Assembly: GCA_009103225.1 (NCBI GenBank)
Contig: RHPI01003330.1
Coordinates: 426,635-490,634, forward strand
Origin: Chlorokybus atmophyticus
Taxonomy: Eukaryota > Plantae > Mesostigma and Chlorokybus algae
Direction of reading: 5' to 3'
Length of the DNA stretch: 64,000 bases
This document shows, piece after piece, positions 1 through 64,000 of the stretch. The translations under genes and the position numbers were made by a program. How positions within the stretch are numbered: the stretch's first letter is position 1; every line of letters starts with the position of its first letter. Under the pieces are notes generated by a model that ran no database searches, was not told the DNA's origin, and saw nothing but the letters and a program-made list of their open reading frames with translations.

Positions 1-1216
1 GGGGGGGGGGTTAAAGTCGACATAACATGATACATTAGTGACAAGGCTGCAAAGCTTGCAAAGCTTAAAATGATATGGCATACTTAACAAGTATTGTTAA
101 CTTAAACGTTGAACGTGGGTGGAATTCTGAATCGCGTGGACAGTAAAGTGATATCTGTGTTATATTATATATTTGGTATTAGAATTACACGATGGCTTGG
201 CGGAAAATGTTAGCTATGATGACGTTGACACGTTTGGAGGCGCCGACGCACGTCGACATCGACAGTGCCTGTTCATTGTTGTGTGGGATTTAGGGTTTGT
301 CTTTGTGCTTTGTTATGTTATTGCATTATAGCAACTATTGTAAGCATCGCATTGAATAAGCGACAACTCGCGTCATAACAGCAAACTTCAAGCGTATAAT
401 AAGAAAAATCTATCTTGCCGTTAAAAAGGTCACCAAAGCAAAATAAAGACATACGAGGTTACGAAGAATGTTTATAAATGTTTATAACAACTTGTATTAT
501 AGTAGATTGAGCAAGCATGGTGGCGTAGTGAGCAACATACATCCGATGATGTACACATACTGTTACGCAAATTGTGTACGACATTAACCAACAGAGCTCA
601 CTTAGAGGCAGCCGCCAGGTTTACAATGTTCGTAGTACAAAGTTTGAGCAGGGTTACGCTCGGTTGATTCATGACTCTTGTGAGCGCGTGAGCGCATATA
701 CCTGTCTTGGTTATGCCCCCTGGCTTACTCAGCCGCCACACCCAACCCCTCAGCCGACACCAAACATGCGCCGCCACTCTTGTCTTGTTGAATGTGTCCA
801 ACCCTCATGCATAGTCCTTCATGGAACCAAACTAACTTGTCAAGCGGTGTCGTGCGGGCGAGGTTGGGGTGGGGTGGGAGGCAGAGGGTAGAAGCCAGGG
901 GAAAAGGGAGAAGTGAATAGCTCACAAGCAGTTTAACTGCTAATAGCGGCACCGACACTGCAAATGGAGGCGGCGTGGCAGGTTGGGTTGGTTAGTTTCA
1001 CCACTGAGCACGGTAATACCCGGTATTGTGAGGTCGTGTCAAGCAAAGTAGTAGTTTGCACGATGATATTTCCAGCAAAACGAGCCAGCTTGCGAGCTTG
1101 CTTAGCTGATGGTGCTGTCGTGAATTGTCTGTCCCGCACGCAGTGGGTGAGAGGCATCCCACACTATTGGACGACGGCCTCTATATCGCTAGCGCTGCAT
1201 TGTGAGCGGTAAGTGT

Positions 1217-1219
<3 letters not shown>

Positions 1220-1307
<88 letters not shown>
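1220..1307. repeat. (GA)n microsatellite, ~88 bp
   Basis: Uninterrupted gagaga run read directly; produces spurious RERERE/SLSLSL ORFs. Confidence 0.97.
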
Positions 1308-1564
1308 NGCACTTGCTCGAGCGTTGTTGGAGCATAAGCGCTCTTGTGCATACCATGTGATACCAACAGGGAGGAGTGTGTATGGGGTATTATCATAGGC
1401 TGCATGTGCATTTACAGTTTAATGCCATGACATATTAGCACCTGCATGTATGCTTCAGGAGTTGGCCCAGCTAACTCCCGAAGGTGCTGTAGCATAGGCT
1501 ATGCAACAGCACCTTCGCGTCATGGGTATTACTGTCACGCAGTCTGACACACTGTGACTCACAG

Positions 1565-2739
1565 ATGCAACGGCAGGAGAACCGCTCTTCCCACTTTATG
1601 CACTGCGATGACAACGACAACAACAACAACAACAATATCAATAGCAGCGACGATGAGGAGTGCCAAGAGCAGGACCCCTTGCTGTCCAAGGCAGAGGCCG
1701 GCCACCGTAGCAACAACATTGTCGAGGGCTATGATGCGCTCTCTGCCATCAACATCAGCGTGACTGACGACAGTGACAACGACAATAACCACGACCACAA
1801 CCATCACAACAACAAGCACCCTCCCTCATACGTCAGCCACGCCCCTCAAGTGCAAACTTCAACATTTATCAGCGTGCGTGCACCTGTTAATTGCACATTT
1901 CATTTAAACGCTTATACGCTTACAGCCTCGGTCTATTGCTGTTGTGGTTGTTGTTCAAGTGACTCAACAGTGCTTGGGTTTCACACGCAGGCCCTCGGCA
2001 CCTCCGTGTCCGCTGACAACCATACTGCCCACCGCAACAACAACACAACATATAAGTGTCAATGGGGCGAAGATGGAACAATCACATGCACGTTGGAGGA
2101 GGCGCATACGCATACAAACGGCATTTGCACCCTCGTGTTCTTTATGCTCATTCCTGTCCATATGGGACGGCAGCTGCTTTGCGGCGACTCGCCGATCGGA
2201 TCGGTGTGATGCTGTACTGCGCGTTTGCGGTGAGTGGAGATGTTCTGATGAGCACGCAACAGTGTACACGCAAGTGGGCAAGGGTGCAAAATATTATGTT
2301 GTACACATCATTGAGTAAGACCATGAGTGTGCTTGCTGATTGCGGTTGGCGTATTTGCAGTGGCATCCGATCACGGCGTTGGTGACCGCATTTGTCGCTG
2401 GTGTCATGCATGTGCTCGTCGCGATGGTAAGTGGCCCGTGCTCGTTGGGTTTTTGACGCCAGGACGTGTGTGTTCATGCGCACGCGTACGCACATGTCTG
2501 TGAGAGTGTGGGTGTGTGCAGTAGTGCGTATGGACACCCACATTCAGACCACTGCATGCATGCATGCATGCATGTGTGCTCACCCACCCACCCACCCACT
2601 CACCCGCCCACAGGGCCTCGTTGCACACGTCTCGACGCGCGCATTCATGGTGTCACTGCTGCCGCCCTTCTTCATCACGTTTCTCCTGTGCTCTGTCGCC
2701 GCCCCGATGGGAACGGAGGACCGCTGTCCTAGGGGATGA
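1565..2739 (+). pseudogene. Putative membrane protein (weakly haemolysin-III/PAQR-like) with N/D-rich N-terminus; frame broken by a 5-bp duplication
   Basis: ATG 1565, low-complexity N/D/H exon, hydrophobic segments EEAHTHTNGICTLVFFMLIPV, GVMLYCAFA|GLVAHVSTRAFMVSLLPPFFITFLL joined at a gtgagt donor (~2229) and cag acceptor (~2612). Stop at 2207-2209 disappears if one GATCG copy (~2195-2204) is removed. Family call is weak. Confidence 0.3.
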
Positions 2740-4144
2740 TAACGATGGCAATAGGGGATTCAGCTTCCATGTTACCATCCTGGGAGGGTGTGTGTATATA
2801 AGGGGTATGGTACGGTGTGTTTGTGAACCACACGCGCATAGGTATACAAGTTTACATCAGATGTACAGTTGGTCAGTGTCCACCTGAAGGAATGGACGTT
2901 CTATGCTCGTGAGGCTGCCGATGTGTATGAGGGGTATGCTACTGTATACATAATGTCTTATTACAGGTAACGTGTTACCGTTCTTGGTACACCAGCGATT
3001 AGTAATAATGTTTGATGCAGATACGTTCTGCTCAGATGTCAAGCGGTAGGGTGTCTGGTTCCGTGCACACGTCTGCGTGTGTGCATATGGGTGGATGCAA
3101 TTGCGGTGGTGTGCACACCTTAGACCACAAAACGTACACATACCCTCAGCGTTCTTTTGTACACAATCCTTGCGTACTATATACTATACACGTGCGCACA
3201 CTCACCCACATGGCAACAGCCACCAAAGCCAGCAGACTGTGCTCCCTTCACCACCTCACCCATAGTGCTACGACTACAATTGCACAGGTGCATGCATGCG
3301 TGCGCGCATTCGTGTCGGTGTCTGAGGTTACACTGCTAGGACGTGCGGAGCACACATGATAGCATACAATGCACAGCATACCTTTATGAGCAGTGTGCCA
3401 CATGCCGGATGCCCGCAAAGCTTTTGGTGTGTGTGTGTGTGTGTGTGTGTAATAAATAGCACGCAAGGATTGTGGCATGAGAGTGTGACACACACATGCA
3501 TGAGCAGTCTACTCACCACACCATGAAGCACTCTCACTAACCACCGGGCTGCTAACCAGGCTGCTACCTACCTTCTCTACTGCCCATTAGACATGCATGC
3601 ACGCATGCATGCGTGCGTCGTCACGGACTCCCCCTCCCGCTTCACCCACACCCCCGCCGCCATCTCCGCCAGCCTCCTACTGCTGTCTTGTCAACGGCTT
3701 AGGGTTTTGTCAGTACACGCACGCATGCACGTACGGCACGGCAACTCCCTCTGCGGCGGTGCATGTCGTGGCTGTGTGCGCCTACTTTGATGACACGGGC
3801 AGACTTCGCTGCTCCCCAGGTACATTCTCTTGTGACTTGTCTTGTGCATTGCTTTGCATGGCTAGTGGGGTGGGCACTAACTCATGCTATCAACTAGGCA
3901 ACTACACATGCAGGGTACTCCTGGTCAAGCACCCACCTAACCACACCACACCACACCATAGAACGGTGACATGCACGCCCTATGCCGTAACATAGAGTAG
4001 CCAGCCGCTCACCTCAACTGCATGAGCGGACGGGACTGGCCTCTGGCATGGGATGGCCGCACCAACCAGGGCATGGAGTGTATAATACATTGAATGCAAG
4101 GATTGTGGCATGCATGAGAGTGTGTACAGGAAATTGTAGACGCT

Positions 4145-4145
<1 letters not shown>

Positions 4146-4190
<45 letters not shown>
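4146..4190. repeat. (TG)n microsatellite abutting assembly gap
   Basis: Read directly. Confidence 0.9.
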
Positions 4191-4191
<1 letters not shown>

Positions 4192-4204
4192 TGGTGGTGG
4201 GTGG

Positions 4205-5181
4205 NNNNNNNNNNNNNNNNNNNNNNNNNNNNNNNNNNNNNNNNNNNNNNNNNNNNNNNNNNNNNNNNNNNNNNNNNNNNNNNNNNNNNNNNNNNNNNNN
4301 NNNNNNNNNNNNNNNNNNNNNNNNNNNNNNNNNNNNNNNNNNNNNNNNNNNNNNNNNNNNNNNNNNNNNNNNNNNNNNNNNNNNNNNNNNNNNNNNNNNN
4401 NNNNNNNNNNNNNNNNNNNNNNNNNNNNNNNNNNNNNNNNNNNNNNNNNNNNNNNNNNNNNNNNNNNNNNNNNNNNNNNNNNNNNNNNNNNNNNNNNNNN
4501 NNNNNNNNNNNNNNNNNNNNNNNNNNNNNNNNNNNNNNNNNNNNNNNNNNNNNNNNNNNNNNNNNNNNNNNNNNNNNNNNNNNNNNNNNNNNNNNNNNNN
4601 NNNNNNNNNNNNNNNNNNNNNNNNNNNNNNNNNNNNNNNNNNNNNNNNNNNNNNNNNNNNNNNNNNNNNNNNNNNNNNNNNNNNNNNNNNNNNNNNNNNN
4701 NNNNNNNNNNNNNNNNNNNNNNNNNNNNNNNNNNNNNNNNNNNNNNNNNNNNNNNNNNNNNNNNNNNNNNNNNNNNNNNNNNNNNNNNNNNNNNNNNNNN
4801 NNNNNNNNNNNNNNNNNNNNNNNNNNNNNNNNNNNNNNNNNNNNNNNNNNNNNNNNNNNNNNNNNNNNNNNNNNNNNNNNNNNNNNNNNNNNNNNNNNNN
4901 NNNNNNNNNNNNNNNNNNNNNNNNNNNNNNNNNNNNNNNNNNNNNNNNNNNNNNNNNNNNNNNNNNNNNNNNNNNNNNNNNNNNNNNNNNNNNNNNNNNN
5001 NNNNNNNNNNNNNNNNNNNNNNNNNNNNNNNNNNNNNNNNNNNNNNNNNNNNNNNNNNNNNNNNNNNNNNNNNNNNNNNNNNNNNNNNNNNNNNNNNNNN
5101 NNNNNNNNNNNNNNNNNNNNNNNNNNNNNNNNNNNNNNNNNNNNNNNNNNNNNNNNNNNNNNNNNNNNNNNNNNNNNNNNN
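4205..5181. other. Assembly gap (N run)
   Basis: Run of n characters. Confidence 0.99.
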
Positions 5182-5624
5182 GGTGGGGGAGGTGGGGTGG
5201 GGTGGGGAGATGACAGTATTTGGTCCTGGTATCAATCTGCCAATCTTACCGAGTCAGGATCATGGCGGCCAAGATGTGAGACTTACAAGAAGCCGGGCGC
5301 AAATGGCTGCAAGCAGCCATTTGCGCCCGGCATCAGCATGGGCATATGCATGCAGGCAGAGCAGCAAACGGCGAGGAGGTATTCCAGCAGCAGACTTCAA
5401 GGCAGAGCAGAGCAGGTCACAGGATGGTCAACACGCATGCTGAGCAAACGACATACAGCGACACGCTGAGGCGATGAGCTGTTTTCTTCACAGCCACAAC
5501 ACTACCTGGCTACACCGCTTTGACCAAGCTGGCGCATCATGAACACAACATTTGCCAATGAGTCGCTGTGCAAGGATACATTGACTTACACAGCGTTGTA
5601 CTCTACACGTAGTGAAACAATTGT

Positions 5625-8600
5625 TTATCCACCTCTCACTTCTCGATTGTTGCGCTCCAGCCTGTCGAGCAGCGCGCGAGCCTGTTGGGCTCGCCCGTGC
5701 TGCGCTTGTTGAAAGTCCTCATCCGCAAGCGCCCTGCGCAAGTACTGCCTTGCTTCTGCGTGCCGCCCAGCAAGCAGGTGGGCTGTGCCCATTGTCATGC
5801 ACACGGATGCCAGAGAATGTGCCAATGCCTGCGTAAAAAGAGTCATAAACAGCTTGAATGCGGATCACCATGCTTCCGTTATCCGTTTTAACAGATTTAC
5901 AATGCATGCTGGCAACTACAAGAGGCAACGAGTGCAATTGAAGCTGGGGAAACTGCTCAGTGCAGTCTCACATGCTCGTGGTCGGATACTGTCTCATCCA
6001 TCAAGTCTTCCAGCAAGTGCTCAGACTCCCTCAAATCATCGATAGCCGCCAGTACTAAGGACAGGTCCTCCTCACCCTCGCCGGACAGGGCCACCTGCCA
6101 GCCGCCAGGACTATCCAGATGCTCCTGGTAGACAAATGGTCAGCATCAGTCACAGGCTGTGTAGTTATTCTTGTAAGATGACTGTGCACAGCTTGGGTAA
6201 AGCTGCAGAGAGTGTCCATCATCATACCTGCACTTTAGCATCACCAAGCTGTTGCAGGGCTTCGGCAAGTTCTTGTCGCAAATGCAGTTCTCTGAACTTG
6301 CGCACGGCAATCTCAAGCCAGGACCTGCACTTGACGCCTTCCTCAGTGTCGGCCATCGCACGGTAGCACCGCGCCTCCTCAGCCTCCAGGCCTCTGTCGA
6401 CGGCAACCTGTATGGCGCGATTGAGCAGCATCTTTGCCGGCGCTGGACTGTTTGTAAGCACAGATGCTACCGCTGACAGCCGCAGCGCATCCACAGTCAA
6501 CTTCCATTGCTCAGCCTGTGGAGCAACACAGCTCAGGATGAGACACATGCAACCAAAACTACGACCCGACAGTGCTTCTTCCAAACCAAGAGCCATAGTA
6601 GCACAAGCGCATGTGATTTTCAAGTTCTGTGATGTGCGCACTGCACACATAGCAACCGCAACTGGAAACAGTGAAAGGGATGCACAGCTTGCGGGTGCAC
6701 ACAAGAGACATCACCTGTTCTAAGCAGTTAGCAGCTGCCTCAAATGCTCGCTGAGCGCGCTGCACTTGTCCGTCTGCAAATTGCACTTGGGCGAGATCAA
6801 ACAAGCACTGCCCCAGTTCAGCAGTAGCGCCAAGGCTGCGACAAGCAGGTCAGGCAATGCACAAAGTTTCTGGCATTGGGTTGCAGTCCATGGACAACCA
6901 AACGCATAACTTACTTCTTGTATATCCTCATGGCATCCACTATAGAGCTTGCTGCATCATCGTGGTGTCCTGTCAATCGGCGCTGAGTGTAAGCGCCAGC
7001 GCGCGCAGCAGCTTCACCCCTTCTGCACACGTTGATGAGAAGCTGTTGCTCTGAAGTCCCTCGGCGCGCAGACATTGTGCTCTCCACCTACACCGCAGGC
7101 TGAGTTACAACACCAATGTTAAACATGACATCAATTATTTCAGCAGGCACCTTCTGGAAAAGCCGCACGGCCAACTCGTACTGAAGGCATGCTCGCTCTG
7201 CATTACCGCTATCTGCCATCTTCCCAGCTTGCAAAAGCGCGTTCTGTGCTTGCACAAGTGCATCCACCGTGTCAGCTGATGGCTGTGCGTCACCTGCTCA
7301 AGCAAACAGCAGAGAGAATCTGTAAACTGAACTAACAACGCCTGCTGGACTGGTCAGCATGGTTATTAAGCACACACCATCCGTACCATTTGCAACCAGC
7401 TTGCTTGTGCTGTTAGTGCGGGATTGACGAGTTCTTCTTGCGAGCCTTTCACCGCCACCACTGCCACTCTCAGAGGCAGCAAGGGTAGGATGCACTTTGG
7501 CTCGATGCGAAGCCCAGTTCTTTCTGAAGCAAGACTGCGAGCAGAAAAAGCTCGGCGGTGTGCTCGAGCCCTCTGCATGCATCCTCATGCAGTGAGGACA
7601 CTCGAGGAGGCGCTCAACAGTCATGCCACAACCACTGCATGTTCTGTTGCCAGTGGCGCTGTCACTTGAGCTGCTTGTTGGTACAGCCGCAGCACTTCCG
7701 TCTCCTTCCACAACCAGGAGCCGCCTTGCTTTGCTGCCATCAGCGCTCTGAGAGCCCTTGATGCTGGCTGATGACTCCCGCATGCTGACTGGATCCTTCA
7801 AAGCAGTTGCTTCCGTCTGCATGTCTTCATCCGAGTGACTGCCGATCCCACTTTCAATAGAGCCATCCACCGCAGACACGCTGGCGCCATCACACGAATC
7901 GGATGTCTCATCGCCATCATGGGCCCCCATTTGGTGCACAATACCATGCATAGACGCATTTCCGGGCAGCCTGTGCACAATCTCCATCAGAGAGCACACA
8001 CAGAGCTGAGACAGTCTTCAACAATCACCTCGTACCTGTCATGAGAGAGGCGCTGTTTTCGAAGCTTCTGCAGACGCCTCTTCTCGGCTTTGGCAGATCT
8101 CGCTTCTTTACTCTTGCTGGACTGATCTTGTGTGTGATCTCCCTTGCTGTTTGAGGTCTTCCGAGCTTTGCTGGTGCTGCCGTTGGCAGCGGAAGGATGT
8201 GCATGAGACAGAGGGTTACCATTTGACAACAGCTCAGCTTCCTCTGCTGTGGGACTGCAATCACCATCCGAGCTGGACAGCTGCGCGTGCTGACCATGCT
8301 TCACATGAATTGCAGCTTGCAGAGAGTGCTTGGTTACGTCCTCGTGCGCTATGCCGCTATCTACAGGAGGAGACCTAGACAGGTTCTTGTCAGCAGGTTG
8401 CTGTACAGTGCTGCTGCTTGCGGCAGTGGACGGTTCCAGCCCGTCCGCTTCTGCACGCTCCAACTCATACGCTTGAGAGAGCGCAAGCCCTAAAGCAGTG
8501 CGTGGCTGGTGCGATTTTTTCCGGCCGACGGTGTTCGCATGCCGCTCTCGCGGTAGAGGAGCCCAATGCACGTGGTGAGGGCTCTTAGGCTCGCTGTTGG

Positions 8601-9948
8601 GCTTCTTTAGCACCGACTTCAGTCCTGGCGTTGGTCCAGGAGACGCCAACCTTTTCACGTGCTCTGATGGGGTTGCATCTCCCTGTCAAACCATACTGTA
8701 TCGCTGGATGCACTTGCATTGATAATCTAGCACATGCTAAACAGCTGCACAAGCGTGCTTACCTCGTCAACATTGCTGCTATCTGCAGGTTGAGCAGTCG
8801 CAGCTTTTGCGCTGGCAACCATAACCGTGGATTCAGCTTGAGGGTGGGGTTCGACGACAGAAGCATGCACCTTTCGCCGCCCTTTGTGTCGGCGCTTGGC
8901 TTGCTGGAACTTGCGGTCTTCACCGGTGCTGTGCTCTTTGGTCTCCCCTACTGTGTCCTTCGCCTGAGCCTCACTATCTGCTTCATCACTTGCTGTGTCC
9001 TTAGCCTGAGCCTCGCTGGCTGGACAGTGCTGGGTGCTGTTTTCGGTCTCCTGCCACACCTGCATTGAGTTTACCATACCACAAACAACCCAAGCACATC
9101 TGTTGGCTCGTTGAATTGGAGCAAAACAGACGTACAATTAGCTTCATTGCTGTTGAAACGGCCAAGCTGCTCTTCCTAAGCTGCTCAGGACAGGCTGTGC
9201 ATTCTGATTGTGAACACTGGCAACAGTTCTGAAGTTATGGTCTCTTGCAACAGTGACAGCAGCTCACACGCTGTGGGGTGCTACACTGGGTACAAGAACG
9301 TACCAAACACAATGTGCTGAGCATGCAAGGTCGAGCAGCAAGCAACCAAGGCAGGGTGCTGGTTAGCTGTACCACATGTCACTTGAAGGTGCTGATCGCC
9401 ACGCATTGTAAGAAAGAACTCGTATGCCACACAACAGCAGGCATCCAGGTCAAGGATTGCGGCAGCATGCTTGATTACATGAAGCTCAGCTTCACAAAAC
9501 GTCACTTACATGTGATGCTGACCGTGCATTGCTGACCGTAAAGCATGGTCAGTGAGTGAACAGCTCGTGTACCACACCGCACAGCGGCCGTTCAGATCAA
9601 GGATTGCGACGAGCATGCTTGAATGCATGAAGCTAGGCAGCTGACTGACCAATTAGCATGCTAAGCAGGAAACAATCAAGCAAACCACCTCACCTGCTGC
9701 CAGTGCGGCCACAGGCGGTGAGGGACATCGGCAGCTACCTCTAGCACGTCCAAACCACTGGTGGAGGCGGTGGTTGAAGCGGAGAGAGAGTCTAGGCTGC
9801 TGGGCAAGGGAACCCTGGTGTGATCTGCCCTGCGGCGGCTGCGGGCGTGATGGATGTGGTTGTCGCAGTCGGCGCACAGCCTCACGGCGCATGCCACGCA
9901 TACCACCACCGCCTCCGTCTCCTCGCAGTCGTCGCATCTCCCCGCCAT
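5625..9948 (-). CDS. Multi-exon protein: N-terminal B-box zinc finger, K/S-rich linker, zf-C6H2/MYND-like finger, C-terminal TPR-like helices
   Basis: MAGRCDDCEETEAVVVCVACAVRLCADCDNHIHH...ADHTRVPL (CONSTANS-type B-box pattern); CSGCG..LLECPHC...FFCSQSCFRKNWASH (MetAP1 zf-C6H2/MYND pattern, ~7485-7645); TPR-like exons FDLAQVQFADGQVQRAQRAFEAA and MGTAHLLAGRHAEARQYLRRAL. 3' end approximate; joining into one gene is inferred from co-orientation and splice sites. Confidence 0.65.
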
Positions 9949-10709
9949 GCCGTCCCCTTCAGCCCTTCACCTCCTCCTCCTCCTATGCAGCCGCCGCCGA
10001 GGTGACCGCCACGTGGCAACTTCTGACACCAATTGGCAATATCTTAACCGCTGGCTCAAACCTTAACCGGCAGCCCCTGTCCAACTAACCAGGGAGTTCC
10101 CCGCTCCGCCATAAAGTTTTGGTGCCGAGAAGCGCGGTTAACAGTGGTGTTATTCTGCCGCAACGTTTGGAGTGTTGACCGAGATCGGCTAACGGCTCGG
10201 CCACACGCAATGCAACTACTGTGCTGTGTTTGATTTCGTGCATTGTCAGCTTTGATTGAGTGCAGTCTGCTGATGTATTTGGTTGTGGGTGGCGTTGTGG
10301 GTAGCGTTGTTGGTGTGGTGGGAGGTGGCGTTGGAGGGTGGCTGTACGGTGCAGCAGAGGCTGCACCGTACCCCTGCTCCCGCCTCTCTAGAGCCAGGCC
10401 TGAAGTCTGGTCTGGCCTTGCCTGGCTGACTAGCAGCAGCCAGATGTCGACAATGTGATAGCTTGTGACGAGTTATCACTGATGACAGAGATCAAGGTAG
10501 TTGTGTTGCGGTAGTTTTGTTTGTGAGTGAGACATCAGCGAGGCAAACATCTCGCTGTCTTGTGGACGTAGCATCCGTTGTTGTAGGTAATGCTGCAACA
10601 TTGCCACAGGACAACAAGCCTGCTCTTCAGGGGCTGAGCCAGCTGTAGAGAGGTCAGCAGCAGCTGCTACAGCTGATTGTTCGAACTGTGGTTACTGTCG
10701 GTAGCCATC

Positions 10710-13700
10710 ATGCAGACCTGCGAGAGGCTGCTGGTGCTCAACGCCTCATCCGACAGCCTGCTTTCCAAGGCAAGCCAATTGCCAAGTCAAGTTACTTGTC
10801 CACCACTGAAACACATATGCCACACACATGCCACACACATACACAACAACACCACACAACCACACGCAGGTGTACAGTTTGAAGCGCGCGTGCCCGCGTC
10901 TGCTGGACCCCCACCCCCCGCGCGCGTGCGCCGCGCTCGTCAAACGCTTCCCCGAACACCCGCGCGGCCTCATGCTTGACAAGGTGGCTGTTGATGTTGG
11001 GATGGCTGGTGCTGTTGCGGGTTTGCAACAACTCACCAACGTATGCGTATGAGTTTGTAGGGTGACAAGAATGGGGCGGAGGCGTTGAGAGCGAGTGCAC
11101 CGAAGGTGCTGCTGGCGCTGCAGCCGTGGTACACGGTATGTGTAATGTGTATCAATTGCGCAAACAGACATGCACACACAAGCACGCGCATGCAGGCACA
11201 CAAACACATGCGCGCGCGCACCTTCAGCACGTCCCCGCTGCGCAGGTGTTGGTGGACTTCGTGCTCTTCCACGACCACGCCATCAAGCTGCTCACTGAGA
11301 CCAGCGCCACAGTGACTGATTTCTCCGTACGCATAACATCAACTCTATGCTTGATAGCTTCACGCAGTTGCAAGATAAGTAACTCGACTCAAACTTTTGA
11401 CTCTGCACCCAGGCAAGAAGGAACCCCGTTGTACTGCATGGCTTCATGAACCTGCTGTGCGGGCTGGTGAAGCTGCACCTCCTATGCGCGCAGGCAAGCA
11501 AGAGTGTTGATGGCAGAATGAGGAAACATACTAGTAACTAATGTATGTGCTTGTGCGTGTGGACTCCAGTTGCCGTGCAAGCTGTTGGTGCAGCTGTACG
11601 CGCTGTGCGTGTTCAACTACGGTGGGACAGACCACCCGCTGCACGCCAGGTGGACACTGGTGGTATTCGTTTGCTTGGTCCAAAGTCTCTACTCTGTGCT
11701 TACATATCATGGCCATACAACGCAGGCTGGTGGGGTTCATTGACACGTACGAAGTGCCGGTCCCGCAGCTCCAAGTACAGCTGCAGATCTGCGCCACGCG
11801 CATCAGCGAGGCAAGCGGGACTCGCGCATGTGTGCTGGCACATGGTTGTTAGCATGTGCCGGAGCTTGTGTGAGTAAGTTTATGTATGTGCGTGCGGGTG
11901 GGCGGGCGGGCGGGCGGGAGTGTGCGTGTGCGTGTGTGGGCATATGTAAGTGAGGGCACATGTGCATTTGTACGTATGTATGTGCGCATGCGTGCGTGCA
12001 TGCATGTGACTGTGTGTGGCCATGTATAATTGAGTCCATGTGTCCGGGTGCATGCGTACGCGCACTGTGTGGACATATGCGTGGCCATGAGCGCACCATG
12101 AGTGTCTGTGCGCGTGAGTGCCTCAACATCCATACACAGCTGAAAACACAACGTATCAAGAATACTTATAGGTGCTCGAGTCCGTTGCCGCCCCTCCGCT
12201 GCTACTGTTCTCCACCACCGTACGCCGCCTCCGCACCGACAACCTCCTCTGCCCTTACGCCAGCCCCAATCAACAACAACAGCAACCACCCAACAGCAAA
12301 GACAACCACAGCGGGCCCACAACTGTCGCTGACTCACCAGTAAACACGAACACGAACTCTGTCTCATCTCGAGCACAAAACCAAACATGACACCTTCTTC
12401 ATGTTTGTCCATCTCCTCTTTCAGGTGTACGATGACTTGGCGCACCTGTCGAGCTACAAAGCGTGGGTGCTGTTCGGCGTGCTGGCGTGCCCGGGTGCCC
12501 TCGCGCTTGCGCCCTCACATACAACAGCGCTCAAAGCAGCACTATCGGACGGGATACTCGTCTCGTTGTGGCGAGACGAGGTACAAGTGTTGCTGTTGTT
12601 GTTGTTGTGGTGGTGGTGGTGTTGTTAACTAGTGTGTCTTTGCATCGAAGGTGATTTGCGTGCATGAGGAGTACGCCTTGCACGTGCACTCGCACTTGGC
12701 CAATCTGGCAGCCCATCTCAAGAAGGAGAGCAAGCACACGGACAACAAGCAACAACAGCACCAAATACACCAACAACATGTTGTTGGTGCTGTTCTGGAC
12801 CACAAAGCCACCAAACACCTGGTCCACGACGCGTACGACGCGGCGGTGAAGCAGTCCGGCGGCCTGCATCGGGAACGGCGAACACTACTGCGCCAGGAGA
12901 TGAAGAGGCTCGTTGGGTACTTTGCTGAGCAACCGGGCGTCATTGCGCCCAAGCTGCCGGTACGTGGTGTGTGCGTGCGTGCGCGCATCTGTGCGTATGC
13001 AAACACGCCCTCGCGCGTGTACGCGTGCGTGTGTGTGTTGTCGCAATCTGCCAATCCCCACCAACAATTTTGTTGCCAGCTTGCGTTGGCGGCGTTAGCG
13101 CTTGTCAAAGATGAGGTCGAGTGGTGCGTGCGGCACGCTGCCGGCGTCTCGCAGGGGCAGCAGCGCGCGAGAGCGAGTGGCGCAAAGCTGCCGCCCGTTC
13201 AGCCCAAACCACAGGTACTTTATGTTGCGCACTGTGGGGTCGTGCAGTGTAGTATGGATGAGCCATGGCGTGCTGCATCCATGAAGATGTTGTGTATGTG
13301 TGTGGGTCTGCACGTGTTGTGTAGGGTGACTTGAGTACGACTGTAATCACATATTATGTATCGTATCTGCTAGGTAGGGTAGCATTGTGTCGTCAATCTG
13401 GCCAGCAGTAATGCCAGTTGTGAGCCGCAAGCGGGCCGAGCATGCCGTTGGTTCAGTTTCACATGGTCATTTGTCCCGCAGGACTTCCACGACCCGCTGC
13501 TGGGCGAGCTCATGGTCGACTCGGACGCCCTCTCCCAACTCATCCTCAAATACAAGCGAGGTACACACTTACCCTCCCCCGCCCCCNNNNNNNNNNNNNN
13601 NNNNNNNNNNNNNNNNNNNNNNNNNNNNNNNNNNNNNNNNNNNNNNNNNNNNNNNNNNNNNNNNNNNNNNNNNNNNNNNNNNNNNNNNNNNNNNNNNNNN

Positions 13701-16700
13701 NNNNNNNNNNNNNNNNNNNNNNNNNNNNNNNNNNNNNNNNNNNNNNNNNNNNNNNNNNNNNNNNNNNNNNNNNNNNNNNNNNNNNNNNNNNNNNNNNNNN
13801 NNNNNNNNNNNNNNNNNNNNNNNNNNNNNNNNNNNNNNNNNNNNNNNNNNNNNNNNNNNNNNNNNNNNNNNNNNNNNNNNNNNNNNNNNNNNNNNNNNNN
13901 NNNNNNNNNNNNNNNNNNNNNNNNNNNNNNNNNNNNNNNNNNNNNNNNNNNNNNNNNNNNNNNNNNNNNNNNNNNNNNGCGCAGAGTCGATGAAGGTGAG
14001 GGAGGGGGGGAGGGAGGGAGGGAGGGAAGTTGGGTGGGTGGGTGGGTGGTTGGGAGGGTGGGGGGCATGCCGAGTGGCTTGCGGTTGCAGGCGTTAAGGT
14101 TGGACTGCGCGAGGTTGGCGGCGTTAGCCCTGTCGTCAAAGGTGTCGTTGGCGCTGCGGGCGCACTGCGCTTCATCATCGGTGTCGGCGGGACTGCCCGA
14201 TGCGTGCGCCGCCTTGGCTTCAGTAGCATCGTGGGCCAGGTATACAACTGCATTTGCTACGAGATGTGTGATTTATCACGCCGGTATGTGACTGTTGCTG
14301 TTGCTGTTGCTGTTGTTGTTGTTGTTGTTGTCGTTGTTGTTGCTGTTGTTGTTGTCGTTGTTGTTGGGTTTCAAGAAGAGCCAGTCCCCATGCCTTGCAA
14401 ATCCCACAGGTACGTGGACGAGTTTGCTGAGGTTGTGGCCGAGCGCGCCTCTCTCGCGGGACTATTTGAGTACCGGCATCATGTACTGAAGGTGGGGCTG
14501 AGAGGGCAATGCCTGCGCTATCATCTTGCTACCTTGCTACCTTCCATTGCACAACAGAATGACGTGAGTTGGATTGTGACGTGTTGGATACTGACCTGTC
14601 GTGAGCTGCACAGATGCAAGCGGCTTGGGCCGAGGCCAGCCCTTCAAGCTGCCTTGCGGTCCTGCAGGTCTGCCCAAGAAACCCCGACACACTGTTACTG
14701 ACCGAGGTACAACACAATACAACACACGCACCCGCGCCCCTACGTACACCAGCACACTAGCACGCACACGCATGCGCCTGCATCTGTGCGCACGCGCACG
14801 CGCACACCGACACAGGCACGTTCGCCCACTCAAGTAACACACAACGCCGTTCTCTCCAGGTGGTGTCCTTCGCCCAATCATCCCTCGCCTCCTGCGCAGC
14901 CACTCTCACTCGCGCATTGGACGGCTTGGCATCCTCGCGCGCAGAGGTTCTGACCGAGGGCGTGTCCATGGCAGCCGCGGCTCGCAGAGTGATCACTTCG
15001 GTCACCGCCACGGGAGGCGGCAAGGGCAAGAAGGGCGGCGCGGCGGCGGCGGCGGGGGAGGCCATGGCGACGAGGAGACTGCCGGGGTGGGAGAGCAGGA
15101 GGGAGGCGGCGGGGGAGATTGAGAGGTGAGGGAGGGAGGGAGGGAGGAGGGGTGGTTTGCGTGCATGCTTCTTCCTTTACAAATATGAGTATGTACGCTG
15201 CGTGCACGTGCGTAATGGCCCTGCACTTTACGTACAAGCTCTCGGATGACCTGGTTCTGCAGAGAAGCGCTATCAATCTCTTGTAACAGCGACAACCCAA
15301 TCTAAAGGTCGTTTCATTGGACAGGTTACAGCATTACCTGGACGTTGGGATCGGGACAGCCGCAGCGTTGAATGCGGCAGGTCCGGTGCACATCGGCCCA
15401 CATGTCCTCGACCCAAGACTGGTACTTCTGCACGCGCACGCGCGCACGCACCCGCGCATGCACCCGCTTGCAACTATTACACGCGCACACGTATGGTACA
15501 CACCTGTGCACTCAAGCGTGCGCGCGCACACATACACACATGCACGCACGCATGCGCACGTGCGTGTCTGTGTGCATGCTGAACCACCCTGACCACCCGC
15601 AGTCCCTTCTGGACGCCCTGCGTTCCTGGCTGCGTCTCCGCGTGCGCGACTCCTGCTCCTCCGTCGACTCCGCCGCCGCTCTGAGGGGCGTGGAGGGCAG
15701 GGTCGAGGGGCTGATCGCGGCCGTGCGCATGATAGAAGCACAAAGTATGTTCGAGGAGGAGTCTTTGTGGGCTTGGGATTTGTCACAATAGACTGATCCG
15801 ATATTGTGCAGTGAATGTGGATGTGCAGCAGCTCCTGCAAGAAGTGCTGCTGTCTGAAGCTGGCAGGCAAGTTGGAAGGCATCGGTGTTACTCAGTACTG
15901 CCTGCGGTTGTGGTTGTTGTTGTGGTTGTTGTGGTTGTTGTTGTTCTACCAACACTCACAATTGGTTCACAGCAAGTTGATTGACAAGGGCGAGACAGCC
16001 GCGCAGAGCATCGCTCAATGGTAAGTGCCTACTGCTGACAAAGTTGTTGCAATGTATGACGTGTAAGAGACGTCCCAACCACATTTTCACGGTGCAGGTG
16101 CACAAATGCCGTGATCCGTGACGCTAAGACCACCCTCGCAGTGTACTCCCCCTTCCTCAACAGCTTCGTGCACGCCAAGACCGGCAAGGCAAGTTGTGTC
16201 TGGACCAGTTGTCAACCTCGCCATCATCACCTTCATCATCATCCTGTTGCAGACCGTGCTTGGGGAGAGCGAGCTGGCGGCGTTCGTGCGGGTGTTTGGG
16301 CCCGGCGGCGCCCGCGTGCTGATGGAGCGCATCACAACGTGCATGCGCGAGTGCATCAGAGACATCGAGGTCAGATTGGGTGGTTGTTGGGTTGCTGTCT
16401 GATGTTGGCTTTAATGATGGTAATAATGCATGCAGAGTGTTGTCACAGCCAACTCAACAATTCTTCATGAGTTGTCATTGGCGTTCCAGCACGAGTCAAT
16501 GCGAGCAGCGTGCCTGAAGAAGTTCACCGGTAAGTGGTGTCACACCATCTTATAGCAAGCCCACCACATTCACCCTCTTCTTGTCGTGTGTCCAGACGTG
16601 GATGCTCTCACAACAAGCATGCTCGTTCTCGGGCAGTGCCTGGCATTGCGACGGGTGCTTGCGGCAACGGCCCGAGACGGCGTGTCCACATTGTCATGGG

Positions 16701-17899
16701 AGTTGCTCGCGGCCGCTTGCGTGACTGCGAGTGATAATAGTGGTCCCAAGGCTTCTGTCCTTCAGGATGGTTGTCATGTGTACACGCAGGATGACAAGGA
16801 TGTTGTGGTGGCTGCGATGGTCTCATCGGAGCGTGCAAGCGGTGAGTGTTGACTTTGTTGAGGTTGTGTAAGCACACCAGTGTTCAGTATTTATATACGT
16901 ACTGTGTCGCAGGTCATGACAGCAAATGGCAGTTGCTGCTGCCTGTGGCGTTTGCGGCCGTGTTTGCATCTACTGCAGCGTGGAAACATGCCGAGTACAA
17001 CGCCAAGACACAAGGTGCGTGTGTGTGCATGCGTGTGTGCGAATGTGCATGCGTGCGTGCGAATGTGCATGCGTGCGTGTTGTGTATACGCGTGCGTGTA
17101 TATGCACAGAACCACCACGTACACAATGCAACTCTCCCATTATCACAGCAAAGATGCGTACCCACTCTCTCTCCCCCCTCACGTGCAGCTCTCAGCAACA
17201 ACATGAACTGTCTCGCCCTCTCCCTCCCCGCCCTCTTATCCGCCTGCACCTCCACAAGCGCGTCAAACAAAGACGCGCCGCTGGGCCGGTTCGTGCGGTG
17301 CGCGGGCGCGGTGACGCTCGGCCTGGCGTCCTCCAACCAAGCGAATGCCGGCAGCGGCAGCGGCAAAGGCGCGAGCCACAACCAGACGCTGGAGAGCCAG
17401 CTGTGTGGGAAATTGGCCGTTCTCAATCAGGTAAGGGTTGTGTGTGACGCGTCTCACAAGTACACAACTGTGCGTGTACATGTGCATGCGCACATGGGCA
17501 CGCATGCACGCGCACAAACACATGTGTTCACGCGTGTATGTGTGTGTGCGCGCGAGCGCGCACGTGCGTGCCTGCGTGCCTGCCTGCCTGCGTGCCTATG
17601 CGTGCGTGCGTGCGTGCATGCGTGCGTGTGTGGGGAACACGTGCACGCATGCGCCTGTATGCTTGTGAACGGGTGGTTGCGCGCGCGCGCATGCGTGCGC
17701 TGCACACACACATATCAACCCACTCCTACATCCTCCATTTCATAGATTTCCGAGCACCACCATCTCTCTCCCCTCCCCCGCGCCGTCCCCTCCGCCCTCC
17801 TCCGCTCCGTCCTCCGCCGCGCCACGCAGCAGCCTCACCAGGTTGGAGGTGCGAGTGGTGCGGGTGATGCGGCTATCGGGGACGGGGAGGATGTCGTGA
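10710..17899 (+). CDS. NAP1: Nck-associated protein 1 (NAP1/NCKAP1/HEM family), SCAR/WAVE complex subunit; spans an N gap
   Basis: Exons CAALVKRFPEH, NPVVLHGFMNLLCGLVKLHL, RRLVGFIDTYE, DLAHLSSYKAWVLFGVLACP, LHRERRTLLRQEMKRLVGYFAEQPGVIAPKL, LALVKDEVEW, ELAAFVRVFGPGG follow the order of Arabidopsis NAP1 motifs as I recall them. Start and stop approximate. Confidence 0.88.
13587..13978. other. Assembly gap (N run) inside NAP1
   Basis: Run of n characters. Confidence 0.99.
14291..14366. repeat. (GTT/GCT)n trinucleotide repeat in a NAP1 intron
   Basis: Read directly. Confidence 0.9.
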
Positions 17900-18483
17900 G
17901 GCTGGAAGGGAGGAGGAGGTCGTCGGTGCTGGGGGCGTTCCTGGAGAGGAGGATGTCGAAGTGAGGTGGTGTGAGTGTAGTTGTGATAGCAGTGCTGGTT
18001 AGTTTGTACTTGATCTAGTGAGCTTTGGTGTTGAGCGTTGACATCGCATGGTGAGCGGTGTACAATGCACATGGACGGACAGGTCCTAGTCAAACGATGT
18101 CAACAGCCAACCCGCAGCTCTTGGGTTTTGAGGCACGGTTGTGTGTGAGACTCCCTTTTGCTTGCGAGCATTGCGTGGATGCACGCAGCGTGCATCCGCG
18201 CGCACGCGAACTCGGGAACAGCACGCAGTCTAGGTGTTTGTTGCTGTGTGATGTGTGACAAGCGTGCAATTGCTGTTGCCGAACGGGTGTGTTGTGTGTA
18301 CGGTTGAGCTACCATGAGACACAACACTAAAACCCAATTTGCATACACCTGAACGATCCCAGTCCCGGCACACCCGACGCTTTAGGTAGAGCATAGGTTA
18401 GGCCACCAACTTCGTAGAGGCGGGGAAGTGCGGAGGCGGAGGCGGAGGCAATGGGCATACGGCGGCGGCGGCGGCGGCAGTAG

Positions 18484-20422
18484 CATGGGGGGGCAGCGGC
18501 GTGTTGGGCTGTCGGCTGCAGCTCTGTGCTTGTTGTCGGTGACCTTGCTGGTGTTGGCCCTACTGTCGTCGCCGTCCGGGGCGGCAGCGACTGCCGCCTC
18601 TATCGCCGACCTGAGGCCCGCCTGCGACCGGGTCAGGAGCAGGACGGCCAGGGCTATCCTTGAGCAGGCACGAGCTTGTGCGTTCCTATCGTGACTGGGT
18701 TGGGTCAGTTGGTCTTTCGCTGTAAGAGAGTTATGTGAGCAAGTTCCTACAGCTTTGATTACTTGCCAGTTGCTAACTAGGCGCCATGCAAATTCTATTC
18801 AAGCCTCATGCATGGCGTGTGGCTGATGATGATAGCTTTGCTTCTTTGCTTTTGGCGATTTGGCATGGGGCCTTGTTTAATCAGGTTCAATCGGGGATGG
18901 TGGAGTTGGCCATTGCATGTGTGTTGCCAGCGTACTTTGTGCCATGCACAGTGACATTTCAAGCTTCGCTAGCAGGCGTCATTCATCGCTTCACACACTG
19001 CACACAAGCAAAACCACATACAGCAGTAGTAGCAGACTCTCGACTGACTACTCTCTTGTGTTGCGTCACACCCACAGTACGTGTACCCGTTGTCGAAGCG
19101 TCGCAAGTACTCCCCTTCACCCTCTTCTTGCCCGTTCTTCCCCGAGGGTGCCGCGGACGTGTTCGCCGCGCACGACGCCGCGCGGGCGGAGGTACGGCGC
19201 GGACACTGGCGATGCGGACTGTGCGGGAAGGCATTCCGGGGATCGGAGTATTTGGACAGGCACTTTGATAATCGGCACGCCGATAGCATACCCGCTGTAA
19301 GTGGAGCGACACAACAACTCGTTGTGTGCATATGCGCGTGTGCGCGTGCATGTGTAAGCGCGACCGTGTGTATGACTGCGTGCTTGCGTGTGCGTGTCCA
19401 TGTGCGTATGCTTGCACGCGCAGTTGCACATGTGTGCACATGTGTAGTGGAGAGCCAGCCATTCCTTGTGCATACGCGTGTCAGTTTGTGCACGCGCATG
19501 CATGCACGGGTGTGCACGCGTGCGCATGTGTGCACATGCATGCGTGGCTGTGCGCATGTCCATTCATGTGTGTTGCGTCTGGTGAAGTGCCTCAAGGGTG
19601 TGACATAATGTTGTTTGGGGCCAGAATGCAACCGTGTGCTTGGCGGATTACTGCGACATCCTGCACTGTGATGAGTACGAGCAGGGCGCTGCAGCTTTGA
19701 GGAAGTGCGATGCTCGTAAGATGGAGTCCGTGCGCCACCGCTGTGAGGTGAGTGTTGGCTCAACTCATCTCATCTACATGTTATCTTAATGTCATCAACC
19801 ATTGTTGCTTTGTCTGCAGGTTGTCTCACACACGTGCTTTCCTGTGGACGCCGGCAAAGATGCTCGGCTTCTTGCAGGTGCTTGTGTACTTGGCAATGAT
19901 ATCAGATTGGAGCAGTAAACGTGCCAGGTTGAAAGCTGGTAAATGTGTGTGCGTGTGTCGTGTAGACGCGTTTACCAAGCGATTCTGTGACACACACGCG
20001 TGCAACCGCAAGCAGCCGGCCGTGGTGAAGAAGCCGGTTCGTGCAACACAGCACTGCAGGCACACATGCCTGCTTGCTTGTACAAACCAGTCACCCAACG
20101 CCTCTTTATGATGATGTCTGTCAACAGGACAATGGAGCCGAACGTGTATTGTACATGATGGCGGTCATCACCATGTTCATCCTGCTAGCTGGCCTATATC
20201 TTGGGGTGTGGCTGTATCGTAGGTGTGTGAAGTGCATATACACATGCTCTGCAGTTTTGTTGTGACCACAACAAAAAGGTGGTCCGTAATCATGTTGACA
20301 TGTGGGTTGCATGCATGTGCAGCGATCTGGTGACTGGTCGAGGCGATCTCAAGCGGCTGAGGCGGAGCAACAATGCGTTCATAGCATCACTTTGGGGTGC
20401 CAGGAAACAAAAACAGTACTGA
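18484..20422 (+). CDS. Signal-peptide, Cys-rich single C2H2 zinc-finger protein with C-terminal TM helix (plant At5g63280-like family)
   Basis: Signal peptide LCLLSVTLLVLALL; CDRVRSRTARAIL; WRCGLCGKAFRGSEYLDRHFDNRH; CLADYCDILHCD; FCDTHAC; TM VLYMMAVITMFILLAGLYLGVWLY; basic tail DLKRLRR...QKQY*. Confidence 0.8.
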
Positions 20423-23297
20423 TTGTGATTGACAGGTGTTTGTGGCAACTAGTACAAGTGTTATGGAGTGCGTGCACCCCCTTCCCCCCGGGGGTTACAT
20501 GGCAGCATTGTGCAGCATGCGCTTATGTGTACAGAGGAAAAAACGTTACTGTGAGTCCACTGGCTTGGTCTTGCTGTTTGCACTCATGGTTTGGCTACAT
20601 TGCCTAGCTGTTGGGTGCGTGGCGCGTGTTCCGGAGTAGGGTTTATGCAGACATCCAAGGCTAATCGTTTTGGGCGTACATGTGCTACTACTCGCCGCCA
20701 CCTCCTTCACTGCCCCATCGGCTGCAACTCACAGCGGCTGTATGGTTAGCATTTGGAGCTTTGACATGCATGCGGGCAGTGAAGCCCTCTGCTCCCCGCA
20801 CTCCACGCCCCCAACCTACTCTTACTTGTATCACCGACGCAACATGCAGCCACCAGCAGGGAGCGACCGCATAACAGGGACAGAGCAGATTAATCGGGAT
20901 GTACCAGGACCGCCCCGCTACCGCCACCTTCTACACCTTAGCCTGGAGACTCACGAAACGCTGGGCCAGGCCTTCCACCATGTGCTCGACGTCTGCGCCC
21001 GCAAGGCGGTGGCCTCACATGACTGCCTGGCTTTCTGCAAGGGTGGCATGCAGTACAGCGTGCGCAGGGACTAACGGTGCTGGAAAGGGGTGCGGCCGTT
21101 GTGGCAGCAGTTTCGGACTGAAGACCCTTGCAGACAACAGTAGAGGTAGACGCAGTGCTAGCTGCGGGGTAGTTGCGCACAGTTGAGCGCGTATGACTGT
21201 GTGGCGCACACAATCATGCCCACCTGGCAGGCATGGCTGCTTGTACAGCTCCCCATCCTCTATTATCAGTGACACGCAAGCATTCGCTGTCTGTGCTGCA
21301 ACTATACGTAATGGCCACCATGCCCAACCATACACAACAAATCACCATCCTCGACGCACTACCCCGCCATGCTAAGCAAGCGTGTCTGAACATAGATGAA
21401 CTTTCACGCTCATGTTGTGAAGAAGTCTGATAATTCTACTTACTCTGTCTTGCGCTCATCCTACCTTTACAAGCGGACCTGGCTGCTGCGCGCGATGCGC
21501 CCGATAGAGGAGGCGGGCGTGGTGCTAGCAGGCGTGGCTTAAGTGTTGTACTTAATGCGGCGCTGTTGCGTTGATGTGGTTGGGTGTCGGTGTAGTGAGC
21601 ATGGACGCCGTGTATGTACTGTTGCTCTTCTTGTAATGTAAATAATGTTTGATGATGTACACTGACAGTTGATAATCAACCATTTGCGCATCCATCTTAA
21701 TATATGAAAAGGATTACCTGAAGGCATGAGCAGACTCTAAGTGATGCCGAGCAAAATGCATCGGAGACAACTATCGTAATGGGCAAAGTTGTAGCATAAA
21801 ACAGCATGCATCAAACCGTATTATGTTAAGGCTACAACGCAACAACGTAATGTTAAGTTGCAAGGCTTTGCCGAGATCAAGTGCACACAAGATGTAAGGA
21901 GAGGGGGTGCTACCTCCTCCCTTCAATCCCCTACCACAACACCGTCTCCAGCCACGCCGCCGCCAGGGGCAATCGCTGGAGCAGAAGATATCCCCTGGCT
22001 ATGGTTGCTGCTGCATTAGCAGTGCCGCCATACAGCTGATATCAACATGAGACTCATGTCCGATGTCAATATCCGTGTTACAGATAAGTAACACTACATT
22101 AAGGCCTTTTCACTATGTGACGGTGCTCGTGCCTTGTCACCTGTGAGTTGGTCCAATCAACAACTCTCTCACCAAGGCACGGTATTAACATCGGAACCTT
22201 GCCCTCTGCTAAGCACACACGCGCGTTCCGCCACTTGCGTACGCACGCGCACGCGCTTGAAGCTACACACCGACTTGTGTAACGATGCATCGTTGCACAA
22301 GCAAGCACACACTAGTGGACACACGCTAGCAACCCCTGCTAACCACCACCAGGCTTGCACACAAGAAACTAGGAAGCTAAAGGAGCTAAATTGCACATTG
22401 TAGAATATCGCTTTTACACTACCAGTCTGCACATGCTACTGTTTAGACGATTCCCGTGCTACACAAAACTACATGCTAAGATGTTATTGTGAAACCTTGT
22501 AGTATACTTTTAGACCTTTCTTACACACAAAAGATCTCATGATTAGGTGCTCATATGATCAAGTTACACTACTTGGCGCCAGGCCCTTCCTGAAATCTGG
22601 TCGAGCCTTTCTCGACTGGCCCTCCGTTGTTTTGCACCTTCCGGACTGGTCTTATGGCCGCGGTCCGTATCCGCGGCAGACTCATAACTCGCCTATGTCT
22701 GCCACAAGTCATGAAAACGTGGTGCTCGATAAATGGGCCAAAAGGTCAAAAAATTATACAACTTGACCTCGTCTGCTACACACTAAGTCAACGGCCTCAA
22801 TACGGCTCAATTGGCTGTATATACCGGTTTGAGCCCTTATTTGATCATAAATAAGGGCAGGGAATGTTTATGGAGGTAGCATTTTGTTACATTCCCCCCC
22901 ACTTGGGGTTTTATGTCCTTATTGAAGGGATAGCAAAGCCCCACCATGAGCACTGCAGTGAGAAAATCAAGGCCGAAGCGGTAAAGATGTTTATAGAGGT
23001 AGCACACCGTTACATAAGAGATGCTGTTGGAGAGGATGCTATATAGATGTTAAGAAAAAAGAGGTGCAGTCAGCAAGCACAAGTAAGAGCAGGAGTAGCG
23101 ACTTCACCTGCCAGCAACACGCAGAGATGTTGACGATGCTCACGCTGCAAGGCGTGCTGATGTGAACTGCATTGTTATGTGCGTTCTTGCATTTTGGTCC
23201 CTTTGATCTACCCTAGGGAGCACCCACATTATGACAGGTACGACCACCGAGGGCTTAATGCATGATGCAAAATAACGGCGAAGTAGCTTTTGATGAA

Positions 23298-23366
23298 GAC
23301 GGGCTTGGCCGAGGCCGAGGCGGCGATGGTGGGCATGTTCGCAACGGCGGAACTGATGGCAGCCAC
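23298..23366 (-). pseudogene. Inverted, decayed copy of RbcS exon 1 (transit-peptide start)
   Basis: Reverse complement matches 24498-24566 at 57/69 nt by my count; ATG is GTG; VAAISSAVANMPTIAASASAKPV vs [23 protein letters not shown]; similarity ends after 23 codons. Confidence 0.8.
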
Positions 23367-24087
23367 AGTAGGCCTAACTGGCAGCTTGCGGCGCTGAACT
23401 GAAATTATGCTGCAACTTCCCAACACAACTGCCAAGGCTTTGCTCGAGTTTATCCTCAGCCATGGAATAAATATTCCCTCTTGCCGGGCCCGAGTCGGGC
23501 CACCGGACCGCTGCGTTGAGTCGTCAGCTGCGATTTACCGACAGCCTGGCAAAGGTTGAGAGCCAGAAAACGCTTCATCAATAGAATGCAGTTGCCACTT
23601 TGCAGGCGGCGGCGACGCGTCCTCGGTTAACTCGGTTGTGTGAGTGACCAAGGCCTTACAGTGTTGGAGGTGGCTAGGCTAGCAACTAGCCGCCTGCAGG
23701 CAGTTCAGGCGGCTCCGATATCATAGCATAGAGCGGTATTTGTGACTTGAAAACCGCAGCGGCTATGATATCGTTATGGCACTCGATGTTGCAACGATAT
23801 CTTTGGTTCAGCGTCTCGGTTTGCTTCGCTGCGCCGCAAGCAAGGCTGTACTCTCGACCGGCCAATTGCGCAGACCGAGAGCGCAAAAAGCCGCCCGTTG
23901 CGTCAATAGATTGCACTTGCAAGGCACCCGCCGCCGTTTCAATAAATATACATATGTGTGGACGGCCAGCAGCGCAAGGCCGCCACACAGACTACTGCGG
24001 CAACGACGCGGCGCGCCGTTGGTCCAGCCATTGCGTTAAGGCGGACCGGTCCCACCGGCTTTACCACAGGCTGCATGACCGATTCAA

Positions 24088-24369
24088 GCCACGTGTGCCA
24101 TAAGTTAACCAGCCAAAAGCTGGGAAAGAGTGGGATTCGTGAGATCTTAACGGCAAAAGTCGATGCTTTTCCGCCCGTTGTGTGACACAGTGTGTGGCGT
24201 CTCAGGCCCTTATCCAGCTCAGCCATACCATCTACGGCGGACAATTCATCCCACTCTCATCCTACTTGCCTGGGGCTTATGAGGGCCAATTTAGCAGCAG
24301 CGGCTTATGAAGTTATCTTAATCCAACATCCCAAATTTGAGGCTGCCACAGCGACTGCAGTGGTATATA
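24088..24369 (+). promoter_or_regulatory. RbcS promoter: G-box GCCACGTG (24088-24095), reverse I-box CTTATCC (24209-24215), TATA-like TATATA (24364-24369)
   Basis: Motifs read directly upstream of the RbcS ATG; G-box plus I-box is the classic land-plant RbcS light-responsive module. Function inferred. Confidence 0.5.
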
Positions 24370-24497
24370 GTGCTGCGAAGCATCTGGGGTGGCATTCGCA
24401 ATCATTTTGCGGGGATAGGTTGAGTGTGCATTGTGCCTTGGCCGATTCTGTGTAGTGAGGCGGGAGCAGGCAGGAAGAGTGCACCAAGCTCATCAAC

Positions 24498-25337
24498 ATG
24501 GCTGCCATCAGCTCCGCCGCTGCTGTGATTCCCACCGTCGCCACGTCGGCCTCCGCCAAGCCCGTCACCGCCTTCAACGGCCTCAGGAAGAATGTCGCCT
24601 TCGGCAAGGCGCCTGCCACCTTCTCCCAGAGGACTGTCACCAATGGTGCCACCACCTCCATGATCCAGGTTTGTGTGCCCAGGAGATGAGATGTGACTGC
24701 ATGTGTGTGCGTGTGGTGGTGCCGGGGCGAAGTGGGTAGCTGTATCTGTTGCTGGATGTTGCAGTGCTGTTGGCTTGCATGCCGTGACAGGCGGTCTGTA
24801 GTGGTCCTAGTCGGTGCAGTATGGCTTGAAGATGTATCAGGACGAAGTACTGCTCATGTTGTTGCTGCCTTATGTGCTGCAACTCACAATCCGGATTGCA
24901 ATCAGGTCTGGTCCCCCATCAACAACAAGAAGTTCGAGACGATGTCCTACCTGCCTCCTCTGAGCTCCGACGGCATTGCCAGGCAGATTGACTACCTGCT
25001 GAACCAGGGCTGGATCCCTTGCATCGAGTTCGACCACAGCGGCTTTGTCACCCGCGACTACAACTCTGGCCCCGGCTACTATGACGGCCGCTACTGGACC
25101 ATGTGGAAGCTGCCCCTCTTCGGCTGCAACAACTCCCAGCAGGTCCTGCAGGAGATCGATGAGGCCAAGCGCGCCTACCCCAACGCCTTCATCCGTGTCA
25201 TTGGCTTCGACGCCCAGCGCCAGGTGCAGTGCGCTGGCTTCATTGTCCAGCGCCCTGGACAGCAGTTTGGTGGACAGCAGCAGTTTGGTGGACAGCAGCA
25301 GTTTGGCAACCAGCAGCAGTATGGCTCCTACTACTAA
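24498..25337 (+). CDS. RBCS: Rubisco small subunit precursor, 2 exons (24498-24668, 24906-25337), with Q/G/aromatic C-terminal extension
   Basis: Transit peptide, then MIQ|[60 protein letters not shown] are unmistakable RbcS motifs. Confidence 0.99.
25257..25325 (+). repeat. In-frame 15/18-bp tandem repeat encoding [23 protein letters not shown] at the RbcS C-terminus
   Basis: ggacagcagtttggt / ggacagcagcagtttggt / ggacagcagcagtttggc / aaccagcagcagtatggc read directly. Confidence 0.95.
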
Positions 25338-26484
25338 GTGCCAAGAGGGCTGAAGAGGGCTGCCTACACCTACTCGTTTGCCAACCGAGCCGCATGCAGC
25401 TGTCCAGAGGCAGCTGAGAAAGGGCTCTTGACTTGTTAGAGATACACCCACCCACATACCCACCCACATACCCCGTTGTGCTTGAGGTTATGCCGGGCAC
25501 TGTGATACCTACGAGACAGCTGGCCTAGCTAATTGTTGTGATACTGTGTAGCTGTTACTGCTAGGCATTGGACCTTGGCTGCAACTATGCAGACTTAATG
25601 TGATATAGTCTGATTGTGTCCCACCCATCGTATTGCCTACATGTTCAAGGTGTCTGCCTTCTTTGCAAGCGATGATGCAGATCTGTGCATTGTGACTTAG
25701 CAAGATGTTGTGCAGGGAAGTTCTGGGGCAAACTGCTACGCCAGCTGCAGTTTGCCCCAGAGCACGCTATTGCAGGACGTGCAACGTGCAATAGGCAAAG
25801 ACCGTAACAAGACAACTGGTATGAACTAGGGTAGTGAGCAAGCAACAACGGCAATGTGCATGGCTTGAGGTGCTAGCACAGCTACAAATTCATCATAAGG
25901 CATAGCAAACATGCACAGCTTCCTGAAATTGCCCATAGCTGTCTGTCAAGCAGACAATTGATGTAAATTGTTAGACAGATATCCATCACAATCCGGCAAG
26001 TCACGCGTGCGTGTTGGCTGTTGAACTCGATGTGCGTCACCATGCAGAAAGTGATGTGCACCTGATTGGGAGAAAAACGCAGCAGATACCATAACGATAA
26101 GCACATGCTGCACAAAACCACCACGCACAGCTGACAAGTCTATAAAGCAGGCAGTAACACTGCCACCATGGACAGTTCTCTGCTTGATTGATTTACCCAA
26201 CCATAGCGTCCAAAGTGACCAGCATCTGAACATGCGATCTCAAGGACTCTGTCAGGAGATTCAATCAGGAGCTTGGCTGGGAGGCCATCGCCTCTACCAG
26301 AAGGAAATCCTGTCCACTAGATTTGATAAAGTGTACTCTCTACTATTTATCTTGTACTCAACTACTCTGGTTATGACTATTGATGTTATTGATGTTATTA
26401 TATATGTTATCCCCTCCTTTCTTGAAGTTAATTTCTTCCCCCTCCCCCTTGCCTTGCCTGAACCTGATGCGCGTTGCCCAAAGG

Positions 26485-29400
26485 TTATCGCCTTCCTTCC
26501 ATCTTGTCGTATGCAGCATGTGCCAGCACCTTGGCAATTTCAAAATGGAGCTGCTGACATCGATGCATGCGGTTCTCCTGTTCCAGGCATTACACACACA
26601 CATTGATGTCACACACACACAAGCAAGCGCAGGGGGAGAGAACAATCGCAGGCCAAGGGAATGACGTGACAAACCTGATAGAGAAGCACTGCGCAAAAGG
26701 TGCGAAGCCACAGCGGGTCCGTGCACACGCCACCTGCAGCTGGAGGCGCCACATCGTTGTGTCGGAGCTTTCCCGCGACGCTCGCCATGACTTCATGTAG
26801 ACTCATCCGCGTTCCTTTGCGCTTCTGCAAGGCACGTGCGTCAGTACGCTTGCCGGTACGTAGCATGCAATTGGCGTTACCAACTACTTGTTGTTCGCAC
26901 CTGCAGGCCAAGAAGCATCTGAATGTCCTTCTCTTGTCGTGCAAGCGCGGCCGCCTTCTTCTTGTTGAACAAAGCAATGCGTCTGGCCTCTTGTAGGCGC
27001 TTCTCCTCCGCTTGTGCATCCTCCAGGTTCTGCACACAATCAGAGCACACGTTACAGCCCAGCCTCAAGGAGTTGACTGGTTTTCCTGCTCGAGTACAAC
27101 GTGCGAGTGAGGCTAACATACCTGAATGATTACACCAATGAATAAGTTGGTGAAGATGAAGTGGCCAAAGAAGATGAACAGGATGGGAAAAAGCTTGGCT
27201 CCAGCACCTGGAATGGCATATGATATCGCTTTACAAAACAGACACAACAATAATAACTTGAAGACCCTTTTTCCAAGGCAAGTCTTACCAGCGCCAAGAA
27301 AGAGAAGCTCGTTTACAAAGTCCGTCCAACCATCAACAGTGACAAAGCACATGAGCGACAGCAGCCCACTTGTGATGCTACCCCAATGTTCAGGAACCAA
27401 CGTGCCATAGAAGCTGTAAAGCGAGACGGCAAACACAAACCTGCGCGAAATCATTCGCACACGGTCATGTCAAGCAGTTGAGGCTGTGCAGGAGCATGAC
27501 TATCAAGCACGCAGACAGCTTTGGCTACGAACATGATGAGAAGCAGGAGGCCAACCAAGTGCATCACTTTGGTGACGGTGCGAGTGAAGGCCGTAACAAT
27601 GACCTGCGAGTCACTGTAGCTTTAACGAGTGCGTCAAGAAAAAAGCATGCAGCCTTGAGAGTTGCAACCACTGAACAGCCTCCCACCTGTAATCCGCGCA
27701 CCATCGACACGCTTCGCAATGCCCTCAATGCTCGCAACCCTGCAAGTGTGACAATCAGCACGATGAGCACTGCTGCACATGTCACTTGGTAAGTAGACAG
27801 GAGAGGCTCTTGCCTCGCAATACTCGCAGGAATGTGATCTGAGACTTCACTTGCAGCAGCTGCATAATTTGCTGTATGTACGTGAGAACCAGCAAGAAGA
27901 AATCGAACCGGTTGTAACTGGACGACAGCAACAGCACAGTCAGTGTGCCATAGATCAGTCTCTCACTCGTACATTCTTGAGCCTTGCATAGAGGTCAACT
28001 AGAGTCCAGATTTGAACACAAAGCCTGTACCTGCTTTTCCAGTAGATTCGCGGCTCCGCATACACCTTTAGCAAAAACTCTATGGTGTACAGTGTGATAA
28101 ACAGCTCGTCTGTGGCCTGTCGCACAAGGCAGACACATCAGCTTTCCTGAGGTTCAACACGTACAGGCAACAGGGCATGGGTTGCGCCATCCTACCTGAA
28201 AGAGCTTCGTGTTGTGCCGTGCAAACTCGTCGTATGTCTCCATTGCCAAGATGATCAGGTTTAACAAGATAACCAGCATGACCGCAGTTTGAAAGAAAGA
28301 CGACTGCACACCACCACATAGTTGTTGTTAATAAGTATGGGCTGGGCTGAAACTTCACCTTGATTGTGGACAGAACCTTACCTTCACAACCAGGCTGATA
28401 AACTCATGGCGCCGAGATCGGTACCGCCTGAGCAATGTGCGCGTCACAGTAGCTGCAAGACTTTACTTTAGTTCATGACTCATACGCAAACATTCATAAC
28501 GCGCACGCAGCAGTCGAGTGTGTCAATTGTGGTCCGCCTACAAGATGCGAAATGGGATGAAGGCGCAGGTGCGGGCGGGGGTAACGGTTCCAAGGCAGGT
28601 TTGGGAGGAAGCTCCGGGGCTGCTTTGATTGAATGCTGGTCGTGATACCCAGCTTCACGCTTGGCGTACTTGTCGGTAGTGCCAACTGGGTGTACCTTGC
28701 TGTTGTTGTTGTCAACAGGGTGCACTTTTGCAAGATTGGGACCGAGCAGGGACCTCCGCACCGGCCTGTCATCGCTGCAGGTCGATAACGTGATGTTGTT
28801 AGCCCAAGCAGTACCATTGAAACTTGGACGATCGATTGTGCAACTCGAAGCGCGCTCACGTGCCACTTTCATCTATGCGGCCAAGGCGATGCGGTTGCGG
28901 TTGGGTCTGCTGCTGCTGCTGCTGCTGCTGTGTGGACGAAGATGAGGCCTCACTTGCAGACGCCTTTCGTGCTTGAAGCATCTCCCGGATGCGTCTGCGC
29001 AAGAGGAAGAAAGCCAAACTAATATGCATACTAGAGTATGATAGAGTATGACTCCAGTTGCTGCAACAACTGTCGCATGATTAACAAGTAATGCACAGAG
29101 CACACAGAGCAGCAGGCTTGCGTTCAGTGAATGCGCCATCACATTCCGCGTATGCGTCCGGCTTCAACCTCATTTGTGCCAAACAGCAACAAGGCACACT
29201 CATCAACCTCTCCTGGCTTTGTCACTTACTTGAAGTCGTCACTCTGCTCCATGCGCTTTGTGCCATCCTCATCTTCATGGTTGTGGCGAAAACTTCCCAG
29301 GTTGGCGCTGTCTTCCGACCAACGCTTGCTGCAACAGAACACTTAATGATTACCAAAGCGCATTGTTAACATAGCAAAGCCAACTGTCAAACTCGAGCGC

Positions 29401-29783
29401 TTGTGTAACGACCAAGTACGGTGGCAGCGTTTACTGAACAGCCGTTGAGGGTTTCAATTACGCCTGATGAAGAGTTACCTCCAATATATTCAAGCAGCTC
29501 TGACGATTGTACATGTATACAGATCTAGTAAAATTATAGGTCTCTCCAAATGTACTCCCCTCAACCACACACAACGCACGCAACGCTGAGGATAACAGCT
29601 GGAGGGGCTGTCTGTCTCACGGACAGCACAGATAATGGCTTACTCTCTGGCTCTAGCGACAACAGTGGGTGACAAGCTCCCCCTCCTGGCAGCGTCGCTG
29701 CCACTGGTGCTCGCACCGCCATCAGCCTCCTCTTGGCGCTGCTTTCTGAACAACGATGGCCTGGGAGGCCCCTCAAGCGGCAT
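26485..29783 (-). CDS. CATSPER3: Single-domain 6-TM voltage-gated Ca2+ channel alpha subunit, CatSper3-like
   Basis: Spliced exons: RRYRSRRHEFISLVVK / SSFFQTAVMLVILLNLIILAMET / ATDELFITLYTIEFLLKVYAEPRIYWKS / YNRFDFFLLVLTY / GLRALRALRSVSMVRGLQ (S4) / VIVTAFTRTVTKVMHLVGLLLLIM / FVFAVSLYSFYG..HWGSITSGLLSLMCFVTVDGWTD (filter 27326-27340) / FPILFIFFGHFIFTNLFIGVII (S6) / coiled coil / LRHNDVAP..TDPLWLRTFCAVLLYQ / ENRMHRCQQLHFEIAKVL..RR* (stop 26485-26487). 5' exons (ATG 29783 or 28872) are tentative. Confidence 0.85.
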
Positions 29784-30610
29784 CTCAAATAGCACAAGGA
29801 CAATTTACCCCGGCACGCCCACCAGCCCAGCCATGCCGCCGCCCGCCCCACTGACTAGCATACGCCCAATGATGGTGAACATGCCTGTGAACTTGCTTGT
29901 GACTTGCCTTTTGTCTCACCAAACTGCTGTCTGAGCTATAAACGCCCGGCGAGCGCATTGCATTGCATAGCATTAGTGCGCGCGCGCCTACGTGCGGCAC
30001 GTAACGTGCCCCCTCGCAGCTCAAATCACATAAAGGGCATTGACAATCACACTCATGATTGAGCTGGGTTTGCACCCCAGAAGAACTGGTTGAACTTGAC
30101 AATGTCGTCGCACACCCCGTCATGACTCAGCAAGCACAGCCGTATGCTTGTAGTCGGGCCTTGTAGCTCGCTTTACGACGCCCGGCTATAAGCATACGGC
30201 TTACAGCGAGCCAAGGGTAAAGCCGTATGGTGGTATGCTTGTACGCATGTTGCACGGCGGATACTTTGGTGCCAAGAACCGTGGCACAGCATGTCACGGA
30301 GTGTACCATACCTGTCGAGCCATAACATGATAAACTTGGGGCCTAAAACCTTACCCTTAATTTTCCGCTGCGGACGTTTCGCGAGTGTGTGACGCACACG
30401 CCTCAGCTGGTAGGGTCAGCCCATTCACCGGTCATGTCTGGTGGCCTCAGCTCAGATGTCCGGCTTCCGCGCGACAGGTTGTCCGAGATTCTTCCAACTC
30501 TGTCCGGAATCTCATGCCGCTATTTAACAGCCTTAAGACCAAGCTGCTGGCAGCGGCGGCGGCGGCAGTGACGACGTAAGGTTTAGGGATTGCTGTAGGT
30601 GCTGGCGGCG

Positions 30611-33050
30611 ATGGCGTCGGCGTCGGCGGTGTCGGCTCAGTCCGCATACGGTGTGTCGATTGCCGCACCTGCTGCAGCATGCGCTACCACGGCCCGCACT
30701 GCAAGCCGCTCTGTGAAGCAAGCACCTTTTGCTGCTGGTCAGGGTAAGCAAGCAAGCAGTCAGGAAGGCTCGCCCTGTGATGGTTTTGGAGCTGTTTTTC
30801 ACACTGAGACACCGCTTTGCACGGCAGTACTGGTCAGTTCAGCTGTTAAATGCTGTGTTTCTATGCAGCTTGCGTGCCGCGAAGCTCGTTTGCGGGTGCC
30901 TCGCTCTCAGCTAGCACCTGCAGAAATGCTGGCAGCCGCGCTGTTCAACCCCTGGTCGTCACCGCCGTAGCCACTCCATCAAGTATGTGACAGAACTTGG
31001 CTGGCATTGCACGGAAGCTCTATTAGTGCACCGATTTTGCAAGTTGCTTCGTGTTACAGCTCGGATGGCTTGCAGAACCACGCTAACAGTTCTCACCAAT
31101 TCGCAGCCCAGGTGGATTACGAGCAGATGGCGGCTGAACTTGAGAATGCTTCCCCCCTTCAGATTATGGACCGTGCGCTCAGCATGTTTGGCGATGACAT
31201 CGCCATCGCCTTCAGGCAAGTGCAATGCTTGACACTGTCCTTCCACATGCAGCTTGCTAGCTATGTCCGGACCAACAGCGTGTTATCAGCCGCATGTCAG
31301 GAGTTAGTACTACCACTCTTGATGCCACAGTGTTGTCAACGCCATCTTTGTTTGCAGTGGAGCAGAGGATGTGGTGCTCATCGAGTATGCTCGCATGACT
31401 CGGAAACCGTTCCGTGTTTTTAGCCTGGACACTGGCCGCCTCAACCCTGAGACCTACAGGCTGTTTGATGAGGTGTGTTTTCTGCTCTGTGACCCACTTG
31501 AACCCCTGTACGTGAGATGCATGATGCGGACTTGTTTTGCAAATTGGAACAGGTGGAAAAGAAGTACAACATTCACATTGAGTACTGCTTCCCTGATGCT
31601 GCCGAGACGGAGGCTATGGTTCGTGCGAAGGGTATGTTCTCGTTCTATGAAGATGGCCATCAGGAGTGCTGCGGCATCCGCAAAGTCCGCCCGCTGAGGA
31701 AACAGCTTCGGACGCTGAAGGCTTGGATTACTGGTCAGAGGAAAGATCAAAGCCCTGGCACCAGGGCTGCTGTCCCAGTGGTTCAGGTATGCGCCATGCT
31801 GCATAGTTGCTGTTAAATTACACAGAGTCGGGCTTTGGTTTCCGTGGAAGTGGGCATGTAGGCTGGATGATGTGCCCTAGATGATGACTGGAGGTTGGAT
31901 GCAGGTCGATCCAGCATTTGAGGGTGTTGATGGTGGCAAGGGTAGCCTTATCAAGTTCAACCCGTTGGCCAACGTTTCAAGCATGGACGTGTGGAATTTC
32001 ATCAGGATCATGGAAGTTCCATACAACAAGCTTCATGAACAGGGTTATGTATCTATTGGTTGTGAGCCTTGCACAAAGGCCGTGCTGCCCGGCCAACACG
32101 AGCGGGAAGGCCGCTGGTGGTGGGAGGAAGCCACTCAGAAGGAGTGTGGACTCCACAAGGTGTGGCTGCATTTGCACATGGATGAATTGCATAGCCATGA
32201 ACAACAGCAGTTGCGCTTGAACACCCGCCGTTTGCCATTTGCCCTGTTTGAGTACGTGGCTTCTATTCCTACAATGGCATGTCGTTTGCAAAACACAATG
32301 ACAATGTGGTGCAGGGCAACATTGACAAACCTGATGGCGCAAGCGCAACGGCTAGTGCCGCGTCCTCAGAGGCAGACCTATGGACTGATGGTGCAGTCAA
32401 GGAGATGTCTTACGAGGACGTATCTCAGCTAGTCAATGGAGGAGACAGGAAAGAGAACACAATGGTTGTGTTGTACGCGCCGTGGTGCCAGTTTTGCCAG
32501 GTAGCATCGGCAAATCGGGTTGTTGTAGTTTGTAAAGGTGCACTGCGCGCTTGGCTCCAACCGGCTCGCACTGTTTACAGGCAATGGAGTCAGCGTATGC
32601 TACAGTAGCCAAGACACTCAGCAAGACTGGCCAGGTGGTGCTGTATGTGTTCCAAGGCCTGGCCGTACATTTGTGGTTGGATCTCTCATTTGTGGCATGA
32701 TGCTGGTTGACGGTGTATGTGTTAGTCTTGCTCGCTGACAATTTGCATTTCGTCAGGCAGTTGGCAAGTTTCGGGCAGATGGCGAGGTCAAGGAATGGGC
32801 AATCAAGAACCTTGGTCTAACGACTTTCCCCACGATTGTTATGTTCCCTAAGTCAAGGTAACCAAGCATTCAAGTTTTCTTGCAGTTGAGTGGCTGCGAC
32901 CCTGTGACTGTAGAGCTGACATTCGTGTGCAAGGTTGGGCTGATGATGGTGTTGGGCTCTGCGCGCAGTTCGTCTTATGTTACATACGCAACTGATAGGC
33001 GAGACGAGCAGTCACTGGTAGCGTTTGTCAACGCAGTTGAGAGCCGATGA
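30611..33050 (+). CDS. APR: Plastid adenosine-5'-phosphosulfate reductase (plant type: 4Fe-4S reductase domain plus C-terminal thioredoxin-like domain)
   Basis: AIAFS|[86 protein letters not shown]; N-terminal transit peptide. Confidence 0.97.
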
Positions 33051-34454
33051 CAGCATGTCATGGCGATGAGTGTGTTGCATTGTGAAGAGTGGTCGCTTGA
33101 TAGCTTGCATCGCTTCATCGTCTCACCTGAGTGACTAGCATGGTCGTAGTAATTTTTGTCTTGGCAGCTTCCTGGGAGTTATCAATTAAATTACAGTTGC
33201 TGTGCATGCACTTGTACAAACCTTGGGGGTTAACTTGGTGTGGGTATTCATGTAAATCTGGACGGTAATAACTCAGTTGTGCAAGCATCGCCACAATGAT
33301 GACATTGGGAAAGGGCAAACATGCTCAGAACATCTTGGAAGAGCAATATGTACTTGAATGTTTTGATACACTGACCAATCAGAATATTGCACTGATAACA
33401 TAGTCAACTCATGGACCATAATCGCCTATATTACGAACTATAATCTGCATGCAATACTAGTGCACTAAGCAGTGCGCTGATTTAGTAGTGCATTGTGGCT
33501 CATCACATATGCGCTACAAATCACTACGACAGGCTGTGTTCGGTGCCATGACGTCACGAGTTGGAGGTAGATGGTATCGTGCAAACCAATTGTGCCTTGT
33601 ATTAGATTATACACGTGAGTAAACCCCATCCACGACCACGACATGCCAACTGCTTCGCGCCGGACTACACAGGATCCATCATCATGTTAGAACATGTATG
33701 AGCATATGCCACGCACGCACATGGTATGTACAATACGCATGTATGAAGCTACAAAAGCAATGTGCAATGTTGTGCGACACACGCCAAGTAACAACACAAG
33801 CACGCAAACAATGATGAGGGGCCCAGAGCAGCTCTACACCAAAACAACACTAGGTTGAACAGTAGAGCGTAGGGCAGGGCAGAGCAGGGCAAAGGGTAGG
33901 GAGCACCATGTATGCATACCTAACGGGGAGATCTAGAGTAGTGTAGTGTAGTAGGTGAACAAGCAGGAATTGTAGCCCGGTGGTGTATGTGAGCGTGTTT
34001 GCATGTTGCATGGTATGCTACTGTTTGGCGTCATGTATGTCTCCAACCATCTCGCGCATATCCTGCACATAGCATGCAAGCGCATGTCTAACCCGGTGGC
34101 CAAGTTGGTGAGTGTTTGTTGTAGTAGTGCAATTACATGTGCACGTAAAATTGCACGTATGTAATGCCCTGGTAACTTCAGTACATCATACTCGCACAAT
34201 TGTTACCGCATATTGTCCAGGCCATGAACAGATCATCTAGTCCACTAGCGAGCCTAGTGCGGATGCAGACAGTACCAGCTTAGCCTCAGGAGAAGGCGAT
34301 TATGCTACCAGCTTTTACCAGGTTATGATACATATATACACCACAGCCGCCTGCTTGACTGCAGAGCAACCTTCCAGCATCACAAGATTTCCTGACCTAG
34401 ACATATTAAAGGATTATGCAGAAGAACGCGCAGCAACCAATGACTGGAGAGACT

Positions 34455-37088
34455 TCATGCACTGCTGGCTGGAGGTTCTGCAGCAGGTCCAACTCGTTGT
34501 TCACGCGGGTGCACATTGACGTAGAGCGGGTGCTTGGGTCTCATGACTATACCCGCAGAGTACTCCATCGGCCCATCCGAGACACCCTTTGCTAGCTCAA
34601 AGGTGTACTTCTGGTACAACCGCACCAAAGCAAGCTTGGCCTCCTGCATTGCAAACTTCCACCTGCGGAAACAATTAGCGAGGTTGGCAGGCACAAGGGC
34701 AGGACCTGCAGTGAATCTGCATGCGAGAATACCCAATGATGCTTACCCGATGCACATCCTGGGCCCTGCTCCAAATGGCAGATACGTGTAGGCGGGACGG
34801 TCCTTATCCTCATCAGAACCAGGCCAGAAACGCTCCGGGCGGAAGGCTTCTGGCTCTGGAAAATACTGCTCAAGATGGTGCATCGCATATATTGCTATCA
34901 CCACGACACTGCCAGCAGGGACGGCATAACCACCCAGCTGCGTTGCCTCTATTGCCTGCAAAGACAAACGTTTTGTAAACATGAAAATAGCGCAACCAAG
35001 TGGCAATTCTCAATGCGCGTAAAGATAACTTCAGGGTGTGCCTTCACGCACCTTGCGGATGGCAATAGCGCCTGTTGGGTATAAGCGGAGGGTTTCCTTA
35101 ACAATACACTCAACATAGGGGAACTTGTCCAGGTCATCACAGGAAGGGACAGTATCACGCCCAACCTGGTCGATCTCCTCCAGCATCCTGCAGCAGCTCA
35201 TGTATAAGGTTGACTGTGCTTGTGTTCAGGCATGCTGAACATCTGCCATGAGTGGGAAGGCTCACCGTTTCTCAACAGCAGGATTCTTGCTTATCAGGTA
35301 CAGTGCAAAAGAAAGTGTGTTGGAGGTCGTCTCAAAGCCCGCTTGAATGAACTCAAAAGCCTGTTGCAAGCTGTAAGTCAACAACTGCTCACAAGACTCT
35401 ATATTGACACATATTCTATGTATACCAGCAGTGCCCTACTTGGGACTGCAGCTCAAGTGTGGAGAATGGTCGGCCCGCATGCTTGTTGGTAGACCGCATC
35501 AACATGGTAAGAAAGTCATTCATGTTCTCTGCATTAGGATCACCACGACGAGCTTCAACAATGCGGCGCGCGACCTCGGCTAGGGTATTTTGCGCACGCA
35601 GCACACAGCTCTCTTGCGACCCTTTGAAGCACCGCATCAAATAGAGCACAGGCCTGGCAGCAGAACAAACCGTTGAGAGACAAAGTGACGCAGCAACTAT
35701 GTTTCTGCACCCGTTGATGGACTAGATGCTTACTTGTACAGGCTTGGTGCAAGAATGCCCACCATCGAGGACAGCGGCGGGTTGCTGTTCAGTGATGCGG
35801 AACCCATTATCTGTGTTGTGGCATCTGCGAGTTCCATTGCTGCGCCATCCTGAACCGGACAGTGCTTTAAAGCTCCTTGCTTTGTGCCCATGCATCATGA
35901 AGTACTAAGCTGGTTGCATAATTCACTCACCTGTGCGAAGTCAATACCGAAAGCGCATTCCCCTATGACATGCAGCGTCATTTCTTTGAACCACTCTGAG
36001 ATTGGAACCTGCACTGCATACAGTGAGCGAGACAACCAGCACAAGTCCAGCACCCGCAAACGCAACGACATACCGGTTTTCTGTCCTCGTCTGCTACCGC
36101 AAGCTTCTTTACCAACTGGTCAGCTTTGCGATTCATCACTGGCCCATAGTTCGCAAGCTTCTCTGTATGGAACAATGGTAGAACCGCACTCCTCGCACTC
36201 TCCCAATACTTGCCACTGCAACCGTGTGCATGCATTGAGCAAACAACATGCTGTGTCAGCGTGATAGTCATAGTCGTGCTGCTCTAAACATCCACTTGAC
36301 ATACGTGGAGAGGACAAGACCGAGGAAGGCCATCGGGTTGGCAAGGATAGGCGGGGGCGCGCGATCATGGAAGTTCTTGAAGTTCCGTACGCACACCGTC
36401 TTCACCAGCTCTGGATCTGTTATGCACACCGCGGCGCCTGCGCCTGGACAGTACCGAAACACTGGCCCATACTTCTGTGCCCATTCTCTGCGTAAACGCC
36501 TTTCAGTGAGCATGCGTTGAAACCAACGTTGGAAAACCGCTGCAGATGCCCGCTGCTGTTAGTACTGATGGCAGCTTGCTAAGGCCGCTACCAATGTGCA
36601 CCTGTCGCACCAAGGCATGCGCCAACGCTAACTCACAAACAAGTCACCTCCGGCAAGAGTTCTTTGCGTGCTTCCCCTATCTAATAGCGGCGCAACTGCC
36701 CACATGCACGCATGCATGCATGCGTGCACACATGTGGGCTGCAATTTATATGTTTTTCAACACCTTGCATGTCATATCTACAAATTCAGCACCACATGAT
36801 GATCTCAGTACTGGCAACATTGTTGGTGAACTGAAACTGGGGTACTCACAGATGGCATTCGGGGTATTGCCGTTTGCGCAGCTCGTTCAGGTTCCCAAGT
36901 AGCCACTGTACAGGAGGGCCGGGCAGGTGTCGGAGCCTCCAGGCGCCTCGCCAGCCGTACGCCCACACCAGCGCCGCCACCACCCCGAGGGCGACTGCCG
37001 CCAGCGGCAGCACCGTGCACATCGCAAAAGACACCGGCAGTAGCACCGTCGCCGCAGCAACCGACCCCGCCGCCGCCACCTCCGCCAT
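34455..37088 (-). CDS. Cytochrome P450, CYP711 clan (MAX1/CYP743-type related)
   Basis: TM anchor plus LPGPP; WAQKYGPVFRY; KNFHDR; I-helix QAGFETTSNTL; KETLRLYP; FPEPEAFRPERF; haem motif FGAGPRMCIG; KFAMQEAKLALVRLYQKY. Confidence 0.9.
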
Positions 37089-37504
37089 CCCTGCCGACAA
37101 CAAGCACGACAATGCCAATGCCGACGTGGCAATTCACTACGTACTATGCGCAGCACTATTGTCCACGTAAAGCCCTAAATCGGATGGTTGAGAACAACCC
37201 TTTCGGAAGGTGGCCCAATGACCGTTGACGCCATAAAGTGCTGCTTGCCCGGTGTTGTCGCCACTGCTTAGCTTACACGTGGCGCAAGGCCTCTGGCGAT
37301 TGGCTAGACCAGCATGTGCTGACGTAAAGGTCCTGAGTGAAACTCTGGTTCAAACTACGAGGTGTCGTGTAACCAGCTTAGTTTGACATCTGCTACGTTT
37401 GGCGGGGGGACGAAGTAGGAAAACTGGCGATATCAGGCAGACGTGCTGGTTAAAGAGGGACGGCGTGCGGTTAGGCTTAACCGAGAAGCCTGGTCAGGTG
37501 TAGT

Positions 37505-37581
37505 GCAGCGTGCTTGGCCTGGCGTCATCGTCGTCGTCATCGCAGCGTGCTTGGCCTGGCGGCGTCGTCGTCGTCGTCATC
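37505..37581. repeat. Two ~37-40 bp tandem copies (gcagcgtgcttggcctggcg...tcgtcgtcatc) upstream of the DnaJ gene
   Basis: Read directly. Confidence 0.8.
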
Positions 37582-37692
37582 GTCGGCGGCGGTGGTGGTC
37601 TGGTGGATATTGTGGCTAGCCGAGCTGAAGCGTTATTGCCGTGGCTAGAGCGAACCGTTTACTCGTTGGTGGCTTCATAGGACGGGTGGGAT

Positions 37693-40600
37693 ATGCGGCC
37701 GGTGTGGAAGCTGTCGCTGCTGCTGCTGCTGCTGCTGATCGCGCTGAGCGCTTCTATTGCCGCTGCCGGCAAGGACTACTACAAGGCATGCATGCAATCA
37801 CCTACCCTTCATATTTTTTTCAATCACTTGGTCGTCTCGACTTGTGCAAACTGGACTGAAGTCAGATTAGCCATTGGTACATGTGCTACATATGAAGGCG
37901 TCCGCCTGTAGCCTAGATAACTAGACAACTGTTGATCCACTTGTCAATGTAAGGTAACTTTGCGTTGCCGATTCATTGATGTGGACATTGATATGATTGC
38001 TGCTCAGACAGCAATGGATGTTTCAATCCGTTTCGACGCAGGACTTGGTTGTGCGGTACATCATTCGTATATGTTGCACCAAATATGGTCACACGCTTAT
38101 TCTAATCAGGCAGTTTGTTGCTTTATACACGCATTTTCTATATCAAGGCGTTGAAGTCTTGCGATGCCAATGCCAATGCCATACCTTATGCATGCGGTGC
38201 AGAGCTCTGTGCGCAGCCCTTCGCTACGCTGTGTGCTCGTGCATTCAGTCCCGCCTTTACAGTGTGTCCCACCATCAGCAAAGTGCAGCACTTGCAACGT
38301 GTGCTACAAACAGTATGCAGTACTCAAGCGAAGTTTGTGAAGTGCAGGTCTTGGGCGTTGATAAAAGCGCCAGTGACAGTGATCTGAAGAAAGCTTTTCA
38401 CAGGTGAGCATTGTGCAATGCGATTGTTACGATATTGTCAAACGCTCAACTTAACAAACCTTAAGCCAAGCTATTCTTCACTACTCTTTTTAGGCAATCA
38501 CTCAAGTACCACCCCGACAAGAACAAGAGTCCCGGCGCGCAGCGCAAATTCCAAGAGATTGGTGAAGGTATGCGCATGCACGCACAAAATGCATGCACAA
38601 CATGTTGTACAATTTCCATAATCAACCTCATTCGTAGTCAGCATGCGCTTATCTTCAACCCTGATGCTGTTGATGCAGCTTATGAGGTGCTGAAAGACTC
38701 TGAGAAGCGCCAGATATACGATCAGTATGGTGAGGAAGGCTTAAAGGGTGGTGGTCCCGGCGCGGGCGACTTTGGCGGGGCGTACGAGCAAGGCCCGGCG
38801 GGCGGCGGGTTTGGCGGCTTCGGGGGGTTCCCTGGTGGAGGCGCTGGCGGACGCACTTTCACATTCCAGAGCTCTGGGGGAAGTAAGTTGGTGAAGCAAC
38901 AACTGTGGCATTTCACACCACGTGCAAGGTCCTCAGCGGTGGCTGCCGTGTAATAGGTCCGGGTGGAGGCTTTGGTGGGTTTGGCGGCGGCGATGGGGCC
39001 AGCTTCTTTGAGAGGTGAGAGCGTTGCTCCCTCTGTTGTCACCTTGCGTGGCTACTGTATCCATGTGATGTATTTTGCTTCCGCCTTGGTGTTACTTACA
39101 GCGCATTTGCTGGCGCTGCAGGATGTTTGGTGGGGGCTTCGGCGGTTTTGGTGCGAGCGGTGGAGATCAGCAGCCGCCCCGGAGTCAACAGTTTAGAAGC
39201 CAAGGTATGGATGGTGGCAACACTGCATTGCTGAATGACAACCCATGCTTCGCGTCGTGTACTGAGGTGTGTTGCGGCATGTTATTCCTGTGCAGGTGGC
39301 AACCTGTATGCTGGGTCGAAGGTGGTCACGCCATTGACACACAAGAAGTTTAACAAGGAAGTTGCTGGCTCGGAGACCACGACATGGCTTGTCAAGTTCT
39401 ATCTCAGCTCATGTACGTGGATGCCTTCCAGATTATGTCGTAAGAATGCCAACACTGTGTAGGGGTGCCAACCATGCTGCGTATCAACAGGTGGCCATTG
39501 TCGAGCAGCCAAGCCAGCAGTTGAACAAGTGGCCACGGAGCTCCAAGGCCTCATACGTGTCGGTGTGGTTGATTGTGACGCGCAGCGTGAGTTGTGCCAA
39601 CAGGTAACGTGTGATTAAGCCATGTTGCTACAATCTTTAACCAACAGCTTGAACCATCAGTCGTTGATATGTGGTTGTCAACATGCACAGTAGTGTGAAG
39701 CGTATGTACACCAACATGGGTACACCTCTCTGATGTCGTTGTGACCATTCTGCTGGCTCCTGCAGTATGGCATTGAAGGCGTCCCGCAGTTTGCCATCTT
39801 CCCTGCTGGCAGCAAATCGGCGGATCCTGCGTTCTTCTCCGGAAGCGCGGACTCGTCTGCCCGGCTCAAGAAGTTTGCGCTGAGCCACCTGCCCAACCTG
39901 TCAAAACGGGTGACGGATCGCGCCAGCGTGATCGACGCGCGGCTCAAGGGCGAAGAAGCCTTACGGCAGCCAAGAGTGGTGCTGCTCACGAGCAAAGACC
40001 ACACGCCGCCCATGTGGAAAGCCCTCAGCAGCGAGTATCGCAGCCGCGCGGCGTTCTTTGATGTGCTACGCGTGACTGAAGGCAGCGCGCTGGCGAATGC
40101 GTTCTCGCTGCAGTCGATACCGGCTGTTGTCGGCATCTTGCCCAATCAACGCCAGGTATGCAGGGTGTACACTTATTTCATAGCATGGACATCATCATCA
40201 TCATCGTTGACATTGACATGCACACCGCTCAGAGTATTCATGGCTGGTTCAGGTTGCATATGAAGGGGAGTTGGCGCTGCCAGCGTTGAAGTCTTGGCTG
40301 GATGCGTTGTGCAAGCTTGCAGAAGAGGCGCCGCTGGACGAGGTTTACGTGCTGTCGGCTGCCACCGCCGAGGTGAGCATGGTTATGCTAACCACCAATA
40401 TCATGTTGCATTGCTTTGAAGGCCAACTCAAGAATCTGGTGGCAGGCGGCCTGTCCCCCTGACTCTCCACTCTGCATCGTCGCCATCATGCCAAGAGCGA
40501 GGCAAAGCACAATCGAGTCTGCACGCAGTATCCTCACCGAGGTATGGTATTCAGCGAGGATACAGGCAAACCTGTCACCAACACAGCTTTTCATCAGCTT

Positions 40601-40962
40601 TTCACCCAGCTTCGTAGGACCTCATTGATTGCCTAAAACCTGTGCTTGCAGCTTTTCGTTTGTGCATTGACATATCTTTATTACAACAGGCTTCGCACCA
40701 GGCACGGGCGGGTCAGGGTCCCGTCAAACTATCCGTGCGCTACAGCGTGCTGGACGCGTCGTCGCAGCCGGCATGGGCGCGGGCGTTCGTCGGCAACGAC
40801 CTGAAGCACACCGTCGTGGTGGCGTACAAGCCGCGGAGACTCAAGTTCGCCGTGTCGGACTCTTCCGGCCTGAACGCCCTCGCGCTGGCGGAGTTCGTTG
40901 CGGGGGTGCTCAATGGAGACGTGGCCATGCGGGAGATTGCGGGAGAGCCGCGGCTCGTATGA
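37693..40962 (+). CDS. ER-lumenal J-domain protein with thioredoxin-like domains (ERdj3A/TMS1-like)
   Basis: Signal peptide; KDYYK|VLGVDKSAS..LKKAF; LKYHPDKN; AYEVLKDSEKRQIYDQYGEEG; G/F-rich linker; KFYLSS-CGHC (split across an intron); further Trx-like segments. Confidence 0.92.
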
Positions 40963-41343
40963 GGTGCGGGGTCAGGCGTGTTTTGAAAGAATTGGTTGGT
41001 GGGAACAATTGCTAGTTGGTGGAAGGGGGGAATCAAGACTAGATGGACACACTGCAGTTAAGACAGTGGTTTTCAACATGACAGCACACTTGGTGTGGTA
41101 CATGCTTCTTACGGTTTTGGCAAAACAGTGTGACCATGCCATATTAGTTATATGAAGCTCTGTCCATGCAACGGACTGCCGATTGCATGCTGTTTGAGTT
41201 GGCACCTTGGGAGCGACTCACCTCATCAAAGATATGCACACCTAGCAACTCGCATCAGCACGCTCCACTGATGGCATGCCACGCCTAGCACTACCACAGT
41301 ATCTACACAGGCACGCTATGACAGAAGTTGGTGACATCCAATG

Positions 41344-42808
41344 CTACGAGCCGCCAGCGATGTCTTGGTCTCTTCTGCTGTTGCGCTCAGCAGCGCCCAG
41401 CCCCATGAGCTCGTAAATGCCTTCGTAGACCTGCAAGTGTATGGAAGAAGATTGTGCACATGAACCGCAACCCACGACGCTCAATGCCCGATATACGCTA
41501 CAGCAAGTCATGTAGCAACCTCAGGACTTGACCAAACGCTAGAAAACCGTCAGAACAGCCATGCCATTCTCAGTGACATGTTACGGAGCAAAACTTGCCA
41601 CCGCACACGCCCACAACCGGATGGTGTTGCGCAACTCGTACCAGTTTCAGATGTGCTTTGACTTTAGCAACCTGCGCCGAAGCCTCCTCCACACGCCTGC
41701 CGCAGAGGAGTCGTACCATTTGTCTATTGTTACATACAAACCTGTCCGCACACAACAACATCTCACATCACATCCCAACATGCCCCTTACTGGGCGAGCA
41801 CGTCCTGCCGCCTCGTGGCAACATCAAGCGCTTCCGCCAGTGTCAACTCCACAAAAAAGCCTAGCCCCGCGTCCACGTACAACCTTGACGTATCAGGCCT
41901 GGGAACGAGCGTCATACCCAACATGCACAAGGGTACATCATGAGTACAGAGAAGCACACGCTCACTCACACTTCTGCCTGCATGCGTGTGCCGGCCCCGA
42001 CGTCCACGAGCATGCGCAGCGGCCGCATTGAATCAGCGTCATCATCCCCTTTTCTGGCTTCAAGCAACTCAATGTTGTGCGCGAGGTCGGTGCTGTGTTC
42101 CAATTGGTTTCGGTTTCGTCAAGGGGAGCACTTAAAGTTCGCGATGTTGTCACCGTGGTATTCTTGAAGTGTGCATGTATGCATGCAGGTGAGCAGATGT
42201 ATGCAGGATACAATGTTCGCTGCTGCGCTCGCAAAGCGTCCCTGCACAAGGTGCACATGTTCTTTCATTTGATTTAACTTTGCAGTAAGTCAGGCAACTT
42301 GTTGGGGTGCAACCACACACACACGCGCACATAAGCATTCAACCACACATGCCCACACACGCGCACATGCAGCATAGTAAGTGCTGTGACAGATTTAACA
42401 ACAGCAGATAGCCACGGCGCCAGATCATCTCAGTCCACCAGCGCACAATCAAAAGCAATGCACCTTTCGTGTTGCATTGCAACCCGCCGCCAACATGCAT
42501 GCAACATGGGGTTGTGTGTCTAGTCGGACAACCCTCTCTCCAATCGCTGCTAAGTTACAAGAATGCAACCTTACGACTCTGTAAACACACCGCACCACAG
42601 ACCAAACAATGAAGCCCCCATGCACCAAACCAACAACTCACGCCGTTCAAGTGGATTAGCGCTTTAGAAAATGTGGTGCTAGTAGCTAGCATACAAGCAA
42701 CACGTCCCACCTCTGGGCGGTGGCTTGAATGAGGTCCTGCCTCAAGCGCCCAGCAAACGCCTCGTACTCTCTCGCCTTCGCCGCCGCCTTTTCCGCCGCC
42801 GCCGCCAT
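41344..42808 (-). CDS. UXT: Prefoldin alpha-type subunit, UXT-like
   Basis: KAREYEAFAGRLRQDL; LRMLVDVGAGTRMQAEV|PDTSRLYVDAGLGFFVELTLAEAL; VAKVKAHLKL|VYEGIYEL. Confidence 0.82.
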
Positions 42809-43127
42809 GCACGCAGAGCCTCCGCCTAGCCAACAACATGCATCAGGGCAGTGCCAGTGAGACACTGAGAGGTCTCCTACGCTGGGCTGTGCCAGGAAGT
42901 CAGAGGGTGGTAAGTCTCTCTCTTGATTGCACTGCACTGCTTGATCTGTGTTCAATTACTGTCAAACCCAACAGGCTGAACTCCTGAACAGAGCACGCGG
43001 AGTCCACACACGCTGTCGTTGACGACTGGAAACTGCAACGGGTTCAAGTTTACACATTGTAGCACCCTATGACCACTGGGTACCAACTATCATGCACTAG
43101 CAGCTGTGCAAAGGGCTTACGGGCAAG

Positions 43128-44499
43128 CTACCGACACAAACATTGCTGCAAGGTACTGTCTTTATGCGTGCACACACGAGGCATGGTAATCTGGTTGATG
43201 GCGATATTGGTGTTGGTATGTGGTTGCAACGAGTTGCTGCTCAGTGTCGCAGAATTGCAATCCTTCAGCACAGTGCAATATGAAATGACAACAATTGCGG
43301 TTGCAGCACGCCATGACATTTCATGTTTAGGAAGCCCATCTCTGTTGATGCGCATCACACTGCAAATTGGATCTGTGTATATGGTACACCCTCCCGCCTC
43401 CAAAACAAGAATAAAGTAATGGCGCACTGAGTAGAGCGTATAAAAAAATAATATGAAGGTCGATGCTTGGCGACTGTTGGTTGTATCCACCCTGTATTCA
43501 TCCAAATCACCGGAGCTCCCCCGCAGCACGTTCACCACCAACAATAGTAGGCTTTGACAGGCGATGCGAGTGCTCTTGCATTAACCTGCAAGCAGCAACA
43601 ACAGCAGACCTTCATCAACAATCTGTCTGTACATCAGTTGGCCATCAGTCCACATGTTGGCAGTGCTGAGCTTGAATACTCGCATAGACGCGCACATACA
43701 CACGCACACCAACCTGCAAGCACACAAGAACGGGCAGGCATGCACGCAAGCGTGCTCTCGCACACAGACATACGAACATGTGCGCCCTCGCGACGAAGAC
43801 AAAGAACGCATGCTCGCGTACAGTGCACACATTTGCACACACGCAAGGGCACTTACAGATTGTACTTCTCGCGCTGGGCGCGGAGGAGGTCCTGCGCGGC
43901 GGCCAGCTGCTCCCGCACGGTTTGCTGTCGGTGCTCAAGCACAGCCGCCACCTCCGACGCCATCTCCGCCTGATCAACATAACACAAGCACATAAGAAAA
44001 GCACGCAATCCCCCCCCCCACACACACACACCCACACCCACACATGGACACCGATGACACACACGCACACAAATTATAACGCACTGCACTTGCCTGCCTC
44101 CTCCCAACATTAGCCTGCTCCAAGACCGCCTCCGCCAGGTTCTGCTTGCCGATATTGAGCTCTGGAAGGGGGAGACTCTTAAGCAATCACAAACGAGTAT
44201 CTTCAGTCACTGATATAACAGACAGGAGACACTCAAGCTCACCGTTGGGGTGTTGTGCCATTGGCGTCGGCTGCGTCGGTATCGGCGTGTCGCTCGGCGC
44301 GTTGACAATGCTCTGGATGTCCTCCTGCTTGCTGGTCTTGGCCTTCGCGTCCTCCTTTACGATCACATCTTCGGCATTCAGGTCGAAGTCCTCATCAGAA
44401 CCAGAATTGTCTGCAATGCGTTTGTCAGGTGAGCGCAGTCCAGCTAAGCCACACACTCACGCAGTACATACTCCATGCCCATGCACATACGCACCCACC

Positions 44500-44540
<41 letters not shown>

Positions 44541-44905
44541 CCCCTCTCACCTCCTCTATCAGCAAACGTCTCATCTCCCGGCACGAACTCCACGTCATCG
44601 TAGTCCCCGCTGCCAGCCCCTCCATCCTCCTCCTCGTCTATCACCTCCATGGTGGGGGCGTCCTCGACGGCCAGCAGCCGCCGCGACGCGCTGAACGCGC
44701 GCATGAAGCCGCCCACGGGCCTGGCCTCGACCTGGCAATGGTGGTGGTTGTGGTTGTGGTTGTAATTGGCATGGTTGTTGTTGGCGTCGTTCATGCTGTT
44801 GCTGTGTGCATCGTTGGTGACTGCGGTGAATCTCAGCACCAACCTGGTGCGTTGAGGCGAAGATGAGGGTGAGGGCGAGGAGCAGGAGGAGGGGAAGGAT
44901 GACAT
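43128..44905 (-). CDS. Hypothetical protein: acidic low-complexity N-terminus, coiled coil, hydrophobic C-terminal segments
   Basis: Consecutive spliceable exons (VEARPVGGFMRAF..EEEDGG; DEDFDLNAEDVIVKE; EVAAVLEHRQQTVREQLAAAQDLLRAQREKYNL; YRQIVDEGLLLLLA). No family recognised; 3' end uncertain. Confidence 0.55.
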
Positions 44906-46332
44906 TGCTGCTACGGGTGCGTTGCATGGATGAAGCCATTGACTCTCGGTATTTGGTAACTCTCAACCAGTCTGCGAGTTGCGCCTGTGTGATGCATGGG
45001 CAGTTGAGGGGAGGGGAGGGGCGGTCTGTGAGTCAATCATTGCTTTGTTGTAGATTAACAGGTGGTTTGGATTGTACTTGTAGCTTGGACGTGGGTCAAT
45101 GCGTCCTAGTGAGGACTAATTTGATGCTGGCTGGCAAGGCATGCTGGGCAATGCGCGAGCATTAGACATGTCCTGGATTTGTTGATTCTCTCATAAAACG
45201 CTACGCTTGCATCCCCAAGTTCTGTGCAACGTAACACGCAGATTTCCTTAATTGCACCACAAACCTCACCAACTCCCCCCAAGCAAACCACCAGGCGCTC
45301 CCCTTGGTCTCGTCACTCCAGCACAAGCAATATTAAGTAGATGACTGCACCCCGTCACTTGTCCATTCTCTCCTGTCCCCACACCTTCACACCCTTCTCT
45401 CTCTCTATGGCTCACTCTGTCTCTCACAGCAGCGTTCCCGCCACTGGCGCTGGCGCTGGCGTTGGCGTTGGTGGAGAGCGCACCTGCTGGTCAGTCAGCG
45501 GGGAGAAAGCTTCGCGTAATGCGCGGCGCTAATACAAACCTCAGTATGCCGCGCTGCATGAGAGATATCGCTGTCACAAACCCTAGCTGTGACAAGCGTT
45601 AACCACCGGCGCATTGCCCTGCCATTGACGGCGGCGGCGGCGGCAGGAGAGGACAAGACGAGCCATTGTAAGCCTCAGGGACTGTTTGACGAGTTTATTG
45701 AAGCAAAGGTAAGGCAACATGTTCGTCCCATGAGACTGGCTTGCTGCGCTCATTGTGAGCATGCCGCAATGCGCTTGTGCTATGCACTTCATTTCACCGT
45801 GTTCGCTGCTGGCTGGGCGTGCGCAAACCACTAACCAGCTTGACGCTTCCTCCACACATTGCTTACGTGCCCGAGTGCCATCTGTTGCGTCACTCACTCT
45901 GCCCGAGGATGCAACCTTTTGCTACCTGATCAAACAGCCGCGGCGGGTGCAGCGCAGCAGCGTTCCGCCTCCCTTCGCCTTTCACCGTACTATACTATGT
46001 CGTTATATTCCCTACCGCCCTCATCCGCCCCCTCCCTCGTATTAGTATAATACTTCGCTCGCCTTCGCACGCTGCCCTGCGCTGTGCCTTCCGCGTGCCC
46101 CGCCGTGAGGGATCGAGTTATGAGAGCTGAGGGCTGCTTGTTATGATGAGGCTGTGCACTGTACTGTGTTTATGTGTGTGCATGTGTGTTTGTCTTCTGC
46201 CATTCGTTGCATGCGTACATTTGTTGGTGTTATCGCTGTGTCTCAAGCTTACTGGGTTGTCCTCCAAGCATATTGCTGTAATGCAGGTGGGAGCAGCAAC
46301 CTGCACAGTGTGCGGTGCACAGGCGAGTGTGC

Positions 46333-47706
46333 ATGATGCTGCCAATAGACGAGCATGCGAGCGGGTCTTCGGCGTTGGACAGCGCTTTCCCATCCAGGGA
46401 GACGCTAGACTTGGCATTGATTCCTGGGTGCGGGCCAGTGGACGTCACCAACCGCCCCAGTGATGACGCCATCCTCGCACAGCAGCAGGACATCCGCGCG
46501 GATGTTGAGAGAATGGAGCTTGTTGGCGACAAGGTGTGACAATTGCAGGTCAAAGTGCTGTGAGATCTGTCAAGCTGACGGGAGATTTCGATGTAGATTT
46601 ATTGACATGCTGATGTCAAAACAGGAACCACTGGAAGCATTAGCAGCTGAGTATGATAATGGCAGCAGTGTCTTCCGTGCTCGAATACAGGTAAAGCTTG
46701 AAGAGTCTCGTTACAGTCATGAATGGATGGTTACATGCATGCATGGATGTTTTGCGAAATATCACTTCACGCAGTCACTTTATGGTACGGTTGTTTGGAA
46801 GTCAGTAATAAAACTTCAACATGTGCTGACAGTGATGGCGCACTTTGTGGTCAACTGGCAATCATCAGATGACGCTGCTGCTCTGTCGCTGACACAGAGG
46901 CTTGGCGCTGAGTACAGCGCTTTCCGACGAGTCAGAGGCGACGGCAACTGCTTCTACAGAGGGTTCATGTTTGCATACTTGGTACGTGCCATTCTGATTG
47001 TTGACAGTGTGCATGTTTATGTTCTAAACATGCACATTGCTATGTGTGTGCTTCTCTTCACTTCTGCAAACACACTCCCGCATGAGTTTTGTTGCAACTC
47101 ATTTGTATGCAACAGGAGCACTTCATGCACCAGCAAGACAGCAGTTCCAGCCCGCAGCCAGAACAAGTGCTGGACATAATAAAGCAATCAACAGCCAAGC
47201 TAGTCAGCCACGGTTTTGTCGAATACACATTTGAAGACGAGCAGGCAACCCTCGCAGACTTGCTCGCCAGCGTGAGCCCCCGACACGCTCCGCAGCAGAT
47301 TACCCTCGATGCGCTTGTGCACCGCTTTCGCAACCCGGAGGTCTCCAACGCCGCCGTGATGTTCCTGCGGTTCCTCACGTCGTGCGAGATACACAGTAGA
47401 ACGGACTTCTTTGAGCCGTTCATTGCGGGGATGACCGACAACAACCAGACCGTCGCGCAGTTCTGCAGGGCCTCCGTCGAGGTCATGGGCGAGGAGAGCG
47501 ACCACGTGCACATCACTGCTCTCATTGACGCGCTCAAGCTACCCGTGAGAGTGGCGTATCTGGACGGTGGGATGAGTCATGGACAGGATTTGGCAGAAGT
47601 CACTCAGCATGATTTTCATCCACAGCAGGATGATGGGACGCCAGCACTAGTACCGGAGGTTGTCTTGCTGTACAGGCCTGGGCACTATGACATATTGTAC
47701 AAGTAA
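46333..47706 (+). CDS. Otubain-like OTU deubiquitinase (OTUB1/AtOTU1)
   Basis: RPSDDAILAQQQDIR, RRVRGDGNCFYRGFMFAYL (catalytic D/C), FFEPFI, VEVMGEESDHVHITAL, LLYRPGHYDILY (catalytic H). Start approximate. Confidence 0.95.
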
Positions 47707-48059
47707 CTGCGTCGACTATAGTTGTGTGGCGCTCAGACCCCTCTTGCACAATTGGTGTGAATGCTGCAAGCCAAATGTCGATTACGAGCTGTGTGCTCCA
47801 TTTGTCCCATGTGCACAGCTGCGCTGCAACTTACTCCGTTTGCTGATTGTTGGCCACGTATCATCGTTGGTGATGCACGTACTGTGCAAGTGATTGAATG
47901 AATCACTAACTCACTGTCTGAAAAGAAAAGAACAGCACACCAATGTAATGAATGGATGTCACAACAGCACCATCGATCCTACTAGTATCTACAAGAAAAC
48001 CTTCTGCTGGAATGCTCAGCCAACTACAGCCCAAGGACATCCTCCACACATGCATCCCA

Positions 48060-49589
48060 TTACAGCAGCCCAGTTTCCCTCAGTAGGCTGACCGCCGTGA
48101 ATGTGATGTACAGTGCAATCAGGCATCCTCCCCACGTCTTGGTGAGTCTGAACCCGGCTGCCGGCACGGCGACGGCGGATCCAATCAGGGACGCGAACAG
48201 GAACGCGAAGGCGAGGGGCGTGTGCGGGCGCGGGGAGGCGGGTAAAAGGAAGGGCAACGGGTACGTACGCGCAGTCTGGATTGTGAGAGCAAGACCTAAG
48301 CCCACAAGCATGTTGAACATGGGACCGGCGTAACAACCCGCTATCGCCATTGCGGGCTGGCCAGCCCTGAGATGAGGTATCTGGGGTTAGTGTGTGTGGG
48401 GGGGGGACAGTTAGCAGCAGCAAGTAACTATATGATGGAGGTAGTTATACACACCTTGCGAGGGCCACGTCGGCGACAAGGTCCCCAGTGGAGTTGCCCC
48501 AAGCGAGCACGGTGATGCCGAGTATACCGGGTGTGACACCCAAGATGGCCCCAACTGACGCCAACGCCTGGTTGCAAAAGTGACCAGCTTCAATTTACAA
48601 GTACTGAGACACCAATGGCACACGCCCAACGTCACCCACCTCCAGCAGCACTCTCGCAATGATGCTGATCCAGACAACGCTTGAGCAGAACGCAAGCGCA
48701 AGTGCCACACGTCCAACATGCCTCGGGGGCTGCGCATGCGTGCGGTAGTGCCACACGACCACAAGACTCATCACCACCGCAGCCACCGCCCCCCACGCGG
48801 GTACCTGCGTGGTCCCACCCCACACCTCCCACTGCCACTCTTCCCACACGTGTGCGGGCGCCAACATCCACAGCGCCACCGCGGGACACACGCCCATATT
48901 CAGCGCAGCGTATGTGCGGTTCCACTGCGCCTCGTCCGTGGCGGGGATGCTCCCACGCCTCACCACGTCCGGGAGCAAATACACAATGTGACGCACCTTC
49001 TCCGCCACGCTCAAGTGGACAAACTCACGCCACCATGTGGACACGCCGTGCCAGAGACTCGTCCTCGCCCTCTCAGATGCATCAGTAACATCTTCACCCA
49101 CACTTGTCGTATGTGCCAATAATGGTTGTTGCAAGCCGTTTGGGGTTATGTGTACTCCTCCCTTTGCAGTAAAACTAGGTGGTGGAGATGATAGGTGAAG
49201 CTTCTTCATTGGGCTTTGCGGGACAATGACCCATATGTCATGTTGATGTTGGTTCGCGCGCGCGTTGCGGTTGCAGTTATTGTTGTTGTTGGTTCTGCGC
49301 TCGAAGGCCGCCACGAAGAACACGTACAGCGCGTAGAACAGGAGGCAGAGCGTCGCCTCCCACACGTACACCTTGCGGTCGTATGTCGCGGCGAACACGC
49401 CCGCGGCGCCGACGAGGTAGAAGCCGAGGTCACGCAGGAAGGGAGCCTTGGGAAGGGTGAAGCTCGGGGCGGTCAGGGCCACGGCGCCAACCACAAATGC
49501 CGTAACAAAGCTCCCGGCGCTGTTGTGATAATGCAATCATGGTATCAGCGCGTGCGCGTGTGTGTGCGCATGTGTGTGTGTGTGTGTGT

Positions 49590-49630
<41 letters not shown>

Positions 49631-51069
49631 TGAGTGCGTGCGTGCGTGCGTGTGTTCTGAAGCTCGTGGCGTCTGTCGCGATGTGCAATACGTACCTCAC
49701 TATGGCGGCCATTGCTATGTGGGAGTCGCCGCCCACTATGGACGCCACGCTTGAGAAGACGTCAGGCGAGCCGTTGCCGAAAGCAAGCAGCGTGACACCT
49801 GGCGGGCATGGAAGTCAGTTGAGTGTGTTGGTGTGAAGTGAACACGTTCAAAAACTTCCACGAGTATACTGCCCAAGCAAGAGTGCTGCAAGCGCTTTTT
49901 AGCATGCTCTGATACACTGTGTGTGCGTGCGTGTGTGTGTGCACGTACGCACGGGCACAATGCAAGCTTTCGCATGCTCAAAGAACACGGACACCCACGC
50001 ATGCACGCACAGAGGATGCGTGCGTGCGCGTGTGGACGCAGTAGTAAACATCGTGCAATTCAACCCAGCCACCGCTCGAGCCAACAACCACTCGCCTGCT
50101 GTGGTGGGTGCGAGGTCGAGCGTCTTGGTGATCCTGGTGACGACGGGACAGAAGTAGCTCTCGGCCGTGTCGCCCAGCAGGAAGAACGCGCCCAGGACGA
50201 CGCCCACCAGGACCAGCAGCGCCGGGGACACCGCACCCCAACCCAACAACCCCGAACCCGATCCCAATCCTGATCCGGAGTCGGATTCTTTTTTCTCTGA
50301 GCAGAAGTGCCACTGCATGTACCACGCCATCGTCCCCTCGCACCTCGCCTGGTATTGTGGTTGCAGCGCATTGATTGATACCAGTAGTGTCTCTAGAACC
50401 GTCAAGCCTACCAGTCTTAAAGACCTATCTTTGCAGATAGTGGTAACGGTAGTGGCTATAGCAAAAGGTACGCATGCCAGTGGTGGTAGCTGTATTGGTA
50501 TCAGAGAGTAGTTGGTGGTGCTTGCTGACGCCATCAGCACGACTACGCTAGTCGTGTGACAGTTGTATGTGGTGGTTACACCAGCACAATGAACTACACC
50601 CTACATTGTCAATACCACTCTTCACCACATCACGGTTGTGTTCGTGCAATGACCTCACCTTCACGAAGGCGCATCGGCGCAATACCGGCTGCGCCAGTAC
50701 CTCCGCGCATTCAGCCTCCCCAAACACTGACAACTGCTCCAGCACCGTTTCATTACCTCTATCCCTACCAACACCCGCTACTCCTACCTTTACTTCTCTA
50801 CCACCATCATCACTAATGGTACTCCCATCCCCATGCCGCTGGCGACTGTGACTCTGTCGCTTCGCCAACAACGCCCTCGACCCCGCCCTCCAAGTGGTAG
50901 TTGTGGCTGTTGTGTATGTTGATTGAGGACTGTCTCCATGCAGCGCAGACAGCAGGCAGATCAGCAGCGCCGTCACGCATGCCTTGATCACGCAACGGGT
51001 GAGGGTCCCTCTGGGCCGGCTGCCCGCTGCCGGCGTCTCTGCCTTTGCACGCGGGTGGTCCATGATCAT
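48060..51069 (-). CDS. CCX: Cation/Ca2+ exchanger (CCX/NCLX subfamily)
   Basis: AESYFCP; alpha-1 GVTLLAFGNGSPDVF; FLRDLGFY; alpha-2 LGVTVLAWGNSTGDLVAD; AIAGCYAGPMFNMLVGLG. Confidence 0.93.
49558..49628. repeat. (TG)n microsatellite in a CCX intron
   Basis: Read directly. Confidence 0.92.
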
Positions 51070-51907
51070 CACTATTCCCTTGCTACCTACATATCACTCA
51101 GGTAGTATGAGGGTCAGCAGGGTGCGCATGGTTGAACCGGTCTCAACTGGGGACGGACTGGCCCAGTCTTGCCTGGCCTGGCTGTCCTTGCCTATCTGCT
51201 GCTTCTCTGTTGCCTTGGTCACACCCCCTCCGACTGACGCTGCATGACACTGTAGTCATACCGTTCTCCCATGCGGAGCTTAGGCGTGAGCTAGGTTTCC
51301 TTCCAAGGCCTGGGCTTGGGCTGGTCTGGCCCAATGCCACACAGGCACAGGACGCCCGCCTTGGCGGCGCCTCACAGGCGTAGCCTTAGCCTTAGCCTGG
51401 TCTGTTGCGCGTCCATGTGCGGTTGGCGGTCACGTGACGACCGGAGTCACGGCGTCACACAGCTTGCTCACGAATGCGTGACGATGCGGGTCGGGAGATC
51501 CGCGAGTGTCAACGACCCCGAACCGGTTCTTGATTGCTGGCCGTGCGCTCCACTGAGCAGCCACGTTACAGCATCTGTCTCAAGTCCCCCACCCGAGCTC
51601 GATTAAGTTGGTCCCAGAGCCAGGTTTACTTCTCCTTAATCAGGAATCTTGCTGATGCAGTGCATGCTGTAAAGCGCGCTCGCTGCGGCTTGGCGTCAAA
51701 TTCATGTAGCATGCCAGTGTTATGAGGAAGAATGTCGGGTCCCGTATTCACTCCCATGCTGGATCTGGAGTGAAGCTGTCCACCGTACCGTACCAGGCAT
51801 TCCCTTTGCCTGTTTCGCCTGGGCGGCGGTGGTGTGGTCAGCCTGCTTGTGCAAGGCGTGAGCGGGGTTGGAGTGGTGTGTGTCAGCTGTGAGACTTGCT
51901 CATCTGG

Positions 51908-55621
<3,714 letters not shown>

Positions 55622-58600
55622 GACGGTGTGTTTGCTTCTGCATGTGTCAGAATGAATAGTGGTAATCCTATACACTGCAACCAGTAGCTTGTTTTCATTT
55701 TTTGCAGCCGGTTAGCTGATTGGTTGGCGCGAATCGTGCCCCTACATTCGTCAAAGCGTTTGAACAGTTGTAACTTATGCATCCTTGTATGATCTGTAAC
55801 CTGGTTGTCCATTGTTGTAGAATAGACTGACGGAGGTGCCACACTGAAACACACGTGCACAGCCTCAGTGCCCACACTCAGTGTGCAACTCGTGTGGCAT
55901 GGCGGCTGATTGCTGACTCTAATTCTCACTTGCAAGGTGCAGACATCGCGGTTATGAGAATATGTACCCTGAAGTTATTGCAAGGGTAGGTGGTGGTAAA
56001 GCCAATCAGAGAGGGATGCCATTGGGTGTGTTGAGAGTACCGCAGAGACACGTATCGTACAACCCACACTCACTTTTGAGAATTTAATCTCATGTCAACC
56101 TTTTGCTATAATGATCGCAAAAGTTGACTGAATGCATTGTTAGTATGGTTATTAAAGCCTAGAATACCTTGTCAAAGCCACAACCAAAGGCAATTGATAA
56201 TGACAACCCTTGGGTTGTAATGTATGTGTCTCTAAGGTAGTACGCATGGTCATGATATTGACCATGCATTGTGGTGCACATTCATTACATCTTAAATGTT
56301 AATAGGTGTCAACCTTCAGAATAAATGTTTCGCCATCATGTAATATGTATGTGGTGCATTGCACTGACAGGCGTGATCATGTTAAGCACAATCCACACAT
56401 TTCATTAACACAACCAATCCCCTCAATGTCCGCATCGCGCCTTGTTACGGTGCAAACAACATTCAGGCATTAATGTATAAAAAGGCTCACACCTCAAGAA
56501 ATCACTTCGAACGTATAGCGAAGGCAACAACGCCCCATGTCAACGCTCAAAACTTTCAATTGAAATCCACGCCCAATACTTTAGTGTTGTTTAGGGATTG
56601 GAATCTTTTCAACCGGAGTTCGTGCATATATGACCAGCTGGGTTGTTTTGATATTCAATTACCCTCATCAATTCATCAGTCACCAGCTGCTATCCCAAAT
56701 TTCTCTCTTTCTATATTGTGTCGCATGGTCACAAGGTCACATTGTCAAAGCCATAACGCTAACACAATAACGCCAATCCGAAACAATTACAATGCGCAGA
56801 CACATGACAATACAACCATCAGTGCTAGCGCGCATCAGGTGCGTCGGCCTCACGTCAAAGCATGGCCACGTCGGACAGGGTTGTCATAGGATCAGGTCAC
56901 GGTGGCGGCCAACCCGGAGCTGCACTCACGGCCGTCGTCGCTTTCTATAATAAAGCCACGATGTAACGCCGGTTAATGTGAAATAGGTAAAGAGGGCTAT
57001 GAAGCGTTAAAAAGCAATACGCAACCTCTCATGGTAGCGACTTCTGCTACCATGGCCTAGTCGGCCAATTCCCGCATTACAGAAGCTTTCTCGGTGCCAA
57101 CCGTCTCCGCCAAAGAAAGGAGCTTGTCTGTCCCGAGTGGTCACCGTACTTTCGACACTTCGCCAACTCCGCTGCACGCGCTCCTCCTATGGCTGAGCGC
57201 TGCATGTGGTGACAGTGGTATTCAATAGTGCACCGGTCGACCATAGCGGATACAAAATCCTTCCGCATGAAGTTAGAGCAGTACATTATGTGTTTCTCAA
57301 TGCGTATACCGTAATGCCATGAAATGTGTGTAATACAAATAATTCCGCGCGGGCACTTTACAATGTTGATTAACCTTTCGGCGCCCAATCATATGCATTC
57401 CGGTGACTATGCACTAAGTTGCATATGTTGGCGTTTTTATATACCAAATTGGATATTTTGAAGGCCTCATTTACGAAGACCATAAAGCAATGCGATAGCT
57501 GTAAATTATGTAGATATTCAGCTGCAATATACCGTACACCGCAGCCCAACATTCTTGGGGGTATGTGTAATATAGCTGCAAGCATGGTACATGCGCAAAT
57601 GCAGGCCTCGGTTGTTATAAAAGTCTTCGGATGTGGGCTTATATCCAGTCAAAGAAACCTCAATCACTGAGTAAGCGCCTTGTTATTATGTGATATAACC
57701 AAAGTAGCGCAACGATGCACCCATACAAGCAAAACACTGCATGATAAATGATAGGTAGTGCATTAATCATTGCAATGACTGATTAGACAAAACACATACA
57801 CACCACTTACGCAAGCTTAAGCATATCAAGCCAGGCAAGGCGAGGCGGTGTTCTGACATGTTGCATTGTAATTACTTGGTGCACGATTTAATGCGCATCA
57901 AAAAGCTCAAGACAGTACAAGGTTGCTAGCATTGTTGATGATGTTACGTCACGTTTCATAACTGCAATACACTTTACAATTTCAGCAAGTTCTAGCAGCT
58001 AATTATTGCTGCTCCACTTAAAGTCCGTGATAAGTAACGTACTTGAAATAATATTAATATGTGCATACTTATGTCTTGATTAATGGGACCATGAGTCATA
58101 GCAAAGCACACATCAAACACAAGCTTATTACTCACAAGCAATAAGGCAAGCAAGTAGCATCAATAAGGTAGAACCTTTGTGCGATCATGTATGATATGTA
58201 TATAACAATCTCGCACACAGTTCGATCAATACAATATTTTAAATCATATGTACTTACTATCAAAAATACAAAGTACAATTCGATATCATTTTAAGTTTTG
58301 AAGGCTTCAGACCGTTATCACAAATAGTATATCATATAGTTCTACCTAGCAAGTAGTTATGTCGAAAAGTGTAAATGTTCACAGCAACTCAAACTGGCGG
58401 AAGGTGAACTTTTCGGGAAGACTACTACTGACGGAAGCTCTCCGCAACGGCCATGAACAAGTTACGCTCTCTCGCATATCTTGTCACCTGAGATACCGGG
58501 CAAACCGTCATCCAGCCGCCGCTTCTGCGGCAAAAACTTTCGCTCGTGTTCATTTGTGCGGGTGCTTTTGGCGCCAACAGTGAACTGAGCAGTGGAATAC

Positions 58601-58780
58601 AACTACACAAGCAGTGAACTGCGCAGTGGCATTCAAGAGCAGTGAGCAGGCTTTGGCCTGGTCTGGGCGGAGCGGGGTGGGCTGTGCTAGCAGTGGTATA
58701 CGACCAGGCTGTTGCTGCTGCTGCCAGGCTGCTTGTGTGAAGCAGAGGAGCGAAGAAGTCTGCAAGAAAAGGTGCCTTGC

Positions 58781-58835
58781 ATGGGGTTGTGGCCTTGGGG
58801 TGGCCTGTGGGGAGCGCTTACTGCTGGTGGAGCAG

Positions 58836-58868
<33 letters not shown>

Positions 58869-61800
58869 GAGGAGAGGTAGAGGCAGGCAGCTTCTCAGCT
58901 GCTTCGCCGCCGCCGCCGCCTCCTGAAGTGGAGCAACGAGCTGCCATGCCGGACGAGGGCAGAGCTGCTCGCCAGCTCAGACCACGCCCTGCGCCGCCGC
59001 CTCCGGTGCTGTATGACGTCGACGCCGTCGTCAAGGAGATGAACAAGAAGAAGCAGCAGGTCAGTGTTGAAGCCATACTACGCATTGCACACAATGCATT
59101 GCACACATTGTTTGCAAGCAGCGCATGTCTTGAAACTGCACATGCTCTGTGTGTAGGTCAATGGCAGTAACAGTAAACGTTGCAAGAAGCATGGTGGCGC
59201 CGGTGGCAATGCAAGGACGCCAGAGGCTCAGAAGAAGGTGCTTGTCATCGATGACAACGATGACATGCAGCCTGTCAGCTGCGACCCAGAGGAGGTTGCT
59301 TTCAAGTGGGCGCCCATTCTCAAGTCTAAAGCCGTGCACATGTACCCTTACCGCCGCTACAAGGTACACATGTTCTGTAGGGTTCAGCTGCTAAATTAGG
59401 CTGACAGTGCTGCACTTCAGCACTGTCAGCCTAACCGGTTAGCAAGCTTCTGCGGATCGTACTTGCAAATCCTGACTTATCTTCAACAACGATCTTGCTA
59501 TGGCTTTGGCCAGGGTGATCCAAAGCCGGCTTTTGCGAATGCCTCCAGTCAGCCCTCCGGTGATACCCCGTAAGCAAACACAAGCTGCATTGCTGCCTGC
59601 AGACTTGCTTGCCTGTTTCTTGCAGAACTTAAGCAGTTCTTGTTTAAACTGTTTGTCCGTGCATTGCAGTGCCATCTGCCCGATGTCGGTGACAGCGCAC
59701 TTTGAGAAGGTGGAAATCGATGCCGAGCATGAAATTCATCTTAACCAGACAGTGGAAGTGCAGGTAAGGAGGAGATAGGCCGTTGACTTTATCATTGTCT
59801 CTTGCTCATGGTTGTCATGCTTGCACTAAACGACTTGCGATTGTCATCGGCAGGGTGAGGAAGGCAAAGACAACTTTATTGGCCAGGTCATTGAGATATT
59901 CCAAACACAGGATGGACAAGGATGGTTTCGCGCACGGTGGTTTTGGCGCTTCCACGACACGGTGAGTGCTGCAATTGGCTGCATTCAAGACGAGAATAGC
60001 ACTGGAACTGCTACTGTTATTTGTGATGTTCATTTAGCTGCCAGCAGTTCTACCTGTCTATCTGCAATGTGGGTTCAATCTTTTGCGGCTGTAACGCAAA
60101 GCGTTGCTTGATCACACTGTGCAGTAATGCATTTGCTGCTGTTCAGACCTTGGGCCAAGCTATCGGAGGGAACTACGCTTCAGTGCAGCCGGATGGCAAG
60201 AGGGTTTTTATTGCCAATGATGTGGATGACAATCTGCTCAGCACAATTGTGAAACCAGTTACCATTCTTCGGGTGCCTTCCTCGGTGAGGGCACGCTATT
60301 CCAAGTTGAACGCACTAAACAGTAGGCGCCAAGCCATGACACTGGATGTGATAAGTGCAGGAGCTGAAGCCGCGCCAAGATCAGGAGTATGACTACTGGT
60401 ACAATATGCAATACGACAAGCAGTATACGTCTTTCTTCGCGCTGCCTGATTGCTTGAAGGAATTGGAGCACCCGCCTTTGGCTGAGCGACCTCCAGGTGC
60501 TTACGTGCAAGCCCTGTGCCCAATCTGACTGCACATCCACATGCTGTGGAACTGGGCTGCGTGTGCACAATGTGCTCAACATAACCGGCACATGCTAGCT
60601 CAACAGCACAGTGTCTCAGCCATGGCACTTGCAACGCATAGTACGTTGGCCAATCTCCCTGCACAGAATTACTGTTAGTGTCACAAACTGAAGCTGCCTG
60701 CTGGTGTGCGCTTTTCAGTGGCCTCAAGGTTGGCGCTGGACACACAATCAGCCAGTGACGCCACCGCAAAGACGGCACACGCATCGGCTGCTGATCAGCA
60801 CAACGGCAAGGAAGTTCGTGTCCTAAAGGTATGCCCATCACAATACATGTCAAGGATTGCCTGTTTCTGTAGAAGCGTTGTCACACGTGCTAACTTGTGC
60901 AGGCCTTGGACCTGTACTGTGGCTGCGGCGGTCTCTCTATTGGGTTCCAGGCAGCTGGCGAGAAGGATGGAATTGAGATCCGTGCGGTCAGTTTAAATAT
61001 AGGCGTGTCTGTACTACATGTCTTCCAGCTAAGTACTGCATGTGACGTGCAAAATCTTGACTTGAAACCCGCAGCGCTGGGCAGTGGATATGTGGGAGCC
61101 GGCGTTGGACACATACAGACGGCATCATCCTGAGACCAAGGTAATGAGTTTGCAGCCTCTGTGCTACATGCGCTCTGTGTACTAATGCGGCTTAACCCGT
61201 AATGCAGGTGTATCACATGAAGGCGGAGCACTTTTTGAGCCTTTGCAAGCACTTTAAGCGCTTATGCGCCAGGGTGAGCTCAAGCTAGACTACCACCGTT
61301 TCTTGTGAACATTACGCATGCAGACCTGCTCATACACGTCCAGCTCCTGGCATACTGATCGTCTTGTTGCTCGCAGTATCTGGATGAAGTACACACCAGC
61401 GCAGAGGAGGCCAACATGCCGATCGTGCCCGGGGGCAACGACATTGACGAGCTGGTGTCCGATTCAGAGGATGAGGAAGATGACAAGGCGCTTGATGACG
61501 ATGAGTTCGAGGTATTTGAAAAGGTGCATGTGTCAAGTTGCCTGTGCTGGTTGCCCTCTGCTGGACCATTGACTTGAGCTCAAGGGATGCCTCTGGCGTT
61601 TTGCTCTGGAGGTGATGCAACTACATGATGACTGACCTTCAAAGCTGCAGGTCGAGGAGATTTTGGACATACGCATCAAGGAGCGGGACACTAAAAAGCA
61701 AAAGCAAGAGAAGGAGAAAGCACAGGGCAAGAAGAAGCGCAAGAGAAACGATGGTAAAGATGAGGAGCTCTTACAAGTTGACGATGATGATGCTGAGGAC

Positions 61801-64000
61801 GACAATGGCGGCAAATGCAAGAAGGAGACGCAAATTCATGACCGTGAAGGTGTTTTGGAATTCCTTATCAAGTGGAAAGGGTATGTGTCTGCTCATTGTT
61901 GCTCTCATGCCAGGCTGGAGCGGAAATAAGCATTGTTACTCATTGTAGCTTATAGGTATGGTGATGAGCATAATAGCTGGGAGCCAGAGGAGATGCTTCA
62001 CAACTGCCCGGAGAAGTTCAAGGACTTTCTACAGGAGAAGAAAATTAGTGGAGATATTCCTTTCCCTGGTGATGTTGATGTTCAAACGGGAGGCCCACCA
62101 TGCCAGGTGCTGCTCTTAATGTTAATGTGGACAAATTACCTAGCACGCTTGCTCAACTCATTCTGGTAAGTCGGCAAACATGCGCCTTGACACCTCTTGA
62201 TGTTGCTGTCACATAGGGCGTAAGTGGTTTCAACCGTTTCCGCGACTTTGAAGAGCCTCTCCGAGACCCTAAGAACTACCAGATGGCAGTGTACGTGGCG
62301 TGTTCTCACTACTTCAAGCCGTCGTTTGTCCTGATGGAGAACGTCGCCGACATTCTCAAGTTTGGCGACCGCGCGCTGGGTCAGGACGGGTATCTTGGAC
62401 GCTTTGCCATGCAGCAGCTAGTCTCCATGAACTATCAGGTACTGCAAGCATGATGCAGCAGCTGCAACCGACAATAAAAGTGACTTAGAAAAGCAGTATC
62501 AGAGTTTGTTGCTTTGTGCCTTGTGCTTGAGCTGACTGGCTGTTGCACAGATGCGTATGGGCTTGATAGCTGCTGGGGCATATGGCCTGCCCCAATTCCG
62601 ACTGCGATGCTTTGTCTGGGGAGCTGCTGTTGGTGAGTGGCCTTTGATACAAGTTCGTGCATGTCAATGTTTCAACTTCACCCTGCTTGCTTTTCTGCAT
62701 GCATGCATGATCATGCTCATAAGCTGCAGCATCTAGCTAACAGAGCTAGGCACTGACACATTGCATCATATCTGCTGCTGCTTACAGGCGAACGACTGCC
62801 GCCTTTCCCTCTGCCCACGCATGAAGTTCTCCCGCGCTCAACAACTTACCCCACCAAGTGGTCAGCCAACCTGGTCGGCTGGGATGAGGGATCAAAGGTG
62901 AGGTCTTCAATGGTTAGTTGCTGCTGCAGCCATTGGCAGTCACCCTTCACACTATCATTACAGTGTACTGCTGACACACATGCAGGACCTCAAGCTTCTC
63001 AAGGAACTCAGGTTGGAGGATGCTATGCGTGATCTGCCTCCCGTAGACTGTTATGAGAAGCGAGATGAGATGCCATACTTGTCTGAGCCTCTCAACGACT
63101 TCCAGCGCATCCTAAGAAGGCCACCGCCAGGTTGCGTGCATGTGCTGCCTTACTACTTCTCACTTGCAATGAAGCCTTGACCTACTAAGCTGAACTGCGG
63201 AACCTTTCTGCCAGGTGATGTGAAGGCGGGTGAGCCAAACTACAGCAACGTCCTGTATGATCACTTGTCTTTGCCCTTGAGCGCAGATGACAATGAACGC
63301 GTCGCACGTAAGTGGCTCAAAACAAGTGCAAGCTGTTCAAATCCCCATGTAGCTTAGCACATTGTTGTTGAGCAGTGATTCCGCACCGCAAAGGTGCAAA
63401 CTGGACTGACCTTCCCGGTGGTATCAAGAAGGAAGATGGCAGGTCAGTCACGACGTTACCTGCATGATGTGTTGATAGTGTCTGCGTGTACCATGTTGCT
63501 AGCATGCACATGCCACTGATTGCAAGTGGTTAGTGCGAGTCTTCCCCATTGCTTCTCTATGCCGGCAGGTATGAATGCGGGCCCAACAAAGTTAAGTCTG
63601 GCAAGCCCCTCATTCCCAAGTACGCGACTAGTTTTGAAAACGGAAGGTCCAAGAAGCCGTTTGCAAGGTTGTGGTGGGATGACATTGTGCCAACTGTGGT
63701 GACACGCGCGGAGCCACACAACCAGGTAGCAACTCAATGCGTGCACACATAGACATGCAGTAGTCCTCACCTCACTGAACACAATGTTTTGCAGTGCATC
63801 CTGCACCCTGAGCAGGATCGTGTGCTGAGTGTCCGAGAAAACGCTAGGATTCAAGGCTTCCCAGACTACTATAGGCTGTATGGCAGGGTGCGAGACAGGT
63901 ATGTCTGCCCAGAGCTTGCATGTCGCACACGTTCCAATGGTACACTTGCTGTAATATCCCTCACCTGCTGGAGGAATGCCGTAGCGCAGTAAGCGCACAC
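58781..64000 (+). CDS. CMT: Chromomethylase (BAH domain + C5 DNA methyltransferase with embedded chromodomain); incomplete at window end, start approximate
   Basis: [24 protein letters not shown]; motif [14 protein letters not shown]; chromodomain EFE|VEEIL..FLIKWKG|YG..NSWEP; motif IV GGPPCQ|GVSGFNR; motif [13 protein letters not shown]; [15 protein letters not shown]; [22 protein letters not shown]; [22 protein letters not shown]. Confidence 0.96.
59396..59434. repeat. Perfect 17-bp inverted repeat with 5-nt loop in a CMT intron
   Basis: ttaggctgacagtgctg-cactt-cagcactgtcagcctaa read directly. Confidence 0.9.

Follow-up and report, generated by a model that had tools for sequence, protein, structure and literature searches.

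The RbcS gene at 24498-25337 of the window, i.e., of the whole 64,000-nucleotide stretch that was analysed, is a canonical, expressed nuclear Form IB RbcS gene of a Chlorokybus-type streptophyte alga, and its product carries 26 additional low-complexity residues at the C-terminus. A streptophyte alga had been named as the host from the letters alone, and the identification of a Chlorokybus type, an alga with pyrenoids (PMC8611356), agrees with this. The most likely function of the tail, put forward tentatively and by analogy, would be weak homotypic tail-to-tail cohesion that favours Rubisco clustering or partition into the pyrenoid.

Gene structure and identity

One nuclear RbcS gene with two exons is coded on the + strand. 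The following parts were annotated:

24416..24497, + strand, 5' UTR (minimum extent); X1 and X2 transcript-type contigs begin at 24416-24425, and the ATG is at 24498
24498..24668, + strand, coding part of exon 1, chloroplast transit peptide of 57 codons ending ..TTSMIQ (ORF and frame)
24669..24905, + strand, intron of 237 bases, GT..AG (joint in X1, with 0 differences, and X2 contigs)
24906..25256, + strand, exon 2, mature RbcS core to ..FIVQRP (Pfam, AlphaFold, and solved-structure matches)
25257..25334, + strand, C-terminal low-complexity tail of 26 residues (translation, composition, and X1 contig)
25260..25324, + strand, 18-bp tandem repeat CAGCAGTTTGGTGGACAG encoding the tail (Tandem Repeats Finder and unit-by-unit reading)
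25335..25337, + strand, stop codon TAA (ORF and frame)
25338..25638, + strand, 3' UTR; transcript contigs stop at 25622-25638 (X1, X2)

The exon-2 product was used as the query in sequence searches. It matched Pfam PF00101 (RuBisCO_small) with E 6.8e-38 and 129 bits against a gathering cut-off of 27, and the match spans profile positions 1-97 of 97, corresponding to residues 10-117 of the product. The invariant 16-residue RbcS core block was found there too. Chain 9pvb_M was recognized as the best solved-structure match (E 6.9e-58), and the solved RbcS of spinach, tobacco, and Arabidopsis were matched at E 1e-51 to 1e-58. The core is about 60% identical to RbcS of flowering plants. The nearest protein is P0002 (JGI Chlat1 / EukProt Chlorokybus atmophyticus model 9225), with 92% identity in the core. 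The leader coded on exon 1, 57 residues long and Ser/Ala/Thr-rich, runs to ..SMIQ, after which VWSP follows, and it is alignable with the transit peptide of P0002.

No second RbcS copy was found within the window by tblastn. The search of 5.8 billion proteins did not return the window's own RbcS, though it returned the paralogue P0002, and the gene may be absent from the public Chlorokybus gene set or modelled differently there. The assembly of the window has gaps of 977 N (4205-5181) and 392 N (13587-13978), and a single N at 1308.

Transcription and splicing

A contig of X1 bridges 24665/24903 over the GT..AG intron with 0 differences; the cut fits equally well 3 bases rightward, at 24668/24906, and there is no X1 depth within the intron. 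X5, a run of low depth, has coverage through the intron, as DNA would. In X2, which comes from a separate study, the same splice was found. The entire tail is transcribed together with the 3' UTR, as documented by an X1 contig of 427 bases (25196-25622) with 0 differences and 0 gaps, and X2 contigs over 25227-25288 and 25278-25638 have no differences inside the tail. Confirmation in cDNA had been proposed as a check of the sequence-only reading, and spliced and tail-covering transcript contigs from two independent studies now supply it.

The zero-difference transcript contig rules out an assembly error as the origin of the tail. An unspliced or mis-called 3' end was ruled out as well, since no joint among the transcript contigs takes the tail away. 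Besides the intron joint, just two others were seen, each in one low-depth X3 contig: one skips 91 bases of the 3' UTR (25344-25436), and the other skips 177 bases (24719 to 24897) wholly within the intron. Word depths in X1 were about 190-285 for this gene versus 110-275 for the other RbcS variant, and in X2 the isoform looks like a minority of the RbcS contig depth, contig depth being a poor measure of expression in both cases. A 12-bp tandem repeat ACCCACCCACAT (2.3 copies, 25446-25473) was also noticed inside the RbcS 3' UTR.

Sequence and predicted structure of the tail

The frame of exon 2 runs 26 codons beyond ..FIVQRP (CGC CCT coding for R P) to TAA. The sequence-only reading had given this continuation as encoded by an 18-bp tandem repeat; its transcription was exact, and Tandem Repeats Finder agrees with it (25260-25324, period 18, 3.6 copies, 89% matches, score 95). 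The tail is composed of 11 Q, 7 G, 3 F, 3 Y, 1 N, and 1 S, i.e., 46% Q/N, 27% G, and 23% F/Y, with zero charged and zero aliphatic residues. Regularly spaced aromatics, also claimed earlier, are indeed there: the six aromatics in 26 residues follow one another as F/F/F/Y at intervals of 6 residues, with YY after them, and the Q/G spacer is uncharged. Each tail has three FG, one YG, and one YY. The label prion-like is justified by this composition, dominated by Q/N/G/Y and free of charged and aliphatic residues, but not by length, as prion-domain predictors usually apply a threshold of roughly 60 residues.

In the AlphaFold model, computed with a 30-sequence alignment, the core has helices at residues 21-33 and 77-90 and strands at 37-43, 65-67, 95-102, and 107-115, with block-mean pLDDT of about 90-96 over most of them. 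The tail has no secondary structure in the model; its block-mean pLDDT falls to 37-39 (residues 121-143), with values below 50 from residue 122 onward. No helix was predicted by AlphaFold in tail residues 118-143, and a heptad pattern is absent. The tail is predicted to be intrinsically disordered.

Tails among other RbcS

The C-terminal anchor pattern Q.Q...F[IL]...P was locatable in 177 RbcS-type proteins, 118 of which stop no more than 5 residues past it; the long "tails" in this set are for the most part RbcS copies in tandem or evident read-through artefacts. Among 76 RbcS C-termini from fetched loci (75 metagenome loci and Logan contig L001), 74 end within 11 residues past the anchor and two are longer. 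All solved RbcS chains stop within about 5 residues of query position 118, none of them having a counterpart of the tail. No descriptions of Q/G/aromatic RbcS tails in streptophyte algae or chlorarachniophytes were found in the papers searched.

A comparison with paralogues and relatives had been proposed along with the cDNA check. It revealed similar low-complexity F/Y tails on P0002 and on RbcS of Klebsormidium type, of Amorphochlora, and of environmental origin:

P0002, Chlorokybus: tail DQQNQGMNQNMNQGRNYY
P0121, Klebsormidium-type: tail GQQQFGSSSFGGRYKY
P0003/L001, Klebsormidium-type, transcript contig of ERR11260125: G/Q/S/Y tail of 61 residues
L002/P0280, Klebsormidium-type: 79-residue tail of GS-Y repeats and then an RG-rich stretch
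P0271, Amorphochlora amoebiformis (chlorarachniophyte): 56-residue S/G/A tail with three SSSFG units
P0124, environmental: tail rich in P/Q/Y
P0278 (P0278/P0096), environmental, Klebsormidium type-2: 87-residue Ser-rich tail with two WEDxPSFFG motifs
P0145, environmental: tail polyG ... YSW

The tails of P0002, P0003, L002/P0280, P0121, and P0271 resemble that of the window gene: they begin directly behind the conserved F[IL]V..P, are of low complexity, contain aromatics at intervals, and end in an aromatic. P0121 has the GQQQFG unit in common with the window tail, and P0271 the xxxFG repeat pattern. These five tails are 16 to 79 residues long, differ in their units (NQNM, GS-Y, SSSFG), and are mutually unalignable. 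In the P0278/P0096 protein, a charged REEPRREEPRQR stretch is located between the two WEDxPSFFG copies; judged by its sequence, WEDxPSFFG has more the look of a repeated binding motif than of simple low complexity.

At least three Chlorokybus RbcS paralogues share sequence through ..QRPGQQ (..QRPDQQ in P0002) and then diverge. The second RbcS variant in X1 matches the window gene up to 25265 (..QRPGQQ) and continues thereafter with GFGTGG... The tails of the window gene and P0002 both begin with ..QQ and finish with YY, and differ in the middle. All three known canonical Chlorokybus RbcS (the window gene, P0002, and the X1 variant) are thus tailed, each differently. Two RbcS of K. nitens were found, P0008 and P0023, ending with GQAFF and GQY only; further paralogues were possibly missed. 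The Spirogloea RbcS P0020 is without a tail.

When the last 40 residues of the window protein were searched against 5.8 billion proteins, P0121 was the single match, E-values at this database size being too strict for short simple queries. The P0003 tail as a query matched only itself there, which is not evidence of absence for the same strictness of E-values. No usable match was obtained in the ESM Atlas with the tail alone as a query.

The lineages in which tails were found raise the question of stress tolerance. The tail could allow reversible gelling or protection of Rubisco on drying, or alter its solubility or turnover, in aero-terrestrial algae, without relation to CO2 concentration. 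Hydrophilic Q/G/S/Y tracts are a typical trait of proteins gelling as they dehydrate, and the tailed relatives come mostly from the Chlorokybus and Klebsormidium lineages or from environmental assemblies. Amorphochlora, however, has an FG-type tail and is a marine alga. Chlorokybus and Klebsormidium are terrestrial or subaerial algae, and PMC8611356 describes sandstone cracks as a habitat. A role in stress is considered very improbable.

Evolution of the tail

A maximum-likelihood tree was built on RbcS cores, with the tails left out. In this tree, the window RbcS was classified together with P0002 (100/98), adjoining the Klebsormidium type-1 clade (86/85). Long- and short-tailed RbcS of Klebsormidium type are interleaved, with P0003 (61 aa) beside P0012 (5 aa, GQAQF), and Amorphochlora, P0124, P0278, and P0145 are placed elsewhere. 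Their position on different branches of the RbcS tree points to several independent gains of one type of sequence, and the interleaving of long and short tails together with the scattered branches indicates multiple origins and lability of the tails. RbcS with short ends terminate in ..QRPGQAFF, GQAMF, GQSNF, or GQAQF, and the unit GQQ(Q)FG of the window gene, as far as can be read from its sequence, looks like a tandem multiplication of an ancestral GQxxF/Y end.

Codon usage of the tail differs from that of the rest of the gene. GC3 is 0.65 in the tail versus 0.87 elsewhere (Fisher p = 0.01); Phe is coded by TTT in 3/3 cases in the tail versus TTC in 9/10 elsewhere, and Gly by GGA/GGT in 5/7 cases versus GGC in 11/12. 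Such non-preferred codons suggest that the tail is young or under weak translational selection. Sites one step from a nonsense codon make up 8.5% in the tail versus 4.0% in the core, and 20 of the 234 possible single-base changes in the tail give a stop. This density makes long neutral survival of the tail somewhat unlikely, an argument of qualitative use only, because the cores of the paralogues have about 6% nucleotide divergence and too few truncating hits are expected.

These data bear directly on whether the tail is a tolerated by-product, in which slippage of the CAG-rich 18-bp unit lengthened an exposed and unconstrained C-terminus and the expressed product has no particular role. Such an origin would leave a tandem repeat of recent age, as seen here with 89% matches among its units, non-preferred codons within an otherwise strongly biased gene, tails wholly different in paralogues with 92% core identity, and tails that come and go among close Klebsormidium-type relatives. 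The RbcS C-terminus accepts even GFP, and an ancestral GQxxF seed would bias any expansion to G/Q/F. Against this, the same composition (uncharged polar spacer, spaced aromatics, and aromatic last residues) occurs on separate branches, also in tails not seeded by GQxxF, such as SSSFG in Amorphochlora and P/Q/Y in P0124. Every known canonical Chlorokybus RbcS has a tail, and that of the window gene is untruncated although stops lie one base away at so many sites. We regard the by-product explanation as rather doubtful. Were the tail inert, it would be a clear example of an exposed RbcS C-terminus freely accepting repeat expansions.

Possible role in Rubisco clustering

For tail cohesion, we infer surface display on the holoenzyme, cohesion itself, and a role in the pyrenoid, in the following manner. 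The tail arose by tandem duplication of an 18-bp unit that probably copies the ancestral ..QRP-GQxxF/Y end, with the aromatic C-terminus (YY) kept. The C-terminus of RbcS is solvent-exposed and accepts appendages, so that an L8S8 holoenzyme containing this isoform would carry as many as eight tails on its surface. The aromatic stickers of FG/YG type that each tail would offer in Q/G spacers would make Rubisco a patchy particle capable of numerous weak aromatic contacts. Through cohesion between tails, Rubisco would then more readily cluster or enter the pyrenoid matrix, with or without help from a separate linker.

The composition of the tail fits a sticker-and-spacer pattern, and the tail with terminal YY is retained in both the window gene and P0002. 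The recurrence of similar tails in related algae suggests that they may help with Rubisco clustering in the pyrenoid. Klebsormidium has pyrenoids, and against cohesion, long tails are probably not needed for the pyrenoid in the K. nitens lineage, as its two RbcS found end with GQAFF and GQY. The tail is also short and would alone be a very weak sticker. Its lability and young look fit a tolerated repeat expansion too, and the G/Q/F seed motif could steer neutral expansions to the same composition.

By analogy with other systems, a condensation role would be physically plausible. C-terminal RbcS fusions with GFP or YFP reach the pyrenoid in Ulva (bioRxiv 10.64898/2026.07.16.738900) and in Amorphochlora (PMC10927497). 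Weakly dimerising sfGFP on RbcL condenses tobacco Rubisco (PMC13655443). Two further findings count against cohesion. In Ulva, an extended RbcS is lowly expressed and was judged an unlikely linker, and the separate linker SUPA1 acts there (bioRxiv 10.64898/2026.07.16.738900). In Amorphochlora, there is a separate linker candidate, PPAP28, despite the tailed RbcS; the RbcS of this alga is described as streptophyte-like, possibly via gene transfer (PMC10927497). The passages of PMC10927497 on RbcS, C-terminal, linker, and disorder hold no discussion of the tail of this RbcS.

Chlorokybus has a single chloroplast with two kinds of pyrenoid, a central starch-sheathed one and a naked one at the edge (PMC8611356). 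Aromatic RbcS tails could be a convergent built-in Rubisco-clustering device of early-diverging streptophyte algae, namely Chlorokybus and Klebsormidium relatives, and of chlorarachniophytes with streptophyte-type RbcS, with a chemistry unlike that of the hornwort extension treated below, and the three Chlorokybus tails could sort Rubisco between the two pyrenoid kinds. This wider idea is at present unlikely.

Comparison with known systems

FUS-type [G/S]Y[G/S] domains, oligopeptide repeats of yeast prions, and cohesive FG repeats of nucleoporins are aromatic-rich low-complexity domains. The tail is like them in uncharged Q/G/S/N spacers, regular F/Y including FG/YG, and predicted disorder. 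These domains are far longer, with tens of stickers (the FUS low-complexity domain has about 214 residues), whereas the window tail has six aromatics and its multivalency would have to come from eight tails per holoenzyme. The resemblance is in composition only and does not represent homology.

Separate Rubisco linkers are EPYC1 of Chlamydomonas, CsLinker of Chlorella, SUPA1 of Ulva, and PYCO1 of a diatom (PMC13655443; bioRxiv 10.64898/2026.07.16.738900). Like the tail, they are disordered and repetitive and could make Rubisco multivalent. They differ in being separate proteins, mostly with basic motifs binding RbcS or RbcL, whereas the tail is part of RbcS and uncharged. Short RbcS/RbcL-binding motifs, such as those used by EPYC1, CsLinker, and SUPA1, bring up a further explanation, namely that the tail is a docking peptide that binds a neighbouring Rubisco body or a pyrenoid protein (linker, starch-sheath or membrane tether, or chaperone), with partners or destinations specific to each paralogue. 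The two kinds of Chlorokybus pyrenoid (PMC8611356) would suit this, as would at least three paralogues that differ after ..QRPGQQ (..QRPDQQ in P0002), and the twice-repeated WEDxPSFFG of P0278 resembles a binding motif. The characterised Rubisco-binding motifs are, however, basic and helical on binding, and the tail has neither charge nor predicted helix. Docking is distinctly unlikely.

For tail cohesion, the closest precedent is RbcS-STAR of the hornwort Anthoceros agrestis, a C-terminal RbcS extension that condenses Rubisco by homotypic contacts (Robison et al. 2026, Science 391:1070, via PMC13655443). The sequence-only reading had named an extended hornwort RbcS, and PMC13655443 bears this out. 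RbcS-STAR is like the window RbcS in having full RbcS plus an extra C-terminal region, in being expressed alongside other RbcS, and in belonging to a streptophyte lineage, and STAR makes hornwort Rubisco self-sticking without a separate linker. It has two predicted alpha-helical regions forming tetrameric coiled coils (PMC13655443). Unlike STAR, the window tail has only 26 residues in an uncharged Q/G/F/Y repeat with no predicted structure; the two were compared by description and predicted fold, and condensation was shown for STAR only. A coiled coil of STAR type was ruled out for the tail by the lack of a helix in the AlphaFold prediction, and a confident core with a structureless tail means that the tail is not a helical coiled-coil extension of this type. 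The window protein is a member of the RbcS family and, by its predicted structure, not of STAR type; it would work, at most, like RbcS-STAR.

New are the QQQFG-repeat tail of this paralogue, the shared junction ..QRPGQQ (..QRPDQQ in P0002), and the link to the ancestral GQxxF end, as well as a broader group of RbcS with FG/YG tails, that of Amorphochlora among them, and the lability and young look of the tails. To our knowledge, there is essentially no molecular account of streptophyte-algal pyrenoids. Engineering of pyrenoids in crops wants the simplest means of condensing plant Rubisco, and hornwort RbcS-STAR is proof that an extension of the small subunit can do it. If tail cohesion is true, an uncharged tail of 26 residues would be a much smaller module, easily transplanted and tunable by repeat number. 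The tailed RbcS of Chlorokybus, Klebsormidium type, and Amorphochlora are natural variants in length and chemistry for testing the clustering idea.

A different kind of extension was observed in P0146, an environmental RbcS of chlorophyte type. Its C-terminal extension of 75 residues, with the end ..REIMLLRAELKSARA...LAKIAALEKLNL, is helical/amphipathic-looking and, going by its sequence, may be a coiled coil analogous to hornwort STAR on a chlorophyte-type RbcS.

Follow-up and report, generated by a model that had tools for sequence, protein, structure and literature searches.

Whether an early-diverging streptophyte alga can encode a genuine subunit of CatSper, the Ca2+ channel that steers animal sperm tails, is the question raised by a minus-strand gene of Chlorokybus atmophyticus, a green alga of soils that belongs to the deepest branch of the lineage leading to land plants. 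The gene is located between RbcS and an APS/PAPS-reductase gene in the 64,000-nucleotide stretch of DNA analysed here (the window). In mammals, CatSper1-4 all form the pore and each of them is required. Plants have been treated as lacking CatSper (PMC6660944), and the examination of more plant species has been called for (PMC5406480). Taken as a whole, the locus probably holds a native and expressed orthologue of CatSper3 whose product contributes to a Ca2+-permeable channel; considered separately, its orthology to CatSper3, as judged from sequence comparison, is very likely, and it is equally likely that the gene is native and expressed.

The coding sequence starts with the ATG at 29783, has an in-frame stop upstream of this codon, and ends with the stop at 26485. 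The initial annotation began a model of 12 exons at an ATG at 28872, but this ATG falls within exon 3 in another reading frame; the first ~33 residues of that model are a read-through of the intron 28775-28859, and three upstream exons were missed. The coding region and its parts are placed as follows, with the supporting evidence given after the semicolon.

26485-29783, minus strand: whole coding region, 15 exons, 1710 nt, 569 aa; stop-free assembled translation
29644-29783, minus strand: exon 1 with the start codon ATG at 29783; tblastn of the public model and RNA joint 29328/29644
29230-29328, minus strand: exon 2, N-terminal low-complexity region; RNA joints 28994/29230 and 29328/29644
28860-28994, minus strand: exon 3, poly-Q tract (CAG repeat 28907-28930); tblastn of the public model, translation and a loose RNA end
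28542-28774, minus strand: exon 4, Pro/Ser-rich N-terminal region; RNA joint 28452/28542
28382-28452, minus strand: exon 5, pre-S1 segment RRHEFISLVVK; RNA joints 28452/28542 and 28303/28382, alignment with the pre-S1 of orthologues
28196-28303, minus strand: exon 6, S1; Pfam Ion_trans profile positions 2-34 (E 3e-4, exon alone) and RNA joints
28031-28116, minus strand: exon 7, S2 (TIEFLLKVYAEPRIYWKS); translation, RNA joints and alignment
27814-27917, minus strand: exon 8, S3 (YNRFDFF) and first half of S4, GC donor; RNA joint and S4 register
27687-27739, minus strand: exon 9, second half of S4 (LRALRALRSVSMVRGLQ); translation and RNA joints
27533-27603, minus strand: exon 10, S4-S5 linker and start of S5, donor GTTCGT; RNA joints 27603/27687 and 27440/27533
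27289-27440, minus strand: exon 11, rest of S5, pore helix and selectivity filter; best PDB match CatSper3
27326-27340, minus strand: selectivity filter codons T401-V-D-G-W405; aligned with TVDGW of mouse CatSper3 and T[AV]DGW of the clade
27122-27207, minus strand: exon 12, S6 (FGHFIFTNLFIGVIIQ); PDB alignments and RNA joints
26901-27029, minus strand: exon 13, charged helix after S6; aligned to mouse CatSper3 residues about 270-310
26675-26824, minus strand: exon 14, tail with the LRHND motif at 26753-26770; aligned to mouse 'tlrhtd', clade consensus LRHDD
26485-26577, minus strand: exon 15, tail helix QQLHFEIAKVLA and stop codon; aligned to mouse 'qelyceivnvl', clade consensus QQLHFE

RNA contigs of another Chlorokybus strain (run X1; 95-99% similar to the window) bear out this coding sequence, with 13 of the 14 junctions reported as joints. 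These are 26577/26675, 26824/26901, 27029/27122, 27207/27289, 27440/27533, 27603/27687, 27739/27814, 27917/28031, 28116/28196, 28303/28382, 28452/28542, 28994/29230, and 29328/29644. The fourteenth junction, 28860/28774, is not reported as a joint because the contigs break at the CAG repeat, but it fits a loose RNA end at 28778 that carries the sequence from 28860 onward, and the public model uses this junction as well. The 14 introns are short and spliceosomal, but the initial view that all splice sites are canonical does not hold: the intron 27813-27740 is of the GC-AG type. Its junction is seen in the RNA, where a joint at 27738/27813, possibly up to 3 places further, fits 27739/27814 with GC..AG ends, and 27739/27814 is the sole junction that keeps the Arg-every-third register of S4. 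The donor after 27533 reads GTTCGT, and this junction is likewise seen in the RNA. In the correctly spliced form, the open reading frame is intact and the key residues of sensor, filter, and gate are all present. The core differs between the strains by five synonymous versus two non-synonymous changes. Since the RNA behind the assembled transcript came from bulk culture, expression need not be zoospore-specific.

The same locus is represented in public data by the JGI Chlat1 model Chrsp369S05407 (public model P0001), which is mis-spliced and lacks the pore: it skips exon 5, misreads exon 9, and omits exons 10 and 11. The pore is missing because of the GC-AG intron and the weak donor, and its absence reflects faulty annotation and no lesion of the gene. 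Presence/absence surveys of predicted proteomes would therefore miss or misjudge CatSper3 in this alga.

The encoded protein is a single-repeat channel with six transmembrane segments (6-TM), S1-S6 each being covered once in the full alignment, and both the exon pieces and the public model match PF00520 (Ion_trans). The single-repeat 6-TM architecture, the TVDGW filter, and the lack of internal stops that were initially read from the spliced exons at 26485-28774 all stand. No second channel repeat was found in the gene or elsewhere in the 64-kb window. The N-terminus is a low-complexity region of ~205 aa with a poly-Q tract, and residues 1-212 contain no Pfam domain. S4 has five in-register Arg and one more, and a helical cytoplasmic tail of ~120 aa follows the S6 gate helix; sensor, TVDGW pore, S6 gate helix, and tail are all common to animal CatSper3. 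The voltage dependence of CatSper has been described as weak (PMC6509283, PMC11621555), whereas the fully charged S4 of the algal protein points to a stronger one. A structure model of the Chara orthologue has the 6-TM fold, with a core pLDDT >90.

Similarity to CatSper3 spans the protein from the pre-S1 segment to the end of the tail, and the human strings given in the initial annotation agree in substance with the aligned PDB chains. The window protein was searched against the PDB in pieces and via the mis-spliced public model, and compared at full length by profiles. For the pore (exon 11), the best matches were the CatSper3 chains 9ubw_C (E 3.7e-4) and 7eeb_C (7e-4), followed by CatSper4 (0.07) and NavMs (0.1), with bit scores of 24 for CatSper3, 16.7 for CatSper4, and 16 for BacNav. 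S6 together with the tail matched mouse CatSper3 (phmmer, 7eeb_C, E 2.2e-11, chain residues 245-378), the runner-up being a T-type Cav repeat at 3.6e-7; the tail was matched only when joined to S6, and exon 14 alone had no match in the PDB. For S1-S3, the best single-repeat PDB chain was again CatSper3 with 43.7 bits, compared to 36 for CatSper1, 36.7 for BacNav, and 25.6 for the only Cav repeat with a residue-level alignment. An HMM of the CatSper3 clade built without streptophytes scored the Chlorokybus protein at 430 bits, versus 182 for a CatSper1-like and 137 for a BacNav profile. The tail motifs LRHxD ... QQLHFE/QELYxEI are kept in the consensus of 36 CatSper3-clade members.

The protein also fits the filter signature of this clade, VT[AV]DGW[TS]. 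TVDGW itself had been taken as diagnostic of CatSper3, which fails for the closest orthologues: Chara braunii GBG74351.1 and Mesostigma viride Mv20684 (45% and 48% identity, respectively, over about 350 residues) have the same tail signature as Chlorokybus but TADGW in place of TVDGW, and differ in their N- and C-terminal extensions. For the Chlorokybus protein, the comparison with CatSper2 and CatSper4 was made indirectly, via the Chara orthologue, which belongs to the same clade, and one CatSper4 fragment. The Chara protein has 7eeb_C as its first PDB match (143 bits in one stretch, compared to 90 for NaChBac), and its nearest ESM Atlas clusters are CatSper3. In Foldseek searches with its model, CatSper3 of mouse and human tops the ranking (E about 1e-15), followed by CatSper2 (3.5e-11), CatSper4 (1.5e-10), and CatSper1 (4.3e-10). 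One near relative stems from a metagenome. Mammalian CatSper3 (mouse Q80W99, chain C in the CatSpermasome structure 7EEB; human Q86XQ3) is likewise a single-repeat 6-TM protein, sharing with the alga the TVDGW filter, the S6 motif FIF.N.F.GV.I, and the tail motifs LRH.D and Q.L..EI..VL, although its identity to the Chara orthologue is only about 26-28%. Unlike the mammalian proteins, the algal one has the long poly-Q-bearing N-terminus; its fully charged S4 is probably a further difference, and it would serve zoospores instead of sperm.

Phylogenetic placement agrees with these scores. In a maximum likelihood (ML) tree of 75 rows, which excludes CatSper2, mammalian rows, and curated EukCatA-C and includes CatSper4 as a 154-aa fragment only, the sequences from Chlorokybus, Mesostigma, and Chara group together (100/99) inside the CatSper3 clade (98/90), which also contains CatSper3-like proteins from Anneissia and Montipora. 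CatSper1-like proteins make up a clade of their own (96/92), and all eukaryote rows are split from BacNav (100/99). A single-repeat EF-hand channel of a dinoflagellate was placed outside both of the CatSper clades. In Chromosphaera, a CatSper3-like protein occurs alongside a CatSper1-like one, and the split between these subunits is therefore old. A profile of the Chara protein and the CatSper4-like fragment retrieved only CatSper3-like and BacNav proteins, and no streptophyte-named protein was among the matches listed for the CatSper1-like and CatSper4-like seeds in a word-index protein search.

Several other explanations of the locus were weighed against CatSper3 orthology. A filter of the T-x-[DE]-x-W type is widespread among single-repeat channels, and BacNav chains (NavAb, NaChBac, NavMs), together with the engineered CavAb, are the next-best single-repeat PDB matches and have the same 6-TM layout, so that the protein might belong to a BacNav-derived or EukCat family and resemble CatSper3 merely by a convergent filter. 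We consider this highly improbable, as the likeness extends from pre-S1 to the tail end, and BacNav homotetramers lack the CatSper3 tail, form a separate clade, and give a profile against which the algal protein scores far lower. EukCats of diatoms, haptophytes, and dinoflagellates are likewise single-repeat voltage-gated cation channels of photosynthetic eukaryotes, but Helliwell et al. (2019, PMC6509283) describe them as a group phylogenetically separate from CatSpers, and the dinoflagellate EF-hand channel lies outside the CatSper clades. With the best PDB matches of three parts of the protein, the profile scores (430 vs. 137 bits), and the 100/99 split from BacNav in the tree (which has no curated EukCatA-C), membership in BacNav or EukCat was rejected, and the CatSper3 assignment of the initial annotation was upheld. 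The phyletic pattern is patchy, with no chlorophyte or land-plant protein among the CatSper3 matches listed, which would suit a contaminant or a recent horizontal acquisition. This explanation is even less credible and was rejected too: the channel gene is flanked on one stretch by plant-type RbcS (PF00101, E 1.7e-37) and PAPS_reduct (APR-type) genes, contains short spliceosomal introns, occurs in the same spliced form in the RNA of another Chlorokybus strain, and encodes a member of a monophyletic streptophyte group, corroborating the earlier view of a native gene of this alga. A transcribed relic that has lost its function could be imagined for an organism in which zoospores are formed only occasionally (PMC7027972) and whose public model is devoid of a pore. 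Such decay is very unlikely, and the pseudogene reading was rejected, since the missing pore results from annotation, the correct splice form has an intact reading frame with the key sensor, filter, and gate residues kept, and the core substitutions between strains are mostly synonymous.

A more serious competitor accepts the CatSper3-type subunit but lets it act as a stand-alone, homotetrameric voltage-gated Ca2+ or cation channel without partners and with a role that is not necessarily flagellar. No partner subunit of any streptophyte was among the protein-search matches listed, an S4 with five to six Arg resembles the self-sufficient sensors of BacNav and Cav channels, and the transcript was found in bulk-culture RNA. 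However, the partner searches were word-index searches limited to 8000 candidates, and missing partners prove little because the CatSper3 gene itself is mis-modelled in the public proteome. The Chromosphaera pair, with its old subunit split, also speaks against a lone subunit, and the tail shared with mouse CatSper3 suggests that partners may be conserved as well. We regard the homotetramer as rather unlikely.

For a CatSper3 subunit within a Ca2+-permeable channel, a mode of action can be proposed. Four subunits would surround one pore, in which a ring of filter Asp residues would select Ca2+, and, as in animals, the tetramer would probably be mixed, with orthologues of CatSper1, 2, and 4 and auxiliary subunits. 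Whether the full heteromeric complex exists in Chlorokybus is nearly evenly balanced in our judgement, with a slight lean against it. Flagella are borne by sperm in Chara, by vegetative cells in Mesostigma, and by zoospores in Chlorokybus, and the channel may reside in the membrane of both flagella of the scaly zoospores. There, depolarisation and possibly alkalinisation would open it, and the entering Ca2+ would alter the flagellar waveform. We slightly favour such a flagellar Ca2+ role. A functional analogue in the green lineage is Chlamydomonas CAV2, a four-domain flagellar Ca2+ channel that switches the flagellar waveform (PMC11621555), although this four-repeat polypeptide stands outside the CatSper family. 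Four-domain channels of this type could also account for the flagellar Ca2+ current in Chlorokybus, which counts against the proposed role of CatSper3, as does the fully charged S4.

In the searchable literature, no discussion of CatSper in streptophytes was found, in line with the initial claim that the channel is unreported from the green lineage. For databases the claim does not hold, as NCBI and UniProt already list Chara braunii GBG74351.1 under the name "Cation channel sperm-associated protein 3", which reduces the novelty of the finding. Orthologues in Chlorokybus, Mesostigma, Chara, and the glaucophyte Cyanophora show that a CatSper3 subunit was present in early Archaeplastida, and with an intact, transcribed CatSper3 in Chlorokybus, the channel family therefore predates the split of plants and animals. 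The lack of a land-plant protein among the matches listed weakly suggests absence from land plants; if they truly lack CatSper3, its loss dates to later streptophyte evolution. We tentatively consider, as a possibility with somewhat less than even chances, that the green-plant ancestor had a complete CatSper, with four pore subunits and partners of the beta/gamma/epsilon and EFCAB9 types, and that Chlorokybus, Mesostigma, and Chara still steer their zoospore or sperm flagella with it. If so, CatSper would date back roughly to the last eukaryotic common ancestor instead of having arisen in Apusozoa plus Opisthokonta, and it would have been lost towards land plants and in the studied chlorophytes. 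As some of these organisms are culturable, Mesostigma cells and Chara sperm would be open to work on the Ca2+ control of flagella in the plant lineage.

Reading the minus strand and joining the exons gave a single-repeat channel without interruption, as the initial annotation had described, and most of its gene model stood. Mapping the public Chlorokybus gene model P0001 back onto the window added three exons upstream of the start chosen there (ATG 28872). That codon sits within exon 3 in another frame, and the first ~33 residues of the protein read from it were intron read-through; the true ATG is at 29783, preceded on its 5' side by an in-frame stop. The channel gene, selected splice features and its two plant-type neighbours are as follows.

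29783-26485, minus: full CatSper3-orthologue coding sequence, ATG to stop; 15 exons, 1710 nt, 569 aa
28452-28382, minus: small exon (exon 5), RNA joints
27813-27740, minus: GC-AG intron within S4, RNA joint
3' of 27533, minus: donor GTTCGT, RNA joint
24693-25337, plus: RbcS (PF00101, E 1.7e-37), immediately adjoining the channel gene on its 3' side, in opposite orientation
about 31881-32432: PAPS-reductase-domain gene

An RNA run listed under the same organism supplied Logan contigs, which were placed on 26300-29900; they are 95-99% identical to the window and therefore come from another strain. They recovered 13 of the 14 model junctions as joints and confirmed the GC-AG intron, so that, contrary to the initial annotation, not all splice sites are canonical. 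The remaining junction (28860|28774) is seen only as a loose end with matching letters, because the contigs break at a CAG repeat. This repeat (28907-28930, minus), where the RNA contigs end, encodes a Q8 tract in the N-terminal region. The 81-nt intron between the pore and S6 exons (27208-27288, minus) is stop-free and in frame; it is spliced out in an RNA contig and, if retained, would add 27 mostly hydrophobic residues between pore loop and S6. Two low-depth contigs are unspliced, one (record 2) across intron 4 (28453-28541, minus), where 6 nt are inserted after 28498, and one (record 4) through intron 1 (29379-29643, minus); these may represent pre-mRNA, retained-intron forms or DNA carry-over.

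The encoded protein has the following parts.

Residues 1-205: N-terminal region rich in Ser/Pro/Ala/Arg/Gln, with the Q8 tract; no Pfam family matched
Residues 230-249: S1, after a pre-S1 segment
Residues 264-283: S2, with a conserved Glu
Residues 292-312: S3, motif YNRFDFF
Residues 318-343: S4, FLRVLRGLRALRALRSVSMVRGLQ, five Arg in register and a sixth
Residues 356-379: S5
After S5: pore helix, then filter T401-V-D-G-W405
Residues 423-448: S6, FGHFIFTNLFIGVIIQNL
Last ~120 residues: tail, with KLRHND and QQLHFEIAKVLA

Between the strains, the channel core differs by five synonymous and two non-synonymous substitutions (K315T, D251E) and the N-terminal region by two and three, respectively. Small as the sample is, the core pattern is what purifying selection there would give.

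The originally proposed assignment to CatSper3 holds from the pre-S1 segment through the tail. The window's own residues were compared in three parts with all PDB chains. For pore plus S6, CatSper3 chains matched with E-values of 3.7e-4 and 7e-4 (CatSper4, 0.07; NavMs, 0.1). S6 plus tail matched mouse CatSper3 with an E-value of 2.2e-11 over chain residues 245-378, via LRHxD to the last helix, followed by a T-type Cav repeat (3.6e-7) aligned over S6 alone. For S1-S3, four-repeat channels top the whole-chain table because repeat scores sum; among single-repeat chains CatSper3 ranks first (43.7 bits; BacNav 36.7, CatSper1 36), and the best repeat of Cav1.2, the sole four-repeat alignment shown, reaches 25.6 bits. 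The full protein scored 430 bits against a CatSper3-like clade profile from which streptophytes were left out, vs. 182 bits against the CatSper1-like clade profile and 137 bits against BacNav. In full-length BLAST, identity was 48% with the protein from Mesostigma viride, 45% with GBG74351.1 from Chara braunii and 38-40% with crinoid and coral CatSper3-like proteins, with alignments ending only a few residues short of the C-terminus. No second channel gene was found in the window.

In a maximum-likelihood tree (75 rows, 377 columns, LG+C20+F+G4 by PMSF), the Chlorokybus, Mesostigma and Chara proteins are mutual closest relatives (100/99) within a CatSper3 clade of 35 rows (98/90). The grouping with BacNav raised as a possible counter-case was not recovered, as BacNav is split from all eukaryotic rows (100/99). 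A CatSper4-like fragment is sister to the CatSper3 clade (100/96), and the CatSper1-like clade lies apart (96/92); in a quick tree, neither CatSper clade included a single-repeat EF-hand channel from a dinoflagellate. Further CatSper3-clade members come from Cyanophora (glaucophyte), Physarum and Mastigamoeba (Amoebozoa), Ploeotia (Euglenozoa) and the ichthyosporean Chromosphaera, a holozoan that adjoins the animals (94/97), which agrees with vertical descent. The CatSper1-like search seed P0064 and its relatives form a clade with filter TLDDW that is widespread in protists, including the labyrinthulomycete Hondaea (where it is named "Sodium channel protein type 11"), Chromosphaera and an entry labelled Rmarinus, which we take to be Rhodelphis marinus; sponges have it as well. 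Thus, the CatSper1/CatSper3 split is far older than animals. Nested among the animal CatSper3-like proteins is a long-branched group (100/100) of "hypothetical proteins" from characiform fishes with filter ITLDSW (P0020, P0021, P0033, P0037 and P0038; Acnodon, Serrasalmus, Metynnis), present in multiple copies within a genome. Their presence stands out, since zebrafish reportedly has no CatSper genes (PMC5406480).

Since the tree lacked CatSper2, full-length CatSper4 and mammalian sequences, the Chara orthologue was modelled (mean pLDDT 75.7, core >90). Foldseek against Swiss-Prot models placed mouse and human CatSper3 on top (E 8.7e-16 and 1.6e-15, 26-27% identity), followed by CatSper2 (3.5e-11), CatSper4 (1.5e-10) and CatSper1 (4.3e-10); in the PDB, mouse CatSper3 (7EEB chain C) ranked first. 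By sequence, the Chara protein aligned to this chain in a single stretch (residues 2-354, 143 bits; NaChBac, 90 bits).

Contamination or recent transfer of the channel gene is very unlikely. The flanking RbcS and PAPS-reductase-domain genes, which the initial annotation had recognized (the latter as APR), are plant-type, the 14 introns are short and resemble those of the surroundings, the RNA of the second strain carries the same spliced gene, and the streptophyte proteins are monophyletic.

When 1.84 billion representative proteins were searched with 27122-27439 (minus; a stop-free stretch of pore exon, in-frame intron and S6 exon), one near-identical match was returned, P0001, identified by exact look-up as EukProt EP00898, Chlorokybus atmophyticus, JGI Chlat1 5598 / Chrsp369S05407. 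The splicing of this model is wrong: exon 28452-28382 is left out, the reading continues beyond the GC donor at 27814, and exons 27603-27533 and 27440-27289 are missing. Because exon 5 is skipped and the GC donor missed, the model has neither the second half of S4 nor S5 nor any of the pore, and its Pfam Ion_trans match is confined to profile positions 2-101. The complete channel is therefore invisible to proteome-based surveys.

The gene is an intact, spliced and transcribed CatSper3 orthologue. By analogy with CatSper and its relatives, four subunits would form the pore, with the filter Asp residues as a Ca2+-selecting ring, S4 would shift with voltage, and the conserved tail may touch partners. 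The CatSper tetramer is mixed in mammals; a CatSper1-seeded protein search, limited in extent and dependent on unreliable gene models, gave no match named as streptophyte. The fully charged S4 suggests a stronger voltage dependence than published work describes for CatSper, which responds only weakly to voltage (PMC6509283, PMC11621555). Chlorokybus, which with Mesostigma represents the earliest-diverging streptophyte branch, lives in subaerial packets of cells and now and then releases scaly zoospores with two flagella (PMC7027972). As the zoospore is the alga's only flagellate stage, its flagellar membrane would be the natural site, where Ca2+ entry may switch the waveform.

Reviews trace CatSper back to Apusozoa plus Opisthokonta, or to a time before the unikont/bikont split; Arabidopsis lacks CatSper, and a check of more plant species has been called for (PMC5406480). 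The Chlorokybus/Mesostigma genome paper mentions neither channels nor calcium and surveyed flagellar genes by Chlamydomonas queries only (PMC7027972), and Helliwell 2019 points to "channels resembling CatSper" in phytoplankton, listed in its supplement (PMC6509283). In the searchable literature we found no paper on CatSper together with Chara braunii, and CatSper with "charophyt", "streptophyt" or "Archaeplastida" matched only in reference lists or other context. The claim that CatSper is unreported in the green lineage thus stands for the literature searched but not for databases, as the Chara protein is already named "Cation channel sperm-associated protein 3" at NCBI and UniProt. As far as can be searched, streptophyte CatSper3 is recorded as a database name rather than a discussed finding, and its presence in Chlorokybus is of fair interest for research into CatSper evolution and plant-lineage flagella.
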